DNA of 64,000 bases from Bdellovibrionales bacterium (lineage in GTDB: Bacteria > Bdellovibrionota > Bdellovibrionia > Bdellovibrionales > Bdellovibrionaceae): NCBI GenBank assembly GCA_031370005.1, contig JANMPT010000043.1, forward strand, positions 1 to 64,000. The letters run 5' to 3'. The notes under the pieces are model-generated. The model was not told the origin of the DNA, searched no databases, and saw nothing but the letters and a program-made list of their open reading frames with translations. Each line of letters starts with the position of its first letter. The stretch's first letter is position 1. Made by a program: the position numbers and the translations under genes. Shown piece after piece: positions 1 to 64,000 of the stretch.

Positions 1-1
1 C

Positions 2-1264
2 AAAAGCGGTGCGATTCTTGGCGAAGGCAGTGTCCGCCTAAGTCAGCTGCCGTCAAGTAATGGCCGGTTAGTTTATGGTCCACGCATAGAGATTTCACCA
101 AGCCCAACTTCGAGCGGCGCGGTTTCCCATTACTATTCAGACGCCAAAAACGAAAAAGCGATACCAACTCAGGCGACGACTTTTGGCGGACAAAACCCTG
201 TGCCTGTTGGAAAAAATGGCGAAGTGCTTTTAGAAAATGTTGTAAAAAACTCCTCCACTGTAATCCGAGCCAACTCGCCAGGGCACATGCCTTCAAGCAA
301 GATAGTGGTGGCAGGAGCAAGGCCCTTTGGCGTCACCCTTTTTCCAAATTCGATGATCGAAGCACTTAAGAGCATAGTCGAGGACAAACAAAGCATCTCG
401 CGTAGCGAGCTGGCTGAAACCACCGTGGTATGGGGAACTATCACTTTGGATGGAAAGCCGCTTTCAGGGGTAGCCGTGACTTCGGAGACGGAGCCTGAGG
501 CCCAGGCGATTTACTTTAATGAGTTTATGATTCCTGATCCAAAGCTAACAGCGACAAGCTCTAGCGGTTTGTATGCGTTTGTTGATTTGCAAAAGGGCCT
601 TCATGCCCTGTTAGGCCAAAGAGGCGAGGCTTACTTTGGGCACCAAAATGTGGATGTTGAAGTTGGCAGTGTTGCAATTGGTGATATTGAAAATACTCTT
701 CGCACAGAACCGGTTCGCATCCGTGCGTTTGATGCCTTTAGCGGTGGGCCAGTAACCGTAACGGCAAGCTTGCAAAGTCTCAGTCAGCCCATTGATGTTG
801 CGGGATCTGCCACAGTGGTTCTTCCTCAGGTTTCGCGCTTAAGTATAATATACACGGAAGCTCCGCCAAACTATGTGAGCGCCAACTATTTTTACAACGA
901 CCAAGCGGCATACATTCATCTTCCAATGATTTCTCAGGAGTGGTTGGCTGAGATAAAGGCAGCCGCTAAGATTAATGATTTTTCACAAACGGGAACGATC
1001 ATAGGTTTTTTTGGTGAAGAGAATTTCGAAGTATATCTTGCAAATCAAATCAAAGAGGACCCCACAGCCATTGTATATTTTGATGCCACAGGAAGGGTCG
1101 TAGATGGTCGGCAGGGGGTTTCAGGTGGTGGCTTTGTAATGTTTAATGTTCCCTCTGGCGTACAAGAGACTGTTGTACTTGGTCGCGCATCTGCGCAGAT
1201 CTTTTCAAAAGTGGTTCCGGTGGACACCGAAACTGTATCAGTTTTAAATTTTACATCTTACTAG
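2..1264 (+). CDS. Hypothetical beta-rich protein, probably exported (carboxypeptidase-regulatory/prealbumin-like domains); 5' end lies outside the window
   Basis: The frame is open from position 2 into the listed ORF 200..1264. The segment 'VWGTITLDGKPLSGVAVT...TSSSGLYAF' resembles carboxypeptidase regulatory-like Ig folds. Confidence 0.6.
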   Translation, partial: KSGAILGEGSVRLSQLPSSNGRLVYGPRIEISPSPTSSGAVSHYYSDAKNEKAIPTQATTFGGQNPVPVGKNGEVLLENVVKNSSTVIRANSPGHMPSSKIVVAGARPFGVTLFPNSMIEALKSIVEDKQSISRSELAETTVVWGTITLDGKPLSGVAVTSETEPEAQAIYFNEFMIPDPKLTATSSSGLYAFVDLQKGLHALLGQRGEAYFGHQNVDVEVGSVAIGDIENTLRTEPVRIRAFDAFSGGPVTVTASLQSLSQPIDVAGSATVVLPQVSRLSIIYTEAPPNYVSANYFYNDQAAYIHLPMISQEWLAEIKAAAKINDFSQTGTIIGFFGEENFEVYLANQIKEDPTAIVYFDATGRVVDGRQGVSGGGFVMFNVPSGVQETVVLGRASAQIFSKVVPVDTETVSVLNFTSY

Positions 1265-2540
1265 AATAGAAGTTGGCCACTGTTTTTTTAAAAAAGTGGC
1301 CACGAGCTTCGAATCCCGCAAACTCATCAAGACTTGTTCCTCCAGGACTTAAGAGAACAATATCGCCGGACTTTGCTTGAGGCAAAACGCAGTTAAGGGC
1401 ATCTTCGAGTTTTAGAAACTGTTGGCCCGGAAGCAGAGACTTTTCTTGAGCGACGCCCCGGCACTCCCCAAAAAATAAAAACTGAATGCGCGGGAGGTGC
1501 CCTAAGGGCTGTAAATCTTCCCACGTTAGGCGTTTGTTTCGGCCACCGAGAAGAACATGTAAAGTCGACTGTGGAGAAAGATACTCGAATGCGACAGCAA
1601 CGGCGGTGAGGACACTATCTAAAGCGGTGGCCTTACTGTCGTTGATATACTGAACACCATTAAAAATCCCCATGTTTTCGAGCCGGTGCTCTAAACCTCG
1701 GAAGCTTTTCATTGCCTGTAAAGATGAAATTGGCCAATGGCAATGTAGAGCCATTTGTGCTGCCATGGCGAGATTGTCCTGATTATGTGGGCCCAGAAGA
1801 ACGCTTTGGGAAAGGGCATGGGGAATAAGATTTTTATCATCGCGGGAAACAATTCTGCATTTAAAAAATCCGGGTTGTTTTTCGGCAAAGCCCAAAAGAT
1901 CACCGCCGTTTTTATTTAGAAATAGGGCGCCCTTTGTTTTTTCGAGCAGTTGCCATTTTGTTAGATAATAATGTTTGAGGGACTCATACCGTTCCATATG
2001 ATTTGCTGACAAAAAGGTAATGGCGGAATGATCGAGCCTAAGGTGGGCACAGTTTTCGAGTTGATAGCTTGAGAGCTCTAAGACAATCCATTTGGCGCGC
2101 GCTCTTTTGCCAGTGATAATGCCATAAGCATATTCACAGAAAGGTGTTCCGAGGTTGCCCCCCACAAATGCTGTTTTATCAAAGGCGGCGAGGCCGGCTT
2201 CGAGTAAAGAAACAGTGGTGCTTTTTCCGAGAGAGCCTGTGACGCCAATGATTTTTTCATCAGCAAGGCACTCACAGGCCAGGTTGATTTCGCTGGTAAT
2301 GACGACATCAGCGTTTTGGGCGTCTATAATCCAGGATGACTTTAGCGGCACTCCCGGCGAAACGACTAGGGTTTTCGGGCGTCCAATTGCCATAAGCTTA
2401 AGTGGGTCAGAAAACTGCGCCGGAGCCTTTTGATCAAAAGTGAGGATGTCCTCTCGCTTAAGGCCTCGAGCAAGCAGTAAGCGTTCAGCGCTCTCCCCGC
2501 TTTTAGCCATTCCAACGATAGCAACCGGTGTTTGTATCAT
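1251..2540 (-). CDS. murD: UDP-N-acetylmuramoyl-L-alanine--D-glutamate ligase
   Basis: Motifs GMAKSG, VVSPG, GVTGSLGKSTT (P-loop), GGNLGTP, ELSSYQLE, EHRLE, NDSKAT and LLSPG..S.DEF..FEARG. Confidence 0.93.
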   Translation of the reverse strand: MIQTPVAIVGMAKSGESAERLLLARGLKREDILTFDQKAPAQFSDPLKLMAIGRPKTLVVSPGVPLKSSWIIDAQNADVVITSEINLACECLADEKIIGVTGSLGKSTTVSLLEAGLAAFDKTAFVGGNLGTPFCEYAYGIITGKRARAKWIVLELSSYQLENCAHLRLDHSAITFLSANHMERYESLKHYYLTKWQLLEKTKGALFLNKNGGDLLGFAEKQPGFFKCRIVSRDDKNLIPHALSQSVLLGPHNQDNLAMAAQMALHCHWPISSLQAMKSFRGLEHRLENMGIFNGVQYINDSKATALDSVLTAVAVAFEYLSPQSTLHVLLGGRNKRLTWEDLQPLGHLPRIQFLFFGECRGVAQEKSLLPGQQFLKLEDALNCVLPQAKSGDIVLLSPGGTSLDEFAGFEARGHFFKKTVANFYSSKM

Positions 2541-2602
2541 CCGCAGATAATGACTTAAAATTGGCCCTTTGCAAAGGATTGATTCTGAGTCAAAATTAAA
2601 AA

Positions 2603-4054
2603 ATGGATGTCAAAAAATCACCGAGCTTTAAAAGCGCGAAATACACAGCGATCATCAGCGACCTGCATTTATGTGAAGCGGAGCCAGTAAATCCGAAGTT
2701 TCCCCTGTGGAAAAAGTTTAAGACGAAACAGTTTTTCTTTGACGATATCTTCACAAGTTTTTTGCACGAAATTGAGAGCAAAGCAAAGGGCGAAAGCGTT
2801 GAGTTGATTCTGAATGGGGATATTTTCGATTTTGATAGCGTTTTGCGACTTCCGGAGGAACCAATTTTTAGAGTGAGCCATCTAGAAAAAAGGCGGGGTC
2901 TTTTTCCGCGGTCAGAGCGCTCCTGCTATAAAATTAAAGTAATTTTAGAAGACCATGCTATGTTCGTTAGGGCCCTTCGGGAGTTTATCCGTCATGGACA
3001 TCGCATCGTGTTTGTTATAGGAAACCATGATCTAGAATTACATTTTCAAGACGTTCAAAAAGAAGTGCGCCATGCCTTGGATTTGACGGAGAGTCAGCAA
3101 AGCCAGGTGCGTTTTGTAGAATGGTTCTATATTTCTAATGAAGACACCCTGATAGAGCATGGAAATCAGTATGATCCTTATTGCCTTTGTGAGGACCCAA
3201 TTAACCCCTACGTTCAGGGATACAACTATATTTCATTAAAGTTGCCGTTCGGAAACCTGGCCTGCCGTTACATTATGAATGGACTCGGATTTTTTAATCC
3301 CCACGTGGATTCGAATTATATTATGGGCCTGAAGGAGTATGTGACTATTTTCCTGCGATATATGGCTCGCGCCCAACCCTTACTAGTCTTTACTTGGTTT
3401 TTTGGCTCCATTGTTACGATGCTGCAGTCGTTTAAAGACCGTTTGGCCGCTCCGATTCGTAACCCTTTAAAAATCGAAGAAAGAATTGAACAGATAGCCG
3501 AAAAGGCAAATGCAGAGCCCAGAATGGTAAGGGAGCTCAAAGAGCTTTTTGTTGCACCGGCGGCAAGTAACCCATTTTTACTAGCCAGGGAGCTATGGTT
3601 GGATAGAGCCTTTTTGATCGGGGTCGCCTTTTTTTTGATTTTTCAGTTATTGATTTTTATTCGCCAGGTCTATGACCTTTCATTTTTCTGGGCCTTTATT
3701 CCCTTGTTTTTTATGCTGCCATTTTTTCTTTTTTATAGCCAGTCGATCACCTCGATGGTTTCAAGTTATAAAGAGCCAAACGAAAGAGTTCTAGCGATGA
3801 CCAGTGCGATTGCCAGGGTAAAGCGAGTTATTTATGGGCACACGCATACAGTTCGACACGAGATGATTGGTGCAGTTGAGCACCTGAACGCCGGCTGTTG
3901 GTCGCCGGCCTTTTTGGATATTGAATGTACGAAGCCTATTGATCAGAAAACTTATGTATGGCTTTCCCCCCAAGAGACCGGGGAGCGGCGAGCCGAACTT
4001 TATAAGTTTATCGAAGGCAAATCACATTTATATATGTCTTCAGGCAAGCGCTAG
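2603..4054 (+). CDS. Calcineurin-like metallophosphoesterase with an inserted pair of transmembrane helices
   Basis: Motifs ISDLH, NGDIFD, GNHD, EHGNQYD and GHTH. A hydrophobic hairpin (AFLIGVAFFLIFQLLIFI..FFWAFIPLFFMLPFFLFY) lies before GHTH. Confidence 0.85.
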   Translation: MDVKKSPSFKSAKYTAIISDLHLCEAEPVNPKFPLWKKFKTKQFFFDDIFTSFLHEIESKAKGESVELILNGDIFDFDSVLRLPEEPIFRVSHLEKRRGLFPRSERSCYKIKVILEDHAMFVRALREFIRHGHRIVFVIGNHDLELHFQDVQKEVRHALDLTESQQSQVRFVEWFYISNEDTLIEHGNQYDPYCLCEDPINPYVQGYNYISLKLPFGNLACRYIMNGLGFFNPHVDSNYIMGLKEYVTIFLRYMARAQPLLVFTWFFGSIVTMLQSFKDRLAAPIRNPLKIEERIEQIAEKANAEPRMVRELKELFVAPAASNPFLLARELWLDRAFLIGVAFFLIFQLLIFIRQVYDLSFFWAFIPLFFMLPFFLFYSQSITSMVSSYKEPNERVLAMTSAIARVKRVIYGHTHTVRHEMIGAVEHLNAGCWSPAFLDIECTKPIDQKTYVWLSPQETGERRAELYKFIEGKSHLYMSSGKR

Positions 4055-4082
4055 CTTAAAGGTCGAGGCGTTGTGCGCCGCA

Positions 4083-4101
4083 TGACAAATAAAATTTGTC
4101 A
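4083..4101. promoter_or_regulatory. Perfect inverted repeat TGACAAAT-AAA-ATTTGTCA upstream of the histone gene; candidate operator
   Basis: An 8-bp arm palindrome read directly, 60 bp upstream of the ATG at 4162. Confidence 0.4.
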
Positions 4102-4161
4102 AGAACCAGGGGCTATGCAAACCTCATAGTGTTTTAAAAGCGTAAACGGAGGCTAAAAACT

Positions 4162-4356
4162 ATGCCAGAAGTACTAGTTGTAACTAGCAAGGTAAAGAAA
4201 TTGATCAAAGAAAAAGGCGGAATGAACACCTCCGCAGAAACGATCGACGTTTTAAGCAAAGCAATTGAACAACTCTGCTTAAAAGGTGTAGACAGTGCGA
4301 AAGCAGATGGCCGCAAAACCGTTATGGCTCGTGACATCGTTATTGATCATTTATAG
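4162..4356 (+). CDS. Bacterial histone (Bd0055/HBb-type histone-fold protein, DUF1931-like)
   Basis: 64-aa basic protein with a GGAGG RBS and the histone-fold end 'AKADGRKTVMARDI' (RKTV..RD signature of HMf-like histones). From memory it is near-identical to B. bacteriovorus Bd0055. Confidence 0.93.
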   Translation: MPEVLVVTSKVKKLIKEKGGMNTSAETIDVLSKAIEQLCLKGVDSAKADGRKTVMARDIVIDHL

Positions 4357-4385
4357 AAAGTTGCCACTACGGGCAGCGCGCAAGA

Positions 4386-6437
<2,052 letters not shown>

Positions 6438-6469
6438 TTATAAGACTCGCACCTTTCGAAGGACTTCTA

Positions 6470-6751
6470 ATGATAGACAAAAAAACGATTAAGCATATTG
6501 CCAAATTAGCGCGCCTTGAGATTACCGAAGATGAGGCTGACGAATATAGCCAACAGCTTGGTAAAGCAATGGCTCACTTTGAACAGATATCAAAGGTTGA
6601 TACAACAGGCATTGAGCCATTAGTGACGCCTACAGAAATTGACGATTTCTGGCGGGAAGACGTTGCCACACAAGAGTTTACGCCAGAGGAAATGACCAGC
6701 AATGCGCCGGCAAAGGCAGGCAATTTATTTAAAGTACCCCCAGTTGTATAA
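6470..6751 (+). CDS. gatC: Asp/Glu-tRNA amidotransferase subunit C
   Basis: HIAKLARL...NAP...FKVP, directly upstream of gatA. Start moved to the ATG at 6470 (MIDKK). Confidence 0.92.
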   Translation: MIDKKTIKHIAKLARLEITEDEADEYSQQLGKAMAHFEQISKVDTTGIEPLVTPTEIDDFWREDVATQEFTPEEMTSNAPAKAGNLFKVPPVV

Positions 6752-6759
6752 GGAAAAAA

Positions 6760-8229
6760 ATGGATTTAATTCAAGCTTCGATTGTAGATATTGCAGAGGC
6801 CGTTAAGACAAAAAAAGTCAGCGCAAAAGAAGTGATAACCCAGTTCATCAGACGTGCGGAGAATCTCAATCCGAAACTGAACGCCTATACAAGTTTCAAT
6901 AAGGATGCAGTTAAAGAGGCAGAAGCAATTGATGTCCGCCTTGCAAAAGGGGAAGAGATTGGCGCTTTAGCAGGCGTTCCCTTTGGTCTTAAAGAGATGT
7001 TTTGCACCAAGGGGCTTGTTACCAATGCGGGCTCTAAAATCTTGCAAAATTTTATTCCGCCCTATGATGCCACGGTTGTCGAGCGCCTGAAGAAGGCCGG
7101 GGCTATAGTTACTGGGAAATTAAATCAGGATGAATTTGCGATGGGCTCCTCAAATGAAACCTCCTTTTATGGAAACGTGAAGAATCCGTGGAATCTAGAG
7201 TGTGTTCCTGGGGGCTCTTCAGGCGGATCAGCAGCTGCTCAAGCCGCACGCCTTTGCGCTGGAGCACTTGGAACCGATACCGGAGGTTCTATCCGTCAAC
7301 CGGCAAGTTTTTGTGGAATTGTTGGCGTTAAGCCAACCTATGGACGGGTGAGTCGTTATGGAATTATTGCCTATGCATCTTCTTTGGATCAAGCAGGGCC
7401 GATGGTAAGTACGGTCAAAGATGCCGCGCTCACTATGGAGGTGATCAGTGGTCACGATGAACGCGACTCAACCACTAGCCAAAGAAAAGTTCCTTCATGG
7501 AGTAAAGAACTTTCAGCAAACGTTAAGGGTCTAAAGGTTGGTCTTATCAAAGAATACATGCAAGGCGGCCTGCACGTAGACGTGCAAAAAACTGTGGATC
7601 AGGCAATTGCAGGCTTGAAGTCATTGGGCGCAGAAATTATCGAAGTTTCAATTCCTATGACGGAGTTTAGCATTCCAGTTTACTATCTTATCGCAGCCAG
7701 CGAGGCTTCGAGCAATTTAGCGCGCTATGATGGTGTAAAATACGGGTATCGCGCTGAGTTCACAAATCTTTCCGCTGTCGAGCTTGATGATTTCTACGGA
7801 AAAACCCGTGGTCAAGGTTTTGGCAAGGAAGTAAAACGCAGAATCATGCTCGGAACCTATTGCCTGTCTAGTGGTTATTATGATGCGTATTACAACAAAG
7901 CAGGACAAGTGCGGCGCATGATTGTGAATCAGTACAAAGAGGCATTTGCTAAGTGTGATGTGATTTTGAGCCCAGTGACCGTGTCACCGGCTTTTAAAAT
8001 TGGCGAACGGGTATCTGATCCATTGACGATGTATCTTAATGATATTTACACAACATCTACAAACCTTGCAGGCCTTCCTGGCATGAGCGTGCCTTTTGGA
8101 ATGTCAGCAGAGGGCCTTCCAGTAGGCGTTCAATTGACGGCAGGTCATTATGAAGAACAAAAGATGTTGAACGTTGGCTATGCCCTGGAGGGTATATCTT
8201 CTGTGAAAGGTAAGACTCCCAATGTATAG
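6760..8229 (+). CDS. gatA: Asp/Glu-tRNA amidotransferase subunit A
   Basis: Amidase signature PGGSSGGSAAA, GTDTGGSIRQPA, EASSNLARYDG and EVKRRIMLGTY. Confidence 0.98.
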   Translation: MDLIQASIVDIAEAVKTKKVSAKEVITQFIRRAENLNPKLNAYTSFNKDAVKEAEAIDVRLAKGEEIGALAGVPFGLKEMFCTKGLVTNAGSKILQNFIPPYDATVVERLKKAGAIVTGKLNQDEFAMGSSNETSFYGNVKNPWNLECVPGGSSGGSAAAQAARLCAGALGTDTGGSIRQPASFCGIVGVKPTYGRVSRYGIIAYASSLDQAGPMVSTVKDAALTMEVISGHDERDSTTSQRKVPSWSKELSANVKGLKVGLIKEYMQGGLHVDVQKTVDQAIAGLKSLGAEIIEVSIPMTEFSIPVYYLIAASEASSNLARYDGVKYGYRAEFTNLSAVELDDFYGKTRGQGFGKEVKRRIMLGTYCLSSGYYDAYYNKAGQVRRMIVNQYKEAFAKCDVILSPVTVSPAFKIGERVSDPLTMYLNDIYTTSTNLAGLPGMSVPFGMSAEGLPVGVQLTAGHYEEQKMLNVGYALEGISSVKGKTPNV

Positions 8230-9655
8230 AGGATATGAAGCCGTTATCGGAATTGAAATTCACGTTCAGTTAAACACGGATAGCAAAATGTTTTGTGCGG
8301 ACTCTACGCTGTTCAATGCCGGAGATAACGAAAACACCTCGCCGGTGAGCGTAGGCATGCCAGGGACTCTTCCAGTTGTGAATAAGAAGGCCATCGAGTT
8401 TGCAATCAAAACGGGCTTAGCACTTGAGTGTGAAATCCGCAAAAAATCAGTCTTTTCGCGCAAAAACTATTTCTATCCAGACTTGCCAAAGGGATATCAA
8501 ATTTCCCAATACGATCAGCCAATCTGTGAACATGGAACCATCACCTTTAAGGTTGGCGATAAAACCAAAACAGTTAGCATCACACGCGCTCATCTAGAAG
8601 AAGATGCTGGGAAGTCGATTCACCAAGGTGAGTTTACAATGATCAATTACAATCGTGCAGGGATACCCTTGCTTGAGATTGTTACAGGCCCAGATATGCG
8701 TACGCCACAAGAGGCTGCAGATTACGGCAGAACGATTCGCCAAATCGTTCGCTACCTTGGAGTTTGTGATGGAAACCTGGAGGAGGGTTCCATGCGCTGC
8801 GATTGCAATGTAAGCGTTCGCAAGGTAGGGGTTGAGAAGTTCGGAACTCGAACAGAGCTTAAGAACATCAATTCTTTTCGTTTTGTTGAAAAAGCAATTG
8901 AGTACGAAATTGAACGCCAAATTGATATGCTTGAAAGAGGCGAAAAGATTACTCAAGAAACTCGCCTTTGGGATCCAGACAAAAACAAGACGTTCGCAAT
9001 GAGGACCAAAGAGGACGCCCATGACTATCGTTACTTCCCAGATCCAGATCTGAAACCGCTAGTTGTAAGTGAGGAGCTCATTCGCAGGATTAGGTCTGAA
9101 CTTCCTGAGTTGCCAATTGCAAAAAAAACAAGATTCGTTTCAGCGCATGGCCTTCCTGAGTATGATGCAGAAGTTCTGACATCTGAAAAAGATCTTGCTG
9201 ATTATTACGAAATGACAGCAAAAATTTGTCTTAACCATAAGGCGGCTTCAAACTGGATAATGACTGAGGTTTTGCGGGAGCTGAATAGCAACAATCTTGA
9301 GGTCAAAGCCTCGCCAGTCAAAGCAGCCCAGTTAGGGCAACTGATTGCTTTGATTGATAAAGGCACGATTTCTGGGAAAATTGCAAAAGTTGTTTTCATG
9401 GAAATGTGGAAAACAAGCAAAGATCCTGAGGTCATTGTAAAAGAAAAGGGCCTTATTCAGATTTCTGACCCATTGACGATTGAAAAAATTGTTGATGAAG
9501 TTTTGGCGGCCAATGCCCAGCAGGTGGAAGATCACAAATCTGGAAAGAAGAAAAATCTTTTTGGTTTTTTTGTGGGGGCCGTATTGAAGGCATCCAAAGG
9601 TCAGGCAAACCCTGAGCTGGTGAATGAAATTCTCCAAAAGAAACTCAACGGTTAG
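8222..9655 (+). CDS. gatB: Asp/Glu-tRNA amidotransferase subunit B
   Basis: IGIEIHVQL, RKNYFYPDLPKGYQISQ, HLEEDAGK and DYRYFPDPDL. Confidence 0.98.
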   Translation: MYRGYEAVIGIEIHVQLNTDSKMFCADSTLFNAGDNENTSPVSVGMPGTLPVVNKKAIEFAIKTGLALECEIRKKSVFSRKNYFYPDLPKGYQISQYDQPICEHGTITFKVGDKTKTVSITRAHLEEDAGKSIHQGEFTMINYNRAGIPLLEIVTGPDMRTPQEAADYGRTIRQIVRYLGVCDGNLEEGSMRCDCNVSVRKVGVEKFGTRTELKNINSFRFVEKAIEYEIERQIDMLERGEKITQETRLWDPDKNKTFAMRTKEDAHDYRYFPDPDLKPLVVSEELIRRIRSELPELPIAKKTRFVSAHGLPEYDAEVLTSEKDLADYYEMTAKICLNHKAASNWIMTEVLRELNSNNLEVKASPVKAAQLGQLIALIDKGTISGKIAKVVFMEMWKTSKDPEVIVKEKGLIQISDPLTIEKIVDEVLAANAQQVEDHKSGKKKNLFGFFVGAVLKASKGQANPELVNEILQKKLNG

Positions 9656-9657
9656 CT

Positions 9658-10572
9658 ATGAAAGTCGCAGCACTTGATCTTGGGACAAACTCCTTTCTCT
9701 GCTTAATTGCTGAGGGAGACATGTCCGGAATCAAGACGGTGCTTTCAGATCAGGTTAAGGTCGTGCGTCTCGGTCAGGGTGTCGACATAACGGGCTCATT
9801 TCAACCGGAAGCGTTGGCGCGAGCAAAAAACTGTTTAGTAGAGTTCAAAAAAGAAATTGATCGTCACCAGGTAGATCGCATTCTTGCAATGGCTACCTCG
9901 GCGGCGCGAGATGCAAAAAACGGACAAGAGCTTTTTAAAATCGGTGCAGAGCTTTCTATTCCTATTGAAATTATTCCGGGCACCGATGAGGCACGGATTA
10001 CTTTTGCTGGAGCTACGGAGGGACTAGCTCAAGATGAAGAGAACATCATCGTCATTGATGTGGGGGGCGGCTCAACGGAGTTTATTGTAGGCAACAAATC
10101 GAAGATGCTTTTTTCAAAAAGCCTCAATCTTGGATGCGTACGAATGACCGAAAAGTATATTACGGCTCAGCCGCTTTCACAGACAGAGCGCGCGGATGTC
10201 GAAAATTTTGTAGTGCAACAGCTTGAAATAGTTTTGCCGGAAATTCAAAAGTACCCGGCAAAAGAGATTCTGGCAGTTGCAGGAACGCCATCGGCGCTTG
10301 CAATTGCGGAGATAGGAAAATTTGAAGTTGAGAAGCTTCAAGGCTTTATTTTAGATAGAAGTAAGCTTAAAAAATGGTGCGACATTTTAGCCAACAGCTC
10401 AATTCAGGAAAAAATTGATAAATATAAAATCGATTCTGGCCGCGCAGATGTTTTATTTGTGGGCGCCACGATACTTTATCAATTCCTACTCAAACTAAAT
10501 AAACCCTTTATGAAAGTCTCAGTCAAAGGAGTGCGCTATGGTGTCGCCCTGGAAGCTCTTCGTCGCAATTAG
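9658..10572 (+). CDS. ppx: Ppx/GppA family phosphatase (short form)
   Basis: DLGTNS, RLGQG, ATSAARDA, EAR, DVGGGSTE and GRAD. Confidence 0.9.
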   Translation: MKVAALDLGTNSFLCLIAEGDMSGIKTVLSDQVKVVRLGQGVDITGSFQPEALARAKNCLVEFKKEIDRHQVDRILAMATSAARDAKNGQELFKIGAELSIPIEIIPGTDEARITFAGATEGLAQDEENIIVIDVGGGSTEFIVGNKSKMLFSKSLNLGCVRMTEKYITAQPLSQTERADVENFVVQQLEIVLPEIQKYPAKEILAVAGTPSALAIAEIGKFEVEKLQGFILDRSKLKKWCDILANSSIQEKIDKYKIDSGRADVLFVGATILYQFLLKLNKPFMKVSVKGVRYGVALEALRRN

Positions 10573-10999
10573 CACACTGTTTGCCCTGGGAGCATTTGCA
10601 GACGCGGCAGAGATTAGCTTTGGAAAAGAGAGGATTATTTTAGAAGGCAAAACGATCACTGTAGAAATCGCAAAGAGCGAAGCTCAACACGAGCGGGGAT
10701 TGATGTTCAGAAAGAGCCTTCGCGAAAACGAGGGAATGCTTTTTGTCTTTAACAATGAGGACACGCGGTATTTTTGGATGAAGAATACCTATATAGACTT
10801 AAGTATTGGTTATTTTAATAAAGAAAAAACGCTAATCGATATTCAAGAGATGAAGGCCTCTAGCATGATGGAGCTAAGGCCCCCGCCCTACCCGAGTGCA
10901 AAACCAGCAATGTATGCTTTGGAAATGCAAAAGTCTTGGTATACAAAAAATAAAGTAAAAATCGGAAGCAAATTTAAATTTTTAAATATCCGACGATAG
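10538..10999 (+). CDS. DUF192 family exported protein
   Basis: Signal peptide, then VEIA...RGLMFR...GMLFVF...FWMKNT and YALEM. Confidence 0.9.
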   Translation: MVSPWKLFVAISTLFALGAFADAAEISFGKERIILEGKTITVEIAKSEAQHERGLMFRKSLRENEGMLFVFNNEDTRYFWMKNTYIDLSIGYFNKEKTLIDIQEMKASSMMELRPPPYPSAKPAMYALEMQKSWYTKNKVKIGSKFKFLNIRR

Positions 11000-11123
11000 T
11001 CCAGATACCAGCGGTCATTAGCCAGAATCGGCTATAAAATATTTGCAAGGCATCAATCTTATGTTTAAATCACTGAAGATTATTGAAACAGAATGTTTCA
11101 GCGCATCACTCAAGGATGAATAT

Positions 11124-12434
11124 ATGTTAAAAAAGTTTGTTGTACTTCTTGCATGTTTAGGAGCTTTCCAACTCACTGGCTGTACGTCGAATGATTCCAA
11201 GGTAGATGGCGGCGACGAAATAGCTATCGATGGAGCGCCCGAAGGTTCTGCCGACGTCGAAAAGGTCGAAGGCGAACAAAGTCTTGATATTGCAGCGGAT
11301 GACTCTTCAGCAGCGCTGACTAATGATGCACTTCCAGAAGAGGCTCTTGGCGAAGCAGACACGGCAGCCAAGTCGCCGACAAATGCACCGGCAGACGCAC
11401 CTCCGGCTTTGCCAGAGGTTGCCGCAGATGAGCCCCCACCACTTGTAGAAACACTTTCCCCTGAGACAACACTTCCTGCAGATACTTTGGGTTCATCTAC
11501 AGCAGAAACAACTCTTCCGGCTATGGAAACGTCTGAGCCAACTTCCGAGGCGACATCTTCTTCGAAAGCTGTTGTTGACGAGCCGAAGGCAGAGCCGAAA
11601 CACGTAGCCTCATATCGCAAAATTGAACACAGCCCATGGAAAGAGGGTGGAAAAATCCTCAACACCGTTTATGTGGCTCGTGATGGCGACTCTTGGGGAG
11701 GCGTCAGTAAAATGATTTATGGCGCAGAAAAAGCATCTGATTTGAAAAAAATGAACCCGGCAATTAAGGGTCGTAAGCTAAAAGTTGGTGACAAAGTATA
11801 TTACAACTCGCCACATCGCCCCGAGGATGAAACGAAGGTTCTTACTTATTATGAGGACAGCGGAGTTGCCCCAGATGTTTACATTGCTAAAAGCGGCGAT
11901 AACCTAAAGAAGATAGCAAAAGAACTTTTTGGCAGCGAGCAAGGCTGGAAGGAACTTTATGCAACGAATGATTTCGAGTCCAAAACAGCTCTCGACGAGG
12001 GGACTCAAATTAAATATTGGAGAACCATAGCGGCGGAACCTAAAGAAGTTGCCCAGGCGCAAATGCAAGAGCCGGCTCCTGTGGCTGCAGACCTGCCACC
12101 AGCCCCGCAGCCAACTGATAACATGGCACCACCACCCGATGTAGTAGCAGCAAATGAAATGGCACCACCACCGCCGCCACCAGTTGAGGCGATGGCACCA
12201 CCACCACCGCCGCCACCAGTTGAGGCAATTGCGCCGCCGCCACCGCCACTACCTCACGAAGTGGCAAAAAAACATAACAAGGCAGATGAGTCAGGAAATC
12301 CCCTTGAGGATGATCAGATGACAACGCTTGCGGCGGGAGCTGTCGTAGCCGTTGGTCTTGCTCTTTTTATGATAATGAGAAGGCGCCGCAAGAAAGAACT
12401 TGAGCAGGCTATCCAAGACACTCAAGTTGGATAA
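11124..12434 (+). CDS. LysM-domain lipoprotein with acidic and polyproline linkers and a C-terminal TM helix
   Basis: Start at 11124 after AAGGA. Lipobox LTGC; two LysM-like units (YVARDGDSW..VSK, YIAKSGDNLKKIAK); C-terminal hydrophobic helix followed by RRRRKK. Confidence 0.8.
   Translation: MLKKFVVLLACLGAFQLTGCTSNDSKVDGGDEIAIDGAPEGSADVEKVEGEQSLDIAADDSSAALTNDALPEEALGEADTAAKSPTNAPADAPPALPEVAADEPPPLVETLSPETTLPADTLGSSTAETTLPAMETSEPTSEATSSSKAVVDEPKAEPKHVASYRKIEHSPWKEGGKILNTVYVARDGDSWGGVSKMIYGAEKASDLKKMNPAIKGRKLKVGDKVYYNSPHRPEDETKVLTYYEDSGVAPDVYIAKSGDNLKKIAKELFGSEQGWKELYATNDFESKTALDEGTQIKYWRTIAAEPKEVAQAQMQEPAPVAADLPPAPQPTDNMAPPPDVVAANEMAPPPPPPVEAMAPPPPPPPVEAIAPPPPPLPHEVAKKHNKADESGNPLEDDQMTTLAAGAVVAVGLALFMIMRRRRKKELEQAIQDTQVG
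12123..12248 (+). repeat. Intragenic tandem repeat encoding (M/I)APPPPPP(P)VEA units
   Basis: atggcaccaccacc starts at 12123, 12159 and 12192, with a degenerate copy at 12228. Confidence 0.8.
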
Positions 12435-12449
12435 GCGTATTATATCGAA

Positions 12450-12815
12450 CTATGCGACTTTTTTGAAGATCTTATCGAGAACATCGCGGCGTCCGTCACG
12501 GTTGTTCTCCACATAGTAAATAAGATCATCAACAATTTGAACGTCTCGGTTGTTTACCGGTATAAATTTTATCCCACAACCAAACGAGTTAGTCCAGACG
12601 ACGGCAGCAGCAATTTTTCTTTCACGGCCACTTACTACAAATCTTAAATGAAGCTTTTCATTTGGTCTAAAGTTTTCGCCATGAAATTCGAGGAAAGCCC
12701 CTGAGAGACTGATGTTTTTCAAGGTGCCCTTCACTTCTTCACGGGCATAGTTTCTTTTAAAACCAACCTCTAAAAACAGAGGTGTGCGTGGAGCAGGGTG
12801 CTTAGTCGTTTCCAC
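12450..12815 (-). CDS. Stand-alone PilZ domain protein
   Basis: HPAPR (degenerate RxxxR), NISLSG, AVVW and GCGIKF. Confidence 0.85.
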   Translation of the reverse strand: METTKHPAPRTPLFLEVGFKRNYAREEVKGTLKNISLSGAFLEFHGENFRPNEKLHLRFVVSGRERKIAAAVVWTNSFGCGIKFIPVNNRDVQIVDDLIYYVENNRDGRRDVLDKIFKKVA

Positions 12816-12859
12816 ATTTATCTCCTTTGGCAGTTCTTAGGCTAAGTGTGTATGCTTTA

Positions 12860-12886
12860 TATCGGAGTATTATTTAAAAAACTAAA
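12860..12886 (-). promoter_or_regulatory. Putative sigma28 (FliA) promoter of the PilZ gene
   Basis: The minus strand reads TTTAG-N16-CCGATA. Confidence 0.55.
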
Positions 12887-13016
12887 GCGGGGCCGTATCT
12901 TTTTGAGACAGATTTTTCGAGTTTTTAAGAGCTGACACAATCATAAAACAGTTCTATTTTTTTCGAAATGCTTTTTGGTATTACTGATTAGGTTAAAGCT
13001 GGGTGTGGATTAGGTC

Positions 13017-13418
13017 TCAAGTTGAGAATATACTCTTTAACTGGTCATAGTGTAAAACAACGAGAGCCAAAAACGGCAGCGCAATAGGGACAAGGACTTG
13101 CCATGAATTTTTACTATGAAATAAGTGCAAACCGCTAATTATGAATATAATTGGAGCCAGGGCCATCAGAGAAAGTAGAGTGTAGAATCCCCCCAGCAAG
13201 CAGATGCCAAATACAATTTCGAAAACTTTTATTGTTGGCATGATGAATTTACTTTTGGCACAAATCTCGGTGAACTCACTAATAAAATCCGCAGAGGGGG
13301 GGATTTGTTTCCAATGAAAAAAACCGTTTAACCCCCAGAATGCGAGCTGCAGCCCCAATATCCATCTAAATAGTAATTCTAAATGCTCCGTCATGGCATA
13401 AGCCCAAGAGTGTGCCAC
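13017..13418 (-). CDS. DoxX-family membrane protein
   Basis: Four hydrophobic segments, with RWILGL..FWGLNGF and EIVFGICLL. The start may be 13394. Confidence 0.7.
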   Translation of the reverse strand: MAHSWAYAMTEHLELLFRWILGLQLAFWGLNGFFHWKQIPPSADFISEFTEICAKSKFIMPTIKVFEIVFGICLLGGFYTLLSLMALAPIIFIISGLHLFHSKNSWQVLVPIALPFLALVVLHYDQLKSIFST

Positions 13419-13422
13419 GTAT

Positions 13423-14652
13423 TTATTTTTGCGACAGGGATTTTCCCAGATTGCTATCTAATAGCTCTAAGAAGGCCTCCGTGTTTAGGTATTTGTCTGA
13501 GGTTGTTTTTTCGCCATATATGCAAACGGCGAGGTCTTTTGTCATTTTTCCAGACTCCACTGTTTCAACGCATATCTTTTCTAGGGTCTGTGCGAACCTC
13601 ACGAGCTCTTGATTGTTATCCAAATTCCCGCGGTGCTCTAGACCTCTTGTCCATGCAAAGATAGATGCAATTGGGTTTGTGGAGGTGGGCTTTCCTTGTT
13701 GGTGCTGACGATAGTGACGAGTCACCGTACCGTGAGCGGCTTCTGCCTCCATTGTTTTTCCGTCTGGAGTGATAAGAACGGAGGTCATCAGGCCAAGAGA
13801 TCCAAAGCCCTGTGCAACAGTATCTGATTGCACGTCGCCGTCATAATTTTTACACGCCCATACGAAATTACCATTCCATTTTAGAGCAGAGGCAACCATG
13901 TCATCAATCAAACGGTGCTCGTAGGTTATGCCGGCGTCTTTGTAGGCGCTTTTGAAATCACTATTGTAAATTTCCTGAAAAATATCTTTAAAGCGTCCGT
14001 CATATTTTTTTAAAATTGTATTTTTTGAAGAAAAGTACAAAGGCCATTTTTTACTCAGCGCCATGTTGAAGCAAGAGCGCGCAAAGCCGCGGATTGACTC
14101 GTCAGTATTGTACATGGCCATTGCAACGCCGTCGCCCTTGAAGTTGTAAACCTCATGAGAAATTTTTTCGCCAGATTCTGGCTCGAAAGTAATTGTGAGA
14201 CGGCCCTTACCCTTAGTTACAAAATCTGTGGCGCGATATTGATCGCCGAATGCATGGCGACCGATGCAAATTGGCGCGGTCCAATTTGGAACAAGACGCG
14301 GGATATTTTTGCACACAATAGGCTCACGAAAAACAGTGCCGTCCAAAATATTTCTGATGGTACCGTTTGGGGATTTCCACATTTGTTTTAGCTTAAATTC
14401 CTTTACCCGCTCTTCGTCAGGGGTGATGGTTGCGCATTTGATACCGACATTGTATTTTTTAATGGCCTCAGCCGCGGCCACAGTAACCTCATCGTTCGTT
14501 GCATCACGATGCTCCATGCCTAAATCGTAGTATTTGATATCGACATCAAGGTATGGAGTGATGAGTTTATTTTTGATAAAGGACCAGATGACGCGAGTCA
14601 TTTCATCGCCATCAAGCTCAACGATAGGATTTGTGACTTTAATTTTTTGCAT
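13423..14652 (-). CDS. icd: NADP-dependent isocitrate dehydrogenase (type II, IDH1-like)
   Basis: [36 protein letters not shown] and [10 protein letters not shown]. Confidence 0.98.
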
Positions 14653-14739
14653 GCAAATTTTCCATTCAAATTGATTTGTTTGAGATTATTGTAATCGGTT
14701 CATATTTGAAAGTCGATATGCTTTTGCTTCGAAAGATGA

Positions 14740-15702
14740 CTATGACACGTCAAACCGACGACGAGGTTTAGTCATGGGCCGGGGCCCAAGGGGCTTGTTG
14801 AGTTCAATCATGTTGTTTTTAATTTCATCAAAAAGGGGATCGTATTTAATTTGCCTGCGCGAAATTAAACTCAAGTTGTGTTTCCACAAACCCTCTGTTG
14901 GACCTATGACCTTCAAGAGCCCAAGCCGCATCTCATTTAAGATATAGGGTATAGGTAAAAAAGCGCAGCCGCCACTGTCAACCACCGCACGTGCGATGAC
15001 AGATAAGATGTCACTTTCCATTAAGATTGGTTTTTTCAGGTTTTTACGCTTTAGGTAAACCTCGATTTCTTGGCGAAGGAGGAGATGTGATGCCGGCAGG
15101 AGCAAGCCAACGCTATCCTTTTTAAAGAGCTCTTGAAGAGTCGGATTTTTTTTTAAACTATTTTTTCGAAGTGCACTTTTAGATACGACCAGGGCGACTG
15201 GCATTTTTACAGAGGCAACTTCATGGAGCGCCTCTTCTTGAATTGGGTTGTTTGTAAGTAGCAGATCGATTTCATGAGTTTTAAGCTTCTGGACCAAATC
15301 CTGTTCATCACTTGAGCTGACATTTAAAATGCAGTTTATATGTTCTTTTCCTTGTTGGAGAATGTCTCCGAGCAAATCTGCAATGAAGGGCCTTTCGATT
15401 TGATCGCTTACGCCGATATGGATGCGCCGCCTTTCCTTGAGCTCTGTGCTTTTCAAATGTTCGGATAAGAGATCGGCGATTTCAAATATTTGTTGGCAGT
15501 AAGCATACACCTGTTTCCCCTGATCGGTGAGCTGCATTCTTCTGCCGCTTTTTTGGAAAAGCTTGCGATCAATGGAAGCCTCAAAGGTCTTGATTTGAGC
15601 GCTCAGCGCGGGCTGGCTGACAGCCAGGTGTTTAGACGCATTACTGACTCCACCAAGGCGCGCGGTCACGTAAAAATAGTAAAGATGGTTGTAATTGAAC
15701 AT
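14740..15702 (-). CDS. LysR-family transcriptional regulator (NhaR-like N-terminus)
   Basis: FNYNHLYYF...A..L.VSQPALSAQIK.FE helix-turn-helix followed by a substrate-binding domain. Confidence 0.93.
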   Translation of the reverse strand: MFNYNHLYYFYVTARLGGVSNASKHLAVSQPALSAQIKTFEASIDRKLFQKSGRRMQLTDQGKQVYAYCQQIFEIADLLSEHLKSTELKERRRIHIGVSDQIERPFIADLLGDILQQGKEHINCILNVSSSDEQDLVQKLKTHEIDLLLTNNPIQEEALHEVASVKMPVALVVSKSALRKNSLKKNPTLQELFKKDSVGLLLPASHLLLRQEIEVYLKRKNLKKPILMESDILSVIARAVVDSGGCAFLPIPYILNEMRLGLLKVIGPTEGLWKHNLSLISRRQIKYDPLFDEIKNNMIELNKPLGPRPMTKPRRRFDVS

Positions 15703-15725
15703 ATATATAAATCCTATGTACTAGT

Positions 15726-15747
15726 TAGATAATATATATTTTATCTA
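15726..15747. promoter_or_regulatory. Inverted repeat TAGATAA-N8-TTATCTA between the divergent LysR and HPF genes; probable LysR site
   Basis: Perfect 7-bp arms in an AT-rich divergent intergenic region. Confidence 0.55.
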
Positions 15748-15795
15748 TTATCGTAAATCAAGCATACTAATCTTAGAAACAAGAAGGAGAATGAT

Positions 15796-16185
15796 ATGCG
15801 AATACAGACACTCTTCCGCGACCTTGGTAAAACTGAATTCCTCGAGGCTTATTTAACGGAGAAAATAAGCACAAGTGTTGAGCCCTTTCTCAAATACGAC
15901 CCGAATGCTACCGCTTCAGTTCACGTCGAACTAGACCGCCATAGAAGCCAAAATCGCAAGCCGTCTTTTACCTGCGAGGTAATTTTAAAGCCAACTCATC
16001 AGAAGCGCACAATTATAGTATCCAAAACAGGAGAGGATTTTTACACTACGGTGAGCAAGGTTGTCGCTGCATTGCGGACTATCTTGCGTCGAATATCGGG
16101 CCGTAAGTCTCAACATAGACGTCATGAGTACTCGCGAGAGCTCCATGATTTGGTTGAAAGCTTATCCGAGGCAAGCTCAGCTTAG
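15796..16185 (+). CDS. HPF/RaiA (S30AE) ribosome-associated protein
   Basis: AAGGAG RBS. The pattern 'TEFLEAYLTEKI', 'FTCEVIL', 'EDFYTTVSKVV..L..ILRR' matches the HPF fold. Confidence 0.7.
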   Translation: MRIQTLFRDLGKTEFLEAYLTEKISTSVEPFLKYDPNATASVHVELDRHRSQNRKPSFTCEVILKPTHQKRTIIVSKTGEDFYTTVSKVVAALRTILRRISGRKSQHRRHEYSRELHDLVESLSEASSA

Positions 16186-17288
16186 CGAGCGCCGTCATAG
16201 GCGTCTCCTCTTAAGGTTTTCTGAGCGGTGCCTTTGCTGGCAAGCTTCGACTTTTCTGCAGCTGTTACGATTTTGTCGAAGCAGTTTCCGCTTTTTGACT
16301 CCATGCTTTTGCAACACTGGAACAATGCTGCCACAGCGCGCTCCTCGGGCAGGACAGCTTTTTCCTGAAGTCTTTTGGCATCAAGCCCCTTAAATCGGAA
16401 AATATGCTCCGAGCTAACTTTGCCATCTTTTACGGTCACAACAGAGCCCACGATAGGCATTTTCTGAATTGTTAAGGGATGACAAAGGGAGATCGGATGC
16501 TGAACGCCGACTGTGATTTGCGAAAGGTGACCGTCCTCATGGTACAAGGTCGCTGTGCGGGGTTTAATGGCCGCGTTTTTTACGGTCATCTCTACGCCGT
16601 TGCAGATCCAGTTGGGTCCCCCCTCCTTTAAAGTGTCCGAATAAATATCGTTATCGCTGGCGCCGCAGTTGACATCAATTCCAACTAAATCCTTCGCCGA
16701 GAAGAGCTGTTTTGCCGAAATAATTGTTGCTGCATCTAAAGCGGCAGCGCCATCTTTTTTCACATATTGATCGTACAGACGAGAGCCCAGCCATTTATTA
16801 GATTCCTTATTCCAGGTATCAAGAAGGCGCTCTACTAACAAAGAAGTGCTTGGGGTTTCTGCATAAGCCTTAGAGCCTAGCCACCAGGGAAGAAAGACAT
16901 TGTCGTTAATGGCTCGATCCACATACTTCAGCCGCTCAACGGGACTGCGATAGGGAGCAACCTGAACTAGCTTGCCATTTACACGCGCACTGCCATCTTC
17001 GAGAAATTTTAAAGCATATTTGTGAGAAGACACAGAAAACTCTATGCTTAAATCCGAGGCGGAGACTTTCGTGAGTGTTGGTGTTTTAAAAGCCACGATT
17101 TCGAAGCCGGCTTGTTTCAAAGCGGCAAGCTCCTCAGAGGAGTAGCTCGCGAGAAGAACGTGTGGATCTGAAAAGTGAATATAAAAAAATTGGACATTTT
17201 CAAAGCTCCGCGATTTTAAAATATCCAGAGGGCGGGCGGCTAAGGCCGTGCTGATAAAGCAAACTGTTAAAAGCAGGAGTGTTTTCAT
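16182..17288 (-). CDS. Hypothetical exported protein
   Basis: 368-aa ORF with an N-terminal signal peptide (MKTLLLLTVCFISTALA) and several Cys. Confidence 0.7.
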   Translation of the reverse strand: MKTLLLLTVCFISTALAARPLDILKSRSFENVQFFYIHFSDPHVLLASYSSEELAALKQAGFEIVAFKTPTLTKVSASDLSIEFSVSSHKYALKFLEDGSARVNGKLVQVAPYRSPVERLKYVDRAINDNVFLPWWLGSKAYAETPSTSLLVERLLDTWNKESNKWLGSRLYDQYVKKDGAAALDAATIISAKQLFSAKDLVGIDVNCGASDNDIYSDTLKEGGPNWICNGVEMTVKNAAIKPRTATLYHEDGHLSQITVGVQHPISLCHPLTIQKMPIVGSVVTVKDGKVSSEHIFRFKGLDAKRLQEKAVLPEERAVAALFQCCKSMESKSGNCFDKIVTAAEKSKLASKGTAQKTLRGDAYDGAR

Positions 17289-17296
17289 ACAGAACG

Positions 17297-17322
17297 TATC
17301 GGAACTTTAGGTATTTTATTGA
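17297..17322 (-). promoter_or_regulatory. Putative sigma28 promoter only 8 nt from the ATG (probably leaderless mRNA)
   Basis: The minus strand reads TCAAT-N15-CCGATA-cgttctgt-ATG, with no RBS. Confidence 0.5.
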
Positions 17323-17378
17323 GTTATATCTCAATTTGAGTAAATCTCGACAACATATTCCCTAAAAGTGGAGAACTT

Positions 17379-17573
17379 ATGAAAACAAATATTCATCCCA
17401 TAGAAAGAACTATCAGAATTATCTTGGGCCTTGTGCTTACGAGCCTGGCCTTTGTAGGGCCCGCGAATCTATGGTTTTTACTCGGGCTTATACCATTAGC
17501 AACAGGCCTTGTTGGCTGGTGTCCGCCCTATGCTCTTCTTGGGATTAATACCTGCAAAATTGGTAAGAAGTAA
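17379..17573 (+). CDS. DUF2892 (YgaP-like) small membrane protein
   Basis: N...ERTIRIILG...GWCPPYALLGINTC; GGAG RBS. Confidence 0.9.
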   Translation: MKTNIHPIERTIRIILGLVLTSLAFVGPANLWFLLGLIPLATGLVGWCPPYALLGINTCKIGKK

Positions 17574-17580
17574 GCGAAGC

Positions 17581-18201
17581 TTAGGCTTTCATAGAGCTTG
17601 TTAGTTCGCGAACCTTACTAGAGTCAAAGTTTTGAGAAACGAAATCCCAGTTGATATTTGCCCAAAAGGCTTCAAGGAACTTAGCCCGTAGGTTTCTGTA
17701 ATCAATGTAGTAAGCGTGCTCCCAGACGTCAGCGACAAGAAGTGGACGCGGACCATTGTTGGTAAATGGCACCTGTGCATTGGATGTAGAAACAAGGTTG
17801 AGTTTGCCAGCATTATCAGCACATAACCAGATCCAACCGGAGCCGAAAGTTTTTACACCGCCCTCAACAAATTTTTCTTTAAGCTGGTCAAGCCCACCGA
17901 AATTACGAGTGATTGCCGCCATCAAGGTCGCATTCGGCTTTGTTGCTGAAGCAGGCTGCATATTAAACCAAAAGAAAGTGTGGTTGTAAGCTTGAGCCGC
18001 GTTGTTGAAAACACCGCCAGTAGAGGTGAGCACGATCTCTTCGAGGGACTTTCCCTTCAGAGAGGCATCTGTTTCCATGAATTTGTTTAAATTATCGATA
18101 TAGGCTTTATGATGTTTATCGTAATGATAAGTCATTTGTTCTTCAGATAGAAAAGGTGCAAGGGCTGTTTTTGCATATGGAAGAGTGGGTAGTTTAAACA
18201 T
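17581..18201 (-). CDS. sodB: Superoxide dismutase, probably Fe type
   Basis: LPY..AL.P, HYDKHH..Y, FNNAAQAYNH (AAQ is the Fe-type signature), FGSGW and DVWEHAYY. Confidence 0.95.
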   Translation of the reverse strand: MFKLPTLPYAKTALAPFLSEEQMTYHYDKHHKAYIDNLNKFMETDASLKGKSLEEIVLTSTGGVFNNAAQAYNHTFFWFNMQPASATKPNATLMAAITRNFGGLDQLKEKFVEGGVKTFGSGWIWLCADNAGKLNLVSTSNAQVPFTNNGPRPLLVADVWEHAYYIDYRNLRAKFLEAFWANINWDFVSQNFDSSKVRELTSSMKA

Positions 18202-18307
18202 AAGTGTCTCCTTAGGCTTTTAGGCTTTAGACGGAACTGAGTTTTAAGTAGTTCTAAAATAATTTCTAAGGGGTTACTATAGACAGGAAAAGCTCACAAG
18301 GTCCAAT

Positions 18308-19588
18308 TTAAATGCTCTCTTCCAGCATATTTCTTACGAAAGTAGGAAGGCTAAATGCCGCCGTATGTAATTCATGATTGTAGTATTTAAGTCCATTTGC
18401 CTTAGAAAACTGGCGCGCTTTATCAAAGTTAAAGTCCCTTACTGGGTGAGTTTGTCCTTTAACACCCATTTGTAGGCTCCACATACCTGAAGGATAGGTT
18501 GTTGCGTGAAAAAGTAGAGTGTGAGTGTGCTCTTTGCCGAAAATTGATTTTAAGCATCTGTTCAGTTCCATAAAAGTTTCCTCATGAAACATCGGGGATT
18601 CGCCCTGAGTGATTAGAGCCCCATTGTCTTTAAGCATTCGGTGGCAATTTGCATAAAACTCCGCAGTAAAAAGTCCCTTTGCTGGACCAACGGGATCTGA
18701 GCCATCGACGATAATAGCGTCGTAACAATTTGAAGCACCTTCTTTTGCGAACTTAATGCCATCGCCAACAATAAGATTCAATTTCGGATTGCCAAACTCA
18801 GAGGCAATTGTTGGTAGATGTTGCTTCGAGGCGCGGATAACGGCGTCATCGATTTCAACCATAGTTATGCTGTCGACATCATATTTAAAAAGCTCACGAA
18901 TAGTCCCGCCGTCACCGCCACCAATTACTAAGATATTTTTGGCCTTACCGTGTATTTGCATGATCGGGTGAGTGATCATTTCGTGATAGTGATGCTCATC
19001 TCGCTCGGTACACATAATCATATTATTAATCGCAAGCATTTTACCGTAAGCGTGCGTATTGAAAACGCGCACTTGCTGATATGGCGTGACTTCATTGAAA
19101 AGGACCTCGCCGTTATAGCGCAAAGACAGGGCCTGGTTTTCATCTTTGTCTGTAAACCAAACGCTTCTTTCAACTTGGAGGTCATGAATCGCACTTGGCT
19201 CATGGCGGGTCGCTGTCGGAACAAAATCAGATTTTTTGATAAGCTTTAGTGAGCCACGCATTAATTCCATTACAGAGTAATTGGCTTGAAAAACGTGCTT
19301 CAAATGTTCAAAGCAAACCCAGGGATCGACACTTTCGCCACATGTGAACAGATCCACTGCAGCGTATTTGTACTCGGGCCAGGTGTGTATTGCCAAGTGG
19401 CTTTCCTGAATCACAACGACACCAGAGATGCCCCAAGGGGAGAAGTGGTGGAAGGTGGAGTTGATCACTGTTGCACCCGCAATTTTCGCTGCGTGGATCA
19501 TCGCATTTTCGACAATCGTGGCATCATTTAAAACCTGCGCGTTGCAGTTACTGAACTCAACTAAGATATGGTTGCCTAATGATTTCAT
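18308..19588 (-). CDS. Fused S-adenosylmethionine decarboxylase / polyamine aminopropyltransferase (SpeD-SpeE)
   Basis: N-terminal class 1b AdoMetDC ([18 protein letters not shown]) and C-terminal spermidine synthase domain ([23 protein letters not shown]). Confidence 0.93.
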
Positions 19589-19654
19589 AAGGGGCTTAAT
19601 TAAGCAGTTTCTACCCTAAAGTAAATCATTATTTGCTCATTTGAGGAGTGATCT

Positions 19655-20251
19655 GTGAATTATGCAAAACCTGACTATGCTGGCTTTTGGAGACGCGGCG
19701 TTGCTTTGATCATCGATGGATTTATTATCGCCATGATTTCTTTATTATTTAAAATCACAGCCGTGAGTTCAGTAGGAATTGATATCTTATTGGCTCTTTT
19801 ATATACCCCGTTCTTTGAGTCCTCAGTGCTTCAGGCAACACCTGGAAAGGCTTTTCTAGACATGAGAGTGGTCTCAATGTCCGGAGGAAGAATTTCTTTC
19901 AAAAAAGCAATTATCCGTTACCTTGTTCGGATCGTGAGTGGCCTGCTGCTGGGCTTTGGTTTTTTAATGATGCTTTTCACGGAAAAGAAGCAAACGCTTC
20001 ATGACTTGGCGGCAGAGACCATGGTTCTTCGCGGTGAGGTAAAAAACCAAAACTATTTTCAAGCCTGGTACCAACAGGTCCTTCAGGTTTTGGGCATGGC
20101 AGAGAAACCTACGGAAAAATCCACGGAGAGTAAGGAGCACATGGCGAGCCCATCGGACCTCGCAGGTCTATATGAGCTCTATCAGAAGGGTGTTTTAACG
20201 GAGGCAGAGTATAATCAAAAGCGTGAGGAGCTTTTAAAGAAACTTATTTAG
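19655..20251 (+). CDS. RDD-family membrane protein with C-terminal SHOCT domain
   Basis: YAGFWRR..A.IID, QATPGK and QTLHD; the tail L..LY.KGVLTEAEYNQKREELL is SHOCT-like. Confidence 0.88.
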   Translation: MNYAKPDYAGFWRRGVALIIDGFIIAMISLLFKITAVSSVGIDILLALLYTPFFESSVLQATPGKAFLDMRVVSMSGGRISFKKAIIRYLVRIVSGLLLGFGFLMMLFTEKKQTLHDLAAETMVLRGEVKNQNYFQAWYQQVLQVLGMAEKPTEKSTESKEHMASPSDLAGLYELYQKGVLTEAEYNQKREELLKKLI

Positions 20252-20687
20252 CAGACTCTGTTGCAAACATAGAAGAGCTAAAGGCGCTTTGGATAAAACC
20301 TTTTTTGTTTTCTGGTTTCATGCTGGAAACTCTCCAGAAATAGTGTTTTCCACTTTCAAGGCCGTCAACTTCCAAGGTGGTGGCTTTGAAAAGCTGCTTT
20401 TCATTAATAAGCCATTTAAAATTTGGATCTGTGGCTACTTGCACATGATATGATTCAGCTGCAGGAGCGGCTTTCCACTCCAAAGTTACCTTGGAGGCGT
20501 TGATTTTTTGAAAAAAACTCGGAGCTGTTAGCTCAGGCTTTGCAGGGCGTTCCCCAAGACTCAAATTTGCCTTGAGAGGTGGAAATAAGGCATTCATATC
20601 AATGGCTTCTTCTTTGTTCATAGCCAAGGGCTGAGTCCCAACGATCAAAGTTGTCGTGAAAATGAGAATTGAAACTAAAAACTTCAT
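20244..20687 (-). CDS. Exported fibronectin type III domain protein
   Basis: Start MKFLV after AAGGA, then a signal peptide and 'VTLEW..A..YHVQVA...GLE.G..YFWRV'. Confidence 0.75.
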   Translation of the reverse strand: MKFLVSILIFTTTLIVGTQPLAMNKEEAIDMNALFPPLKANLSLGERPAKPELTAPSFFQKINASKVTLEWKAAPAAESYHVQVATDPNFKWLINEKQLFKATTLEVDGLESGKHYFWRVSSMKPENKKGFIQSAFSSSMFATESAK

Positions 20688-20800
20688 ATTGGCATCCTTT
20701 TTTGCTTGAGAATCACAAATTAATGGAAAAATGTCTCGGTGGGTACTCAAAAATCACTTCCCTATTTACTCTTTATAGCTGAGGGTGTTACAAGAAACTC

Positions 20801-21189
20801 GGTTTTGCGGATGATTGCCGCCAAAAGGGCCTTGGAAGTTAAATTCCGATGTTTTTGCGGGGGAGGAAAGTCCGGACTCCATAGGGTAGCGCAAGGGGTA
20901 ACGCCCCTCTGCAGTAATGCAAGGAACAGTGGAACAGAGAGAATGTCCGGGGCTATGAGCCTGACACCGGGAACGGGAGGGTCAGGGGAGCCGCCGGAGT
21001 GAAAACAGCCAAACTCTGCGCGGAGCAAGATCAAATAGGGAAGCACTAGTACCACGACCCGTGGGTAGCTTTCGGGTAAGATCGCTTGAGGGTGTCGGCG
21101 ACGGCACTCCTAGAGGAATGATCATCTAAGGAAATTGGGACGTTTTTGGGACCTAGTTTCTTGGACAGAATCCGGCTTATAGCAAAACC
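20801..21189 (+). ncRNA. rnpB: RNase P RNA (bacterial type A)
   Basis: GAGGAAAGTCCGGACTC near the 5' end and ACAGAATCCGGCTTA near the 3' end (P4). AGTGGAACAGA and GAGCAAGATCAAATAGG are present, and P1 is GGTTTTGC/GCAAAACC. Confidence 0.96.
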
Positions 21190-21222
21190 ATGTTCCCACT
21201 TCCTGTTCGTTCGTAATGGCGG

Positions 21223-22149
21223 GTGTTTATGAGAGCTTATATATTTATTCTGATTCTTTTTTTTGGAATTAATTTAGCGGCTCAAAATCAACCCGCACAA
21301 ACATCTGACGATAGAGATATAGATCTCGAAATTACGAATGCAAAGTTGCGAGCGGAGTCCGGCTCAAAATCACAATGGTCTGTTAAAGCGGATGTTAATT
21401 ATAATGGTGGAAATTTAGAAGCTCCTTTTGGCCGAGTCCGGCCAAATTATGCAGGGAACTCCTCCCAAGACAATAGCACTTCAATTGCTGGAACTGTTGC
21501 GGTAGCCTATCGTTGGACCCAAAGGGACAGTCTTCGTGCGGGCACAGGGATTTTGCTGCTTACTCCTTTTCAAGATACTTGGGGGGACCTGGGCAACTCT
21601 GAGGGTGAAAGAAAAACTGATATTTCAAACCCCTACCTTGAGTATTCGCGCTCAATAAGGCTTGGTGGCTGGCAGAATATTTTTGACACCTCTTATACAC
21701 AAAATACTCAATCGGCCTACGTGAACGCGCACTATGTCGGGACGTGGGATATCAATCATACGGCACTTTATAAAGTTAGCGGAACAGAGTGGGAGTTAGG
21801 GATCACGGGAGATTTTAACGTAACATTTTTTAGTGACGGCAAAAATTCCAACGATAGCCTTTTAAACCCTCAAGGTGGCCGCTCTGATTACACTCTGGCG
21901 CTGTACCCGTATGCCGAATATGCATTCAGTGAGCGCTATTCGTTTCGCACAGTTTTTCGTCCATTCACCTTCGACCACTACCGCAGTGATGAGCAGTGGA
22001 GCTTTTATCGAGAGCTCTATACTCAATCACTGGGCTTCGGCATAGCGATCGCTCGAGATATCTATCTCTATCCCAATATGCAATTCGCTCCCGAGCATCT
22101 AAGCCCGGAGCGAACCAATTTGGGGTTGACATTGACAGTCTCGAGATAA
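21223..22149 (+). CDS. Putative outer-membrane beta-barrel protein
   Basis: Signal peptide followed by alternating, aromatic-rich beta-strand patterns throughout. Confidence 0.6.
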   Translation: MFMRAYIFILILFFGINLAAQNQPAQTSDDRDIDLEITNAKLRAESGSKSQWSVKADVNYNGGNLEAPFGRVRPNYAGNSSQDNSTSIAGTVAVAYRWTQRDSLRAGTGILLLTPFQDTWGDLGNSEGERKTDISNPYLEYSRSIRLGGWQNIFDTSYTQNTQSAYVNAHYVGTWDINHTALYKVSGTEWELGITGDFNVTFFSDGKNSNDSLLNPQGGRSDYTLALYPYAEYAFSERYSFRTVFRPFTFDHYRSDEQWSFYRELYTQSLGFGIAIARDIYLYPNMQFAPEHLSPERTNLGLTLTVSR

Positions 22150-22172
22150 ACACCGGAGTAAAATATAAAATT

Positions 22173-22346
22173 TTATCGGTGCCCTCTGCGGCCGACGAGA
22201 TCAACAACAAAGCTGATTACTGCAAGAACTAAGAAAACAGTCAGCAAAAGCTTTCCGATTTCCATGGAAATTCCAGCAATCCCTGCTGCACCCAAAATGA
22301 AAGCGACGATGGCCAAGACAAAAAATGCGATAGCTGCGCGTAACAT
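22173..22346 (-). CDS. DUF1328 / UPF0391 (YtjA-like) small membrane protein, absent from the ORF track
   Basis: Translated by hand as MLRAAIAFFVLAIVAFILGAAGIAGISMEIGKLLLTVFLVLAVISFVVDLVGRRGHR* (57 aa), with an AAGGAGG RBS. Confidence 0.9.
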   Translation of the reverse strand: MLRAAIAFFVLAIVAFILGAAGIAGISMEIGKLLLTVFLVLAVISFVVDLVGRRGHR

Positions 22347-22435
22347 GTGACCCTCCTTGATAGAGATAGGTATAGCTCAGATGGAGGTGAAATTCTTATG
22401 TAAAAAAACACTGTGAAGAAAACTTCCAGTGGAAT

Positions 22436-22963
22436 CTAGTTAATGAAGTCCGCGAAGTCTTCGTCATCCCGAAAGAAGGTTTTGAAGTCAGGGGACACAA
22501 AAGTTGATTCGTGAATACGGCCCTCGCTACAAGCCTTTAAAGTCGTTTCATTGTTACCATCAAAAGAACAGTCACCAACAAACCAGGCGCGCTCGGAGTA
22601 GGTGATTTTGTAACCAATCAAGACGTCATTTTGTAAAAGAGCGATAACCCGATCTAATTGAGTTTGTCCCGCTGAGTAGTAATCGCCCTCGAGAATAGTG
22701 TCTCCCCAAATTTGAGCCTGAAGGAATGCGACATTGCTTAGATTTGATTGCACCTCTGCTTGCAAATGGGATTGACCAGGAAATTGAATATCAAAAAGTG
22801 TTTCACTTCTGAATGGAGCCTGGCATTTGTTGCTACAGGACTTGCGAAAGTCCTCAATATGGCTGTAAAACTCTTTTGCGCCATGACCCCTGGAATCAGC
22901 GCGGACATTCCCTGCAAACATAACCAAGCTGAATAGGACAAATACGATAAGTGATTTTGTCAT
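22436..22963 (-). CDS. Hypothetical exported protein
   Basis: Start MTKSL after AGGAG; signal peptide ending VRA; QIWGDTILEGDY core with 4 Cys. Confidence 0.7.
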   Translation of the reverse strand: MTKSLIVFVLFSLVMFAGNVRADSRGHGAKEFYSHIEDFRKSCSNKCQAPFRSETLFDIQFPGQSHLQAEVQSNLSNVAFLQAQIWGDTILEGDYYSAGQTQLDRVIALLQNDVLIGYKITYSERAWFVGDCSFDGNNETTLKACSEGRIHESTFVSPDFKTFFRDDEDFADFIN

Positions 22964-23052
22964 GATGGATACTCCTAATAAGAGCACCATAAAGCAGAAT
23001 CAATATAATTTAAAATGCATATAAATAATGATATTATGCTTATTAGGCATAT

Positions 23053-24102
23053 CTACGAAAGGGAGCGTTTTTGTGCGTAGATGAAAAGCTCTTTTCCTTG
23101 GCGAGTTGGACGTGATTTTTGCCAGCGACCCCAAAAAATAAATTGGAATGAGTCTTTGAGGCGCTGACGGAGCTCCCACTCAGAGCCGCCATAAGGAGGG
23201 CCCTGGTTTTTGTACATTGTAAAGAAAACGCCCATTAGCTGACCTTGATCATGAAGTGATTGCTTCCAAACTTTGACGAGGTCCTTGCGTCGGCTGGGCT
23301 CAATTGCGCAGTAGCAGGTGTGCTCGAAAACAATATCGAAAGAATTTTGAAAACTTTGATCTAGCCTAAAGACGTCGTGTCTCAAGAAGTGGAGGCCGGG
23401 AATTTTGCTATAGTTTTTCTTTGCGCGAGAAAGTGCTTCCTCCGAAAAGTCGACGGCAGTGACCACATGGCCGGCTTGTGCAAACAAGGCTGCATCATGA
23501 CCCTCGCCACAGCCTAAAACTAAAACTCGCGATTTTGGCAGTTTCAAACGGGGAAGCATGTCCTTTAAGGCCTCAGCAGGCTCACCAAGATTCCAGCCGG
23601 GATTGCCTTCCTCATGGTAAATTTTTGTCCAGTAATCGGATTTTTCTAGATCCTTGTGGCTTGGGAAGAATGGCGGAATTTCATAGGTTTTACCCGCAAA
23701 AGTGATGGAGTCGTCGTCGAATTCATCAAGCATATTAAAGAATGCGGCCTGAGCCTTTCGCGACATGACAAAGGGAATCTCACTGCGGGTTTTTCCATGA
23801 AAGCGATCCCACTCATCAAGGCTTAGAGTGTCGAGTTCAAACTCAAAGCTGATATCGTAAGGAAGCTCGATCCACCAGACGTTATTTTCATGGGAAACCT
23901 GGGAAGCAACAAAGGGCTCATCAAAGGCCTCAACAAGCACGGGGACTCCGCCGCAACGACTGATCAAGGCGCCGTTTTCAGCAAAGCACATTTCGGCAAG
24001 AACTTCGCCACCAACCTCAGGGTCTTGAGTTCGAACTTCCTCAAGGAGAGCGTAGCCGTCCTCATCAATTTGAACAAAACGGTCCGGGAGTTCAGAGTTC
24101 AT
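23053..24102 (-). CDS. TPMT-like SAM-dependent methyltransferase with an N-terminal DUF1285-like domain
   Basis: YW..IY....PGWNLG, VLVLGCGEGHDA, FDIVFEHTCYCAI and GPPYG; the N-terminus has QIDEDG..VEAFDEPFVA. Confidence 0.85.
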   Translation of the reverse strand: MNSELPDRFVQIDEDGYALLEEVRTQDPEVGGEVLAEMCFAENGALISRCGGVPVLVEAFDEPFVASQVSHENNVWWIELPYDISFEFELDTLSLDEWDRFHGKTRSEIPFVMSRKAQAAFFNMLDEFDDDSITFAGKTYEIPPFFPSHKDLEKSDYWTKIYHEEGNPGWNLGEPAEALKDMLPRLKLPKSRVLVLGCGEGHDAALFAQAGHVVTAVDFSEEALSRAKKNYSKIPGLHFLRHDVFRLDQSFQNSFDIVFEHTCYCAIEPSRRKDLVKVWKQSLHDQGQLMGVFFTMYKNQGPPYGGSEWELRQRLKDSFQFIFWGRWQKSRPTRQGKELFIYAQKRSLS

Positions 24103-24542
24103 TAATTGTGCTCAGGTTCTGCGGGGGCAGTTTCAGCATCGGGAATTACAACCAGGCCTTCGCTAAAAGTAACAACATCGTTTGTGGTTCGAACGCTTTG
24201 CAAACTCCAACGATCCAGCTTGGACTCATCTTGAGGTTCACGGAAAAGAATCGCTTCGCCCTCTACAGTTTGTTCTGTGGGATCGCCATCAGCTGAATCG
24301 CTAAACGCATAGCCAAAAACAGCGCGAACCTTGGTTTCGCTGAGAGCTTCTGTCCAAAGACGGGTGATTTTGAAGTTTTTCGCGGTTGGCTTTTTGGCCA
24401 TGACAGTTTGTTTAATTAAGATGGCCAATTTTTCCTGAATGCCGGAATGCGTCTCAAAGCCGATAGCAGGTGAGCTATGAATGATATTCCAAGTCCAAAA
24501 CAAAGCAGCGACGAAAACAATCAAACTCATAGTTTTTTTCAT
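24102..24542 (-). CDS. Hypothetical membrane-anchored protein
   Basis: 146-aa ORF with an N-terminal TM and GGAG RBS; TAATG coupling to the methyltransferase. Confidence 0.7.
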   Translation of the reverse strand: MKKTMSLIVFVAALFWTWNIIHSSPAIGFETHSGIQEKLAILIKQTVMAKKPTAKNFKITRLWTEALSETKVRAVFGYAFSDSADGDPTEQTVEGEAILFREPQDESKLDRWSLQSVRTTNDVVTFSEGLVVIPDAETAPAEPEHN

Positions 24543-24640
24543 AAATCTCCGGTTCCTCGTGGCATTCGAACGTTAGACAAGCACATAGGAGCATGATATT
24601 TCGTACTTTTCAACCTTAAGAAGAATGAAAAGGAGGCCGA

Positions 24641-25204
24641 ATGCTTTCAACACTTCGTAAAAATATCGAGAAAAACTTAAGAGGCAGAGGGCTGAGTCTT
24701 CGTTCTATGGATCTGGCTGCCTTGGTCGAGGGCGTTGCTCCGAAATCTTCTCGTGCGGCGCTAAGCTATGCTTTGGATTTTATGCGTCCATTTTCCGCGG
24801 GGATGGGCTTTCGCGTGACACGTTTATCTGATCGCTATATTGAGCTTGTGATTCCGGCGCGGAAACGAAATCAAGATGAAGAAGGGCGAATCCATGAAGG
24901 TGCGCTTATGACCGGAGCCTTAGAGGCCGCAAGGCTTCTATGGTTACGCCATGCCCCATTGGGTGATTTTAAAGTTCACCTTGTGAAGAGTGTTTTTAAT
25001 ATTTTTCAAGATTACATGGGTGATATCCGGGTGCGTATAGAGCTTCCAGAAATTCAATGCGAAGTTGTGCTTGCTCAAGTTCGCAAGAATCAACAGGCCC
25101 AGGCCGAAGTGGTTTTGCACTTTTATGATGAAAAAGAAAAATCTGTTGCTGAGGCAACTATGACTTTGCAGTTAAAACACACCCCTGGATTGAACGCACC
25201 CTAA
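24641..25204 (+). CDS. Hot-dog fold / PaaI-like thioesterase (DUF4442-like)
   Basis: PFSAGMGFRV..L and N....IHEGAL; AGGAGG RBS; heads the acyl-CoA catabolic cluster. Confidence 0.65.
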   Translation: MLSTLRKNIEKNLRGRGLSLRSMDLAALVEGVAPKSSRAALSYALDFMRPFSAGMGFRVTRLSDRYIELVIPARKRNQDEEGRIHEGALMTGALEAARLLWLRHAPLGDFKVHLVKSVFNIFQDYMGDIRVRIELPEIQCEVVLAQVRKNQQAQAEVVLHFYDEKEKSVAEATMTLQLKHTPGLNAP

Positions 25205-25213
25205 GGAGTTTTC

Positions 25214-26821
25214 GTGGAAGTGATTGAAAGCGTTCTCGATAGCAATGCACAAGATTTTAAGGCCAACACTGAAGCCATGCTGGGCCATGTGCAGAAGTGG
25301 CGTCAACGTATTGAGCAAGTAAAATTAGGCGGTGGCGAAGAGGCTCTTAAAAAGCATAAAGCACGTGGTAAACTCACTGCGCGCGAACGCATTGAAGCGC
25401 TTTTAGATTCGGCGAGTGCATTTTTGGAGTTTTCAACTTTAGCGGCGTGGGAAATGTATGAAGACCAAGCCCCATCTGCAGGCGTGATAACGGGCATAGG
25501 TATTATCCATGGCATAGAGTGTGTGATCGTTGCTAATGATGCCACAGTGAAAGGAGGCACTTACTTTCCGATGTCTGTGAAAAAGCACCTTCGTGCTCAA
25601 GAGATTGCGATGGAGAATGGCCTTCCTTGCATTTACCTGGTGGATTCCGGCGGTGCATTTTTGCCGTTGCAAGCCCAAGTCTTTCCGGATCGTGACCACT
25701 TTGGTCGTATTTTTTATAACCAAGCTCGCATGAGCGCACAGCGCATTCCTCAAATTTCTGTAGTAATGGGCTCTTGTACTGCTGGCGGCGCCTACGTTCC
25801 AGCGATGAGTGATGAGAATGTGATTGTCAAAGGCAATGGGACTATATTTTTGGGCGGCCCACCGCTAGTAAAAGCTGCAACAGGGGAAGTCGTGGATGCA
25901 CAAGAGCTCGGTGGGGCTAAAGTTCATTGCGAAGAAAGTGGAGTGACAGATCATTTTGCAGAGGATGACCAACATGCCATTGAAATTACTCGATCAATAG
26001 TAGCCCACTTGAACCATCGCCATAAAGTGACGATGAAGACTCTGCCGATTGTGGATCCTATGTATGATGCCAAAGAGCTTTATGGTGTTATTCCCAAAGA
26101 CTCGCGCATTCCTTTTGATGTGCGGGAGGTGATAGCGCGTATTGTTGATGGCTCTCGTTTTCATGAGTTTAAATCTTCGTATGGGAAAACTTTGGTGACA
26201 GGTTTTGCCCATATTTGGGGGATGCCTGTGGGAATTATCGCGAATAATGGAGTGTTATTTAGCGAGAGTTCTTTGAAGGCAACTCATTTCATTGAACTAT
26301 GCGAGCAGCGTGAGATTCCGTTGGTTTTCTTGCAAAATATTACAGGCTTCATGGTTGGCAAGAAATATGAGAATGAAGGAATTGCGAAGCACGGAGCCAA
26401 AATGGTGATGGCGGTTTCCAATGCCCGTGTCCCTAAATTTACAGTCGTAATTGGCGGATCATATGGCGCTGGGAATTATGGTATGTGTGGGCGTGCTTTT
26501 CAGCCGCGTCAACTTTGGATGTGGCCGAATGCTCGCATAAGCGTGATGGGCGGCGAACAAGCGTCGAATGTTCTTTTGACAGTGAAGCTGGAGCAAATGT
26601 CAGCAAAAGGACAAAGCATGACGCCCGAGCAGCAGGCGGATTTCAAGCGGCCAACCTTGGAAAAATACGATCATGAGAGCTCCGCGTATTATTCATCAGC
26701 GCGTATTTGGGATGATGGAATTATTGACCCGGCCGACACTCGACGAGTATTGGCCCTTGGAATATCAGCGAGTCTCAATAAAGAATGGGGCCCTCAAACA
26801 CAGGGCGTCTTTAGGATGTAA
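25214..26821 (+). CDS. liuB: 3-methylcrotonyl-CoA carboxylase, carboxyltransferase subunit
   Basis: [43 protein letters not shown] and GVFRM. Confidence 0.95.
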
Positions 26822-26823
26822 TC

Positions 26824-27603
26824 ATGTCTTATGTAGAATATAAAGAGGCAGCACAGGTTGCCTATGTAAAACTCAATCGTCCAGATAGTCGTAATGCGTT
26901 TAATCCCAGCATGATTGATGAGATCACAAAAATTTTTCTCGATCTTGGTAAGCGCATTGATCTTCGCGCAGTGGTCCTGCATGGCGAAGGCAAAGTCTTT
27001 TGCGCCGGTGCTGATCTGCATTGGATGAAAGAGATGGTTGATTATACTCTTGATCAAAACAAAACGGATTCTTTAAAACTCTTCGCAATGTTTGAGGCTA
27101 TCGCAAAATGCCCATTGGCAGTGATAGGCCTAGTTCAAGGCGCTGCTTTTGGTGGAGCCCTTGGTCTGGTGGCTTGCAGTGATTATGTAATAGCAGAGTC
27201 TCAGGCTCAGTTTTGCTTTAGCGAGGTGAAACTTGGGATTGTTCCGGCGGTCATCAGCTCCTTCGTTAACCTAAAAGTGCCAGCAGGAAAAGTTAGGCAT
27301 TTTATGATGTCGGGGACAGTGTTTAGTTCGCAGCAAGCTATGGAGGCAGGTCTCGTAAATGAGATTGTGGCGGCCTCTGATTTTACAACATCGCTTGAGT
27401 TTATATTGAAAGTTTACAAGGAGTGTGGGCCGGAAGCGGTCCGCGAAACTAAAAATTTGTTAAACGATCTGCCGAATCTTACTTGGGCCGATCAGCGCAA
27501 GCGAACAAGTCAGCTCATTGCAGAGCGCCGGGTGAGTGTGGAGGGCCAAGAGGGTCTGAAAAGTTTTTTAGAAAAGCGCCGGCCGAGTTGGAGGCGTTCG
27601 TAA
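26824..27603 (+). CDS. liuC: Enoyl-CoA hydratase family, probable methylglutaconyl-CoA hydratase
   Basis: LNRP..RNA, FCAGADL, GGALGL and SEVKLGIVPA; leucine-catabolism context. Confidence 0.88.
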   Translation: MSYVEYKEAAQVAYVKLNRPDSRNAFNPSMIDEITKIFLDLGKRIDLRAVVLHGEGKVFCAGADLHWMKEMVDYTLDQNKTDSLKLFAMFEAIAKCPLAVIGLVQGAAFGGALGLVACSDYVIAESQAQFCFSEVKLGIVPAVISSFVNLKVPAGKVRHFMMSGTVFSSQQAMEAGLVNEIVAASDFTTSLEFILKVYKECGPEAVRETKNLLNDLPNLTWADQRKRTSQLIAERRVSVEGQEGLKSFLEKRRPSWRRS

Positions 27604-29066
27604 TGAAGAAGTTTAAAAGAATAGCCATTGCTAATCGAGGTGAGGTCGCTGTTCGTATTATCCGAGCATGTGAAGAGATGGGAATTGAAACAGTTCTTCT
27701 TCACTCGGATGCTGACATCAATACGCGCGCCTATAGAATAGCAACAAAAACTATTTGCATTGGCTCTGCAGAAACGACAAAGAGTTATTTGAATATTCCT
27801 GCAAATATTGAGGGCGCTTTGGCGAGTGGCGCGGAGGCTATTCATCCAGGATTTGGGTTTTTGTCGGAGAACGCGGATTTCGCAGATGCCTGCGATAAAG
27901 CGGGAATTATTTTTATTGGTCCGTCAGCGAAAACCATTCGCGAGCTCGGGGATAAAGTTCATTGTAGAGAACTCGCAAAAAAAGCAGGTCTTCCATTAGT
28001 TCCTGGCTACGAAGGAGAGAATCAGGAAGTTTCGCACATGTTGAAAGAGGCCGAAAACATTGGGCTTCCTGTAATAGTAAAGGCGGCAGCCGGTGGTGGT
28101 GGCCGCGGGATGAAGTTGGTTTCAAGCATGAAAGAAGCGCGCGAACTGATTGAGTCCGCGCAACGAGAGGCCCTGTCGTCTTTCGGTTCATCCAAGGTGT
28201 TTATTGAAAAGTATCTCGATCATGCAAAACATATTGAGTTCCAAATTTTCGGAGACTCAACTGGCCAAGTAATTCATTATTTTGATCGCGAGTGCTCAGT
28301 ACAGCGTCGTCATCAAAAAATTATCGAAGAAGCAACGTCGCCCTCTTTAACAGACGAACTTCGTCGTCAAATGGGTGAAGCCGCCGTGGCCATTGCGCAA
28401 CTTGGCAAATATAAAGGGGCAGGCACGGTGGAGTTTCTTCTTCAGGACGGAAAATTTTATCTTTTAGAGGTGAATACTCGTTTGCAAGTAGAGCATCCTG
28501 TGACTGAAATGGTAATGGGAGTGGACCTGGTAAAGGCACAGATTCTTACCGCTCAAGGCGAGTTTGTATTTAACTCACATCAATTGCGTATTCCTCATGG
28601 GCATTCAATTGAGTGCCGTATCTATGCTGAGAATCCATATCTTGGGGGAGTGCCAAGCACTGGGAAGCTTGGCAAAGTTGAGTGGCCGGAGGGGCCAGGT
28701 CGCCGGTATGAATGTGGTTTTGATGAGGGAGATGAAATCACTCCCTATTATGACTCTATGATAGCAAAAGTTATCGTTTGGGATGAAAGCCGTAGCCGCG
28801 CAATTCAAAAAATGGTTTATGTTTTAAAAGATTCTGTGATTTTTGGAGTTCAAACCAATATTCCTTATTTGATAAAGATTTTAAATCACTCGGAATTTGT
28901 GAACGGCACAATGACGACTCGTTTCGTAGAGACATACTTTAAAGATCCGATTGTATTGCCAGAGCTTTCTGAAGTGGAAAAAAGACTCGTTGAAAAAGCT
29001 CTTCAACAATCTCGTGGCGGACTGGTCGGAATATCTCCTTGGCAGTCATTCTGGAGGGGAATCTAG
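27603..29066 (+). CDS. Biotin carboxylase subunit of methylcrotonyl-CoA carboxylase
   Basis: IANRGE, HPGFGFLSEN, GGGGRGM, RECSVQRRHQK and EVNTRLQVEH; the start overlaps the upstream stop (TAATG). Confidence 0.93.
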   Translation: MKKFKRIAIANRGEVAVRIIRACEEMGIETVLLHSDADINTRAYRIATKTICIGSAETTKSYLNIPANIEGALASGAEAIHPGFGFLSENADFADACDKAGIIFIGPSAKTIRELGDKVHCRELAKKAGLPLVPGYEGENQEVSHMLKEAENIGLPVIVKAAAGGGGRGMKLVSSMKEARELIESAQREALSSFGSSKVFIEKYLDHAKHIEFQIFGDSTGQVIHYFDRECSVQRRHQKIIEEATSPSLTDELRRQMGEAAVAIAQLGKYKGAGTVEFLLQDGKFYLLEVNTRLQVEHPVTEMVMGVDLVKAQILTAQGEFVFNSHQLRIPHGHSIECRIYAENPYLGGVPSTGKLGKVEWPEGPGRRYECGFDEGDEITPYYDSMIAKVIVWDESRSRAIQKMVYVLKDSVIFGVQTNIPYLIKILNHSEFVNGTMTTRFVETYFKDPIVLPELSEVEKRLVEKALQQSRGGLVGISPWQSFWRGI

Positions 29067-29067
29067 G

Positions 29068-29466
29068 ATGGAAATCAAAATTCGTCATAATGGCATAGAC
29101 CATAAAGCTACGGTCCAAGTGGTGAAAGAGACCCTTTGGGTACATTATAAGGGTCGAACCTTTGCTGTGGAGGCGAGGGCGTCCTCACGGAAAAGTCGCA
29201 AGGCGGGGGCGGGGGTTTCTTCAGATAAGGTTTTTGCCCCAATGCCTGGAAAAGTAATTAAAATTTTTGTGAATCTCGGGCAGGAAATTGAAAAAGGTCA
29301 GGCGATCCTAGTTATGGAGGCCATGAAAATGGAATATACTCTAAAGGCCGAGCTTTCCGGAAAAATTGCACAAATTGAATGTTGCATCGAAGACCAAGTT
29401 GTCTTAGGTAAAATGCTTGTAAAAATTGAGCCCACAGCTGGATCCACAGCAAAAAGTGCTGGTTAA
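29068..29466 (+). CDS. Biotin carboxyl carrier protein
   Basis: APMPG and the EAMKME biotinylation motif; start MEIKI at 29068. Confidence 0.92.
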   Translation: MEIKIRHNGIDHKATVQVVKETLWVHYKGRTFAVEARASSRKSRKAGAGVSSDKVFAPMPGKVIKIFVNLGQEIEKGQAILVMEAMKMEYTLKAELSGKIAQIECCIEDQVVLGKMLVKIEPTAGSTAKSAG

Positions 29467-29496
29467 GAGCGTCGGTTAAAAGTTAAACGAAAGTAA

Positions 29497-30435
29497 GTGA
29501 TGGCAGATAAGAAAGTTGCAATCGTAGAAATGGGTCTTCGGGACGGTCTTCAAAACGAGAAAATTGTTTTGAGCTCAAAGACCCGTCTTGAAATTCTTGA
29601 ACGACTTTTGGACATTGGATCTCGTCGGATTGAGGTTGGTGCTTTTGTTTCTCCGCAGTGGGTTCCACAAATGGCAGGCTCGGCGGAGGTGACCAGAGGC
29701 GCTACGCAAATGCAAAAAGAAAAAAAAGCGCATAAAGAGGTTAGGTTTTCGGTTTTGGTGCCCAATGAAAAGGGCATGTTAATGGCTATTGAAACGGGAA
29801 TTAAAGAGGTAGCAATTTTTGCAGCAGCCAGCGAGTCTTTTTCTAAGAGAAATATTAACTGCTCAATCGAAGAGAGCTTTGAGCGCTTTAAATCGGTGAT
29901 GTTCTTGGCTAAAAAACATAAAATCAAAGTTCGGGGCTATTTGAGCACGAGCTTTGGCTGTCCTTTCGAGGGTAGGGTTTCTGAATCCAAGGTGGTTCAG
30001 CTGGCAAAGCGACTTCACCAAATGGGCTGTTATGAAATTTCCATTGGGGACACGATTGGCGTTGCAAATCCTGGCCAGGTCGAGAGTCTTTTTAAAAAGC
30101 TTAAAAAAGTTATACCAGTTAAAAAATTAGCAGCCCATTTTCATGACACCCGTGGACAGGCGTTGGCTAATATTTTTGTCGCCTATGCTCTTGGAATTCG
30201 TGTTTTTGATTCGAGTATTGGTGGTTTGGGCGGATGTCCTTATGCACCTGGAGCAGCAGGCAATGTATCCACTGAGGATGTTGCTTATATGTTCCATGGA
30301 ATGGGTGTTAAGACGGGTTTGGACATTGAAAAAATGGTCGGGATGAATCCGTGGCTTACTGAAAAAATTCAGCACCCTTTATCCACGAGAGTCGGTAGGG
30401 TTGGATTTCTAAAACCACTTGGAAAAATAAAATAA
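29497..30435 (+). CDS. liuE: Hydroxymethylglutaryl-CoA lyase
   Basis: RDGLQNE, FVSP.WVPQ, GDTIG, HFHDT and GGLGGCPYAPGA.GN. Confidence 0.95.
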   Translation: MMADKKVAIVEMGLRDGLQNEKIVLSSKTRLEILERLLDIGSRRIEVGAFVSPQWVPQMAGSAEVTRGATQMQKEKKAHKEVRFSVLVPNEKGMLMAIETGIKEVAIFAAASESFSKRNINCSIEESFERFKSVMFLAKKHKIKVRGYLSTSFGCPFEGRVSESKVVQLAKRLHQMGCYEISIGDTIGVANPGQVESLFKKLKKVIPVKKLAAHFHDTRGQALANIFVAYALGIRVFDSSIGGLGGCPYAPGAAGNVSTEDVAYMFHGMGVKTGLDIEKMVGMNPWLTEKIQHPLSTRVGRVGFLKPLGKIK

Positions 30436-30437
30436 AA

Positions 30438-30453
30438 TGGTCTGTCTCTTGCA
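30438..30453 (+). promoter_or_regulatory. Putative sigma54 promoter
   Basis: TGGTCTGTCTCTTGCA fits GG-N10-GC, 15 nt upstream of the ATG at 30469. Confidence 0.55.
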
Positions 30454-30468
30454 ATTAAGAGAGAGCCT

Positions 30469-32004
30469 ATGAGCCAACGTTGGGTTTTGCCGACCCTAAT
30501 AACCACATTTTGCATACTTACGCTTGGGATGCTTTATATGTCCAGAAGGCCCCTCTGTATTGATTCCAAAGTTGTTGAAAGGATTGACAGGGGTGCTGAG
30601 TCAGTCTTTAGGTGCTCGCTCAACCGTCGGGTGCCGTTTAGCGCTTATTTTGGCGAGCACTTGCTAACAATTGAGGGCCGGGTACAGCGAATTGAGAGGT
30701 TCGTAGAGGCGTTTGCTCCTTACAAGTCGAGTGTGCGCTTGGTGATACTTAAAAACAAACCGAACTACTTCTTGATAACGAGGGATATCATTTACATCGG
30801 CGAGCCTCTTTTAGAGACTCGCGGCCATTTGGAAAAAGCACTTTTGAAGATCTGGTATCGTGAAAAAGCTCAGAATCTTTTTGCTTATGAAAATCTTTTT
30901 GAAGAGGTTTATACAGACCTCATGTTGTATCTTGCGACTGGAGATGTTGAAATCGAGGACCCATTTCGCAGTGTGCGCACACGCCTTGGAGACTCAAGGT
31001 GGCCACAGGCCTTGAAGTCCACTCAGTCATATTGCCAATCTCCGTGGAAAAACTCAGAGCATTATCAATTCTGCTCACAGATGCAGTCACAGGACTCTCC
31101 ACTCAAGGATCAAGTTTTGGAGCTGAGCCTTCGTCCCTTGCTTGTTTCGAGTTGGGTAGAGGCATACCGAAATCTGGGATTTAGAGATCAGTATTACTTT
31201 GTGAGAAATTTACAGAAGTTGATTTCTGGCGATCATAATCCAGATTTGCCTCTGGTTAAGACGGGTGGTTTTGCCCCGCAAATCGCGCCTTTGTTTGAGG
31301 CATCGGAGGCGGTGAAAAATATCAGCAACTTTTTGATGAGCTCGGACTTAGCGAAGACATCAGAGTCCTATCGCGTATTTGTGGCTTTGGTCGCGAATAA
31401 CCTTAGCCGTTATGGTTATAATGGCGCATTAGACGGGGCTAACTTTGATCTGCTTTTAATTAGTGATGTTAAGATCAATTCCTCGTCGGAGCAGTTTAAG
31501 CATTACATTGCACTCTCAAAACAAAATCCGCGTACCAAGATTGCAATTAAAGATAGTGAGAACCTGTGGATGCTTCCATCAATCTATCCCATTCATTGGC
31601 CCTCCATGGAGTCTTTGCACGCAAACCGTATTATCTACAAAAAATGCGGTAACTACGACTTCAACTTCGTTTGGCAATTCGCCTTTGCAACAGAGAAACT
31701 GATGATTCTAAATGTATGCAAAGATCAGAGGTTGAATCTTATGGGGTACCTTAAAGAAGGGCCAGAGGCTTTTGGGGAGCAGAACAGGAATATTCCCTTT
31801 ATCCAGTTCCATATTCCATCCCTATTGATGCGCAAAGATCAGCTTAGTCATGTGGATAGTGTGTATGAACTCATTAGCCGCCGAAAGATCGACAACCCGC
31901 TCTCTCAGACCCTTGGTTGGCAGAAGCTAGTATGGAGCGAAAAAGCCCAAGCCTATCATCCCAAATCCAACATCGACGGTATCGAGTGGTTCAAAGTCCA
32001 ATAG
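30469..32004 (+). CDS. Hypothetical membrane-anchored/exported protein
   Basis: 511-aa ORF with an N-terminal TM, several Cys and a C-terminal IEWF motif; no recognised family. Confidence 0.7.
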   Translation: MSQRWVLPTLITTFCILTLGMLYMSRRPLCIDSKVVERIDRGAESVFRCSLNRRVPFSAYFGEHLLTIEGRVQRIERFVEAFAPYKSSVRLVILKNKPNYFLITRDIIYIGEPLLETRGHLEKALLKIWYREKAQNLFAYENLFEEVYTDLMLYLATGDVEIEDPFRSVRTRLGDSRWPQALKSTQSYCQSPWKNSEHYQFCSQMQSQDSPLKDQVLELSLRPLLVSSWVEAYRNLGFRDQYYFVRNLQKLISGDHNPDLPLVKTGGFAPQIAPLFEASEAVKNISNFLMSSDLAKTSESYRVFVALVANNLSRYGYNGALDGANFDLLLISDVKINSSSEQFKHYIALSKQNPRTKIAIKDSENLWMLPSIYPIHWPSMESLHANRIIYKKCGNYDFNFVWQFAFATEKLMILNVCKDQRLNLMGYLKEGPEAFGEQNRNIPFIQFHIPSLLMRKDQLSHVDSVYELISRRKIDNPLSQTLGWQKLVWSEKAQAYHPKSNIDGIEWFKVQ

Positions 32005-32034
32005 GTACGGCCTTCTTTTTAGTATTGCGGCGCA

Positions 32035-32059
32035 TCCGAAAAAGGTACGGCGTACCTTA
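32035..32059. repeat. Short palindromic extragenic repeat AAGGTAC-N3-GTACCTT (copy 1)
   Basis: Perfect 7-bp arms at 32042..32058. The sequence matches 39995..40019 (opposite strand) at 18 of 24 positions. Confidence 0.5.
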
Positions 32060-33928
32060 AATATCGTCGCGATGGTTTATGACGAGGGTTAGGAGTCTGG
32101 AGTATAGATCTGGGCGCACGATGGGCGCGCTGGTTTTGTGTTTGTGGTAGCGGCTAATTGGAGCCTCTGGAAGGCTAAGGTTGTCATGGATAAAGCTATC
32201 TACAATTTTTTGAATTTGATCGTAAGAAAGACCGCGCTTTTTTTCGAGCAAAACGGCCTCTACAATTTCAATTAAAGCATTTCCTGTAATACGTTTTTCA
32301 GAGTTCAGGCATTGAGCTCGACGCGAAATTCCCTTTAAAATATTTTCAGGACGCCCTTTGCCTGCGGCCAGGATCACAAGCTCTTTGTAAAGCGCTTGGA
32401 ATCTTTGAATAGCGATTTTTTGCTTTTGCGCAGGTTTTTTAAAAGTACCGTCTTCCGATTTTCCGAAAGTGGAAAGACTCGAAGTAAAGAAGCTATCATC
32501 AGCCATGCTGTCTTTAAGGCCGTCTTTGGATTGCAAATAAAACTGTGGCAAGGAGCCGAGGATATTGCGCATGCTAAACAAGGCAGGATGATTCACGCCG
32601 TCAGCGACCTTGATTTCTATGCCACTTACTTTCGATCTTTCGAAATAACTAAAAACGCGTTCAAATTGTGTGAAAGCTTCGACTTTTGCCTTCAAAATAT
32701 TTTCGCGTTGGATCTGATTAAAGCCCATGCGAAAAAGCAAACGATCTGAACGGTACTTCGTAAAGAGCTTATCGAATTTTAAAATCACCGGATGACTAGC
32801 GAAAAGGCGGAGTGGCTTTTTCTTATTCGTTTTCAAGTAATCGGCCATTTGTATGAAAACTTGGACGATCAAGCGAGCCTTCTTACGCTGCTCGTTTAAG
32901 TTTGTCGAGAATCTCTCGACATCATCATAACGATACTTATCGTGTCGGATTCCGAACTGTCGAACACTGCCGTAGTCAATAATACCAGCGTCAGCCAGAA
33001 CATTGTCACCGTCCCAGTCAAGCCAGGCAAAAACATAGTCAATGTCCAGCTTTGCTGTGAAGTTCGCGAAAGCATCGCAAACAAACTCGGTCATTTCTTC
33101 ATAGGCAGCAGCAGTGCCTAGTTTAGACCGTAAGAGCCATTTCTTATTAGTGACCTGACGTTGGATAAAATAGTCGGTTGCGGCTTTGAGCTCTTTATGG
33201 CGCTCTTGTTTTAAATATAAAAACAGATGTGCTGGGCGGATCAGATTCGGAGCAGCCCTTACGCCAATTCCAAAACCTCGACCGAGATCAATAACGCAGA
33301 GGATACGCTCTGTATGAATGCCTTGAAGATGCATGGTTTCGGCCAAAATTGCGGCGCCAAGGAGTTCGTCGATTTCTGCAAGCCCACAGCCGTAGCCAAA
33401 TCCAGCACCGCCAGTCTTTAAAGGGCGGTTGGCTTCAACGGCCCCCGGAGCCAAGCAAGTAACTCCTGTGCCGCGACTAGAAACATCCCAAGTTGTTCCA
33501 CGGTGTTGAACAGTTCCGTTCCAGATGCCTCGGCCGTCGCCAGAGGTTTTTCCTTGTTTATTGCTATGCTGAAGTTGTAGATAGCGGGTAGCCATAAACT
33601 TGTGAGGTAAAATGTTTTCTCGTGAAATTCTTTTTTTTGTGAGCTCATCGTACTCATTGATTATCTGAATAGAGAAGGTCTCGATGAGTTTTTTTTCTAG
33701 CGCCTCAGTCATTTGGTGATCATGTTGTGAGTCTATAAGACCCATCTCCTTAGCAAGAACAAAATTGAAGTAAGCGACCTTTCCCGTATTCAGTTGGCGT
33801 ACACGGTAAGCAACAAAGCCCTCGGGAACCTGTTCCATCCAGGGATGTTGTCCATCTAACTTGCCAAAAGTCGTATAATAACTTTCCGAGTCTTGAGTTT
33901 TTTTGATAGGAGAGGTCCTTATGCGCAT
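32057..33928 (-). CDS. Divergent SelO/YdiU-like (protein adenylyltransferase) pseudokinase
   Basis: SelO motifs in order: Y..LQ....SGDGRG, W..SSRGTG.T, LAETMHLQGIHTER.L, VR, IR and DGDN......IDYG. Confidence 0.6.
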   Translation of the reverse strand: MRIRTSPIKKTQDSESYYTTFGKLDGQHPWMEQVPEGFVAYRVRQLNTGKVAYFNFVLAKEMGLIDSQHDHQMTEALEKKLIETFSIQIINEYDELTKKRISRENILPHKFMATRYLQLQHSNKQGKTSGDGRGIWNGTVQHRGTTWDVSSRGTGVTCLAPGAVEANRPLKTGGAGFGYGCGLAEIDELLGAAILAETMHLQGIHTERILCVIDLGRGFGIGVRAAPNLIRPAHLFLYLKQERHKELKAATDYFIQRQVTNKKWLLRSKLGTAAAYEEMTEFVCDAFANFTAKLDIDYVFAWLDWDGDNVLADAGIIDYGSVRQFGIRHDKYRYDDVERFSTNLNEQRKKARLIVQVFIQMADYLKTNKKKPLRLFASHPVILKFDKLFTKYRSDRLLFRMGFNQIQRENILKAKVEAFTQFERVFSYFERSKVSGIEIKVADGVNHPALFSMRNILGSLPQFYLQSKDGLKDSMADDSFFTSSLSTFGKSEDGTFKKPAQKQKIAIQRFQALYKELVILAAGKGRPENILKGISRRAQCLNSEKRITGNALIEIVEAVLLEKKRGLSYDQIQKIVDSFIHDNLSLPEAPISRYHKHKTSAPIVRPDLYSRLLTLVINHRDDI

Positions 33929-33970
33929 CGTTATTCAAGTCCTTTGTGAATATCCTCTAACCACAATCTA

Positions 33971-33996
33971 TATCGGATAAATTCATACGTACTTAA
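33971..33996 (-). promoter_or_regulatory. Putative sigma28 promoter of the SelO-like gene
   Basis: The minus strand reads TTAAG-N15-CCGATA. Confidence 0.6.
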
Positions 33997-34079
33997 ATGA
34001 GACGCGAATATTCTAGACCAGAGTCTGAGTCTGCACATGATTGTATTTTATGCGCTAAATAAAAAAACTAAAACTTATT

Positions 34080-35279
34080 TTATGCTTCAAGCGGGTTCAT
34101 CCCATCTTTAGTCGCATTTGAAAACTGAACGCAGGCAAAGCCCCCAAGCGGAGTACGCAAATTTGTAACCTGTCCTTGGTAAAGTCGGGCAACGATGAGC
34201 TGCAGGCGTCCCTGATAGGCATAGCAGCGCAGATCGAACTTAAAGCTCTGATCCCCTTCGGGAGTCTTAAAGACCTGCTCCATAGGCGGAATAAACTCCT
34301 GAGCGATAAAATCGCGGCCAACGAGTTCGTCAAAAACTTTACGACTGACCGAGGCGCCTCTGTAAGTCTGTTTCGATCCAAAAGCCCGCTTTGGCTTAAC
34401 GAAGTAGCCTTTGCGATTCGTCCAGATTAAGTCTTTATTGTGATCCTCAAGGCTTGTGCTGATCGGCACAATGGACCGAATAACAGCCTGGTCCTCAGTA
34501 GGAACATCCCATTTTTTGAGATTCTCGTGTTGTGACCAATCAATCATGCGCTGTTTGTCTGCGAGCAGGAAATACTCGAAAGGATTTGGCGAGAAACAGC
34601 ATTGCTTGCTCAAGAAGGACTTTTTAAGTGAGGCACTTTCTGGGTTATTCAGAAAGAAGTCAGTAAAGCGATTGTAGATAAAGTCAGTCGTAGCAGTGTC
34701 GAGTTTTCGATAGTCAAGAATTTTAGAATCCCAACCCCATTGCTTGAAAAGCTCGTGGAAAACTAAAAACTCAACATAAAGACGTTGCTTTTCGGGCTCC
34801 TCATCGATGATTGCCACAGAAAGGGACTTCTTTGCTATTCTTCCCTGTAGTTTTATTTCGGTTTCGATATTTTTTCGGAGCTCCTCGAAAGAGAAATCTT
34901 TAACGGGAAGTGGTAGCTTGCGAGACTTGTACATCTGATAACCCAAAGCCAAGAATGCGGCATTGGTATTAACTTCAATCAGTTTTAGTTGATTTTCCGG
35001 GGTTACGTGAAAGTCGTAGCTCATGCAGATGGATTTATTTCCAGGATCTTTGATTCCTAGCTCATCGAATTCAATTTTGTAGGACTCTTGATATTTTTTA
35101 TTTTCTCGAAGCTTAAAAAGAGTTTCGACGCTTTGTTGTGCTTGTTTTAATACGGATGCTGGCAGTTGAATTGTAAATGGAGAAATCAGATTTTCAGACA
35201 CTAAAATATCAAGTGCTGGAGCTTGCAAGCCAGAGAAGTCTTTTTGAAGCTGCTGAATGAAACCAGCTCTAACGTGCAT
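34080..35279 (-). CDS. Circularly permuted ATP-grasp (glutathione-synthetase-like) peptide ligase
   Basis: N-terminal DFH...KLIEVNTN, then FVKP...GSK, IAQEFIP, FDLRCY and RL..GQVTN...GG. Confidence 0.7.
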   Translation of the reverse strand: MHVRAGFIQQLQKDFSGLQAPALDILVSENLISPFTIQLPASVLKQAQQSVETLFKLRENKKYQESYKIEFDELGIKDPGNKSICMSYDFHVTPENQLKLIEVNTNAAFLALGYQMYKSRKLPLPVKDFSFEELRKNIETEIKLQGRIAKKSLSVAIIDEEPEKQRLYVEFLVFHELFKQWGWDSKILDYRKLDTATTDFIYNRFTDFFLNNPESASLKKSFLSKQCCFSPNPFEYFLLADKQRMIDWSQHENLKKWDVPTEDQAVIRSIVPISTSLEDHNKDLIWTNRKGYFVKPKRAFGSKQTYRGASVSRKVFDELVGRDFIAQEFIPPMEQVFKTPEGDQSFKFDLRCYAYQGRLQLIVARLYQGQVTNLRTPLGGFACVQFSNATKDGMNPLEA

Positions 35280-35322
35280 TATTGATCAACCGAATTTTTT
35301 GCCTAGAATCAATCACAGACAT
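35269..35322 (-). CDS. Candidate 17-aa peptide / uORF MSVIDSRQKIRLINNAR overlapping the ATP-grasp start
   Basis: AAGGAG, 8 nt, then ATG. The stop TAG falls 11 nt inside the ATP-grasp ORF, which lacks an RBS of its own. Confidence 0.35.
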   Translation of the reverse strand: MSVIDSRQKIRLINNAR

Positions 35323-35438
35323 TGTGGGGTCTCCTTGCCTGCAGCAAATAATTAATGCTCAATGTTAACGCTTGTTCTTAGCGCTTGAGACTCTATTGTT
35401 GCAACAGCTTTTTTACAGCTATGAGGCCGGGGGTCAAT

Positions 35439-36206
35439 ATGAAAATCATCTCTTGGAATTTGAATGGAATACGCGCTTGCCATAAAAAGGGTCTTATTAG
35501 TTTTGTGAATCAAGAGAGGCCAGATATTTTCTGTGTCCAGGAGACCAAAGCTCACATTGACCAAGTCGAAGATGAGGCTAAGCATTTAGGGTATAAGCAT
35601 TTTTATTGGTCCTCGGCAGTTCGTAAAGGTTACTCCGGTGTGGCGACCTTCACAAATGATGAGCCATTGAGCAGCAGCATGGGCTGGGGGCAAGTTGAGT
35701 ACTCGTCGGAAGGAAGAATTGTGATCACTGATCACGGGCCTTTTGTTCTCTATAATATATATTTTCCAAACGGTGGCTCTGGCGAAGAACGACACAATTT
35801 TAAGCAAAAGTTTTTGAAAGATTTAAATCTCCAGCTCAAGGAAAAACTGAAGTCTGGGCGTGAGGTTATTGTCGTAGGCGATTATAACGTAGCTCATGGT
35901 GAAGTGGATGTTTTTGATCCGAAAAGGCTGTCCAAGGAGAGTGGATTTTTACCAGAGGAGCGTGCATGGTTCGATGCATTCCTAGACTTGGGCTTCGTGG
36001 ATACTTTTCGCAAATTTCATCCGCAGGAGACGCAACGTTATTCATGGTGGTCTTACCGCGAGCTGGCACGCGTTTCAAACCGGGGGTGGAGAATCGATTA
36101 TGTTTGCGTATCTAAAGGGCTTGAAAAGAATTTAGTGTCCGCAGACATTTTAGATACAATTGTGGGCTCGGACCACTGTCCGGTTGTAGCGGTTTTGAAA
36201 CTCTAG
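35439..36206 (+). CDS. xth: Exodeoxyribonuclease III
   Basis: ISWNLNGIRA, QETK, GYSGVA, EGR, GDYNVAH, GWRIDY and SDHCPV. Confidence 0.96.
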   Translation: MKIISWNLNGIRACHKKGLISFVNQERPDIFCVQETKAHIDQVEDEAKHLGYKHFYWSSAVRKGYSGVATFTNDEPLSSSMGWGQVEYSSEGRIVITDHGPFVLYNIYFPNGGSGEERHNFKQKFLKDLNLQLKEKLKSGREVIVVGDYNVAHGEVDVFDPKRLSKESGFLPEERAWFDAFLDLGFVDTFRKFHPQETQRYSWWSYRELARVSNRGWRIDYVCVSKGLEKNLVSADILDTIVGSDHCPVVAVLKL

Positions 36207-36219
36207 CAAAGAGGCAGAC

Positions 36220-36717
36220 ATGTTTTTCATACCCTTCCCCATTGTGCTTATCGAGGTTTTGATTTTTTCAAGCTTTGTATATTTTTATGATTTTTGGACT
36301 GTACTCGGTTACTATTTATTGCCAAGCCCGTTGGGAATAGTGTTGTTTTCGATGATGGGTAAAAGCATAGTGATGTCACTGCAAGGGGCATTTAACCAAG
36401 GGCAGATTCCTGGAGATAAAATACTTCATCGCGGGGCAATTTTAGTTGGAAGCGTCTTATTGATCATTCCAATGTTTTTAAGCCGCGTGTTGGCGTTACT
36501 TTTGATCCTGCCAATCTTTAGGCATATTTCAATTTTCATCTTTAAAACATTTATTTTCAAACGTTTGGCGAGCTCGAGATTTTCTTTTGTCCGATTCAAT
36601 GGTGGCTCCGGGGGCTCAAGGGGTGAGCGCGATGCAGAGGTGGTAGATATCACCCCAATTGAAATTACTCATAATAAAATTGAAACAGAGGCGCCAAAGA
36701 AAAAAGACGAAGTTTAA
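36220..36717 (+). CDS. FxsA family membrane protein
   Basis: PIVLIE, G.IP, LLIIP.F.S..L.LL..P and a C-terminal DAEVVD. Confidence 0.7.
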   Translation: MFFIPFPIVLIEVLIFSSFVYFYDFWTVLGYYLLPSPLGIVLFSMMGKSIVMSLQGAFNQGQIPGDKILHRGAILVGSVLLIIPMFLSRVLALLLILPIFRHISIFIFKTFIFKRLASSRFSFVRFNGGSGGSRGERDAEVVDITPIEITHNKIETEAPKKKDEV

Positions 36718-36732
36718 AGAGGTTAAAGCTAG

Positions 36733-38022
36733 TTACTTGTTAGAAGATGAAACCATGCGGTCTTGAATGATGGGCTTGAAGAACTTTTTAAACATATTTT
36801 GACCGAGCTCTGCGGATTTCACAGTCCACTTTTCTTTGTTCACAGAAACGGCTGCAATAGCGATTTTATTGGTCTCATCCATGGCATAACCCACAAACCA
36901 ATCCACGCGACCGCGAGGATTTTCCGCAGTTAAGTGGCCTGTTTTGCCACCCATTTCTATAGTTTTAAACTTTTTATTGCGTATAAGGTTTCTAAAAGAC
37001 CTGCGGGAAGTCCCAGTTGCCACGGTCTCACCCATTAATTCGCGCACTTTATTTGCAGATTCTGCCGTCATAATATGCCCGTTATCTAAGGGCTCAGCCC
37101 GATAGATGTTGTGGCCAGTTTCGTCAGTGATGTTTTGAACGAGGTAGGGAATAGCCATTTTACCATTATTGGCGACGGCCGCAGCGATCATGGCACCTTG
37201 TACAGGGCTCATGCGGTTGGTTTTATTATAGCCCGAGGCAACCTCTGTGAGGGCAAAGCCTCGCTCTGGTGGCACATAGGCAACGCCCATTTCAACCGGA
37301 AAGTCAGAAGGGATTTCTTGGTTAAACATAAAGCGAGTCGCATAATCATTGATGTCAGCGGGGTGAAGAGTTTCAAGACTCAAGCGACCAAAGGCTGTGT
37401 TGATGGATCTCGCAAAGGCCTCTTTTAGAGTGATCACGCGCGTCCACTTGTTTACTTTGTCTGACATGACATTTTTACGGTAGAGAGTGTAATTGCCGCC
37501 ATTGAAGTTGATTTTGTGTTGTGGAGAAACTCCAGCTTTATCCATCGCAGCCGTTGCTGTTACAACCTTAAAGACAGAGGCCGCAGGAAAGTTTGATTTC
37601 AAGTTCCAGTTGCTTGCAAGGGGATTATCTTTTTGGAAGCTTGTCATCGCAAGCACTCTGCCGGTGACAGCATCCATCATAAAAATAGCAGCGTAGTCGG
37701 GCTTATAGGTTCTCAAGAGTTTTTCGGCCTCTTTCTGTAGCTCTTTATCAATTCCAACATGGATTTGAGCTTTTATCGGCTTTCCGTTCCACTGCATGTC
37801 TACTTTTTCAGGAAATTTATTGTTTCGAACAATTTCACTGATAGCTTTAGAGATACTGATACGATGTTCGAGTTCGTTTCTAAGTTTTTCTTCGCGCACA
37901 ACCTCTTCAGTTGGAGCCGGCTTGAAAAAGAGCAGTGCTGATACAGATAGAGCAAGTGCAATGGAAACTAATAGCAATTTTAGCAACTTAGGCCGTATGT
38001 CTGGTTGATTTTTTACGCTCAT
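36733..38022 (-). CDS. Penicillin-binding transpeptidase (monofunctional, class B-like)
   Basis: N-terminal TM; catalytic SVFK, SIN and KTG motifs; WFVG. Confidence 0.9.
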   Translation of the reverse strand: MSVKNQPDIRPKLLKLLLVSIALALSVSALLFFKPAPTEEVVREEKLRNELEHRISISKAISEIVRNNKFPEKVDMQWNGKPIKAQIHVGIDKELQKEAEKLLRTYKPDYAAIFMMDAVTGRVLAMTSFQKDNPLASNWNLKSNFPAASVFKVVTATAAMDKAGVSPQHKINFNGGNYTLYRKNVMSDKVNKWTRVITLKEAFARSINTAFGRLSLETLHPADINDYATRFMFNQEIPSDFPVEMGVAYVPPERGFALTEVASGYNKTNRMSPVQGAMIAAAVANNGKMAIPYLVQNITDETGHNIYRAEPLDNGHIMTAESANKVRELMGETVATGTSRRSFRNLIRNKKFKTIEMGGKTGHLTAENPRGRVDWFVGYAMDETNKIAIAAVSVNKEKWTVKSAELGQNMFKKFFKPIIQDRMVSSSNK

Positions 38023-38164
38023 CTGATTAGTCTAACACTAAGATTCTCGTGCAAACAAGGCCTGGAGTCATTTCTGTTAAGTAATGAGATAGGACTATGG
38101 TCTGGTAGGTGCGGGTTTGAAAGCTAGTGACACGTCTTTAAAAAAATAATATTCAGAAGGACCA

Positions 38165-38773
38165 ATGAAAACTAAAGAGCGAATTCTTCTGACCTCCGTG
38201 GATCTATTTAACAGTAGCGGTGTCGTGGCAATCACCACCAATCACATTGCCAAGGCGATGGAAATTAGCCCCGGTAACTTGTACTTTCACTACGACAATA
38301 AAGAAGAAATTATTGTCGAGCTCTTTAAGAGAATGTGCAAAGAGACCTATCGATTGTGGCGGTTTCGCAAGGGCAACAGTCAAAACCCATTAGTGTTCAT
38401 TGATGAGAATTTCGAGCTCTATTGGAAATATCGTTTTTTCCATCGCGAGATATACTCGCTTCGCCGCAAAGACCCAGACCTTGCAAAAATGTGGCGTCTG
38501 CACCTTCAGAAAATGATGAAGCTTTTGGATGTTATTTATCGCCGGTGGGTGCGCGAAGCTAAAATGGCAGAGATTAAGGCGGCAAGCGAGATGGAGTATA
38601 TCTCTGAGTCTTTGTTGGCGATGTCGACTACTTTTTTACAGTTTTTCGAAAGTGCTGAGAAAACCCCGGGCAAGCGTAGTATTGAGCGTGGAAAGCGCCA
38701 TGTGGCTCGTTTGCTACTGCCATATACCGCTGGCGAATCTAAAGACGAGTTTGAAAAATTTCTCAAAATTTAG
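38165..38773 (+). CDS. TetR/AcrR family transcriptional regulator
   Basis: TKERIL...LF..G...TTNHIA..ISPGNLYFHYDNKEE. Confidence 0.93.
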   Translation: MKTKERILLTSVDLFNSSGVVAITTNHIAKAMEISPGNLYFHYDNKEEIIVELFKRMCKETYRLWRFRKGNSQNPLVFIDENFELYWKYRFFHREIYSLRRKDPDLAKMWRLHLQKMMKLLDVIYRRWVREAKMAEIKAASEMEYISESLLAMSTTFLQFFESAEKTPGKRSIERGKRHVARLLLPYTAGESKDEFEKFLKI

Positions 38774-38836
38774 GGAAAGCGCCTTCCTGCGCCCTTAGTA
38801 CAATCGAGTTGGGCTTGTTTTTACCCCCATCAGAAG

Positions 38837-38852
38837 TGGCAAACGACTTGCT
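38837..38852 (+). promoter_or_regulatory. Putative sigma54 promoter
   Basis: TGGCAAACGACTTGCT fits GG-N10-GC upstream of 38897. Confidence 0.6.
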
Positions 38853-38896
38853 TTAGTTGTACTGCGTGTGGCGGGGGCGACAAGGGAGTTTCCATA

Positions 38897-39271
38897 ATGA
38901 CTAAGCTTTTGAGACAGCTCATTTTCACTATTTTTCTAGCGATTATAACATCTTCAGCAATGGCCTCGGGTAATTGTGCGAGTGTGGCGAACGACTTAAG
39001 AGCTATGCAGAGAGCCAATCAAAATATTTCATCAAGTCTGATCGGCAATCACGAGAGTTTTGCCACGATCTTAGAGGGGTATTCGGATACCTTGAGTACC
39101 AGTGCGAGTCTGGGCCGGCCGGTAACTAAAGAAGCCGTGTTGAATATGAATGAAGGCGCTAGGGCCTTTCGGGTTCGTGGTCAGAATGCTATGAAACTTA
39201 ATTTTAAATTGAATCAGGCTTCAGATCAGGTAATTGCAAAGGCCATTGAGTGTTTAAAGTTGCGGAAGTGA
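38897..39271 (+). CDS. Hypothetical exported helical protein
   Basis: GGGAG RBS; signal peptide ending AMA; Cys near each end of the mature chain. Confidence 0.7.
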   Translation: MTKLLRQLIFTIFLAIITSSAMASGNCASVANDLRAMQRANQNISSSLIGNHESFATILEGYSDTLSTSASLGRPVTKEAVLNMNEGARAFRVRGQNAMKLNFKLNQASDQVIAKAIECLKLRK

Positions 39272-39619
39272 CTTCGACTAGATCAATCCAAGAGCGCCTC
39301 TTTTTGGTTAATTTTTCGTTATAATTTCTCAAAATGGAGCAAAATTAAGCTTTTTGTCCAGATTTGTAATGCGCCGCATGTTTATGGTGAAATTGCCTTA
39401 AAATTCAAATAAAATTTAATAAATCCAAGTCGAATTTAAGAGTGAAAAAGCGTTTAGAGAGGCCCAACTTCAGGGTCAGAAACCGAAGCTCCAGAAGCGG
39501 CTATTTATTTAATTTTAAGTTAATTTAAGATTTTCTCTTGCAAAAAATTCATGGCCAGTGATTAATAGGTCAGTTCCAAATTGGCACTTCGACGTTGAGA
39601 AAATAATCGAGGGGGTAGA

Positions 39620-39997
39620 ATGGCGCAACAATCACAAGTAGCAGAAAAACTAGTGAGTGAGTGCAGGCAGAAATTGATTCAAGCGAAAATGGATATTCTT
39701 AACCGTGTTAAGGAATCTCGGCTGAACTTGGATAACGATGATAAGGGCGGGGACGAAGCCGACCAAACCGTTCGTGTGCTTGCAGAGGCAGAGTTTCTGA
39801 ATATGCATGAAAGACTTCGCGGGCAGCTCTTTGAAATCGAAAGTGCTCTTGGTCGCATTGAAAATGGCAGCTTCGGCCTTTGTGAGGAGACTGAAGAGCT
39901 TATTGAGCCAGAAAGACTTCGCGCAATTCCATGGACCCGCCTGAGTATCGAGGGCGCAGAAATCCGCGAATCCGTGAACAAACGTTACGCGAGATAA
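39620..39997 (+). CDS. dksA: DksA/TraR family regulator (one-Cys, zinc-finger-less type)
   Basis: Coiled-coil tip DEADQ, IESALGRI..G.FG.C and I..ERL.AIPW. Confidence 0.85.
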   Translation: MAQQSQVAEKLVSECRQKLIQAKMDILNRVKESRLNLDNDDKGGDEADQTVRVLAEAEFLNMHERLRGQLFEIESALGRIENGSFGLCEETEELIEPERLRAIPWTRLSIEGAEIRESVNKRYAR

Positions 39998-40019
39998 GGT
40001 ACCAGGTCGCTTTTCCGGA
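39995..40019. repeat. Short palindromic extragenic repeat (copy 2)
   Basis: TAAGGTACCAGGTCGCTTTTCCGGA begins in the dksA stop codon and is similar to 32035..32059. Confidence 0.45.
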
Positions 40020-40041
40020 TCAGATCAAATATAAAAAGCAC

Positions 40042-40068
40042 AAAAGCCGTATTAAAAATGCGGCTTTT
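40042..40068. terminator. Bidirectional intrinsic terminator between convergent dksA and speB
   Basis: AAAAGCCGTAT-TAAAA-ATGCGGCTTTT hairpin with A/T tails. Confidence 0.7.
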
Positions 40069-40070
40069 CT

Positions 40071-41111
40071 TTAAGTGGGATTAGACTTCACAAGCCAGCC
40101 ACAGAGTTTGTAGAGAACGCGGGCACCAACATTGCCGTCCCACGCAGCTTCTTTTTGACCGCCAGTAGAAACTTCATTCAAGTCAAAAGCTATAATCTGA
40201 CGCCCGCTTCTATGGAGCTCATTAAAGAGAAAGAAAACCTGGTCAATACTCAAGCCCCCTGGAACCGGAGTCCCCGTGCTTGGACAGAACGCAGGATCAA
40301 GTCCATCAATATCAAAAGAGATATAAACTTTTTGCGGAAGCTCCTTTAAAATGTCTTGGCACACCTGAGCCCAGCTCTCGCCGCCGAGTAAGCGACGCTT
40401 CAATTCAATATCGAAAAAAGTACGAATGTCTTTGCGGCTCTGAATGAGGTCGAACTCCTCTTCGCAGAAATCGCGAATGCCCACCTGGACAAGCTTTTGG
40501 GGCCGCTTGTCGCCCGTCATCACATTATACATAATAGACGCGTGGGACTGGGAGAAGCCCTGATAAGCATTGCGGAGATCCGCATGGGCATCGATGTGTA
40601 GAATTCCAAACTCACAGCTATGCTCCTCGGCCACCGCTTGTATTGCACCCAAAGGAGTGGAGTGATCCCCCCCAACAAGACCAAGAAGTTTTTTGTTTTT
40701 CAAAACAGATTTGCATTGGTCGAAAACCCAGAGGCGCATTTTTTCGCAAGCGTCATTGACCTCATTTGCAAGTTGATTCATGAGCGCATAGTCTTCACTC
40801 TGCCGGGTGCGCAAATGAATTAACTCCTGGGCCTTTTTTTTATAGATGTCATTCATGCTTTTGAGCTCCGCTGGGAATTCGCGCATGAAAAATCCAGCCT
40901 CGTAAGCCTTGCCTGTTTCAAAATCGAAGAGATCAATTTGCTCGCTGGCCTCGCGGATGATGCGTGGCCCATCAGAGGCGCCACTGCCATAAGAGGTTGT
41001 CACCTCCCAAGGCACGGGGATTAGGGTAACGCGGGAGTCCTCTTCGCTCAGAGGAATTCCAAAGATACCAAACTCAGAGGAGATGGTAGTTGTTGGATCA
41101 AATTTACTCAT
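40071..41111 (-). CDS. speB: Agmatinase / ureohydrolase family
   Basis: GGDHS, HIDAHADLR, SFDIDGLDP and TGTPVPGG; start MSKFDP after AAGGAG. Confidence 0.85.
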   Translation of the reverse strand: MSKFDPTTTISSEFGIFGIPLSEEDSRVTLIPVPWEVTTSYGSGASDGPRIIREASEQIDLFDFETGKAYEAGFFMREFPAELKSMNDIYKKKAQELIHLRTRQSEDYALMNQLANEVNDACEKMRLWVFDQCKSVLKNKKLLGLVGGDHSTPLGAIQAVAEEHSCEFGILHIDAHADLRNAYQGFSQSHASIMYNVMTGDKRPQKLVQVGIRDFCEEEFDLIQSRKDIRTFFDIELKRRLLGGESWAQVCQDILKELPQKVYISFDIDGLDPAFCPSTGTPVPGGLSIDQVFFLFNELHRSGRQIIAFDLNEVSTGGQKEAAWDGNVGARVLYKLCGWLVKSNPT

Positions 41112-41296
41112 GAAATTCTCCTTCAGTGAGAGTGCCAGCTTTATGGTCTGAATTTTAGCAAAAGGAAAACAGTTTGGCCCCATGCCATCGCGGCGCATTA
41201 ATTGAGCAATGGCTTGATTATTTTAGCGCTTTCACTGATTTTAGGTCCACTTTAGGGTCTGTGTTGGTTCATGGTATTACTTTGGAGGAATTAAAT

Positions 41297-42922
41297 ATGA
41301 AAATAATGGGACAAATTCTGGCCCTTGTTTTGGCTATAGGAGTTGGTACAACAGCAATGTCTGCAGCTCCAAACGCAAAGGCACCCCAAGGGGGCGTTTT
41401 TAATCTAAACCTTGGTGGCGAACCCCCTACTTTGCATCCAATTGCCAGTACGGATATTTATGCACAGGGAGTTCAGAGTTATGTAATGGACTCTTTGCTG
41501 GCCCACGACACTGAAACCTGGGCATGGAAGCCGCGTATCGCTGAAAAATGGGAGACCTCTAAGGATAACAAAACGTTCATATTCCATCTGCGCAAGAATG
41601 TTCTTTTTCACGATGGGAAGCCATTAACGGCTGAAGACGTGAAGTTCTCTTTTGATGCGATTTTTGAACCTGCGTATCAAGCAGCACATTTGCGTCCTTA
41701 CTACGAGGGGATAGCCAAAGTGGAGGTTGTTGATCCGTATACGGTGAAGGTGACGGCCAAAGACACATATTTCAAAAACTTTGATACAATCGCAGGAATG
41801 ACGATTATTCCAAAGCACGTTTATGGTGATGTTGAAAAGTCTAAGAAGATGACTCGCACTTTGATTGGCAGCGGTCCGTATTTTCTGGAAAAATTTGAAC
41901 GTGGCCAAATTATCACTTTGAAAAAATTCGATAAATGGTACGGAAAAGACGATAGCGCATGGAAGGGCATGTATAATTTCGCAGCAATAAACATGCGTTT
42001 TTACAAAGAAGAAGCGGGTATTCTTGAGCGCGCTAAAAAAGGAGATCTTGATTACATTGATCTTCGCGCAGAATCATATATGAAAAAAACAGAGGGCGCG
42101 CCCTGGGGCAAGACCGTTCTTAAGCATAAAGTTGAAAATAATGCTCCAAAGTCTTACGGCTTTGTAGGCTGGAACCTTCGTCGCGAGCTTTTTCAAGATA
42201 GAAATGTGCGCATAGCTTTGGCTCACATGATGAACCGGGAAGAGATGAATAAAAAATTTCGTTTTGGCATGGCTGACCTCGCGACCGGCCCGACATATGT
42301 GAAAAGTGAATACGCACCTAAAACCGTTAAGCCCATTCTTTTCGACCCGAAAGAGGCAACAGAGCTTTTGGCCAAGGCGGGCTGGAGCGATACGGACAAA
42401 GATGGAACTCTTGATAAAATTGTGAATGGAAAAAAAACATCTTTTAAGTTCACATTGATTCATCCAAATAAAGATAACGAGAAATATTGGACTATGTATA
42501 AAGAGGACCTAAAAAAGGTCGGGATTAACATGGAAATCAAATATCTCGAGTGGAACTCATTCTTGAAGTTATTGGACGAGGGCAATTTCGATGCTGTTTC
42601 TCTGGGCTGGGGTGGTGGCGATATTGATTGGGATCCCAAGCAAATCTGGCACTCCTCAAGTGCGATTCCTGGCGGATCGAATTTTATTTCTTACAAAAAT
42701 CCCGAGGTAGACAAGCTAATAGATGAGGCTCGTCAGTCGCTAGATGAAAAAAAGCGGGTTAAGCTTTTAAGAACAGTTTATGAAAAGATCGCGGCTGATG
42801 CTCCTTATGTATTTATGTTTAATGATAAGTTTGATTTTTATGCAAACTCAATAAGGGTTCAAATGCCAGCTGATACATTCAAGTACGGAATTGGTGTAGA
42901 CTACTGGTGGATGAAACAATAA
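41297..42922 (+). CDS. Peptide ABC transporter substrate-binding protein (family 5)
   Basis: GGAGG RBS, signal peptide, FHLRKNV.FHDG.PLTAEDVKFSF and GSGPY. Confidence 0.92.
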   Translation: MKIMGQILALVLAIGVGTTAMSAAPNAKAPQGGVFNLNLGGEPPTLHPIASTDIYAQGVQSYVMDSLLAHDTETWAWKPRIAEKWETSKDNKTFIFHLRKNVLFHDGKPLTAEDVKFSFDAIFEPAYQAAHLRPYYEGIAKVEVVDPYTVKVTAKDTYFKNFDTIAGMTIIPKHVYGDVEKSKKMTRTLIGSGPYFLEKFERGQIITLKKFDKWYGKDDSAWKGMYNFAAINMRFYKEEAGILERAKKGDLDYIDLRAESYMKKTEGAPWGKTVLKHKVENNAPKSYGFVGWNLRRELFQDRNVRIALAHMMNREEMNKKFRFGMADLATGPTYVKSEYAPKTVKPILFDPKEATELLAKAGWSDTDKDGTLDKIVNGKKTSFKFTLIHPNKDNEKYWTMYKEDLKKVGINMEIKYLEWNSFLKLLDEGNFDAVSLGWGGGDIDWDPKQIWHSSSAIPGGSNFISYKNPEVDKLIDEARQSLDEKKRVKLLRTVYEKIAADAPYVFMFNDKFDFYANSIRVQMPADTFKYGIGVDYWWMKQ

Positions 42923-42942
42923 TCCTTTAGGGAGTAGCGAGC

Positions 42943-43968
42943 TTGTTTGTTTATCTGATTCGCCGTTTATTGTTAATGATCCCGACCTTCATTGGAATCA
43001 CCCTATTGACCTTCTTAGTGATCAATATGGCTCCGGGAAGTCCAATTGAACAAAAGCTTCAAGCGATTCGCTTTGGTTCAAACATGGGTGGCGGTGAAGG
43101 CGGCGGCGGGAAGATTCGCGAAACAGGGGTAAGCCAAGAGGTTATTGAAGCCTTAAAAAAGCAATATGGTTTTGATAAACCAGTTCACATTCGTTATTGG
43201 ATTTGGCTAAAGAATATTGCACACCTTGATTTCGGCGAGAGCTTCACTTATCAGGAACCAGTAATCGACGTTATCACCAGTAAGTTTCCTGTTTCCATGC
43301 AATTCGGTCTGACGTCCTTATTTTTAACCTACCTGGTTTGTATTCCTCTTGGAATGAGGATGGCAATAAAAGCGGGAACGGGATTTGATCGTATTGTTGG
43401 CTTAGCCCTGAACTTTACCTATGCGGTCCCACCTTTAGTTCTAGGTATTTTTTTGATCACGGTCTTTGCAGGAAAATTAGATTGGTTCCCGATTGGCGGC
43501 ATAAAGGCCGATAATTATGATGAGTTAACTATTTGGGGACAGATTATGGATCGCACTCATCATTTTGTCTTGCCATTGATCTGCTATATGATTGGCGGCT
43601 TCACCCAGCTTTCATATTTGATGAGAAACTCAATGCTCGAAGTGGTTAAATCCGACTACGTTCGCACGGCGCGAGCCAAGGGCATTTCTGAACGAGTCGT
43701 ACTTTATAAACACGCACTTAGAAATGCTTTGATTGCCTTGGTTCCAGGAATAGCGGGCTTTTTTGGAGTTTTCCTAACAGGATCTTTAATCATTGAAAGA
43801 ATGTTCAACTTGGATGGCATGGGTCTTCTCAGCTATCAATCCTTGATCGTGCGCGATTATAACGTAATTATGGGAATCACTTTTATTTCTTCACTCATTC
43901 TAATTTCGGGACGCCTATTCAGTGACGTCGTATATGTCCTTATCGATCCAAGGATTGATTTCAAATGA
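42943..43968 (+). CDS. Peptide ABC transporter permease (OppB/YejB-like)
   Basis: YLIRRLL.MIPT, DYVRTARAKG, HALRNAL and DPRI. Confidence 0.93.
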   Translation: MFVYLIRRLLLMIPTFIGITLLTFLVINMAPGSPIEQKLQAIRFGSNMGGGEGGGGKIRETGVSQEVIEALKKQYGFDKPVHIRYWIWLKNIAHLDFGESFTYQEPVIDVITSKFPVSMQFGLTSLFLTYLVCIPLGMRMAIKAGTGFDRIVGLALNFTYAVPPLVLGIFLITVFAGKLDWFPIGGIKADNYDELTIWGQIMDRTHHFVLPLICYMIGGFTQLSYLMRNSMLEVVKSDYVRTARAKGISERVVLYKHALRNALIALVPGIAGFFGVFLTGSLIIERMFNLDGMGLLSYQSLIVRDYNVIMGITFISSLILISGRLFSDVVYVLIDPRIDFK

Positions 43969-45002
43969 TGGATCCGATAGAGAAGCACCTAATTAGCAGT
44001 GAGCTGACCCTAAAGCGCTATCGTCGCTTTAAAAGAAATCGCGCGGCAGTCATTTCTGTTTTTGTTTTCATATTCTTGATTTTCGTAAGTTTCACAGCAG
44101 AACTTTGGTTTAACAGCAAGCCTCATGTTCTGAAGTATCACGGCAAATTGTATTTTCCTCTGGTGAAAAATTATCACCCGACACTTTTCAATCGTACAGA
44201 TATTCAAGTGATGGATTACCGCTCGTTAAAAATGGGCCCAGGTGACTGGGAGATCTGGCCACTCGTTCAATGGGATCCCTATGAGAGCAACGCCTTTGTT
44301 GATTCCTATCCAGCGCCGCCAACAAAGTATAACCTAATGGGCACTGATGATCGCGGTCGCGATGTCTTTACTCGACTGATTTATGGATTCCGGTACACTT
44401 TTGTCTATGCTGTGGGCGTGTGGTTTCTGACTTATCTTATTGGCTGCACAGTCGGTGCGGGCATGGGTTATGTTGGTGGAAAAGTGGATTTAGTTGGCAT
44501 GCGCGCAATTGAGGTTTTTGAGAGCATCCCTTCATTTTTGATCCTGATTACGATCATTTCTATCTTTAAACCAAACATTCTTTTGCTGATTGTTTTTAGT
44601 GTATTTTTTAATTGGACAGGAATTTCGCATTATATGCGAGGTCAGTTTTTGAGTCTGAGAAAACGCGAGTACGTCGAGGCGGCAAAAGCAATTGGCTCAA
44701 CTCATAAGCGAGTCATCTTTAAACACATCATGCCGAATGCTTTGACTCCTATTATTACTCTAAGTCCTTTTGAAATCGCAGGGAATATCTATACTCTTTC
44801 CATTATGGATTATTTAGGCTTAGGCCTTCCGCCGCCAACTCCGAGCTGGGGAGAGCTTCTCGGCCAAGGACAGAGTTATTTTACTACGGCCGAGTGGCTG
44901 GTATGGTATCCAACGGGCGCTTTGGTTTTGACAATGAGCCTGTTGATCAACATCAACTTAGCAGTGCGTGATGCATTTGATGCTAAGTCCGCAGTTGGCT
45001 AA
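43965..45002 (+). CDS. Peptide ABC transporter permease (OppC/YejE-like)
   Basis: GTDDRGRD, EYVEAAKAIG and LGLG..PPTPSWG. Confidence 0.93.
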   Translation: MMDPIEKHLISSELTLKRYRRFKRNRAAVISVFVFIFLIFVSFTAELWFNSKPHVLKYHGKLYFPLVKNYHPTLFNRTDIQVMDYRSLKMGPGDWEIWPLVQWDPYESNAFVDSYPAPPTKYNLMGTDDRGRDVFTRLIYGFRYTFVYAVGVWFLTYLIGCTVGAGMGYVGGKVDLVGMRAIEVFESIPSFLILITIISIFKPNILLLIVFSVFFNWTGISHYMRGQFLSLRKREYVEAAKAIGSTHKRVIFKHIMPNALTPIITLSPFEIAGNIYTLSIMDYLGLGLPPPTPSWGELLGQGQSYFTTAEWLVWYPTGALVLTMSLLININLAVRDAFDAKSAVG

Positions 45003-45031
45003 ATAGTGTGGGCTGTCTTTTCTTTCTGAGC

Positions 45032-46939
45032 CTACTCAGCCTCTTCAAGATAAGTATATCCGGACAAGCCCTCTTCATAATGCTTGATCAGTAGCTTCGC
45101 TTCTTGCTTGGTAATTGTTCCTTTTTGAATACTCTCTTCGGTTGCTTGGCGAATATTATCTACCATTTCTGAACGTCCGTATTGAACGTAGCTTAGGACT
45201 TCTGTCACCGTGTCGCCGGGAACATAGTGGTCAATAGTATAGCCCACCTCGCTTAGGGAAATGTGGACGGCGTCGGTATCACCAAAAAGATTATGCAGGT
45301 CCCCCAAGATCTCTTGGTAAGCACCCGTCAGAAAAATTCCCATGTAGTAAGGCTGGCCTTCAGTATATTGATGAACACGCACGGTCTCTTTTGGTTCGCC
45401 GGATTCGGTATCAATAAATTTTTCAATAACACCGTCAGAGTCACAGGTTAAATCGGCGAGGGTTGCGCTGCGAGTGGGCTCTTCGCTCAATTTATGAATT
45501 GGCATGATAGGGAAGAGTTGGCCCACGGCCCACGAATCTGGAATTGATTGGAAGATTGAGAAGTTTGCAAAATAGGTATCGCAGAGCTCTTTAGCAAGCT
45601 CAGCTTGAATATCTTCCGTATCTGGAGTGGTTTTAGCCAGGAGGACCATTTTTGTCGCAATTGTGAAATACATGGTCTCACACCAAGCACGTTGTTCTAA
45701 TGTTAAAACACCGTAAGTAAACAGCTGCAGAGTTTCTTGTTTTGCTTGAGTTAAGTCATTGAAGCACTCATTGATATTATCTTTGTTCACCTTTTCAAAG
45801 ATGTACTGCATGTCTTGCATGATTGTCGGATCTTTTTTGGTTGCAGGTCGCGGAGGCTCCATGCGGTGCAGATCGTTTACACCCAAAACATTGAAGATTA
45901 AAACTGAGTGATGGGCGACCAAGAAGCGACCAGACTCAGTCACGATGTCAGGATGTGGGACTCCCTTTTCATCGCAAAGTGCTTGAAGTACGGACACGAT
46001 GTCATTGGCGTATTCCTGCTCGCTATAGTTTACTGAGCTATCAGAAGAGCCTGTTCCATCGTAATCAACGCCAAGACCGCCTCCAACGTCAATATACTTA
46101 AGACTTGCGCCCATAGCATGAAGTTCAGTATAGAAACGCGCGCCCTCTTTTAAAGAAGATTTAATGCTTTGGATTGAGGGAACCTGCGAGCCGATATGAT
46201 AATGAAGAAGCTCAAGGCAATCAAGCATGCCCTCTTTTTTAAGAAGCTCAACACCTTCCACAATTTCCATGGAGGTTAGGCCAAACTTTGAGCGAGCACC
46301 TGAGGAGTCCACCCACTTGCCGGCACCTTGGGTGTTTAATTTTGCACGGAAACCAATTTTTGGTCGGGAGTTGAATTTCTTTGCAGCGTCCAGGATCATT
46401 TTGAGTTCTTCTTTGCGATCCACAACAATGATGGTGCTCCGGCCAAGCTTTTGAGAAAGAATGGCGGTCTCAATATACTCAGCATCTTTAAAGCCGTTGC
46501 AAATAATCAAAGCATTTTGCGTATTCATAAGCGCAAGAACCACAAGAAGTTCTGGCTTTGAGCCGCACTCAAGACCCAAGCCGTGGCCTTTTCCGTGCTT
46601 CACAAGCTCTTGCACTAGATGTCGCTGTTGATTTACTTTGATTGGATAAACCCCACAATATTGTCCCTTATAGTTATGATCCGCGAAAGCCTGCTGGAAG
46701 CAGCTATTCAACTGCTGCACACGGGCTTTAATGATATCAGGGAAGCGAATCATAATTGGAACACGGATGCCGCGATCTAACAGATCTTGGGTCAGTTCGT
46801 AAAGGTCAACAGTGGGGCCTATCGCGCCCATTGGAGTAACGGAGACATTGCCATTCGAGTTGACTCGAAAATAGCCATTGCCCCAGCTGTTAATACCGTA
46901 AAGTGAGGCGCTTTTTTCAGAACTCCAGTTATTTGACAT
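45032..46939 (-). CDS. speA: Biosynthetic arginine decarboxylase
   Basis: YPIKVNQ (PLP Lys), ECGSKPEL, CNGFKD, HIGSQ, DVGGGLGVDYDG, TCDSDG and GAYQEILG..HNLFG. Confidence 0.97.
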   Translation of the reverse strand: MSNNWSSEKSASLYGINSWGNGYFRVNSNGNVSVTPMGAIGPTVDLYELTQDLLDRGIRVPIMIRFPDIIKARVQQLNSCFQQAFADHNYKGQYCGVYPIKVNQQRHLVQELVKHGKGHGLGLECGSKPELLVVLALMNTQNALIICNGFKDAEYIETAILSQKLGRSTIIVVDRKEELKMILDAAKKFNSRPKIGFRAKLNTQGAGKWVDSSGARSKFGLTSMEIVEGVELLKKEGMLDCLELLHYHIGSQVPSIQSIKSSLKEGARFYTELHAMGASLKYIDVGGGLGVDYDGTGSSDSSVNYSEQEYANDIVSVLQALCDEKGVPHPDIVTESGRFLVAHHSVLIFNVLGVNDLHRMEPPRPATKKDPTIMQDMQYIFEKVNKDNINECFNDLTQAKQETLQLFTYGVLTLEQRAWCETMYFTIATKMVLLAKTTPDTEDIQAELAKELCDTYFANFSIFQSIPDSWAVGQLFPIMPIHKLSEEPTRSATLADLTCDSDGVIEKFIDTESGEPKETVRVHQYTEGQPYYMGIFLTGAYQEILGDLHNLFGDTDAVHISLSEVGYTIDHYVPGDTVTEVLSYVQYGRSEMVDNIRQATEESIQKGTITKQEAKLLIKHYEEGLSGYTYLEEAE

Positions 46940-46973
46940 CGAGGCAGTTTCTCCTAAGTTTTAAGTCAGCTCA

Positions 46974-49388
46974 CTATTTAACTATAAGGTTCAAAATCTT
47001 ACCGGGCCTATAAATCACCTTGTCCGGGGTCTTTCCACCGAGTGCTGATCTTACAGCATCTATCGCATAGGCTGCAGAAAGGGCAGTCTCCTCGGAAGCG
47101 TCCAACATAGTTTCAATAGTTCCGCGCATTTTCCCATTCACCTGTACACCAATTGTGAGGGTGTCATCCGCGATGAGACTGTTATCATATTTTGGCCAGG
47201 GTGCCAAAGAAACAAAGCCCTTGCCACCCATTTTTTCCCAGAGCTCTTCGGCCAAATGCGGAGCAAAGGGCATCAAAAGCTGAGCAAGAGGTTTCAAAAG
47301 AGATTTTGGTTTTACATTGGCTTTGTAGATCTCATTGACCAGGATCATCATGGCCGAGATCGAAGTATTGAAGCTCATGTTTTCGATGTCTTCAGTAACT
47401 TTTTTGATGGTCTTATGTAAAAGTTTTTCTAAACTCGGGGGAGTGGTCTCATCGCTTGCAATCGGATGGCCGTCCTCGCTCACAACCAAGCGGCTGATTC
47501 GATCGAGAAAGCGTTTTACGCCCTCAATTCCGGTGGGAGACCACGGTTTTTCATTTTCAAGTGGGCCCATAAAACAAACAAAGGTTCGTAGCGCATCGGC
47601 TCCATACTTCTTGCAGATGTCGTCTGCTGGAATCACGTTGCCACGGGATTTGGACATTTTCTGGTTGTCTTCCCCTAAAATCATTCCCTGATGTGCTAGT
47701 TTTTTGAAGGGCTCATCATGGCTCACAAGACCAGCATCAAAAAGAACCTTCATCCAAAAGCGTGAATAGAGCAAGTGTCCAACCGTGTGTTCCGGACCGC
47801 CTACATAAAGATCCACAGGCATCCAATATTTTTCTGCCTCAGAGGCGAAGGGAGCTTTGTCGTTGTGGGGATCAATGTAACGTAAGAAATACCAAGAGGA
47901 CCCCGCAGATCCGGGCATCGTATCCGTTTCGCGAAGACCAATTTCGCCCTCAGTAGCAAGGGCCGCTGTGCCTTTGTACTGAACCCATTCCTTGTTGCGA
48001 GCAAGTGGAGCCTCGCCTTTATCGGAAGGCTCATAGTCCGCAACTTCCGGTAAGAGCACAGGCAATTCATCAACAGGGATGCCCTTGAGGCCAGCTTTCG
48101 GAAAGTGAACAACCGGAAATGGCTCGCCCCAATAACGTTGACGACTAAAAAGCCAATCGCGGAGTTTGTATTGAACTTCTTTTTTACCAAGTTTCCTAGA
48201 CTCTAGATGTTGAATTATTTTCTGTATGGCATCTGTTTTTGAAAGACCATTGAGGAAATCAGAATTCATCAAAATGCCTTCGCCCTCAAATGGCAACTTA
48301 TCTCCGCCTTGAAGAACGCGAACGATCGGTAGACTGAATTTTTCAGCAAATTCAAAGTCCCGAGTATCATGGCCGGGAACTGCCATGATGGCTCCGGTTC
48401 CATAGTCCATTAAAACATAGTCCGCAATCCAAATAGGAATTTTTTGTCCACTGATGGGATGAGTGGCATATGCCCCAGTGAAAACACCGGTTTTATCTGC
48501 GTTGGCTTTGCGATCGACTTCAGACTTGCGTGAAGAGACTTCCACGTATTTATCCACATGCGATTTTTGTAAGGGCGCTGTAATGGCGGCGACGAGAGGA
48601 TTTTCCGGCGCTAGTACCATGAAGGTGACGCCAAACAAAGTATCAGGGCGGGTGGTAAAGACTTCGAAGGCCTCAGGAAACCCATCGACTTTGAAGGTCA
48701 CGAGAGCCCCTTCGCTTTTGCCAATCCAATTGCGTTGGCCTTCTTTTGTTCGGGCCGGCCAATCAATTTTTTCAAGACCCTCTAGCAGTCGCTCAGCATA
48801 ATCGGTAATCTTGAGCATCCACTGCTTCATTGGAACCCGGACTACGGGGTGACCACCACGTTCGGACTTGCCATCAATAATTTCATCATTTGCGAGAACT
48901 GTTTTTAAAGCTGGGCACCAATTGACGGGAACTTCTTTTTGATAGACAAGCCCGCGCTCCAGGAGTTTCAAAAAAATAAACTGAGTCCATTTGTAATACT
49001 TCGGGTCTGCCGTGGAAATTTCGCGGCTCCAATCAAAACTAAACCCAAAAGACTGGAGCGTATTGCGAAAGCTCGCAATTGCTTTGTCTGTGGTGATGGC
49101 CGGGTGAATTCCTGTTTGGATGGCGTATTGCTCCGCAGGCAAACCAAAGGAATCATAGCCAATGGGGTGAAGAACATTAAAACCTAGAGCTCGTTTATAT
49201 CGAGACACAATATCAGCTGGGGTATATGAGGCAATGTGGCCGACGTGGAGTCCAGATCCAGAGGGATAAGGGAACATGTCAAGGGCATAGTACTTTGGCT
49301 TATCTGAGCCATTCTGGGCTTTGAAGGCGCCTTTTTCTTGCCATTTTTCTTGCCATTTTTTCTCGAAATCCGTGTGATTCAAAGCCAT
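46974..49388 (-). CDS. leuS: Leucine--tRNA ligase
   Basis: MFPYPSG.GLHVGH, DWLFSRQRYWG and KMSKS; start moved to MALNH at 49388. Confidence 0.98.
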   Translation of the reverse strand: MALNHTDFEKKWQEKWQEKGAFKAQNGSDKPKYYALDMFPYPSGSGLHVGHIASYTPADIVSRYKRALGFNVLHPIGYDSFGLPAEQYAIQTGIHPAITTDKAIASFRNTLQSFGFSFDWSREISTADPKYYKWTQFIFLKLLERGLVYQKEVPVNWCPALKTVLANDEIIDGKSERGGHPVVRVPMKQWMLKITDYAERLLEGLEKIDWPARTKEGQRNWIGKSEGALVTFKVDGFPEAFEVFTTRPDTLFGVTFMVLAPENPLVAAITAPLQKSHVDKYVEVSSRKSEVDRKANADKTGVFTGAYATHPISGQKIPIWIADYVLMDYGTGAIMAVPGHDTRDFEFAEKFSLPIVRVLQGGDKLPFEGEGILMNSDFLNGLSKTDAIQKIIQHLESRKLGKKEVQYKLRDWLFSRQRYWGEPFPVVHFPKAGLKGIPVDELPVLLPEVADYEPSDKGEAPLARNKEWVQYKGTAALATEGEIGLRETDTMPGSAGSSWYFLRYIDPHNDKAPFASEAEKYWMPVDLYVGGPEHTVGHLLYSRFWMKVLFDAGLVSHDEPFKKLAHQGMILGEDNQKMSKSRGNVIPADDICKKYGADALRTFVCFMGPLENEKPWSPTGIEGVKRFLDRISRLVVSEDGHPIASDETTPPSLEKLLHKTIKKVTEDIENMSFNTSISAMMILVNEIYKANVKPKSLLKPLAQLLMPFAPHLAEELWEKMGGKGFVSLAPWPKYDNSLIADDTLTIGVQVNGKMRGTIETMLDASEETALSAAYAIDAVRSALGGKTPDKVIYRPGKILNLIVK

Positions 49389-49584
49389 GAAGTCCTCATT
49401 CAAAAAAATGTCTGAAAATGAATAGCTAAGAATAGCGGATCTTTCAATGAAAATGGAAAGGAAATCTCGGCAAATTTTTCCTAGATTTATGCCCAAGGCG
49501 GTTCCTGGACTTCGGGAGAGAATTGAGCAGGTGTCGGAAGCTTCTATTCGGAGTTTTCAATGAGGCGCGCTAAAATAAAAGGAT

Positions 49585-50589
49585 ATGGTATGTAAGAGCT
49601 TAACGAAGAACCCTAAAGAGCGAAAAATTCTTGTCATTGATGATGATAGTGATAGTCGGGAAATCATTCTCGAACCCTTACGTTGGGAACATTATGACGC
49701 CCGTGGCGTGGCCTCTGGCGCTGAAGCATTGTCACTTATGGAAACTTGGATCCCAAATATTATTATATTAGATTGGGCGATCCCAGGGATGTCGGGGATT
49801 CAAGTCCTTCAGACAGTGAGATCGCAGCATCCTCATTTGTCTTGTATTTTTATTTCTGGAAACTCAAGCACAGAGTCGATCATCGAAGCTTTGGATTCTG
49901 GCTCAGATGATTATATCATCAAACCGTTTGTTCCATTGGAACTTTTGGCTCGTATTCGCACTCATTTTCGTATTCGCGATCTTCACTCACAGCTTCTTTT
50001 AGCGAATGAGCGCCTAAAGGAACTCGTCGATACTGACGATCTTACGGGCCTTTTCAACATGCGGTCGCTTTACCAGCGCTTGGACTTTGAGTTGGAGCGC
50101 GGAAAGCGTTTTGGCCGAGACGTTTGCGTTGTTATGATGGATATGGACTACTTTAAGACTGTAAACGATGGCCACGACCACCTGTTTGGAAGCTATGTAC
50201 TTTCAGAGGTGGGTAAAGTTATTAAAATTAACACAAGAAATATTGATATTCCGGCGCGCTACGGAGGCGACGAGTTTTTAGTTGTTTTGATGGAGGTCGA
50301 TCACCGCGGTGCCATACTTTTCTGTGAACGACTTCGCAAAGCTATTGAAGGCCGCACTTTTGTCAGCGGCTCAGACTCGATTAATTTAACGCTTTCACTG
50401 GGCTTTGCGATCACGGTTCCTGGGGAGAGTATCACTGCGCACGAACTTGTTCGTCGGGCGGACCATGCCCTTTATGAGGCTAAACACGCGGGCCGCAATC
50501 AAACAAGATTTTATACGCGTGACACCGATAAAGTCCGTGAGCTTCGAGCCAAACCGTTAGTACCTCGTAAAAAAGTCGCGGGCGGCTAA
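49585..50589 (+). CDS. REC-GGDEF dinucleotide cyclase with Hypr (3',3'-cGAMP) signature; DgcA/Bd0367-like
   Basis: REC domain (IDDD, LDW, KPF), DDLTGL.N, DMDYFK.VND..DHLFGS and RYGGDEF. Confidence 0.9.
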   Translation: MVCKSLTKNPKERKILVIDDDSDSREIILEPLRWEHYDARGVASGAEALSLMETWIPNIIILDWAIPGMSGIQVLQTVRSQHPHLSCIFISGNSSTESIIEALDSGSDDYIIKPFVPLELLARIRTHFRIRDLHSQLLLANERLKELVDTDDLTGLFNMRSLYQRLDFELERGKRFGRDVCVVMMDMDYFKTVNDGHDHLFGSYVLSEVGKVIKINTRNIDIPARYGGDEFLVVLMEVDHRGAILFCERLRKAIEGRTFVSGSDSINLTLSLGFAITVPGESITAHELVRRADHALYEAKHAGRNQTRFYTRDTDKVRELRAKPLVPRKKVAGG

Positions 50590-50630
50590 TTCTCATTGAC
50601 TGAAAGCTTCGAATTTAAGACAAAGCTCTT

Positions 50631-51647
50631 ATGAAACTCACCTCGACCACAGTAAATAGCGATCGTGCTCGGAATAAAGCGGCTTGGATCTCATTTTTTG
50701 CAAGTGTCTTTATTTTTGCGATGAAAGTCGGGGCTTACTACTATACTCATTCGACAGCGGTTTTATCTGATGCTCTTGAGAGTACCGTAAATGTTGTAGC
50801 AGCGGTCGTGGCCTTAATTGTGATTCGAATTGCATCAAAGCCGGCTGACGATGACCATCCATATGGCCACGGAAAGCTTGAGTATTTTTCTGCGGCCTTT
50901 GAGGGTGGACTGATTTTCTTTGCGGCACTTATGATTATTCGTGAGGGTCTTCAGGGTTTATTCATTGGCTCGCAGGTCCAACATTTAGAGTCAGGCTTTC
51001 TGATTATGGGCTTGGCGGCGATTTTCAATTTGGTTTTAGGCATTTATCTGAAGCGGACTGGTGAGCGCGAGAAATCTGAAGCCTTAAAGGCGAGTGGTAT
51101 ACATGTTGTTTCCGATGTGTGGACGACAGTTGGTGTTCTCGGTGGAATTGGTTTGTTAATCCTAACTGGCTGGACATGGTTGGACTCTTTGGTGGCAATT
51201 CTAGTCGGTCTTAACTTGGCTTATGAGGGCTATAAGATTGCTCGGAAGTCAGGCGGAAGTCTTGTAGATGAGGCCGACACAGAGATTTTGATGGATCTTG
51301 CTAAATCTTTGCAGAAAAATCGCAAAGTAGGAATTATTGATATTCATCAGCTTCGGATGATTCGTTCCGGGAGATTCCATCATGTGGATGCGCACCTTGT
51401 GGTCCCGGAGTATTGGAACATTTCGGAAGCTCACAATGTCTGTGAAGCCTTCGAGTCGGCGGTCGTGCATGATTACTCATTCGATGGAGAAATTGCTTTT
51501 CATCTAGATCCCTGTCGTTGCGCATATTGTAGCAGTTGCAATGTTGAAGCTTGTCCGATTCGTCGAGTTTCTTTTGAAACACAAATTCCGTTTACAGTAG
51601 GGTCATTGACTGGTGGCGCTCAAGTAATGGAAAAAGTTGAAATGTAG
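50631..51647 (+). CDS. Cation diffusion facilitator (FieF-like) with Cys-rich C-terminal extension
   Basis: SDALES, PADDDHPYGHGKLEY and H..SD; tail HLDPCRCAYCSSCNVEAC. Confidence 0.92.
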   Translation: MKLTSTTVNSDRARNKAAWISFFASVFIFAMKVGAYYYTHSTAVLSDALESTVNVVAAVVALIVIRIASKPADDDHPYGHGKLEYFSAAFEGGLIFFAALMIIREGLQGLFIGSQVQHLESGFLIMGLAAIFNLVLGIYLKRTGEREKSEALKASGIHVVSDVWTTVGVLGGIGLLILTGWTWLDSLVAILVGLNLAYEGYKIARKSGGSLVDEADTEILMDLAKSLQKNRKVGIIDIHQLRMIRSGRFHHVDAHLVVPEYWNISEAHNVCEAFESAVVHDYSFDGEIAFHLDPCRCAYCSSCNVEACPIRRVSFETQIPFTVGSLTGGAQVMEKVEM

Positions 51648-51649
51648 AT

Positions 51650-52348
51650 ATGTCTAAAACATTCCATCGGCCTCAAATAAATCTAACCCGCACATTGCCA
51701 GTCCCCAATGCCTACACCCTTGCGCTTGACGGCGAGTTTGCTCACGTAGCGTTTAATGAGGAGCGTGCGCCATTGAATAAAGGCAAGTGGCGTTCTGATG
51801 TTTTTAAAGCTAATGAGTCTATGCCAATGGATTTAGAAATTGGTACTGGTGCTGGACACCATTTTGCTTACTATACAAAAGAAAATCCAGATCGTCTGGT
51901 TGTAGGTTTAGAGCTTAAATATAAACCCCTGATTCAAACAATTCGCCGCTCTGTGACGGGCGGCAGTAAAAATTCGGCGGTTGCCCGATACCATGCTTTC
52001 AGTGTTGATGAGCTTTTTGCTGAGGGCGAACTCAATAACGTCTTCATACATTTCCCAGACCCATGGACAAGTCCAAAAAAGCCAGGAAACCGCGTTGTGA
52101 ACTTACGTGTTTTGGATTGGCTGTATAAGCTTCAAAGGCCAGGGTCTCATGTCGATTTTAAAACGGACTCACGAGCTTATTTTCTTTGGGCATTAGAAGA
52201 AATCAAGCAGAGCAAATTTAAAGTCAGCTACCAAACCATGAATTTACATCAGTCTGAGTTTAAGGATCGAAACTTTGTGACCGGCTTCGAGAAGATTTTT
52301 GTAAAGCAGGGCCTTGAAATTAATTACATCCGCCTGACAAAAGAATAA
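51650..52348 (+). CDS. trmB: tRNA (guanine-N7)-methyltransferase
   Basis: LEIGTGAG, G.E, FPDPW, KTD..Y and T.FE. Confidence 0.9.
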   Translation: MSKTFHRPQINLTRTLPVPNAYTLALDGEFAHVAFNEERAPLNKGKWRSDVFKANESMPMDLEIGTGAGHHFAYYTKENPDRLVVGLELKYKPLIQTIRRSVTGGSKNSAVARYHAFSVDELFAEGELNNVFIHFPDPWTSPKKPGNRVVNLRVLDWLYKLQRPGSHVDFKTDSRAYFLWALEEIKQSKFKVSYQTMNLHQSEFKDRNFVTGFEKIFVKQGLEINYIRLTKE

Positions 52349-52357
52349 AATATTTTT

Positions 52358-52645
52358 ATGCCGACGATTCGTTTTAAGAAAAATAAAAATTCAATTGAAG
52401 TTTCTATGGGGGCCACCTTGATGAGCTCTTTGCTAGAGGCGGGGGTTGCGGTAGCATCCTCTTGTGATGCAGAGGGAGTCTGTGCTAAGTGTGGAATCCA
52501 AATCATCGAGGGTGCCGAGAATCTTTCTGCACCTAATGCCACAGAGCTTTTTCTTAAAGAGAAAAACAATATTCAGGCCGGATTTCGCATTAGTTGTCAA
52601 ACGCAGGTTTTTGGGGACCTTGTCCTTGATGTGGGTTATTGGTGA
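52358..52645 (+). CDS. 2Fe-2S ferredoxin
   Basis: C-x5-C-x2-C (CDAEGVCAKC) and RISCQ. Confidence 0.9.
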   Translation: MPTIRFKKNKNSIEVSMGATLMSSLLEAGVAVASSCDAEGVCAKCGIQIIEGAENLSAPNATELFLKEKNNIQAGFRISCQTQVFGDLVLDVGYW

Positions 52646-52686
52646 CATTGGCCTTTTATATTGCTAGTTTTAAGCCACTTTAAGAG

Positions 52687-53646
52687 GTGGCTTATATGGA
52701 TATAAACGCAGACCAAAAAATTGAGAATCTTATTATTATTGGTTCGGGCCCGGCGGGCCTTACTTCTGCTATTTATAGCGCGCGCGCTCGTCTTGACCCG
52801 TTGATGATTGAGGGTGAAGAGGCTGGCGGTCAGTTGATGATTACAACGGAAGTTGAAAACTATCCTGGTTTTGAGCACGGGATTACAGGCCCTGAACTCA
52901 TAGCCGTAATGAGAAAACAAGCAGAAAGATTCGGAACACGTTTTGTTACTCGAAATGTGACAAAAGTGGATTTTTCGCAACGCCCATTTAAAGTTTTTGT
53001 CGGCGATAAACTGTATCTTTCAAAATCAATTATTATTTCTACGGGAGCCAGCGCCCAGTACCTGGGGCTTCCTTCTGAAAAACAATACATGAGTCGCGGA
53101 GTATCTGGCTGTGCGACTTGTGATGGCGCATTCTTTAGGGACATGGATGTTGGTGTTGTGGGTGGTGGCGATACAGCAATGGAGGAGGCTCAGTTCCTGA
53201 CTCGTTTTGCAAAAAATGTTTATGTGATTCATCGCCGCGATCATTTTAGGGCGTCCAAAATTATGGCGGAAAGAACAATAGGCAATCCGAAAATCCAAGT
53301 GCTTTGGAATACGGAAGTGGCCGAAGTTTTGGGTGATGGAAAAAACGTGACGGGTTTGAAACTCAAAGACACAGTGAATGGCTCGACGAAAGACTTGAAG
53401 GCGCAAGGTCTTTTTCTTGCTATTGGGCACAAGCCAACAACGGCCCTGTTCAAAGGTCTATTGGATATGAATGAAACGGGGTACTTGGTGACCAAAGCCG
53501 ATTCCACGTATACAAATATTGAAGGAGTCTTTGCTGCTGGGGACGTACAGGATCACATATATCGTCAAGCGATCACGGCAGCGGGGACCGGATGTATGGC
53601 CGCCATCGACTGTGAAAGATGGTTGGAGACTCAAGCCCACGGATAG
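52687..53646 (+). CDS. trxB: Thioredoxin-disulfide reductase
   Basis: IIGSGPAG, CATCDG, GGGDTAMEEA, HRRD and GVFAAGDV. Confidence 0.97.
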   Translation: MAYMDINADQKIENLIIIGSGPAGLTSAIYSARARLDPLMIEGEEAGGQLMITTEVENYPGFEHGITGPELIAVMRKQAERFGTRFVTRNVTKVDFSQRPFKVFVGDKLYLSKSIIISTGASAQYLGLPSEKQYMSRGVSGCATCDGAFFRDMDVGVVGGGDTAMEEAQFLTRFAKNVYVIHRRDHFRASKIMAERTIGNPKIQVLWNTEVAEVLGDGKNVTGLKLKDTVNGSTKDLKAQGLFLAIGHKPTTALFKGLLDMNETGYLVTKADSTYTNIEGVFAAGDVQDHIYRQAITAAGTGCMAAIDCERWLETQAHG

Positions 53647-53655
53647 ATTGAAAAT

Positions 53656-54153
53656 ATGAAAAACAAGAAGATCAATACGAAGGACCTCATTACTAAAATT
53701 GAAAAAGTCGCCAAGGCGCGAATTGCAAGCCAGCCGGTGGTGTCTTTGGCGGACTTCCGTGATGCCGCTAAAAAAGAGGACCCACGTGTTATTCTTGTGA
53801 TTGAAGATGATGAAACAATGCGCATGGCACTTAAGAGAATTTTTGAATCTGAAGGCTATATCACCAAACTTGCCGCCGATGCCACAGCTCTTTCAGAGGT
53901 TCTCGATGACACACCAATTGATCTAATTTTGATGGATGTGGGGCTTCCCTGGGTAAATGGGTTTGAACTGGCGCAGTTGCTCAAAGAGAACAAAGACCTT
54001 AAGGGAATTCCACTTGTCTTCGTTTCTGGTAAGGCGAGCGATGATGATATGAAGCAGGCTTTCGAGATAGGCGCTGATGATTATATCAGAAAGCCGTTCG
54101 ACGTCGAAAAGCTCCGCAAGACGGTTCGTACTCTTTTAAAACTCAACGAGTAA
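53656..54153 (+). CDS. Single-domain response regulator with an N-terminal extension
   Basis: VIEDD, LMDVGLP..NG and GADDYIRKPF, after a ~44-aa N-terminal segment. Confidence 0.9.
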   Translation: MKNKKINTKDLITKIEKVAKARIASQPVVSLADFRDAAKKEDPRVILVIEDDETMRMALKRIFESEGYITKLAADATALSEVLDDTPIDLILMDVGLPWVNGFELAQLLKENKDLKGIPLVFVSGKASDDDMKQAFEIGADDYIRKPFDVEKLRKTVRTLLKLNE

Positions 54154-55212
54154 TTAATTTCCAATAAACATTGAATTGATACAGTTGTGATTCACGGTTG
54201 GCACTGAGAAGGGCGTTACTCCAACATGAGTTAGGGCTTTGGTCGTTGGATCATAAGTGAATTTTTCAATGGAATTTGCAAAGGCCGTTGTTCCGTTGGC
54301 GACGTATACATAGCCAGTTGTGCTATCATAGGCCATTGCCGTCGGGCCATTTATGACACTTGCGTTTGTGTAAGCTGCGGCTCCCGCAGCAGTTAGAGTA
54401 TGCCCCGCTTCATCGACAGTATATTGCCAAATTTGATTATTGGCCACTGTCGAACTTGAGTAGGCCACTAAGAGATGGTTCATGCTGCTAATATAGATCA
54501 TAGATGTAGGATATGAAGCCGTTGTGGGCGCAGCCACACCTTGATAGCAGGTCGAAGCAGCGGCTGTTGAGCCTGTAGTCATACCAATCCGATTATTGGT
54601 AGATGCGCCGGTAAATGAGTTGGCATACAGAATATCACCAGCTGCAGTAAAGGCGGTGGCTGTAATGGCGTTTGTGGACGTTGCGCAACTTCCTGCTGGA
54701 GCACTTAAAAAGGGCATTGCTGAGCTTGGTAGACGAGCTTTGTTAGAGGCAAAACGCTCAACAGCACTTGATTTGCTTACGAGCAATGTTCCGTCATTAC
54801 CAAGAGTCAGTGTTCGAACGATACTTGTGAGGGCGGTGCTATTTGTTAAAAAATTAACCACTGTCGCGAGTTTTTTATTTACGATTTCAATACGACGACC
54901 ACCGGTGTTTTCCACTAGGACATAGAGATTGTCGTTATCATAGGGGGCAATTGCGACGGGTGTGTCTGTCAAATTGGCAGTATAGTCTATGACCGTTTTA
55001 TCAATGACGCCCGTGTTGAGATTAATTCTAGAAATAGTTTTTGCAGCGCTTGAAGCTGTCAAACCCGTCGGGGCAAAGCAGCCGCCGCTTTGGATGTATA
55101 GGTACCGATCAGAAGAGGCTGCGTCCTCAGTTTTTTTAGGTTGGCAACGGACTCCAAGAACCAAGATCAAGGCACTTGCAATAAATAAAATGAAGAGTCT
55201 GCTGACGATCAT
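54154..55212 (-). CDS. Hypothetical beta-propeller-like lipoprotein/exported protein
   Basis: Start MIVSR after GGGAG; hydrophobic signal ending LGVRC; Ser/Thr/Ala-rich blade-like repeats (PVAIA, PTSMIY, GPTAMAYD..GYVYVAN). Confidence 0.65.
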   Translation of the reverse strand: MIVSRLFILFIASALILVLGVRCQPKKTEDAASSDRYLYIQSGGCFAPTGLTASSAAKTISRINLNTGVIDKTVIDYTANLTDTPVAIAPYDNDNLYVLVENTGGRRIEIVNKKLATVVNFLTNSTALTSIVRTLTLGNDGTLLVSKSSAVERFASNKARLPSSAMPFLSAPAGSCATSTNAITATAFTAAGDILYANSFTGASTNNRIGMTTGSTAAASTCYQGVAAPTTASYPTSMIYISSMNHLLVAYSSSTVANNQIWQYTVDEAGHTLTAAGAAAYTNASVINGPTAMAYDSTTGYVYVANGTTAFANSIEKFTYDPTTKALTHVGVTPFSVPTVNHNCINSMFIGN

Positions 55213-55236
55213 GTTGGTTCTCCCGTTTGGCATATA

Positions 55237-55262
55237 GATCGGCTCTGGTTAAGAAAACTTAA
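55237..55262 (-). promoter_or_regulatory. Putative sigma28 promoter
   Basis: The minus strand reads TTAAG-N15-CCGATC. Confidence 0.55.
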
Positions 55263-55370
55263 CAAGAGGGCGGGTTTTTGTCTCAGCTAGAGAATAAATC
55301 TAGGCCTTTATCCAGAGGATGGTTAAGAAGTCTTTGCAGAACTTGATGCGGATAGCTTTACTGGCGATTT

Positions 55371-56171
55371 TTAACCTGCAGTTTTTTTAAGGCGGCTTTG
55401 TTGAGCTGTATAGTCATTTATGAGCTTGCTTAGTTTTATTGCGGTTTCTTTGTCTTGCTCTAGGAAAACTAAATGCCTTGGGTCGCTGATGTCTCCAATA
55501 ATTTTACCTTTTAAATGCACTCGACTTTGGCGCGGATCTTTTTCGAACTTGTTCACCAGAATCATTTCAAAAGGACGATGAAAAAAATCCTTTGGGATCT
55601 CATCTTCAAGAAGAGTTCCAGTAAGAGAAATATTTCTTGAGTGAGTTCGAAACGAGGTCCCTTTTTTTGTTAAAAGAATGGCCTCAATCTTAAATTCGTG
55701 ACGAGTGGATGTGCGGCGATCTTTCGGGGAGCCGAGCTCACTACGACTGACAACAATCTCTATTGAAGGCTTGTCAGGAAGTCCTGACAGCGTTAAGTCA
55801 TCGCCGTTGAACTCATTATAATAATAGCCATAATCTAAATTTCGGATATCTTCTGCGGCAACCACGTTGGTATAGAAGGGATTTTCGGAGTCCTGGCGTC
55901 GGACCTTAAGAGTGATTTCAGAGAGTATTTGTTTTTCTTTATTAATCAAGGGCTCGGGTGGTTGAGCTTGGACAAAGTATTTCTGACCACTGGAAAGAAA
56001 TTGAATAAGAGGCTGCCACTCTGTCCACCCGGGGGTCCAAATATGATATTGGTGAAGATGACGAACTTTGAAGCTTAGAATCATCATCTGCGCTTGAATA
56101 ATAGACATCGGCTTTGTTTTTTTACTGGTGGCCGTATCGAAGATGAGCCAAATCTTACCTTCAGTTTTCAT
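55371..56171 (-). CDS. PilZ-domain protein with an N-terminal GYF_2-like domain
   Basis: N-terminal W..F......PMS...IWTPGWTEWQP; C-terminal DRRTSTR (RxxxR) and NISLTG. Confidence 0.75.
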   Translation of the reverse strand: MKTEGKIWLIFDTATSKKTKPMSIIQAQMMILSFKVRHLHQYHIWTPGWTEWQPLIQFLSSGQKYFVQAQPPEPLINKEKQILSEITLKVRRQDSENPFYTNVVAAEDIRNLDYGYYYNEFNGDDLTLSGLPDKPSIEIVVSRSELGSPKDRRTSTRHEFKIEAILLTKKGTSFRTHSRNISLTGTLLEDEIPKDFFHRPFEMILVNKFEKDPRQSRVHLKGKIIGDISDPRHLVFLEQDKETAIKLSKLINDYTAQQSRLKKTAG

Positions 56172-56206
56172 ATTCCCCACAACGAAAAAGACCCAGACCT
56201 TATTCT

Positions 56207-56233
56207 TATCGGTTTTAGAGAGTTGTTTATTAA
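56207..56233 (-). promoter_or_regulatory. Putative sigma28 promoter
   Basis: The minus strand reads TTAAT-N16-CCGATAA. Confidence 0.55.
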
Positions 56234-56321
56234 GGAGCAATACACAAATTATCGTGCAAACTATGGAACGTATCGTTTTGAGATATCTTGAAGTGAGTCA
56301 GAAAATTTTAAAATGCCATAT

Positions 56322-57290
56322 CTAAACGCGAATGCATGCCGCCACATGATGGGGGCGTTTTTCCTCAAGTGGTGGAATGATTTTTTTGCAATCTTCAATG
56401 GCCATTGGGCAGCGAGGATGGAAGTGACAGCCTGAAGGAGGATTGATCGGGCTTGGGACGTCGCCAATTAGAATAATGCGCTCTTCTTTGTGCTGGGGAT
56501 CTGGAACTGGGATTGCTGATAACAAGGCGCGGGTGTAAGGATGTTTTGGATATGTGTAGAGCTCCTCAGACTCAGACATTTCAACAATTTTACCCAAATA
56601 CATGACGGCCACTTGCGTAGAAACGTGCTCTACAACTTTCAAGTCATGGGCGATAAAGACATAGGTAAGGCCTAACTTTTTTTGAAGTTCCATCAAAAGA
56701 TTCAGTACCTGGGCTTGAATCGAAACATCCAACGCAGAAACGGGCTCATCACAAACAATAAGCTCTGGATTTACAGCAAGAGCACGAGCTATGCCCACGC
56801 GCTGTCTTTGGCCACCAGAGAACTCATGAGGATAACGGCTCATAGCTTCAGGACGAAGACCCACAAGCTGGGCTAACTCCATTACACGCTCTTTGCGGGT
56901 AGCTTCAGAAGAGTACAGATTGTGGATAATTAAAGGCTCTTCAAGAATCGAACCGATTGTCATACGCGGGTTTAAGCTTGCATATGGATCTTGGAAGATG
57001 ATCTGCATTTTTTTTCGGATTTCACGAAGCTCGTCGCCTTCGATTTTCGTAATGTCATTGCCATTAAAGCGTACGGTTCCAGAAGTTGGATCCAACAAGC
57101 GAATCAAACAGCGACCTAAAGTGGATTTTCCGCAACCAGATTCGCCCACGAGACCGAGGGTCTCACCTTTTTTTAATTTAAAGCTCACATCAGAAACGGC
57201 TTTAACGCTTGCAATTTCACGATTTAAAATTCCCCCATGAATGGGGAAGCTCTTAACTAGATTTTCAACTTCGAGGAGATAGGGGCTCAT
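56322..57290 (-). CDS. oppF: Oligopeptide ABC transporter ATP-binding protein
   Basis: [37 protein letters not shown] and CHFHPRC. Confidence 0.9.
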
Positions 57291-58282
57291 TATTTGTCTC
57301 CTTGATCAGCTACGGGATGGAAGCAGGCCGCAAGATGAGCGGCTCGCTTGCTTTCAAGTTTTGGCTCTGCCTGGCGGCAGTCATTTTGAACATTTGGACA
57401 GCGATCCTGGAAGCGGCAACCCTTTGGTAAAGCCAAAAGACTTGGAACCATACCACTGATGGTTTTAAGTTCCGCCAGTTTATGGCCAGTTTCAAAGTGC
57501 GGAATAGAATCCAGAAGTCCTCGAGTATAAGGATGCTTTGGGCGATAAAAAATATCTTCGACCGTGCCGTACTCTACAACTTTTCCTGCGTACATAACCA
57601 CCACGTCTTGACACATCTCCGCGACAACACCCAGATCATGGGTGATCAAGATCATTCCAGCTTTGAAATCTTTTTGTAGCTTGCGCATAAGATCCAAAAT
57701 TTGAGCTTGAATCGTCACATCCAAAGCCGTGGTCGGCTCATCCGCAATCAAAAGTTGAGGATTGCAACTGATCGCCATGGCAATCATCACGCGTTGGCGC
57801 ATACCACCTGAAAGCTGGTGGGGATACTCATTGTAACGCTTTTCAGGAGCTGGGATGCCTACGATACGAAGCATTTCAACGGAACGAGCCTTTACTTCCG
57901 CCTTGCTGAGTTTTGGATAGTGTAGCGCGATGGACTCGCCGATTTGGTTTCCGCAGGTATAAACAGGGTTTAATGAGGTCATGGGTTCTTGAAAGATCAT
58001 TGCGATTTCATTGCCACGGATGCGGCGCATGTCTTCGTCAGAGATTTTTAATAAATCTTTCCCATGATATAAAATTTCGCCAGATTCAATTTTTCCAGGG
58101 CTTTGAATCAGCTTCATGATTGATAAGGAGGTCACGGACTTTCCGCAGCCGGATTCACCAACAATTCCGATGGTTTGACCTTTTTTAACGGCGAAGCTAA
58201 CATCGTCGACAGCGTAAAGGGTGCCCTCGTCGGTATTGAATCGTGTTCTTAGGTTTTTAACTTCTAAAAGGGTCTCGCTCAC
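57290..58282 (-). CDS. oppD: Oligopeptide ABC transporter ATP-binding protein
   Basis: [28 protein letters not shown] and ADEPTTALD. Confidence 0.9.
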
Positions 58283-58338
58283 GGTCTGGTTTCTCCCACT
58301 TTAAAGCCCGTTTCTTATACAAGGCATGAAGCCAGGCA

Positions 58339-59016
58339 TCAACGATTAATCAATTTGTGGATCAGTTTATGGAGCCCAGCATAGCTCTGCAAGGTCGCCA
58401 CGGGATTATATTTTTGTAAAACCTCTATTTTAGAATACCCGAACTCCACGGCAATTGAGCCAACACCAGCGGCTTGGGCTGCTTTCATATCTGGGGTGCC
58501 ATCCCCGATCATAAATGTTGTGGAGGCAGAGTTTCCGGATCGCCTCATCATTTCTTGAAGTGGCAAGGGATGGGGCTTGCGTTCTGTGAGTGTGTCGGCT
58601 CCAAAAACAGCTATCCAGGGGATTGCATCATCGCCATCAAGAAGGCCGCAATGACGAAGGATTTTTTTTGCGGGGCCTTCATTTTTATTGGTCACGATAC
58701 CTTTAGGGCCTGGGTACTCTTGCAAGAACTCCACGGCTCCCGGAAATGGACGAGTCGTTTTGTACATTTCTTCTTCGTAAGTATTTAAAAAATTTTCGTA
58801 AATATGCTGATATTTTTCCAGAGGGCTGTCTTGATGTTCAGGGAAAAAATCACTCAAGAGTTTCTGCAATCCTTCGCCGATATGGTGGACAATCACCTCA
58901 TGAGGTAAAGTTGGCTTGCCATAAAACGCAAGGGTTTTATTCAAAGCCGAAGAAATGTCTTTTGCGGAATCAATCAAGGTTCCATCGAGATCAAAAATAA
59001 GAAGTGGCCAAGTCAT
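58339..59016 (-). CDS. HAD-IA hydrolase, phosphoglycolate-phosphatase-like
   Basis: FDLDGTLIDS, TNK, KPHP and IGD...D. Confidence 0.88.
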   Translation of the reverse strand: MTWPLLIFDLDGTLIDSAKDISSALNKTLAFYGKPTLPHEVIVHHIGEGLQKLLSDFFPEHQDSPLEKYQHIYENFLNTYEEEMYKTTRPFPGAVEFLQEYPGPKGIVTNKNEGPAKKILRHCGLLDGDDAIPWIAVFGADTLTERKPHPLPLQEMMRRSGNSASTTFMIGDGTPDMKAAQAAGVGSIAVEFGYSKIEVLQKYNPVATLQSYAGLHKLIHKLINR

Positions 59017-59024
59017 GAGGCATT

Positions 59025-59984
59025 CTAGGACATGTTTAGAGCTTTTTCAATTTTTGCTTTTAGCAATGCACTTTCCTCTTGGGTTGGAGCCTCGCCCCAT
59101 TTTTGGGTAAACTCAGCCACAGCGGCAGCATAGGCTTTTTGGAACATTTCTTGTTTAATTAAGGGGATGCCATTTTCAAGACTATTACGCTGCTCGCGCA
59201 GTTGCTGGGTCGTTTGCAAAACCTGCTCATCTATGGCGACTTGCAGGTCGTGATAGGCATGCTCCATTTGAACGATGAGCATGACACTAAAAAATACGGG
59301 GGCATAGAGTTTACGAAAAGTATTATAGGCTTCAATTTTTCCTTGTTGACCGAGGGCAATTCGGACCTCTTCCGCGTGGGGATTAAAGCCATCACGAATG
59401 ACCTTGTACATAAGTTCAGAGGACAGGCTTTTGTTTTTAAGAGATGGCAGGGCAAAGGGCAAGCGAGTCAGATCGCCGAGGCGACTCGCCTGTAGATTCC
59501 AAACGCGGTCCAATAGCTTTTTGAGTAAACCGATTTTTTCTGGGTTATAAATATCATTCCATGTCTTGAGAAAACCTTCTTTGAGGAGCTGCTCCTTGAT
59601 GATTAAGATAGTGGACTCCTCAAGCCGCTGGTCGCCAGATTTAAAGAGCCAACGATCGACGAGTTCTTTAGAGCCAAAGAGTGCTGTGCCAAGTTCAATG
59701 GTATATCTTTCGAGGGCTTTGTCTGAAGGGAAACTGCGCACCTCAAGATCATTGACGAGCCTTCTGATTTTTCTTTTTCGAAACCAAGAAAGGTTTTGGG
59801 TATATTCCTCGAAAGACTTTCCATTTAGCAGAAACTGCGAGTTCTCACCGTCTATTTTTTCTAAAATATCTTGGACGGTGGGCTGAAAAATTGCATCACA
59901 GCGAATGACTTTGGCGTCGGCGGAGGGGAGTCCGCCAAAAACAAGAAGAGCTGCAAAAATAAAAGTGCGACTGCTTATATGCAT
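59025..59984 (-). CDS. Hypothetical exported helical protein with one internal hydrophobic helix
   Basis: Signal peptide ending ADA, then KVIRCDAIF; hydrophobic YAPVFFSVMLIV; coiled-coil C-terminus. Confidence 0.7.
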   Translation of the reverse strand: MHISSRTFIFAALLVFGGLPSADAKVIRCDAIFQPTVQDILEKIDGENSQFLLNGKSFEEYTQNLSWFRKRKIRRLVNDLEVRSFPSDKALERYTIELGTALFGSKELVDRWLFKSGDQRLEESTILIIKEQLLKEGFLKTWNDIYNPEKIGLLKKLLDRVWNLQASRLGDLTRLPFALPSLKNKSLSSELMYKVIRDGFNPHAEEVRIALGQQGKIEAYNTFRKLYAPVFFSVMLIVQMEHAYHDLQVAIDEQVLQTTQQLREQRNSLENGIPLIKQEMFQKAYAAAVAEFTQKWGEAPTQEESALLKAKIEKALNMS

Positions 59985-59997
59985 GGTCTACCTAAGA

Positions 59998-60816
59998 TCA
60001 TTGAAGTGCAGCGGAGGCGGCCCTTAAAGACGCCCGGGTCATTTGGATTTCTTTGATGATGACTTCTGTTTGTGCCCCTTGCAGTCCAGAGATAAGCGCA
60101 GCTAAGTTGCCGGCGTTCATAACCAGGGTGCCGATCATCATGGATGCTTTTGATTCCCTTTGAGTGAAACTATAAATCACCAGAGCAGAGCCGATCAGCT
60201 GACCAACTTGAGAAACCAATCTATTACGAGAGACTTCACTTTCTTGGGTCTGGTATTGAACTAAGGAGTTCTGAGTACTTTTGATGGAAAGGCCTAATTG
60301 AGTAAGGACGGCAGAGGTGTTTTTGTCGTTAGATGTTTGAGCAAGGGCGGCGGTAATATTTTTTTGAGCTTCTGCAAGTTGGATTCCGATGGTCTTTGTG
60401 TCTGTGCTTGGTTTTAATACTTTGCTGGTCAGACCGCCCATCGTAGAGCTCACCGTTGCGCCGACAGAAAAGACGCCCAAGACACTTAAAAAAAGCAGAT
60501 TATATAGCGAACCTTCGTCACGGCCTTTGCGCAGGCTCATATGTGCTAATGCAGAAAGGCCAAGGCCGAGCCCTGCACCGGCGACAGCTAAGCCATTGGC
60601 GAATCGGCCCTTGCCAGTTTTTGTCCTGATAGCTTCAAGGGTGTTAGACAAAGTCTGATCTAAGAGAATCAGCTCGTGGTTGATAGCACCTAGATTTTCT
60701 TTGGCATTTGAGATCGCCTGTTCGCCAACGCCTTCCGTGCGATCGGAATTAGCATACCCGGAGCTTTGAACTGATATGAGGCCAGCAAGGGTCAATGATA
60801 AAGCCTTTGTTTTCAT
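59998..60816 (-). CDS. Hypothetical exported protein with Gly-rich hydrophobic hairpins and coiled coils
   Basis: Start MKTKA after GGGAG; signal peptide; four Gly/Ala-rich hydrophobic segments separated by heptad helices. Confidence 0.7.
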   Translation of the reverse strand: MKTKALSLTLAGLISVQSSGYANSDRTEGVGEQAISNAKENLGAINHELILLDQTLSNTLEAIRTKTGKGRFANGLAVAGAGLGLGLSALAHMSLRKGRDEGSLYNLLFLSVLGVFSVGATVSSTMGGLTSKVLKPSTDTKTIGIQLAEAQKNITAALAQTSNDKNTSAVLTQLGLSIKSTQNSLVQYQTQESEVSRNRLVSQVGQLIGSALVIYSFTQRESKASMMIGTLVMNAGNLAALISGLQGAQTEVIIKEIQMTRASLRAASAALQ

Positions 60817-60869
60817 GTAACTCTCCCTAATCATTTGAAAAAGCGAATTCTAGAGTTCGCAGGAAATCT

Positions 60870-60885
60870 AGCGATAGTCATACCA
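60870..60885 (-). promoter_or_regulatory. Putative sigma54 promoter
   Basis: The minus strand reads TGGTATGACTATCGCT, fitting GG-N10-GC. Confidence 0.45.
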
Positions 60886-60988
60886 AGGAGGGTAGGGCTT
60901 AAAATTGATCTGAGGGTTTCATTTTGTCGAAATAATTTATCTTAGCCGTAGGTTGTCATGTTTTAAAAAGTAGTGTTATTTATGGAGA

Positions 60989-61651
60989 ATGCGCAACGAA
61001 GTCTCTAAAGCTCAAACTTATATTGAGTCACTCATCAGCGAAGAGGCCCTCAGTAAACGTAAGTCTCGTGATTTTGCTGAAGAGCTCGGTCTTGGGAAGA
61101 TCTGCTTGTCTCCTTCTGAGGGAAGTTTGTTGGCCTTCATGGTACGCCTGCTCGGATGTCATAAATTTGTAGAAATTGGAAGTCTCACGGGGCTTTCCGC
61201 CCAGTATATTTTGGAGGGCATGAACGGCAATGGGGAGCTCTGGTCCCTGGAGAAAACAGAGCCTCATGCTGCCAAAGCATTAGAGGCTCTTTCTCAGCAC
61301 CCAGCTGCTAAAAAGGTTCATGTCCTTCTTGGCGATGCGCGGATTACGCTAGAGGAGCTTAAGGCACAGGGGCCTTTTGATGGGGTATTTATTGATGGCA
61401 ACAAAGCGGCCTATGGGGATTACTTGGACTGGGCTGAAAAAAATATTCGCTTTGGAGGCCTGATCGTCGCTGATAATGTGTTTTTGAGCGGTGCTGTTTG
61501 GGGTGATAACGAGGGGCATAGCAAAAAGTTCAGCGAAAAACAGATAAAGGTCATGCAGTGCTTTAATAAACGTTTAAGTGACCCGACACTTTACGACAGC
61601 ATCCTCGTTCCGACAAACGAAGGAATGCTCTTGGCGGTGAAAAGATTTTAG
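60989..61651 (+). CDS. Class I O-methyltransferase (Methyltransf_3)
   Basis: VEIGSLTGLS, GDA, FDGVFIDGNK..Y and GGLIVADN. Confidence 0.92.
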   Translation: MRNEVSKAQTYIESLISEEALSKRKSRDFAEELGLGKICLSPSEGSLLAFMVRLLGCHKFVEIGSLTGLSAQYILEGMNGNGELWSLEKTEPHAAKALEALSQHPAAKKVHVLLGDARITLEELKAQGPFDGVFIDGNKAAYGDYLDWAEKNIRFGGLIVADNVFLSGAVWGDNEGHSKKFSEKQIKVMQCFNKRLSDPTLYDSILVPTNEGMLLAVKRF

Positions 61652-62466
61652 GATTCCCGCAAAGGTGTTGAGATTTCCTGAAGAAATTTTTCCACAGCTG
61701 GGGCGTATTCATCTCTGCAATCACGCAAACCCGTAAGATGCTCTGCCTCGGGGAGACTCAGCTTTCGCCAATCTAAATTGTGATGGGGTTCAAAAACCGC
61801 GTCAATGTGATCCGGGGGGATCAAGCGATCCTTCCAGCCACGAATCGAAAGAATTTTAAAATTTTTTGGAAACAGCTCAAGGTCTGTATGCAGATCTTTA
61901 TGCAAATAAGGACTCCAGATATAAGACAAAAGTGGAGTCAGCGCATGGTGAAATACCGCTGAATTTATTTTCCATTCGTACTTCGCCAGGTTTGAGAAAG
62001 ATTCAACAAATTTTCCAGAGGGCCCGCTGTCAAAAATTATTCCGTCGACATCCGCACACAGGCGGTGAGCCAGGGCTTCAATCGCCGCACCTCCAGGGTT
62101 TGAAAAAGCAAAGATGATCTTTTTGCCAGGGATGATATTGAGTAGGTTTTCAATTTGATCCGCATACACATGCTTGAGGCCAAATTTCATTTGGGAACTC
62201 ACTGGCATTTTTAAATTTTCTACGAGCTCCTTGCGTTTTTTGAATGGAGTCAGAAGACCTTGGGAAAAATCAAGAAGGGCCGGGGTCTTTTGCAAATCAA
62301 AGACGACGCTGTCATAGCCAAGATCGGTGACAAGCTTCACATGCCGGGCAAGTTCGCGTTGAAGAGCGCCAAAGAAAGGAACAAACAAGACGGTCTCTTC
62401 GTACTTTTTATTTTTGGATTTAAAAAGCCGACCTTCATAGGGAAAAGAGACCGTTGTAGAAGTCAT
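61648..62466 (-). CDS. Alpha/beta hydrolase fold protein (DUF829/TMEM53-like motifs)
   Basis: Nucleophile elbow FAFSNPGG, IIFDSGP, putative Asp (KDRLI) and His (EHL). Confidence 0.6.
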   Translation of the reverse strand: MTSTTVSFPYEGRLFKSKNKKYEETVLFVPFFGALQRELARHVKLVTDLGYDSVVFDLQKTPALLDFSQGLLTPFKKRKELVENLKMPVSSQMKFGLKHVYADQIENLLNIIPGKKIIFAFSNPGGAAIEALAHRLCADVDGIIFDSGPSGKFVESFSNLAKYEWKINSAVFHHALTPLLSYIWSPYLHKDLHTDLELFPKNFKILSIRGWKDRLIPPDHIDAVFEPHHNLDWRKLSLPEAEHLTGLRDCRDEYAPAVEKFLQEISTPLRES

Positions 62467-62475
62467 TATAGAATC

Positions 62476-63999
62476 CTAGTGTTTGTTTGCCTGGTTCTTA
62501 GAAGGCCAAAGCTCAGTCCAATGATTTGTTGTTTTGCCTGCATGTTGAGTTTGCTCTAAAGCTGTATCGCGAACGATAACTTGCTCCAAAGCGGTCTCAG
62601 CTAAGACCTTGCCACAAGCTTCTATGATGCTATCCCCGTCAATGCCATGGAAGGCATAGACTTCAGAAGGGCGACCACATTTTGAATGTTTTCTAACGGC
62701 GCAGGCCTCTTGCCTTACGCCAATGACAGAACCAAGGTTGTCTAATAAGCCAGCTTCGCCATCATGAACACTGACAATAGGCACGCGCTTGCCTGCAACT
62801 GTGATCAGGTCTCCGGCGGAAACCTCTTCGGATTTTCTTAAGTACAAGTCCGAGTTGATACCTAAATCGTGTTTCAAATAAGCATAGTCATTTTCGTGAG
62901 CGTGAATACCGGCAACAAGATCAGGTGAAGTTACTACGATCACATTGGCATAGATGCCATGACCGAGAAGAGTTTCTGAAGCCTTAATTCCCTCAGTAAC
63001 AAGAGAGCCCATTGCAAAGATATTCACGACGTTGTCTCCGGGCTCATAGCCTGCATAACCGCGGTAGTCGATCAGGTAATAAGCGCCCTGAAGGACTTCC
63101 TCTCGAACTTGGCGAAGAATTTGTGCGTCGTCTAAGCTTGCGGCTTCTTCCTCACTTGTCCCATTATTGACAGGAAATTCAGCGCGAGCCAGTTTTGTGT
63201 CCAAATCTTTTTTAAAACGAGCTTGTTTTTTTAAGTAGAACATCATGTCTTTTTGTTCAGCGCCGCGAGTGACAAGCCTAAGTAGAACTCCCGTCCGGCC
63301 TGCATTGTTGTTCATCACATGACGTTTGATTGCATCACATAAGATCCAATCTAGCTCCTGGCAGAAGAAGGGCTCCCAAGTGATTTGATTTGGAATTTGG
63401 ATATCGGACTTCCAACCATGCTGAGCTCCTTCCGGAGACAGAGTCACACCAGAGGGTGTGCCCACGCAAATAAAGGAACTCTTCCAGTAGAGATTGTAGA
63501 AATATTGATCCAAAGCGCGTTTGATGAAGAAGTCATAAACCGTCATTAAAGGAATGATGGGAACTCCAATTGTATCGCGTAGACGGCCAAAAGCACCCAC
63601 GCAAGACATGACGTTGCCCTCAGCAATTTCAAAACGGAGAAAACGATCTGTAACCTCTTCGCCAGGAATTAAATCTGGAAGTTTATGATCTTTCACGCCA
63701 AGTTCTGATTCTAAATCTTCAGCAACAACCGGGGCGCCAAATATTTTTCCATCCATTGCGGGATTCAGGTTTGTTGAGGTTCCGACGTCAGGCGCCATGG
63801 AGATAAAAAGTTCGCCAGGAAGTTTGAAGGCCTTTTCGGAGTCGGTCAGAGGCTTTTGTTTTTCTGCAAGCTTTGTTTCTTCGTAGGGTGTGTTTGAAAT
63901 CCGAGTCAGCTTTGCGGTTAGCTGACCGAGCATCCACTGTGTATGAGGATAACTGGTCATTTTCGTATTGATATCAAGAGACTCTGGCAGTTCGCCCCA
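62476..63999 (-). CDS. Pyruvate dehydrogenase E1 / transketolase-family enzyme, C-terminal part (5' end outside the window)
   Basis: PDVGTSTNL, EIAEGN, VYDFF..R..D, GTPSGVTLSPEGAQH and VVTSPD; the frame is open to the window end. Confidence 0.85.
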   Translation of the reverse strand, partial: WGELPESLDINTKMTSYPHTQWMLGQLTAKLTRISNTPYEETKLAEKQKPLTDSEKAFKLPGELFISMAPDVGTSTNLNPAMDGKIFGAPVVAEDLESELGVKDHKLPDLIPGEEVTDRFLRFEIAEGNVMSCVGAFGRLRDTIGVPIIPLMTVYDFFIKRALDQYFYNLYWKSSFICVGTPSGVTLSPEGAQHGWKSDIQIPNQITWEPFFCQELDWILCDAIKRHVMNNNAGRTGVLLRLVTRGAEQKDMMFYLKKQARFKKDLDTKLARAEFPVNNGTSEEEAASLDDAQILRQVREEVLQGAYYLIDYRGYAGYEPGDNVVNIFAMGSLVTEGIKASETLLGHGIYANVIVVTSPDLVAGIHAHENDYAYLKHDLGINSDLYLRKSEEVSAGDLITVAGKRVPIVSVHDGEAGLLDNLGSVIGVRQEACAVRKHSKCGRPSEVYAFHGIDGDSIIEACGKVLAETALEQVIVRDTALEQTQHAGKTTNHWTELWPSKNQANKH

Positions 64000-64000
64000 T

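Follow-up and report, generated by a model that had tools for sequence, protein, structure and literature searches.

A Bd0055/HBb-type histone gene in a Bdellovibrionaceae genome, with a conserved candidate promoter module upstream

The window analysed here, a stretch of 64,000 nucleotides from a Bdellovibrionales bacterium (contig JANMPT010000043.1 of assembly GCA_031370005.1), carries at positions 4162–4356 of the + strand a real gene, the orthologue of bd0055/HBb, whose protein type is already known. The product is a 64-aa, α3-truncated 'bacterial dimer' histone, as judged by identity, predicted fold and selection. A chance origin is excluded by the E value of the match to the known structures (2e-33), the fold match and the low dN versus relatives. 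A sequence-only reading had proposed a histone of the Bd0055/HBb type, and identity, fold, kept residues, synteny and purifying selection agree that it is the orthologue. Bacterial histones came as a surprise in 2023, and HBb/Bd0055 is by now represented by five PDB entries and has been the subject of at least two dedicated papers (Hocher et al. 2023, PMC10627809; Hu et al. 2024, PMC11317129).

The histone ORF starts with ATG and stops with TAG. It is a singlet without any added domain, with the 64 aa lying inside a 72-codon open frame and with its own ribosome-binding site. This Shine–Dalgarno sequence, GGAGG at 4148–4152 (+), lies 9 nt 5´ of the ATG, bears out the 'strong RBS' noticed at first and has counterparts in similar GGAG motifs of relatives. 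The recommended sequence comparison with Bd0055, performed with phmmer against the PDB, found 61 of the 64 residues identical to 8FVX and 8FW7, the Bd0055 structures (PMC10627809), and to 8CMP, 9EZZ and 9F0E, the HBb structures (PMC11317129). The differences from Bd0055, put at about three by the sequence-only reading, are exactly three against the PDB sequence: A2P, Q20G and E44D. The signature A...GRKTV.ARD is present in the protein as A46-KAD-GRKTV-M-ARD58. The description of a basic 64-aa ORF holds for the ORF and its length, but the basicity is only mild, with 11 K+R versus 9 D+E, a pI of 8.85 and a net charge of about +1.6; the same pI is computed for the Bd0055-identical protein encoded at another locus (L024).

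The AlphaFold model of the histone, with 105 homologues as input, has a mean pLDDT of 83.9 and low confidence at both termini. In this model α1 begins at residue 2, a helix spans residues 25–48 and a three-residue helical turn lies near residues 56–58, corresponding to a short α2 and a one-turn α3. The proposed Foldseek comparison with HBb and HMf returned a histone-fold match: the best five hits were all HBb entries (E 1.3e-7 to 1.8e-6, TM 0.76–0.81), HLp (TM 0.72) and HTkC (TM 0.70) ranked below them at 34–38% identity, and HMfB was far weaker (E 0.12, TM 0.50). Alignment with 8BDK reveals a four-residue gap in α2 with respect to HMf-type proteins. Pfam PF00808 is barely over its cut-off (22.2 versus 21.4 bits), and no NCBIfam model, the archaeal histone model included, exceeds its cut-off for this ORF. 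As to the remark that such genes are often called hypothetical, most of the 120 homologues listed are indeed nameless, but many JGI entries read 'histone H3/H4' and only two read 'hypothetical'.

The 'bacterial dimer' category comprises α3 histones clustered by sequence closeness to HBb (PMC11390915), and the predicted protein possesses every sequence and fold feature examined for this class. Assignment to the ZZ histones (Bd3044 type) was rejected, as the ORF has no zinc finger and its similarity to four ZZ histones is limited to about 50% identity with their histone part.

All 22 residues named in the literature for DNA binding, dimerisation or the failure to tetramerise are kept, and most of them are invariant in 105 sequences. 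They include DNA contacts or conserved lysines (T8, S9, K10, K12, K13, K16, N22, S24, K52, T53 and R57), the clamp residues (D49, R51 and D58), the dimer core (V11, L31, I35, L38 and I59) and S45, A48 and I61, which are as in Bd0055. Of the substituted residues, G20 and D44 are each the most frequent at their position in homologues (47/104 and 53/104, respectively), and Pro2 is rare.

The strong purifying selection suggested by the near-identity to Bd0055 was confirmed in a comparison with six congeners. By the NG86 method with JC correction, dN of the histone gene is 0.007–0.024 and dS 0.75–1.8, rough values given its mere 63 codons, versus dN of 0.067–0.131 for the upstream metallophosphoesterase gene and 0.13–0.21 for ligA downstream, both with dS above 2 or saturated. 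The reduced dS of the histone gene would fit selection on codon usage in a gene with high expression. Across all 65 relatives examined, pN/pS of the histone ranges from 0.010 to 0.367.

By analogy with its characterised orthologue, the window histone very probably acts as an HBb-like homodimer that binds the DNA backbone irrespective of sequence, bends and compacts the chromosome and serves as a major nucleoid protein, without nucleosomes. The same mechanism as in HBb is proposed because of the near-identity of the two proteins. Dimerisation would take place through α2, and the dimer would contact the DNA backbone at minor grooves via the L1–L2 loops and the start of α1, leading to an HU-like bending by dimers, with no tetramers or nucleosomes. 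For HBb, two co-crystals, tethered-particle motion and simulations indicate that single dimers bend DNA (PMC11317129). In Bdellovibrio bacteriovorus HD100, Bd0055 holds abundance rank 12 of 2,125 proteins, is enriched in the nucleoid and withstood attempts at deletion (PMC10627809). The description of an abundant protein with dimeric, non-nucleosomal DNA binding therefore matches what both papers report for HD100, while 'essential' goes one step too far: deletion failed in that strain, but the authors term essentiality probable rather than proven (PMC10627809). High abundance, probable essentiality and an expression peak late in the growth phase would be carried over from HD100 to the window histone, for whose abundance, nucleoid association and essentiality the low dN, the reduced dS and the occurrence across the family are no more than indirect hints.

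How Bd0055 itself binds DNA is a matter of dispute, with bent dimers on one side (PMC11317129) and a sheath around straight DNA on the other (PMC10627809). According to the latter, the same protein would, at high density, coat straight DNA as dimers, with the nucleohistone filament as the main cellular state. The 8FW7 co-crystal, EMSA ladders, the lack of FRET and the loading of more than 60 dimers per 147 bp speak for such a filament (PMC10627809), as does the finding that the residues of the basic ridge and the acidic face are essentially unchanged in the window histone. However, single dimers bend DNA in two further co-crystals, in tethered-particle motion and in simulations (PMC11317129), and the existence of the filament in vivo is called unestablished by PMC10627809; we regard it as an unlikely main state. 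Far less probable is a binding mode altered by the three substitutions, chiefly by Pro2 in the N-terminal arm. Pro2 occurs in 0/104 homologues and 1/65 family loci, and the 8FW7 filament crystal exchanges N-terminal arms between dimers (PMC10627809). Nevertheless, position 2 varies freely among homologues (A, S, T), positions 20 and 44 hold common residues, and removal of residues 2–5 (AEVL) from Bd0055 affects neither wrapping nor DNA binding (PMC10627809).

The chance that the window histone belongs to the tetrameric, DNA-wrapping face-to-face or nucleosomal type (HLp, HTkC or HMfB) is close to negligible. The fold is shared, as the TM values of HLp and HTkC illustrate, and a tetrameric face-to-face type has been described (PMC12701072). 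Yet identity to HLp, HTkC and HMf-type proteins is 27–38%, versus 95–97% to HBb, and the predicted protein lacks the His48 of the tetramer interface that this class forms with the end of α2 and α3, so that assignment to the class was rejected on sequence grounds. It also keeps S45, A48 and I61, the residues whose change to the archaeal ones switches wrapping on (PMC10627809). HBb-like dimers that bend DNA remain the preferred reading.

The histone is an ordinary, expected gene for its host family, and the window adds one more data point to its conservation. In the protein search, all 1082 of 1082 candidates of 35–112 residues counted as histone relatives, and the closest named records carry the titles Bdellovibrio, Bdellovibrionaceae or Pseudobdellovibrionaceae. 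Every family genome searched has a histone match at E ≤ 0.001 (151/151, its own genome included), and the match is strong (best E ≤ 1.1e-20) in 144. The other seven genomes are 72–93% complete; one of them has a histone copy truncated at a contig end, and the remaining six show a weak match only, which probably corresponds to the second (ZZ) histone. A record titled 'Bacillota bacterium' (L078) holds a 97%-identical histone copy; its 3.4-kb contig probably comes from Bdellovibrio and was mis-binned.

In its own genome (3.2 Mb, 99.8% complete), a single-protein search found one histone copy. A profile of 105 homologues run over all six-frame ORFs retrieved no second histone (next best E 1), and four ZZ-histone queries found no paralogue. 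Since the genome also encodes four HU/IHF-family genes, the histone need not be the sole chromosome organiser. In many single-contig relatives the gene lies 46–54 kb from base 1 (for example G020:C1:46521, G102:C1:48571 and G129:C1:54248); if these records begin at dnaA, the histone would be origin-proximal, with a raised dosage during replication.

A ZZ-finger query matched 93 of the 151 family genomes, nearly always in open frames of 147–257 codons, a length matching that of the ZZ-histone fusion. Four of the six congeners, however, encode the ZZ finger in an ORF of 75–76 aa (L155:2971–3201(+), L156:2940–3167(+), L157:2983–3210(−) and L158:298–525(+)), and the 1.7–6.2 kb fetched contain no histone domain. 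Short candidate frames are also seen in two further genomes (G012 and G144). This histone-less ZZ finger in related genomes is a modest addition beside the known histone. The same query found no match in the window's own genome, and no Bd3044-type second histone was found in the assembly. The neighbours that flank the ZZ-finger locus in the congeners map to positions 1–2300 of another contig of the assembly (C53), at its very start, so the missing gene may reflect an assembly gap rather than loss.

The gene upstream of the histone, at 2603–4054 (+), encodes a 483-aa calcineurin-like metallophosphoesterase (PF00149 over its cut-off) with a hydrophobic segment around residues 335–380 that probably spans the membrane; no specific NCBIfam family exceeds its cut-off for this protein. 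Downstream and convergent, at 4386–6386 (−), lies ligA, the NAD-dependent DNA ligase gene (NF005932 and TIGR00575 over cut-off). Neighbours were counted in 65 relatives, composed of the 29 best-scoring loci and 36 picked at roughly one per genus. The metallophosphoesterase is upstream of the histone in 58/65 and a convergent ligA lies no more than about 1.5 kb away in 57/65, descriptive counts given that kin are not independent and one locus has only 143 nt upstream. By these synteny counts, both genes are conserved neighbours by position.

The stop codons of the histone gene and ligA are 29 nt apart, and this interval (4357–4385) contains a weak hairpin (4363–4377), without a T-run on the + strand. 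Most of the relatives folded have instead, between the two genes, a strong hairpin with runs of A and T on its flanks. In the window genome the convergent histone and ligA transcripts may overlap. A search of Rfam over positions 3900–4600 gave nothing at E up to 0.1. Elsewhere in the window, at 11043–12434 (−), a 463-aa ORF has a lipoprotein-like signal at the N-terminus, long acidic and Pro-rich segments and, at the C-terminus, a hydrophobic anchor with RRRRKK after it.

A conserved module with three elements precedes the histone gene. Its putative −35 element is TTGTCA (4096–4101, +), conserved and matching TTGACA at 5/6 positions. It is followed at 4114–4124 (+) by TATG-C-AAACCT, conserved in relatives as well and predicted to be an extended −10 with a degenerate −10 hexamer. 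A GCGCCGC box (4075–4081, +), the candidate site of a regulator, starts 21 nt before the −35 element and is also conserved. The AAACCT hexamer lies 17 nt after TTGTCA, and by the established anatomy of σ70 promoters the spacing of the module would fit one with a near-consensus −35, a spacer of 17 nt, a TG that extends the −10, and a degenerate −10 hexamer. The hexamer matches the −10 consensus at only 2/6 positions (A at position 2, T at position 6), which is why a consensus σ70 scan upstream of the histone found 0 sites. On this sequence evidence, we infer that the histone is transcribed from its own σ70-type promoter about 40 nt upstream.

The combined −35/−10 pattern occurs in 45/66 upstream regions (17/36 of the distant ones), versus 0.035 on average over 200 base shuffles, and the box in 41/66, versus a shuffle mean of 1.4; both counts overstate conservation, as the loci are kin and the patterns were composed with the sequences already in view. 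The distance from box to −35 among the 45 loci is 21–23 nt in 28 and 28–37 nt in 5, with the box unmatched in 12. In its own genome the strict module pattern occurs once, at the histone gene. A shared regulon is unsupported by a scan with crude gene calls and 20 shuffles, in which the loose pattern gave 6 intergenic occurrences versus 4.45 expected, and box plus −35 gave 3 versus 1.85. The palindrome TGACAAAT-AAA-ATTTGTCA (4083–4101) was rejected as a conserved operator: its left arm is not retained outside some congeners, unlike its right arm, which is the −35 element and is kept in relatives.

By eye, the σ28 consensus TTAAG-N16-CCGATA (PMC3627812) is not seen upstream of the histone. In PMC3627812, promoters were mapped for the attack phase only, and synthetic σ70-type promoters work in B. 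bacteriovorus (PMC12622784). The main texts of these two papers do not mention bd0055, nor was a description of its promoter found in the main-text literature searched; supplements may hold start-site tables. Tentatively, the module could be an activator-dependent σ70 promoter specific to the histone, whose box would bind a regulator timing synthesis to the late growth phase, ahead of nucleoid condensation in the progeny, although we regard this as a possibility with the odds somewhat against it. If true, such a promoter would offer a direct handle on the cell-cycle control of a bacterial histone. The candidate promoter and box are a modest addition, testable in the genetically tractable B. 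bacteriovorus.

Compared with known systems, the window histone shares the histone fold and the RKT..RD clamp with HLp (9QT0), HTkC (9F2C) and the nucleosomal HMfA/B. These proteins, however, wrap DNA as tetramers or hypernucleosomes, and the residues of the HMf-type tetramer are missing here. With the 'bacterial dimer' category it has in common the RKTxxxxD motif, the α1 lysines, the short α2 and the truncated α3, and no difference was found. At the level of the locus, those encoding a Bd0055-identical protein have the metallophosphoesterase and the upstream motif as in the window, and a convergent ligA in 7/8. The window differs from Bd0055-type loci in lacking a strong T-tailed terminator in the histone–ligA interval, and its assembly differs from the Bd0055/HBb system in that no second histone was found. 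The closest counterpart is Bd0055/HBb of B. bacteriovorus HD100, also of 64 aa, with the same predicted fold and the same named DNA-contact, clamp and dimer residues; the window histone departs from it by its three substitutions and by its host, a different genus of the same family.
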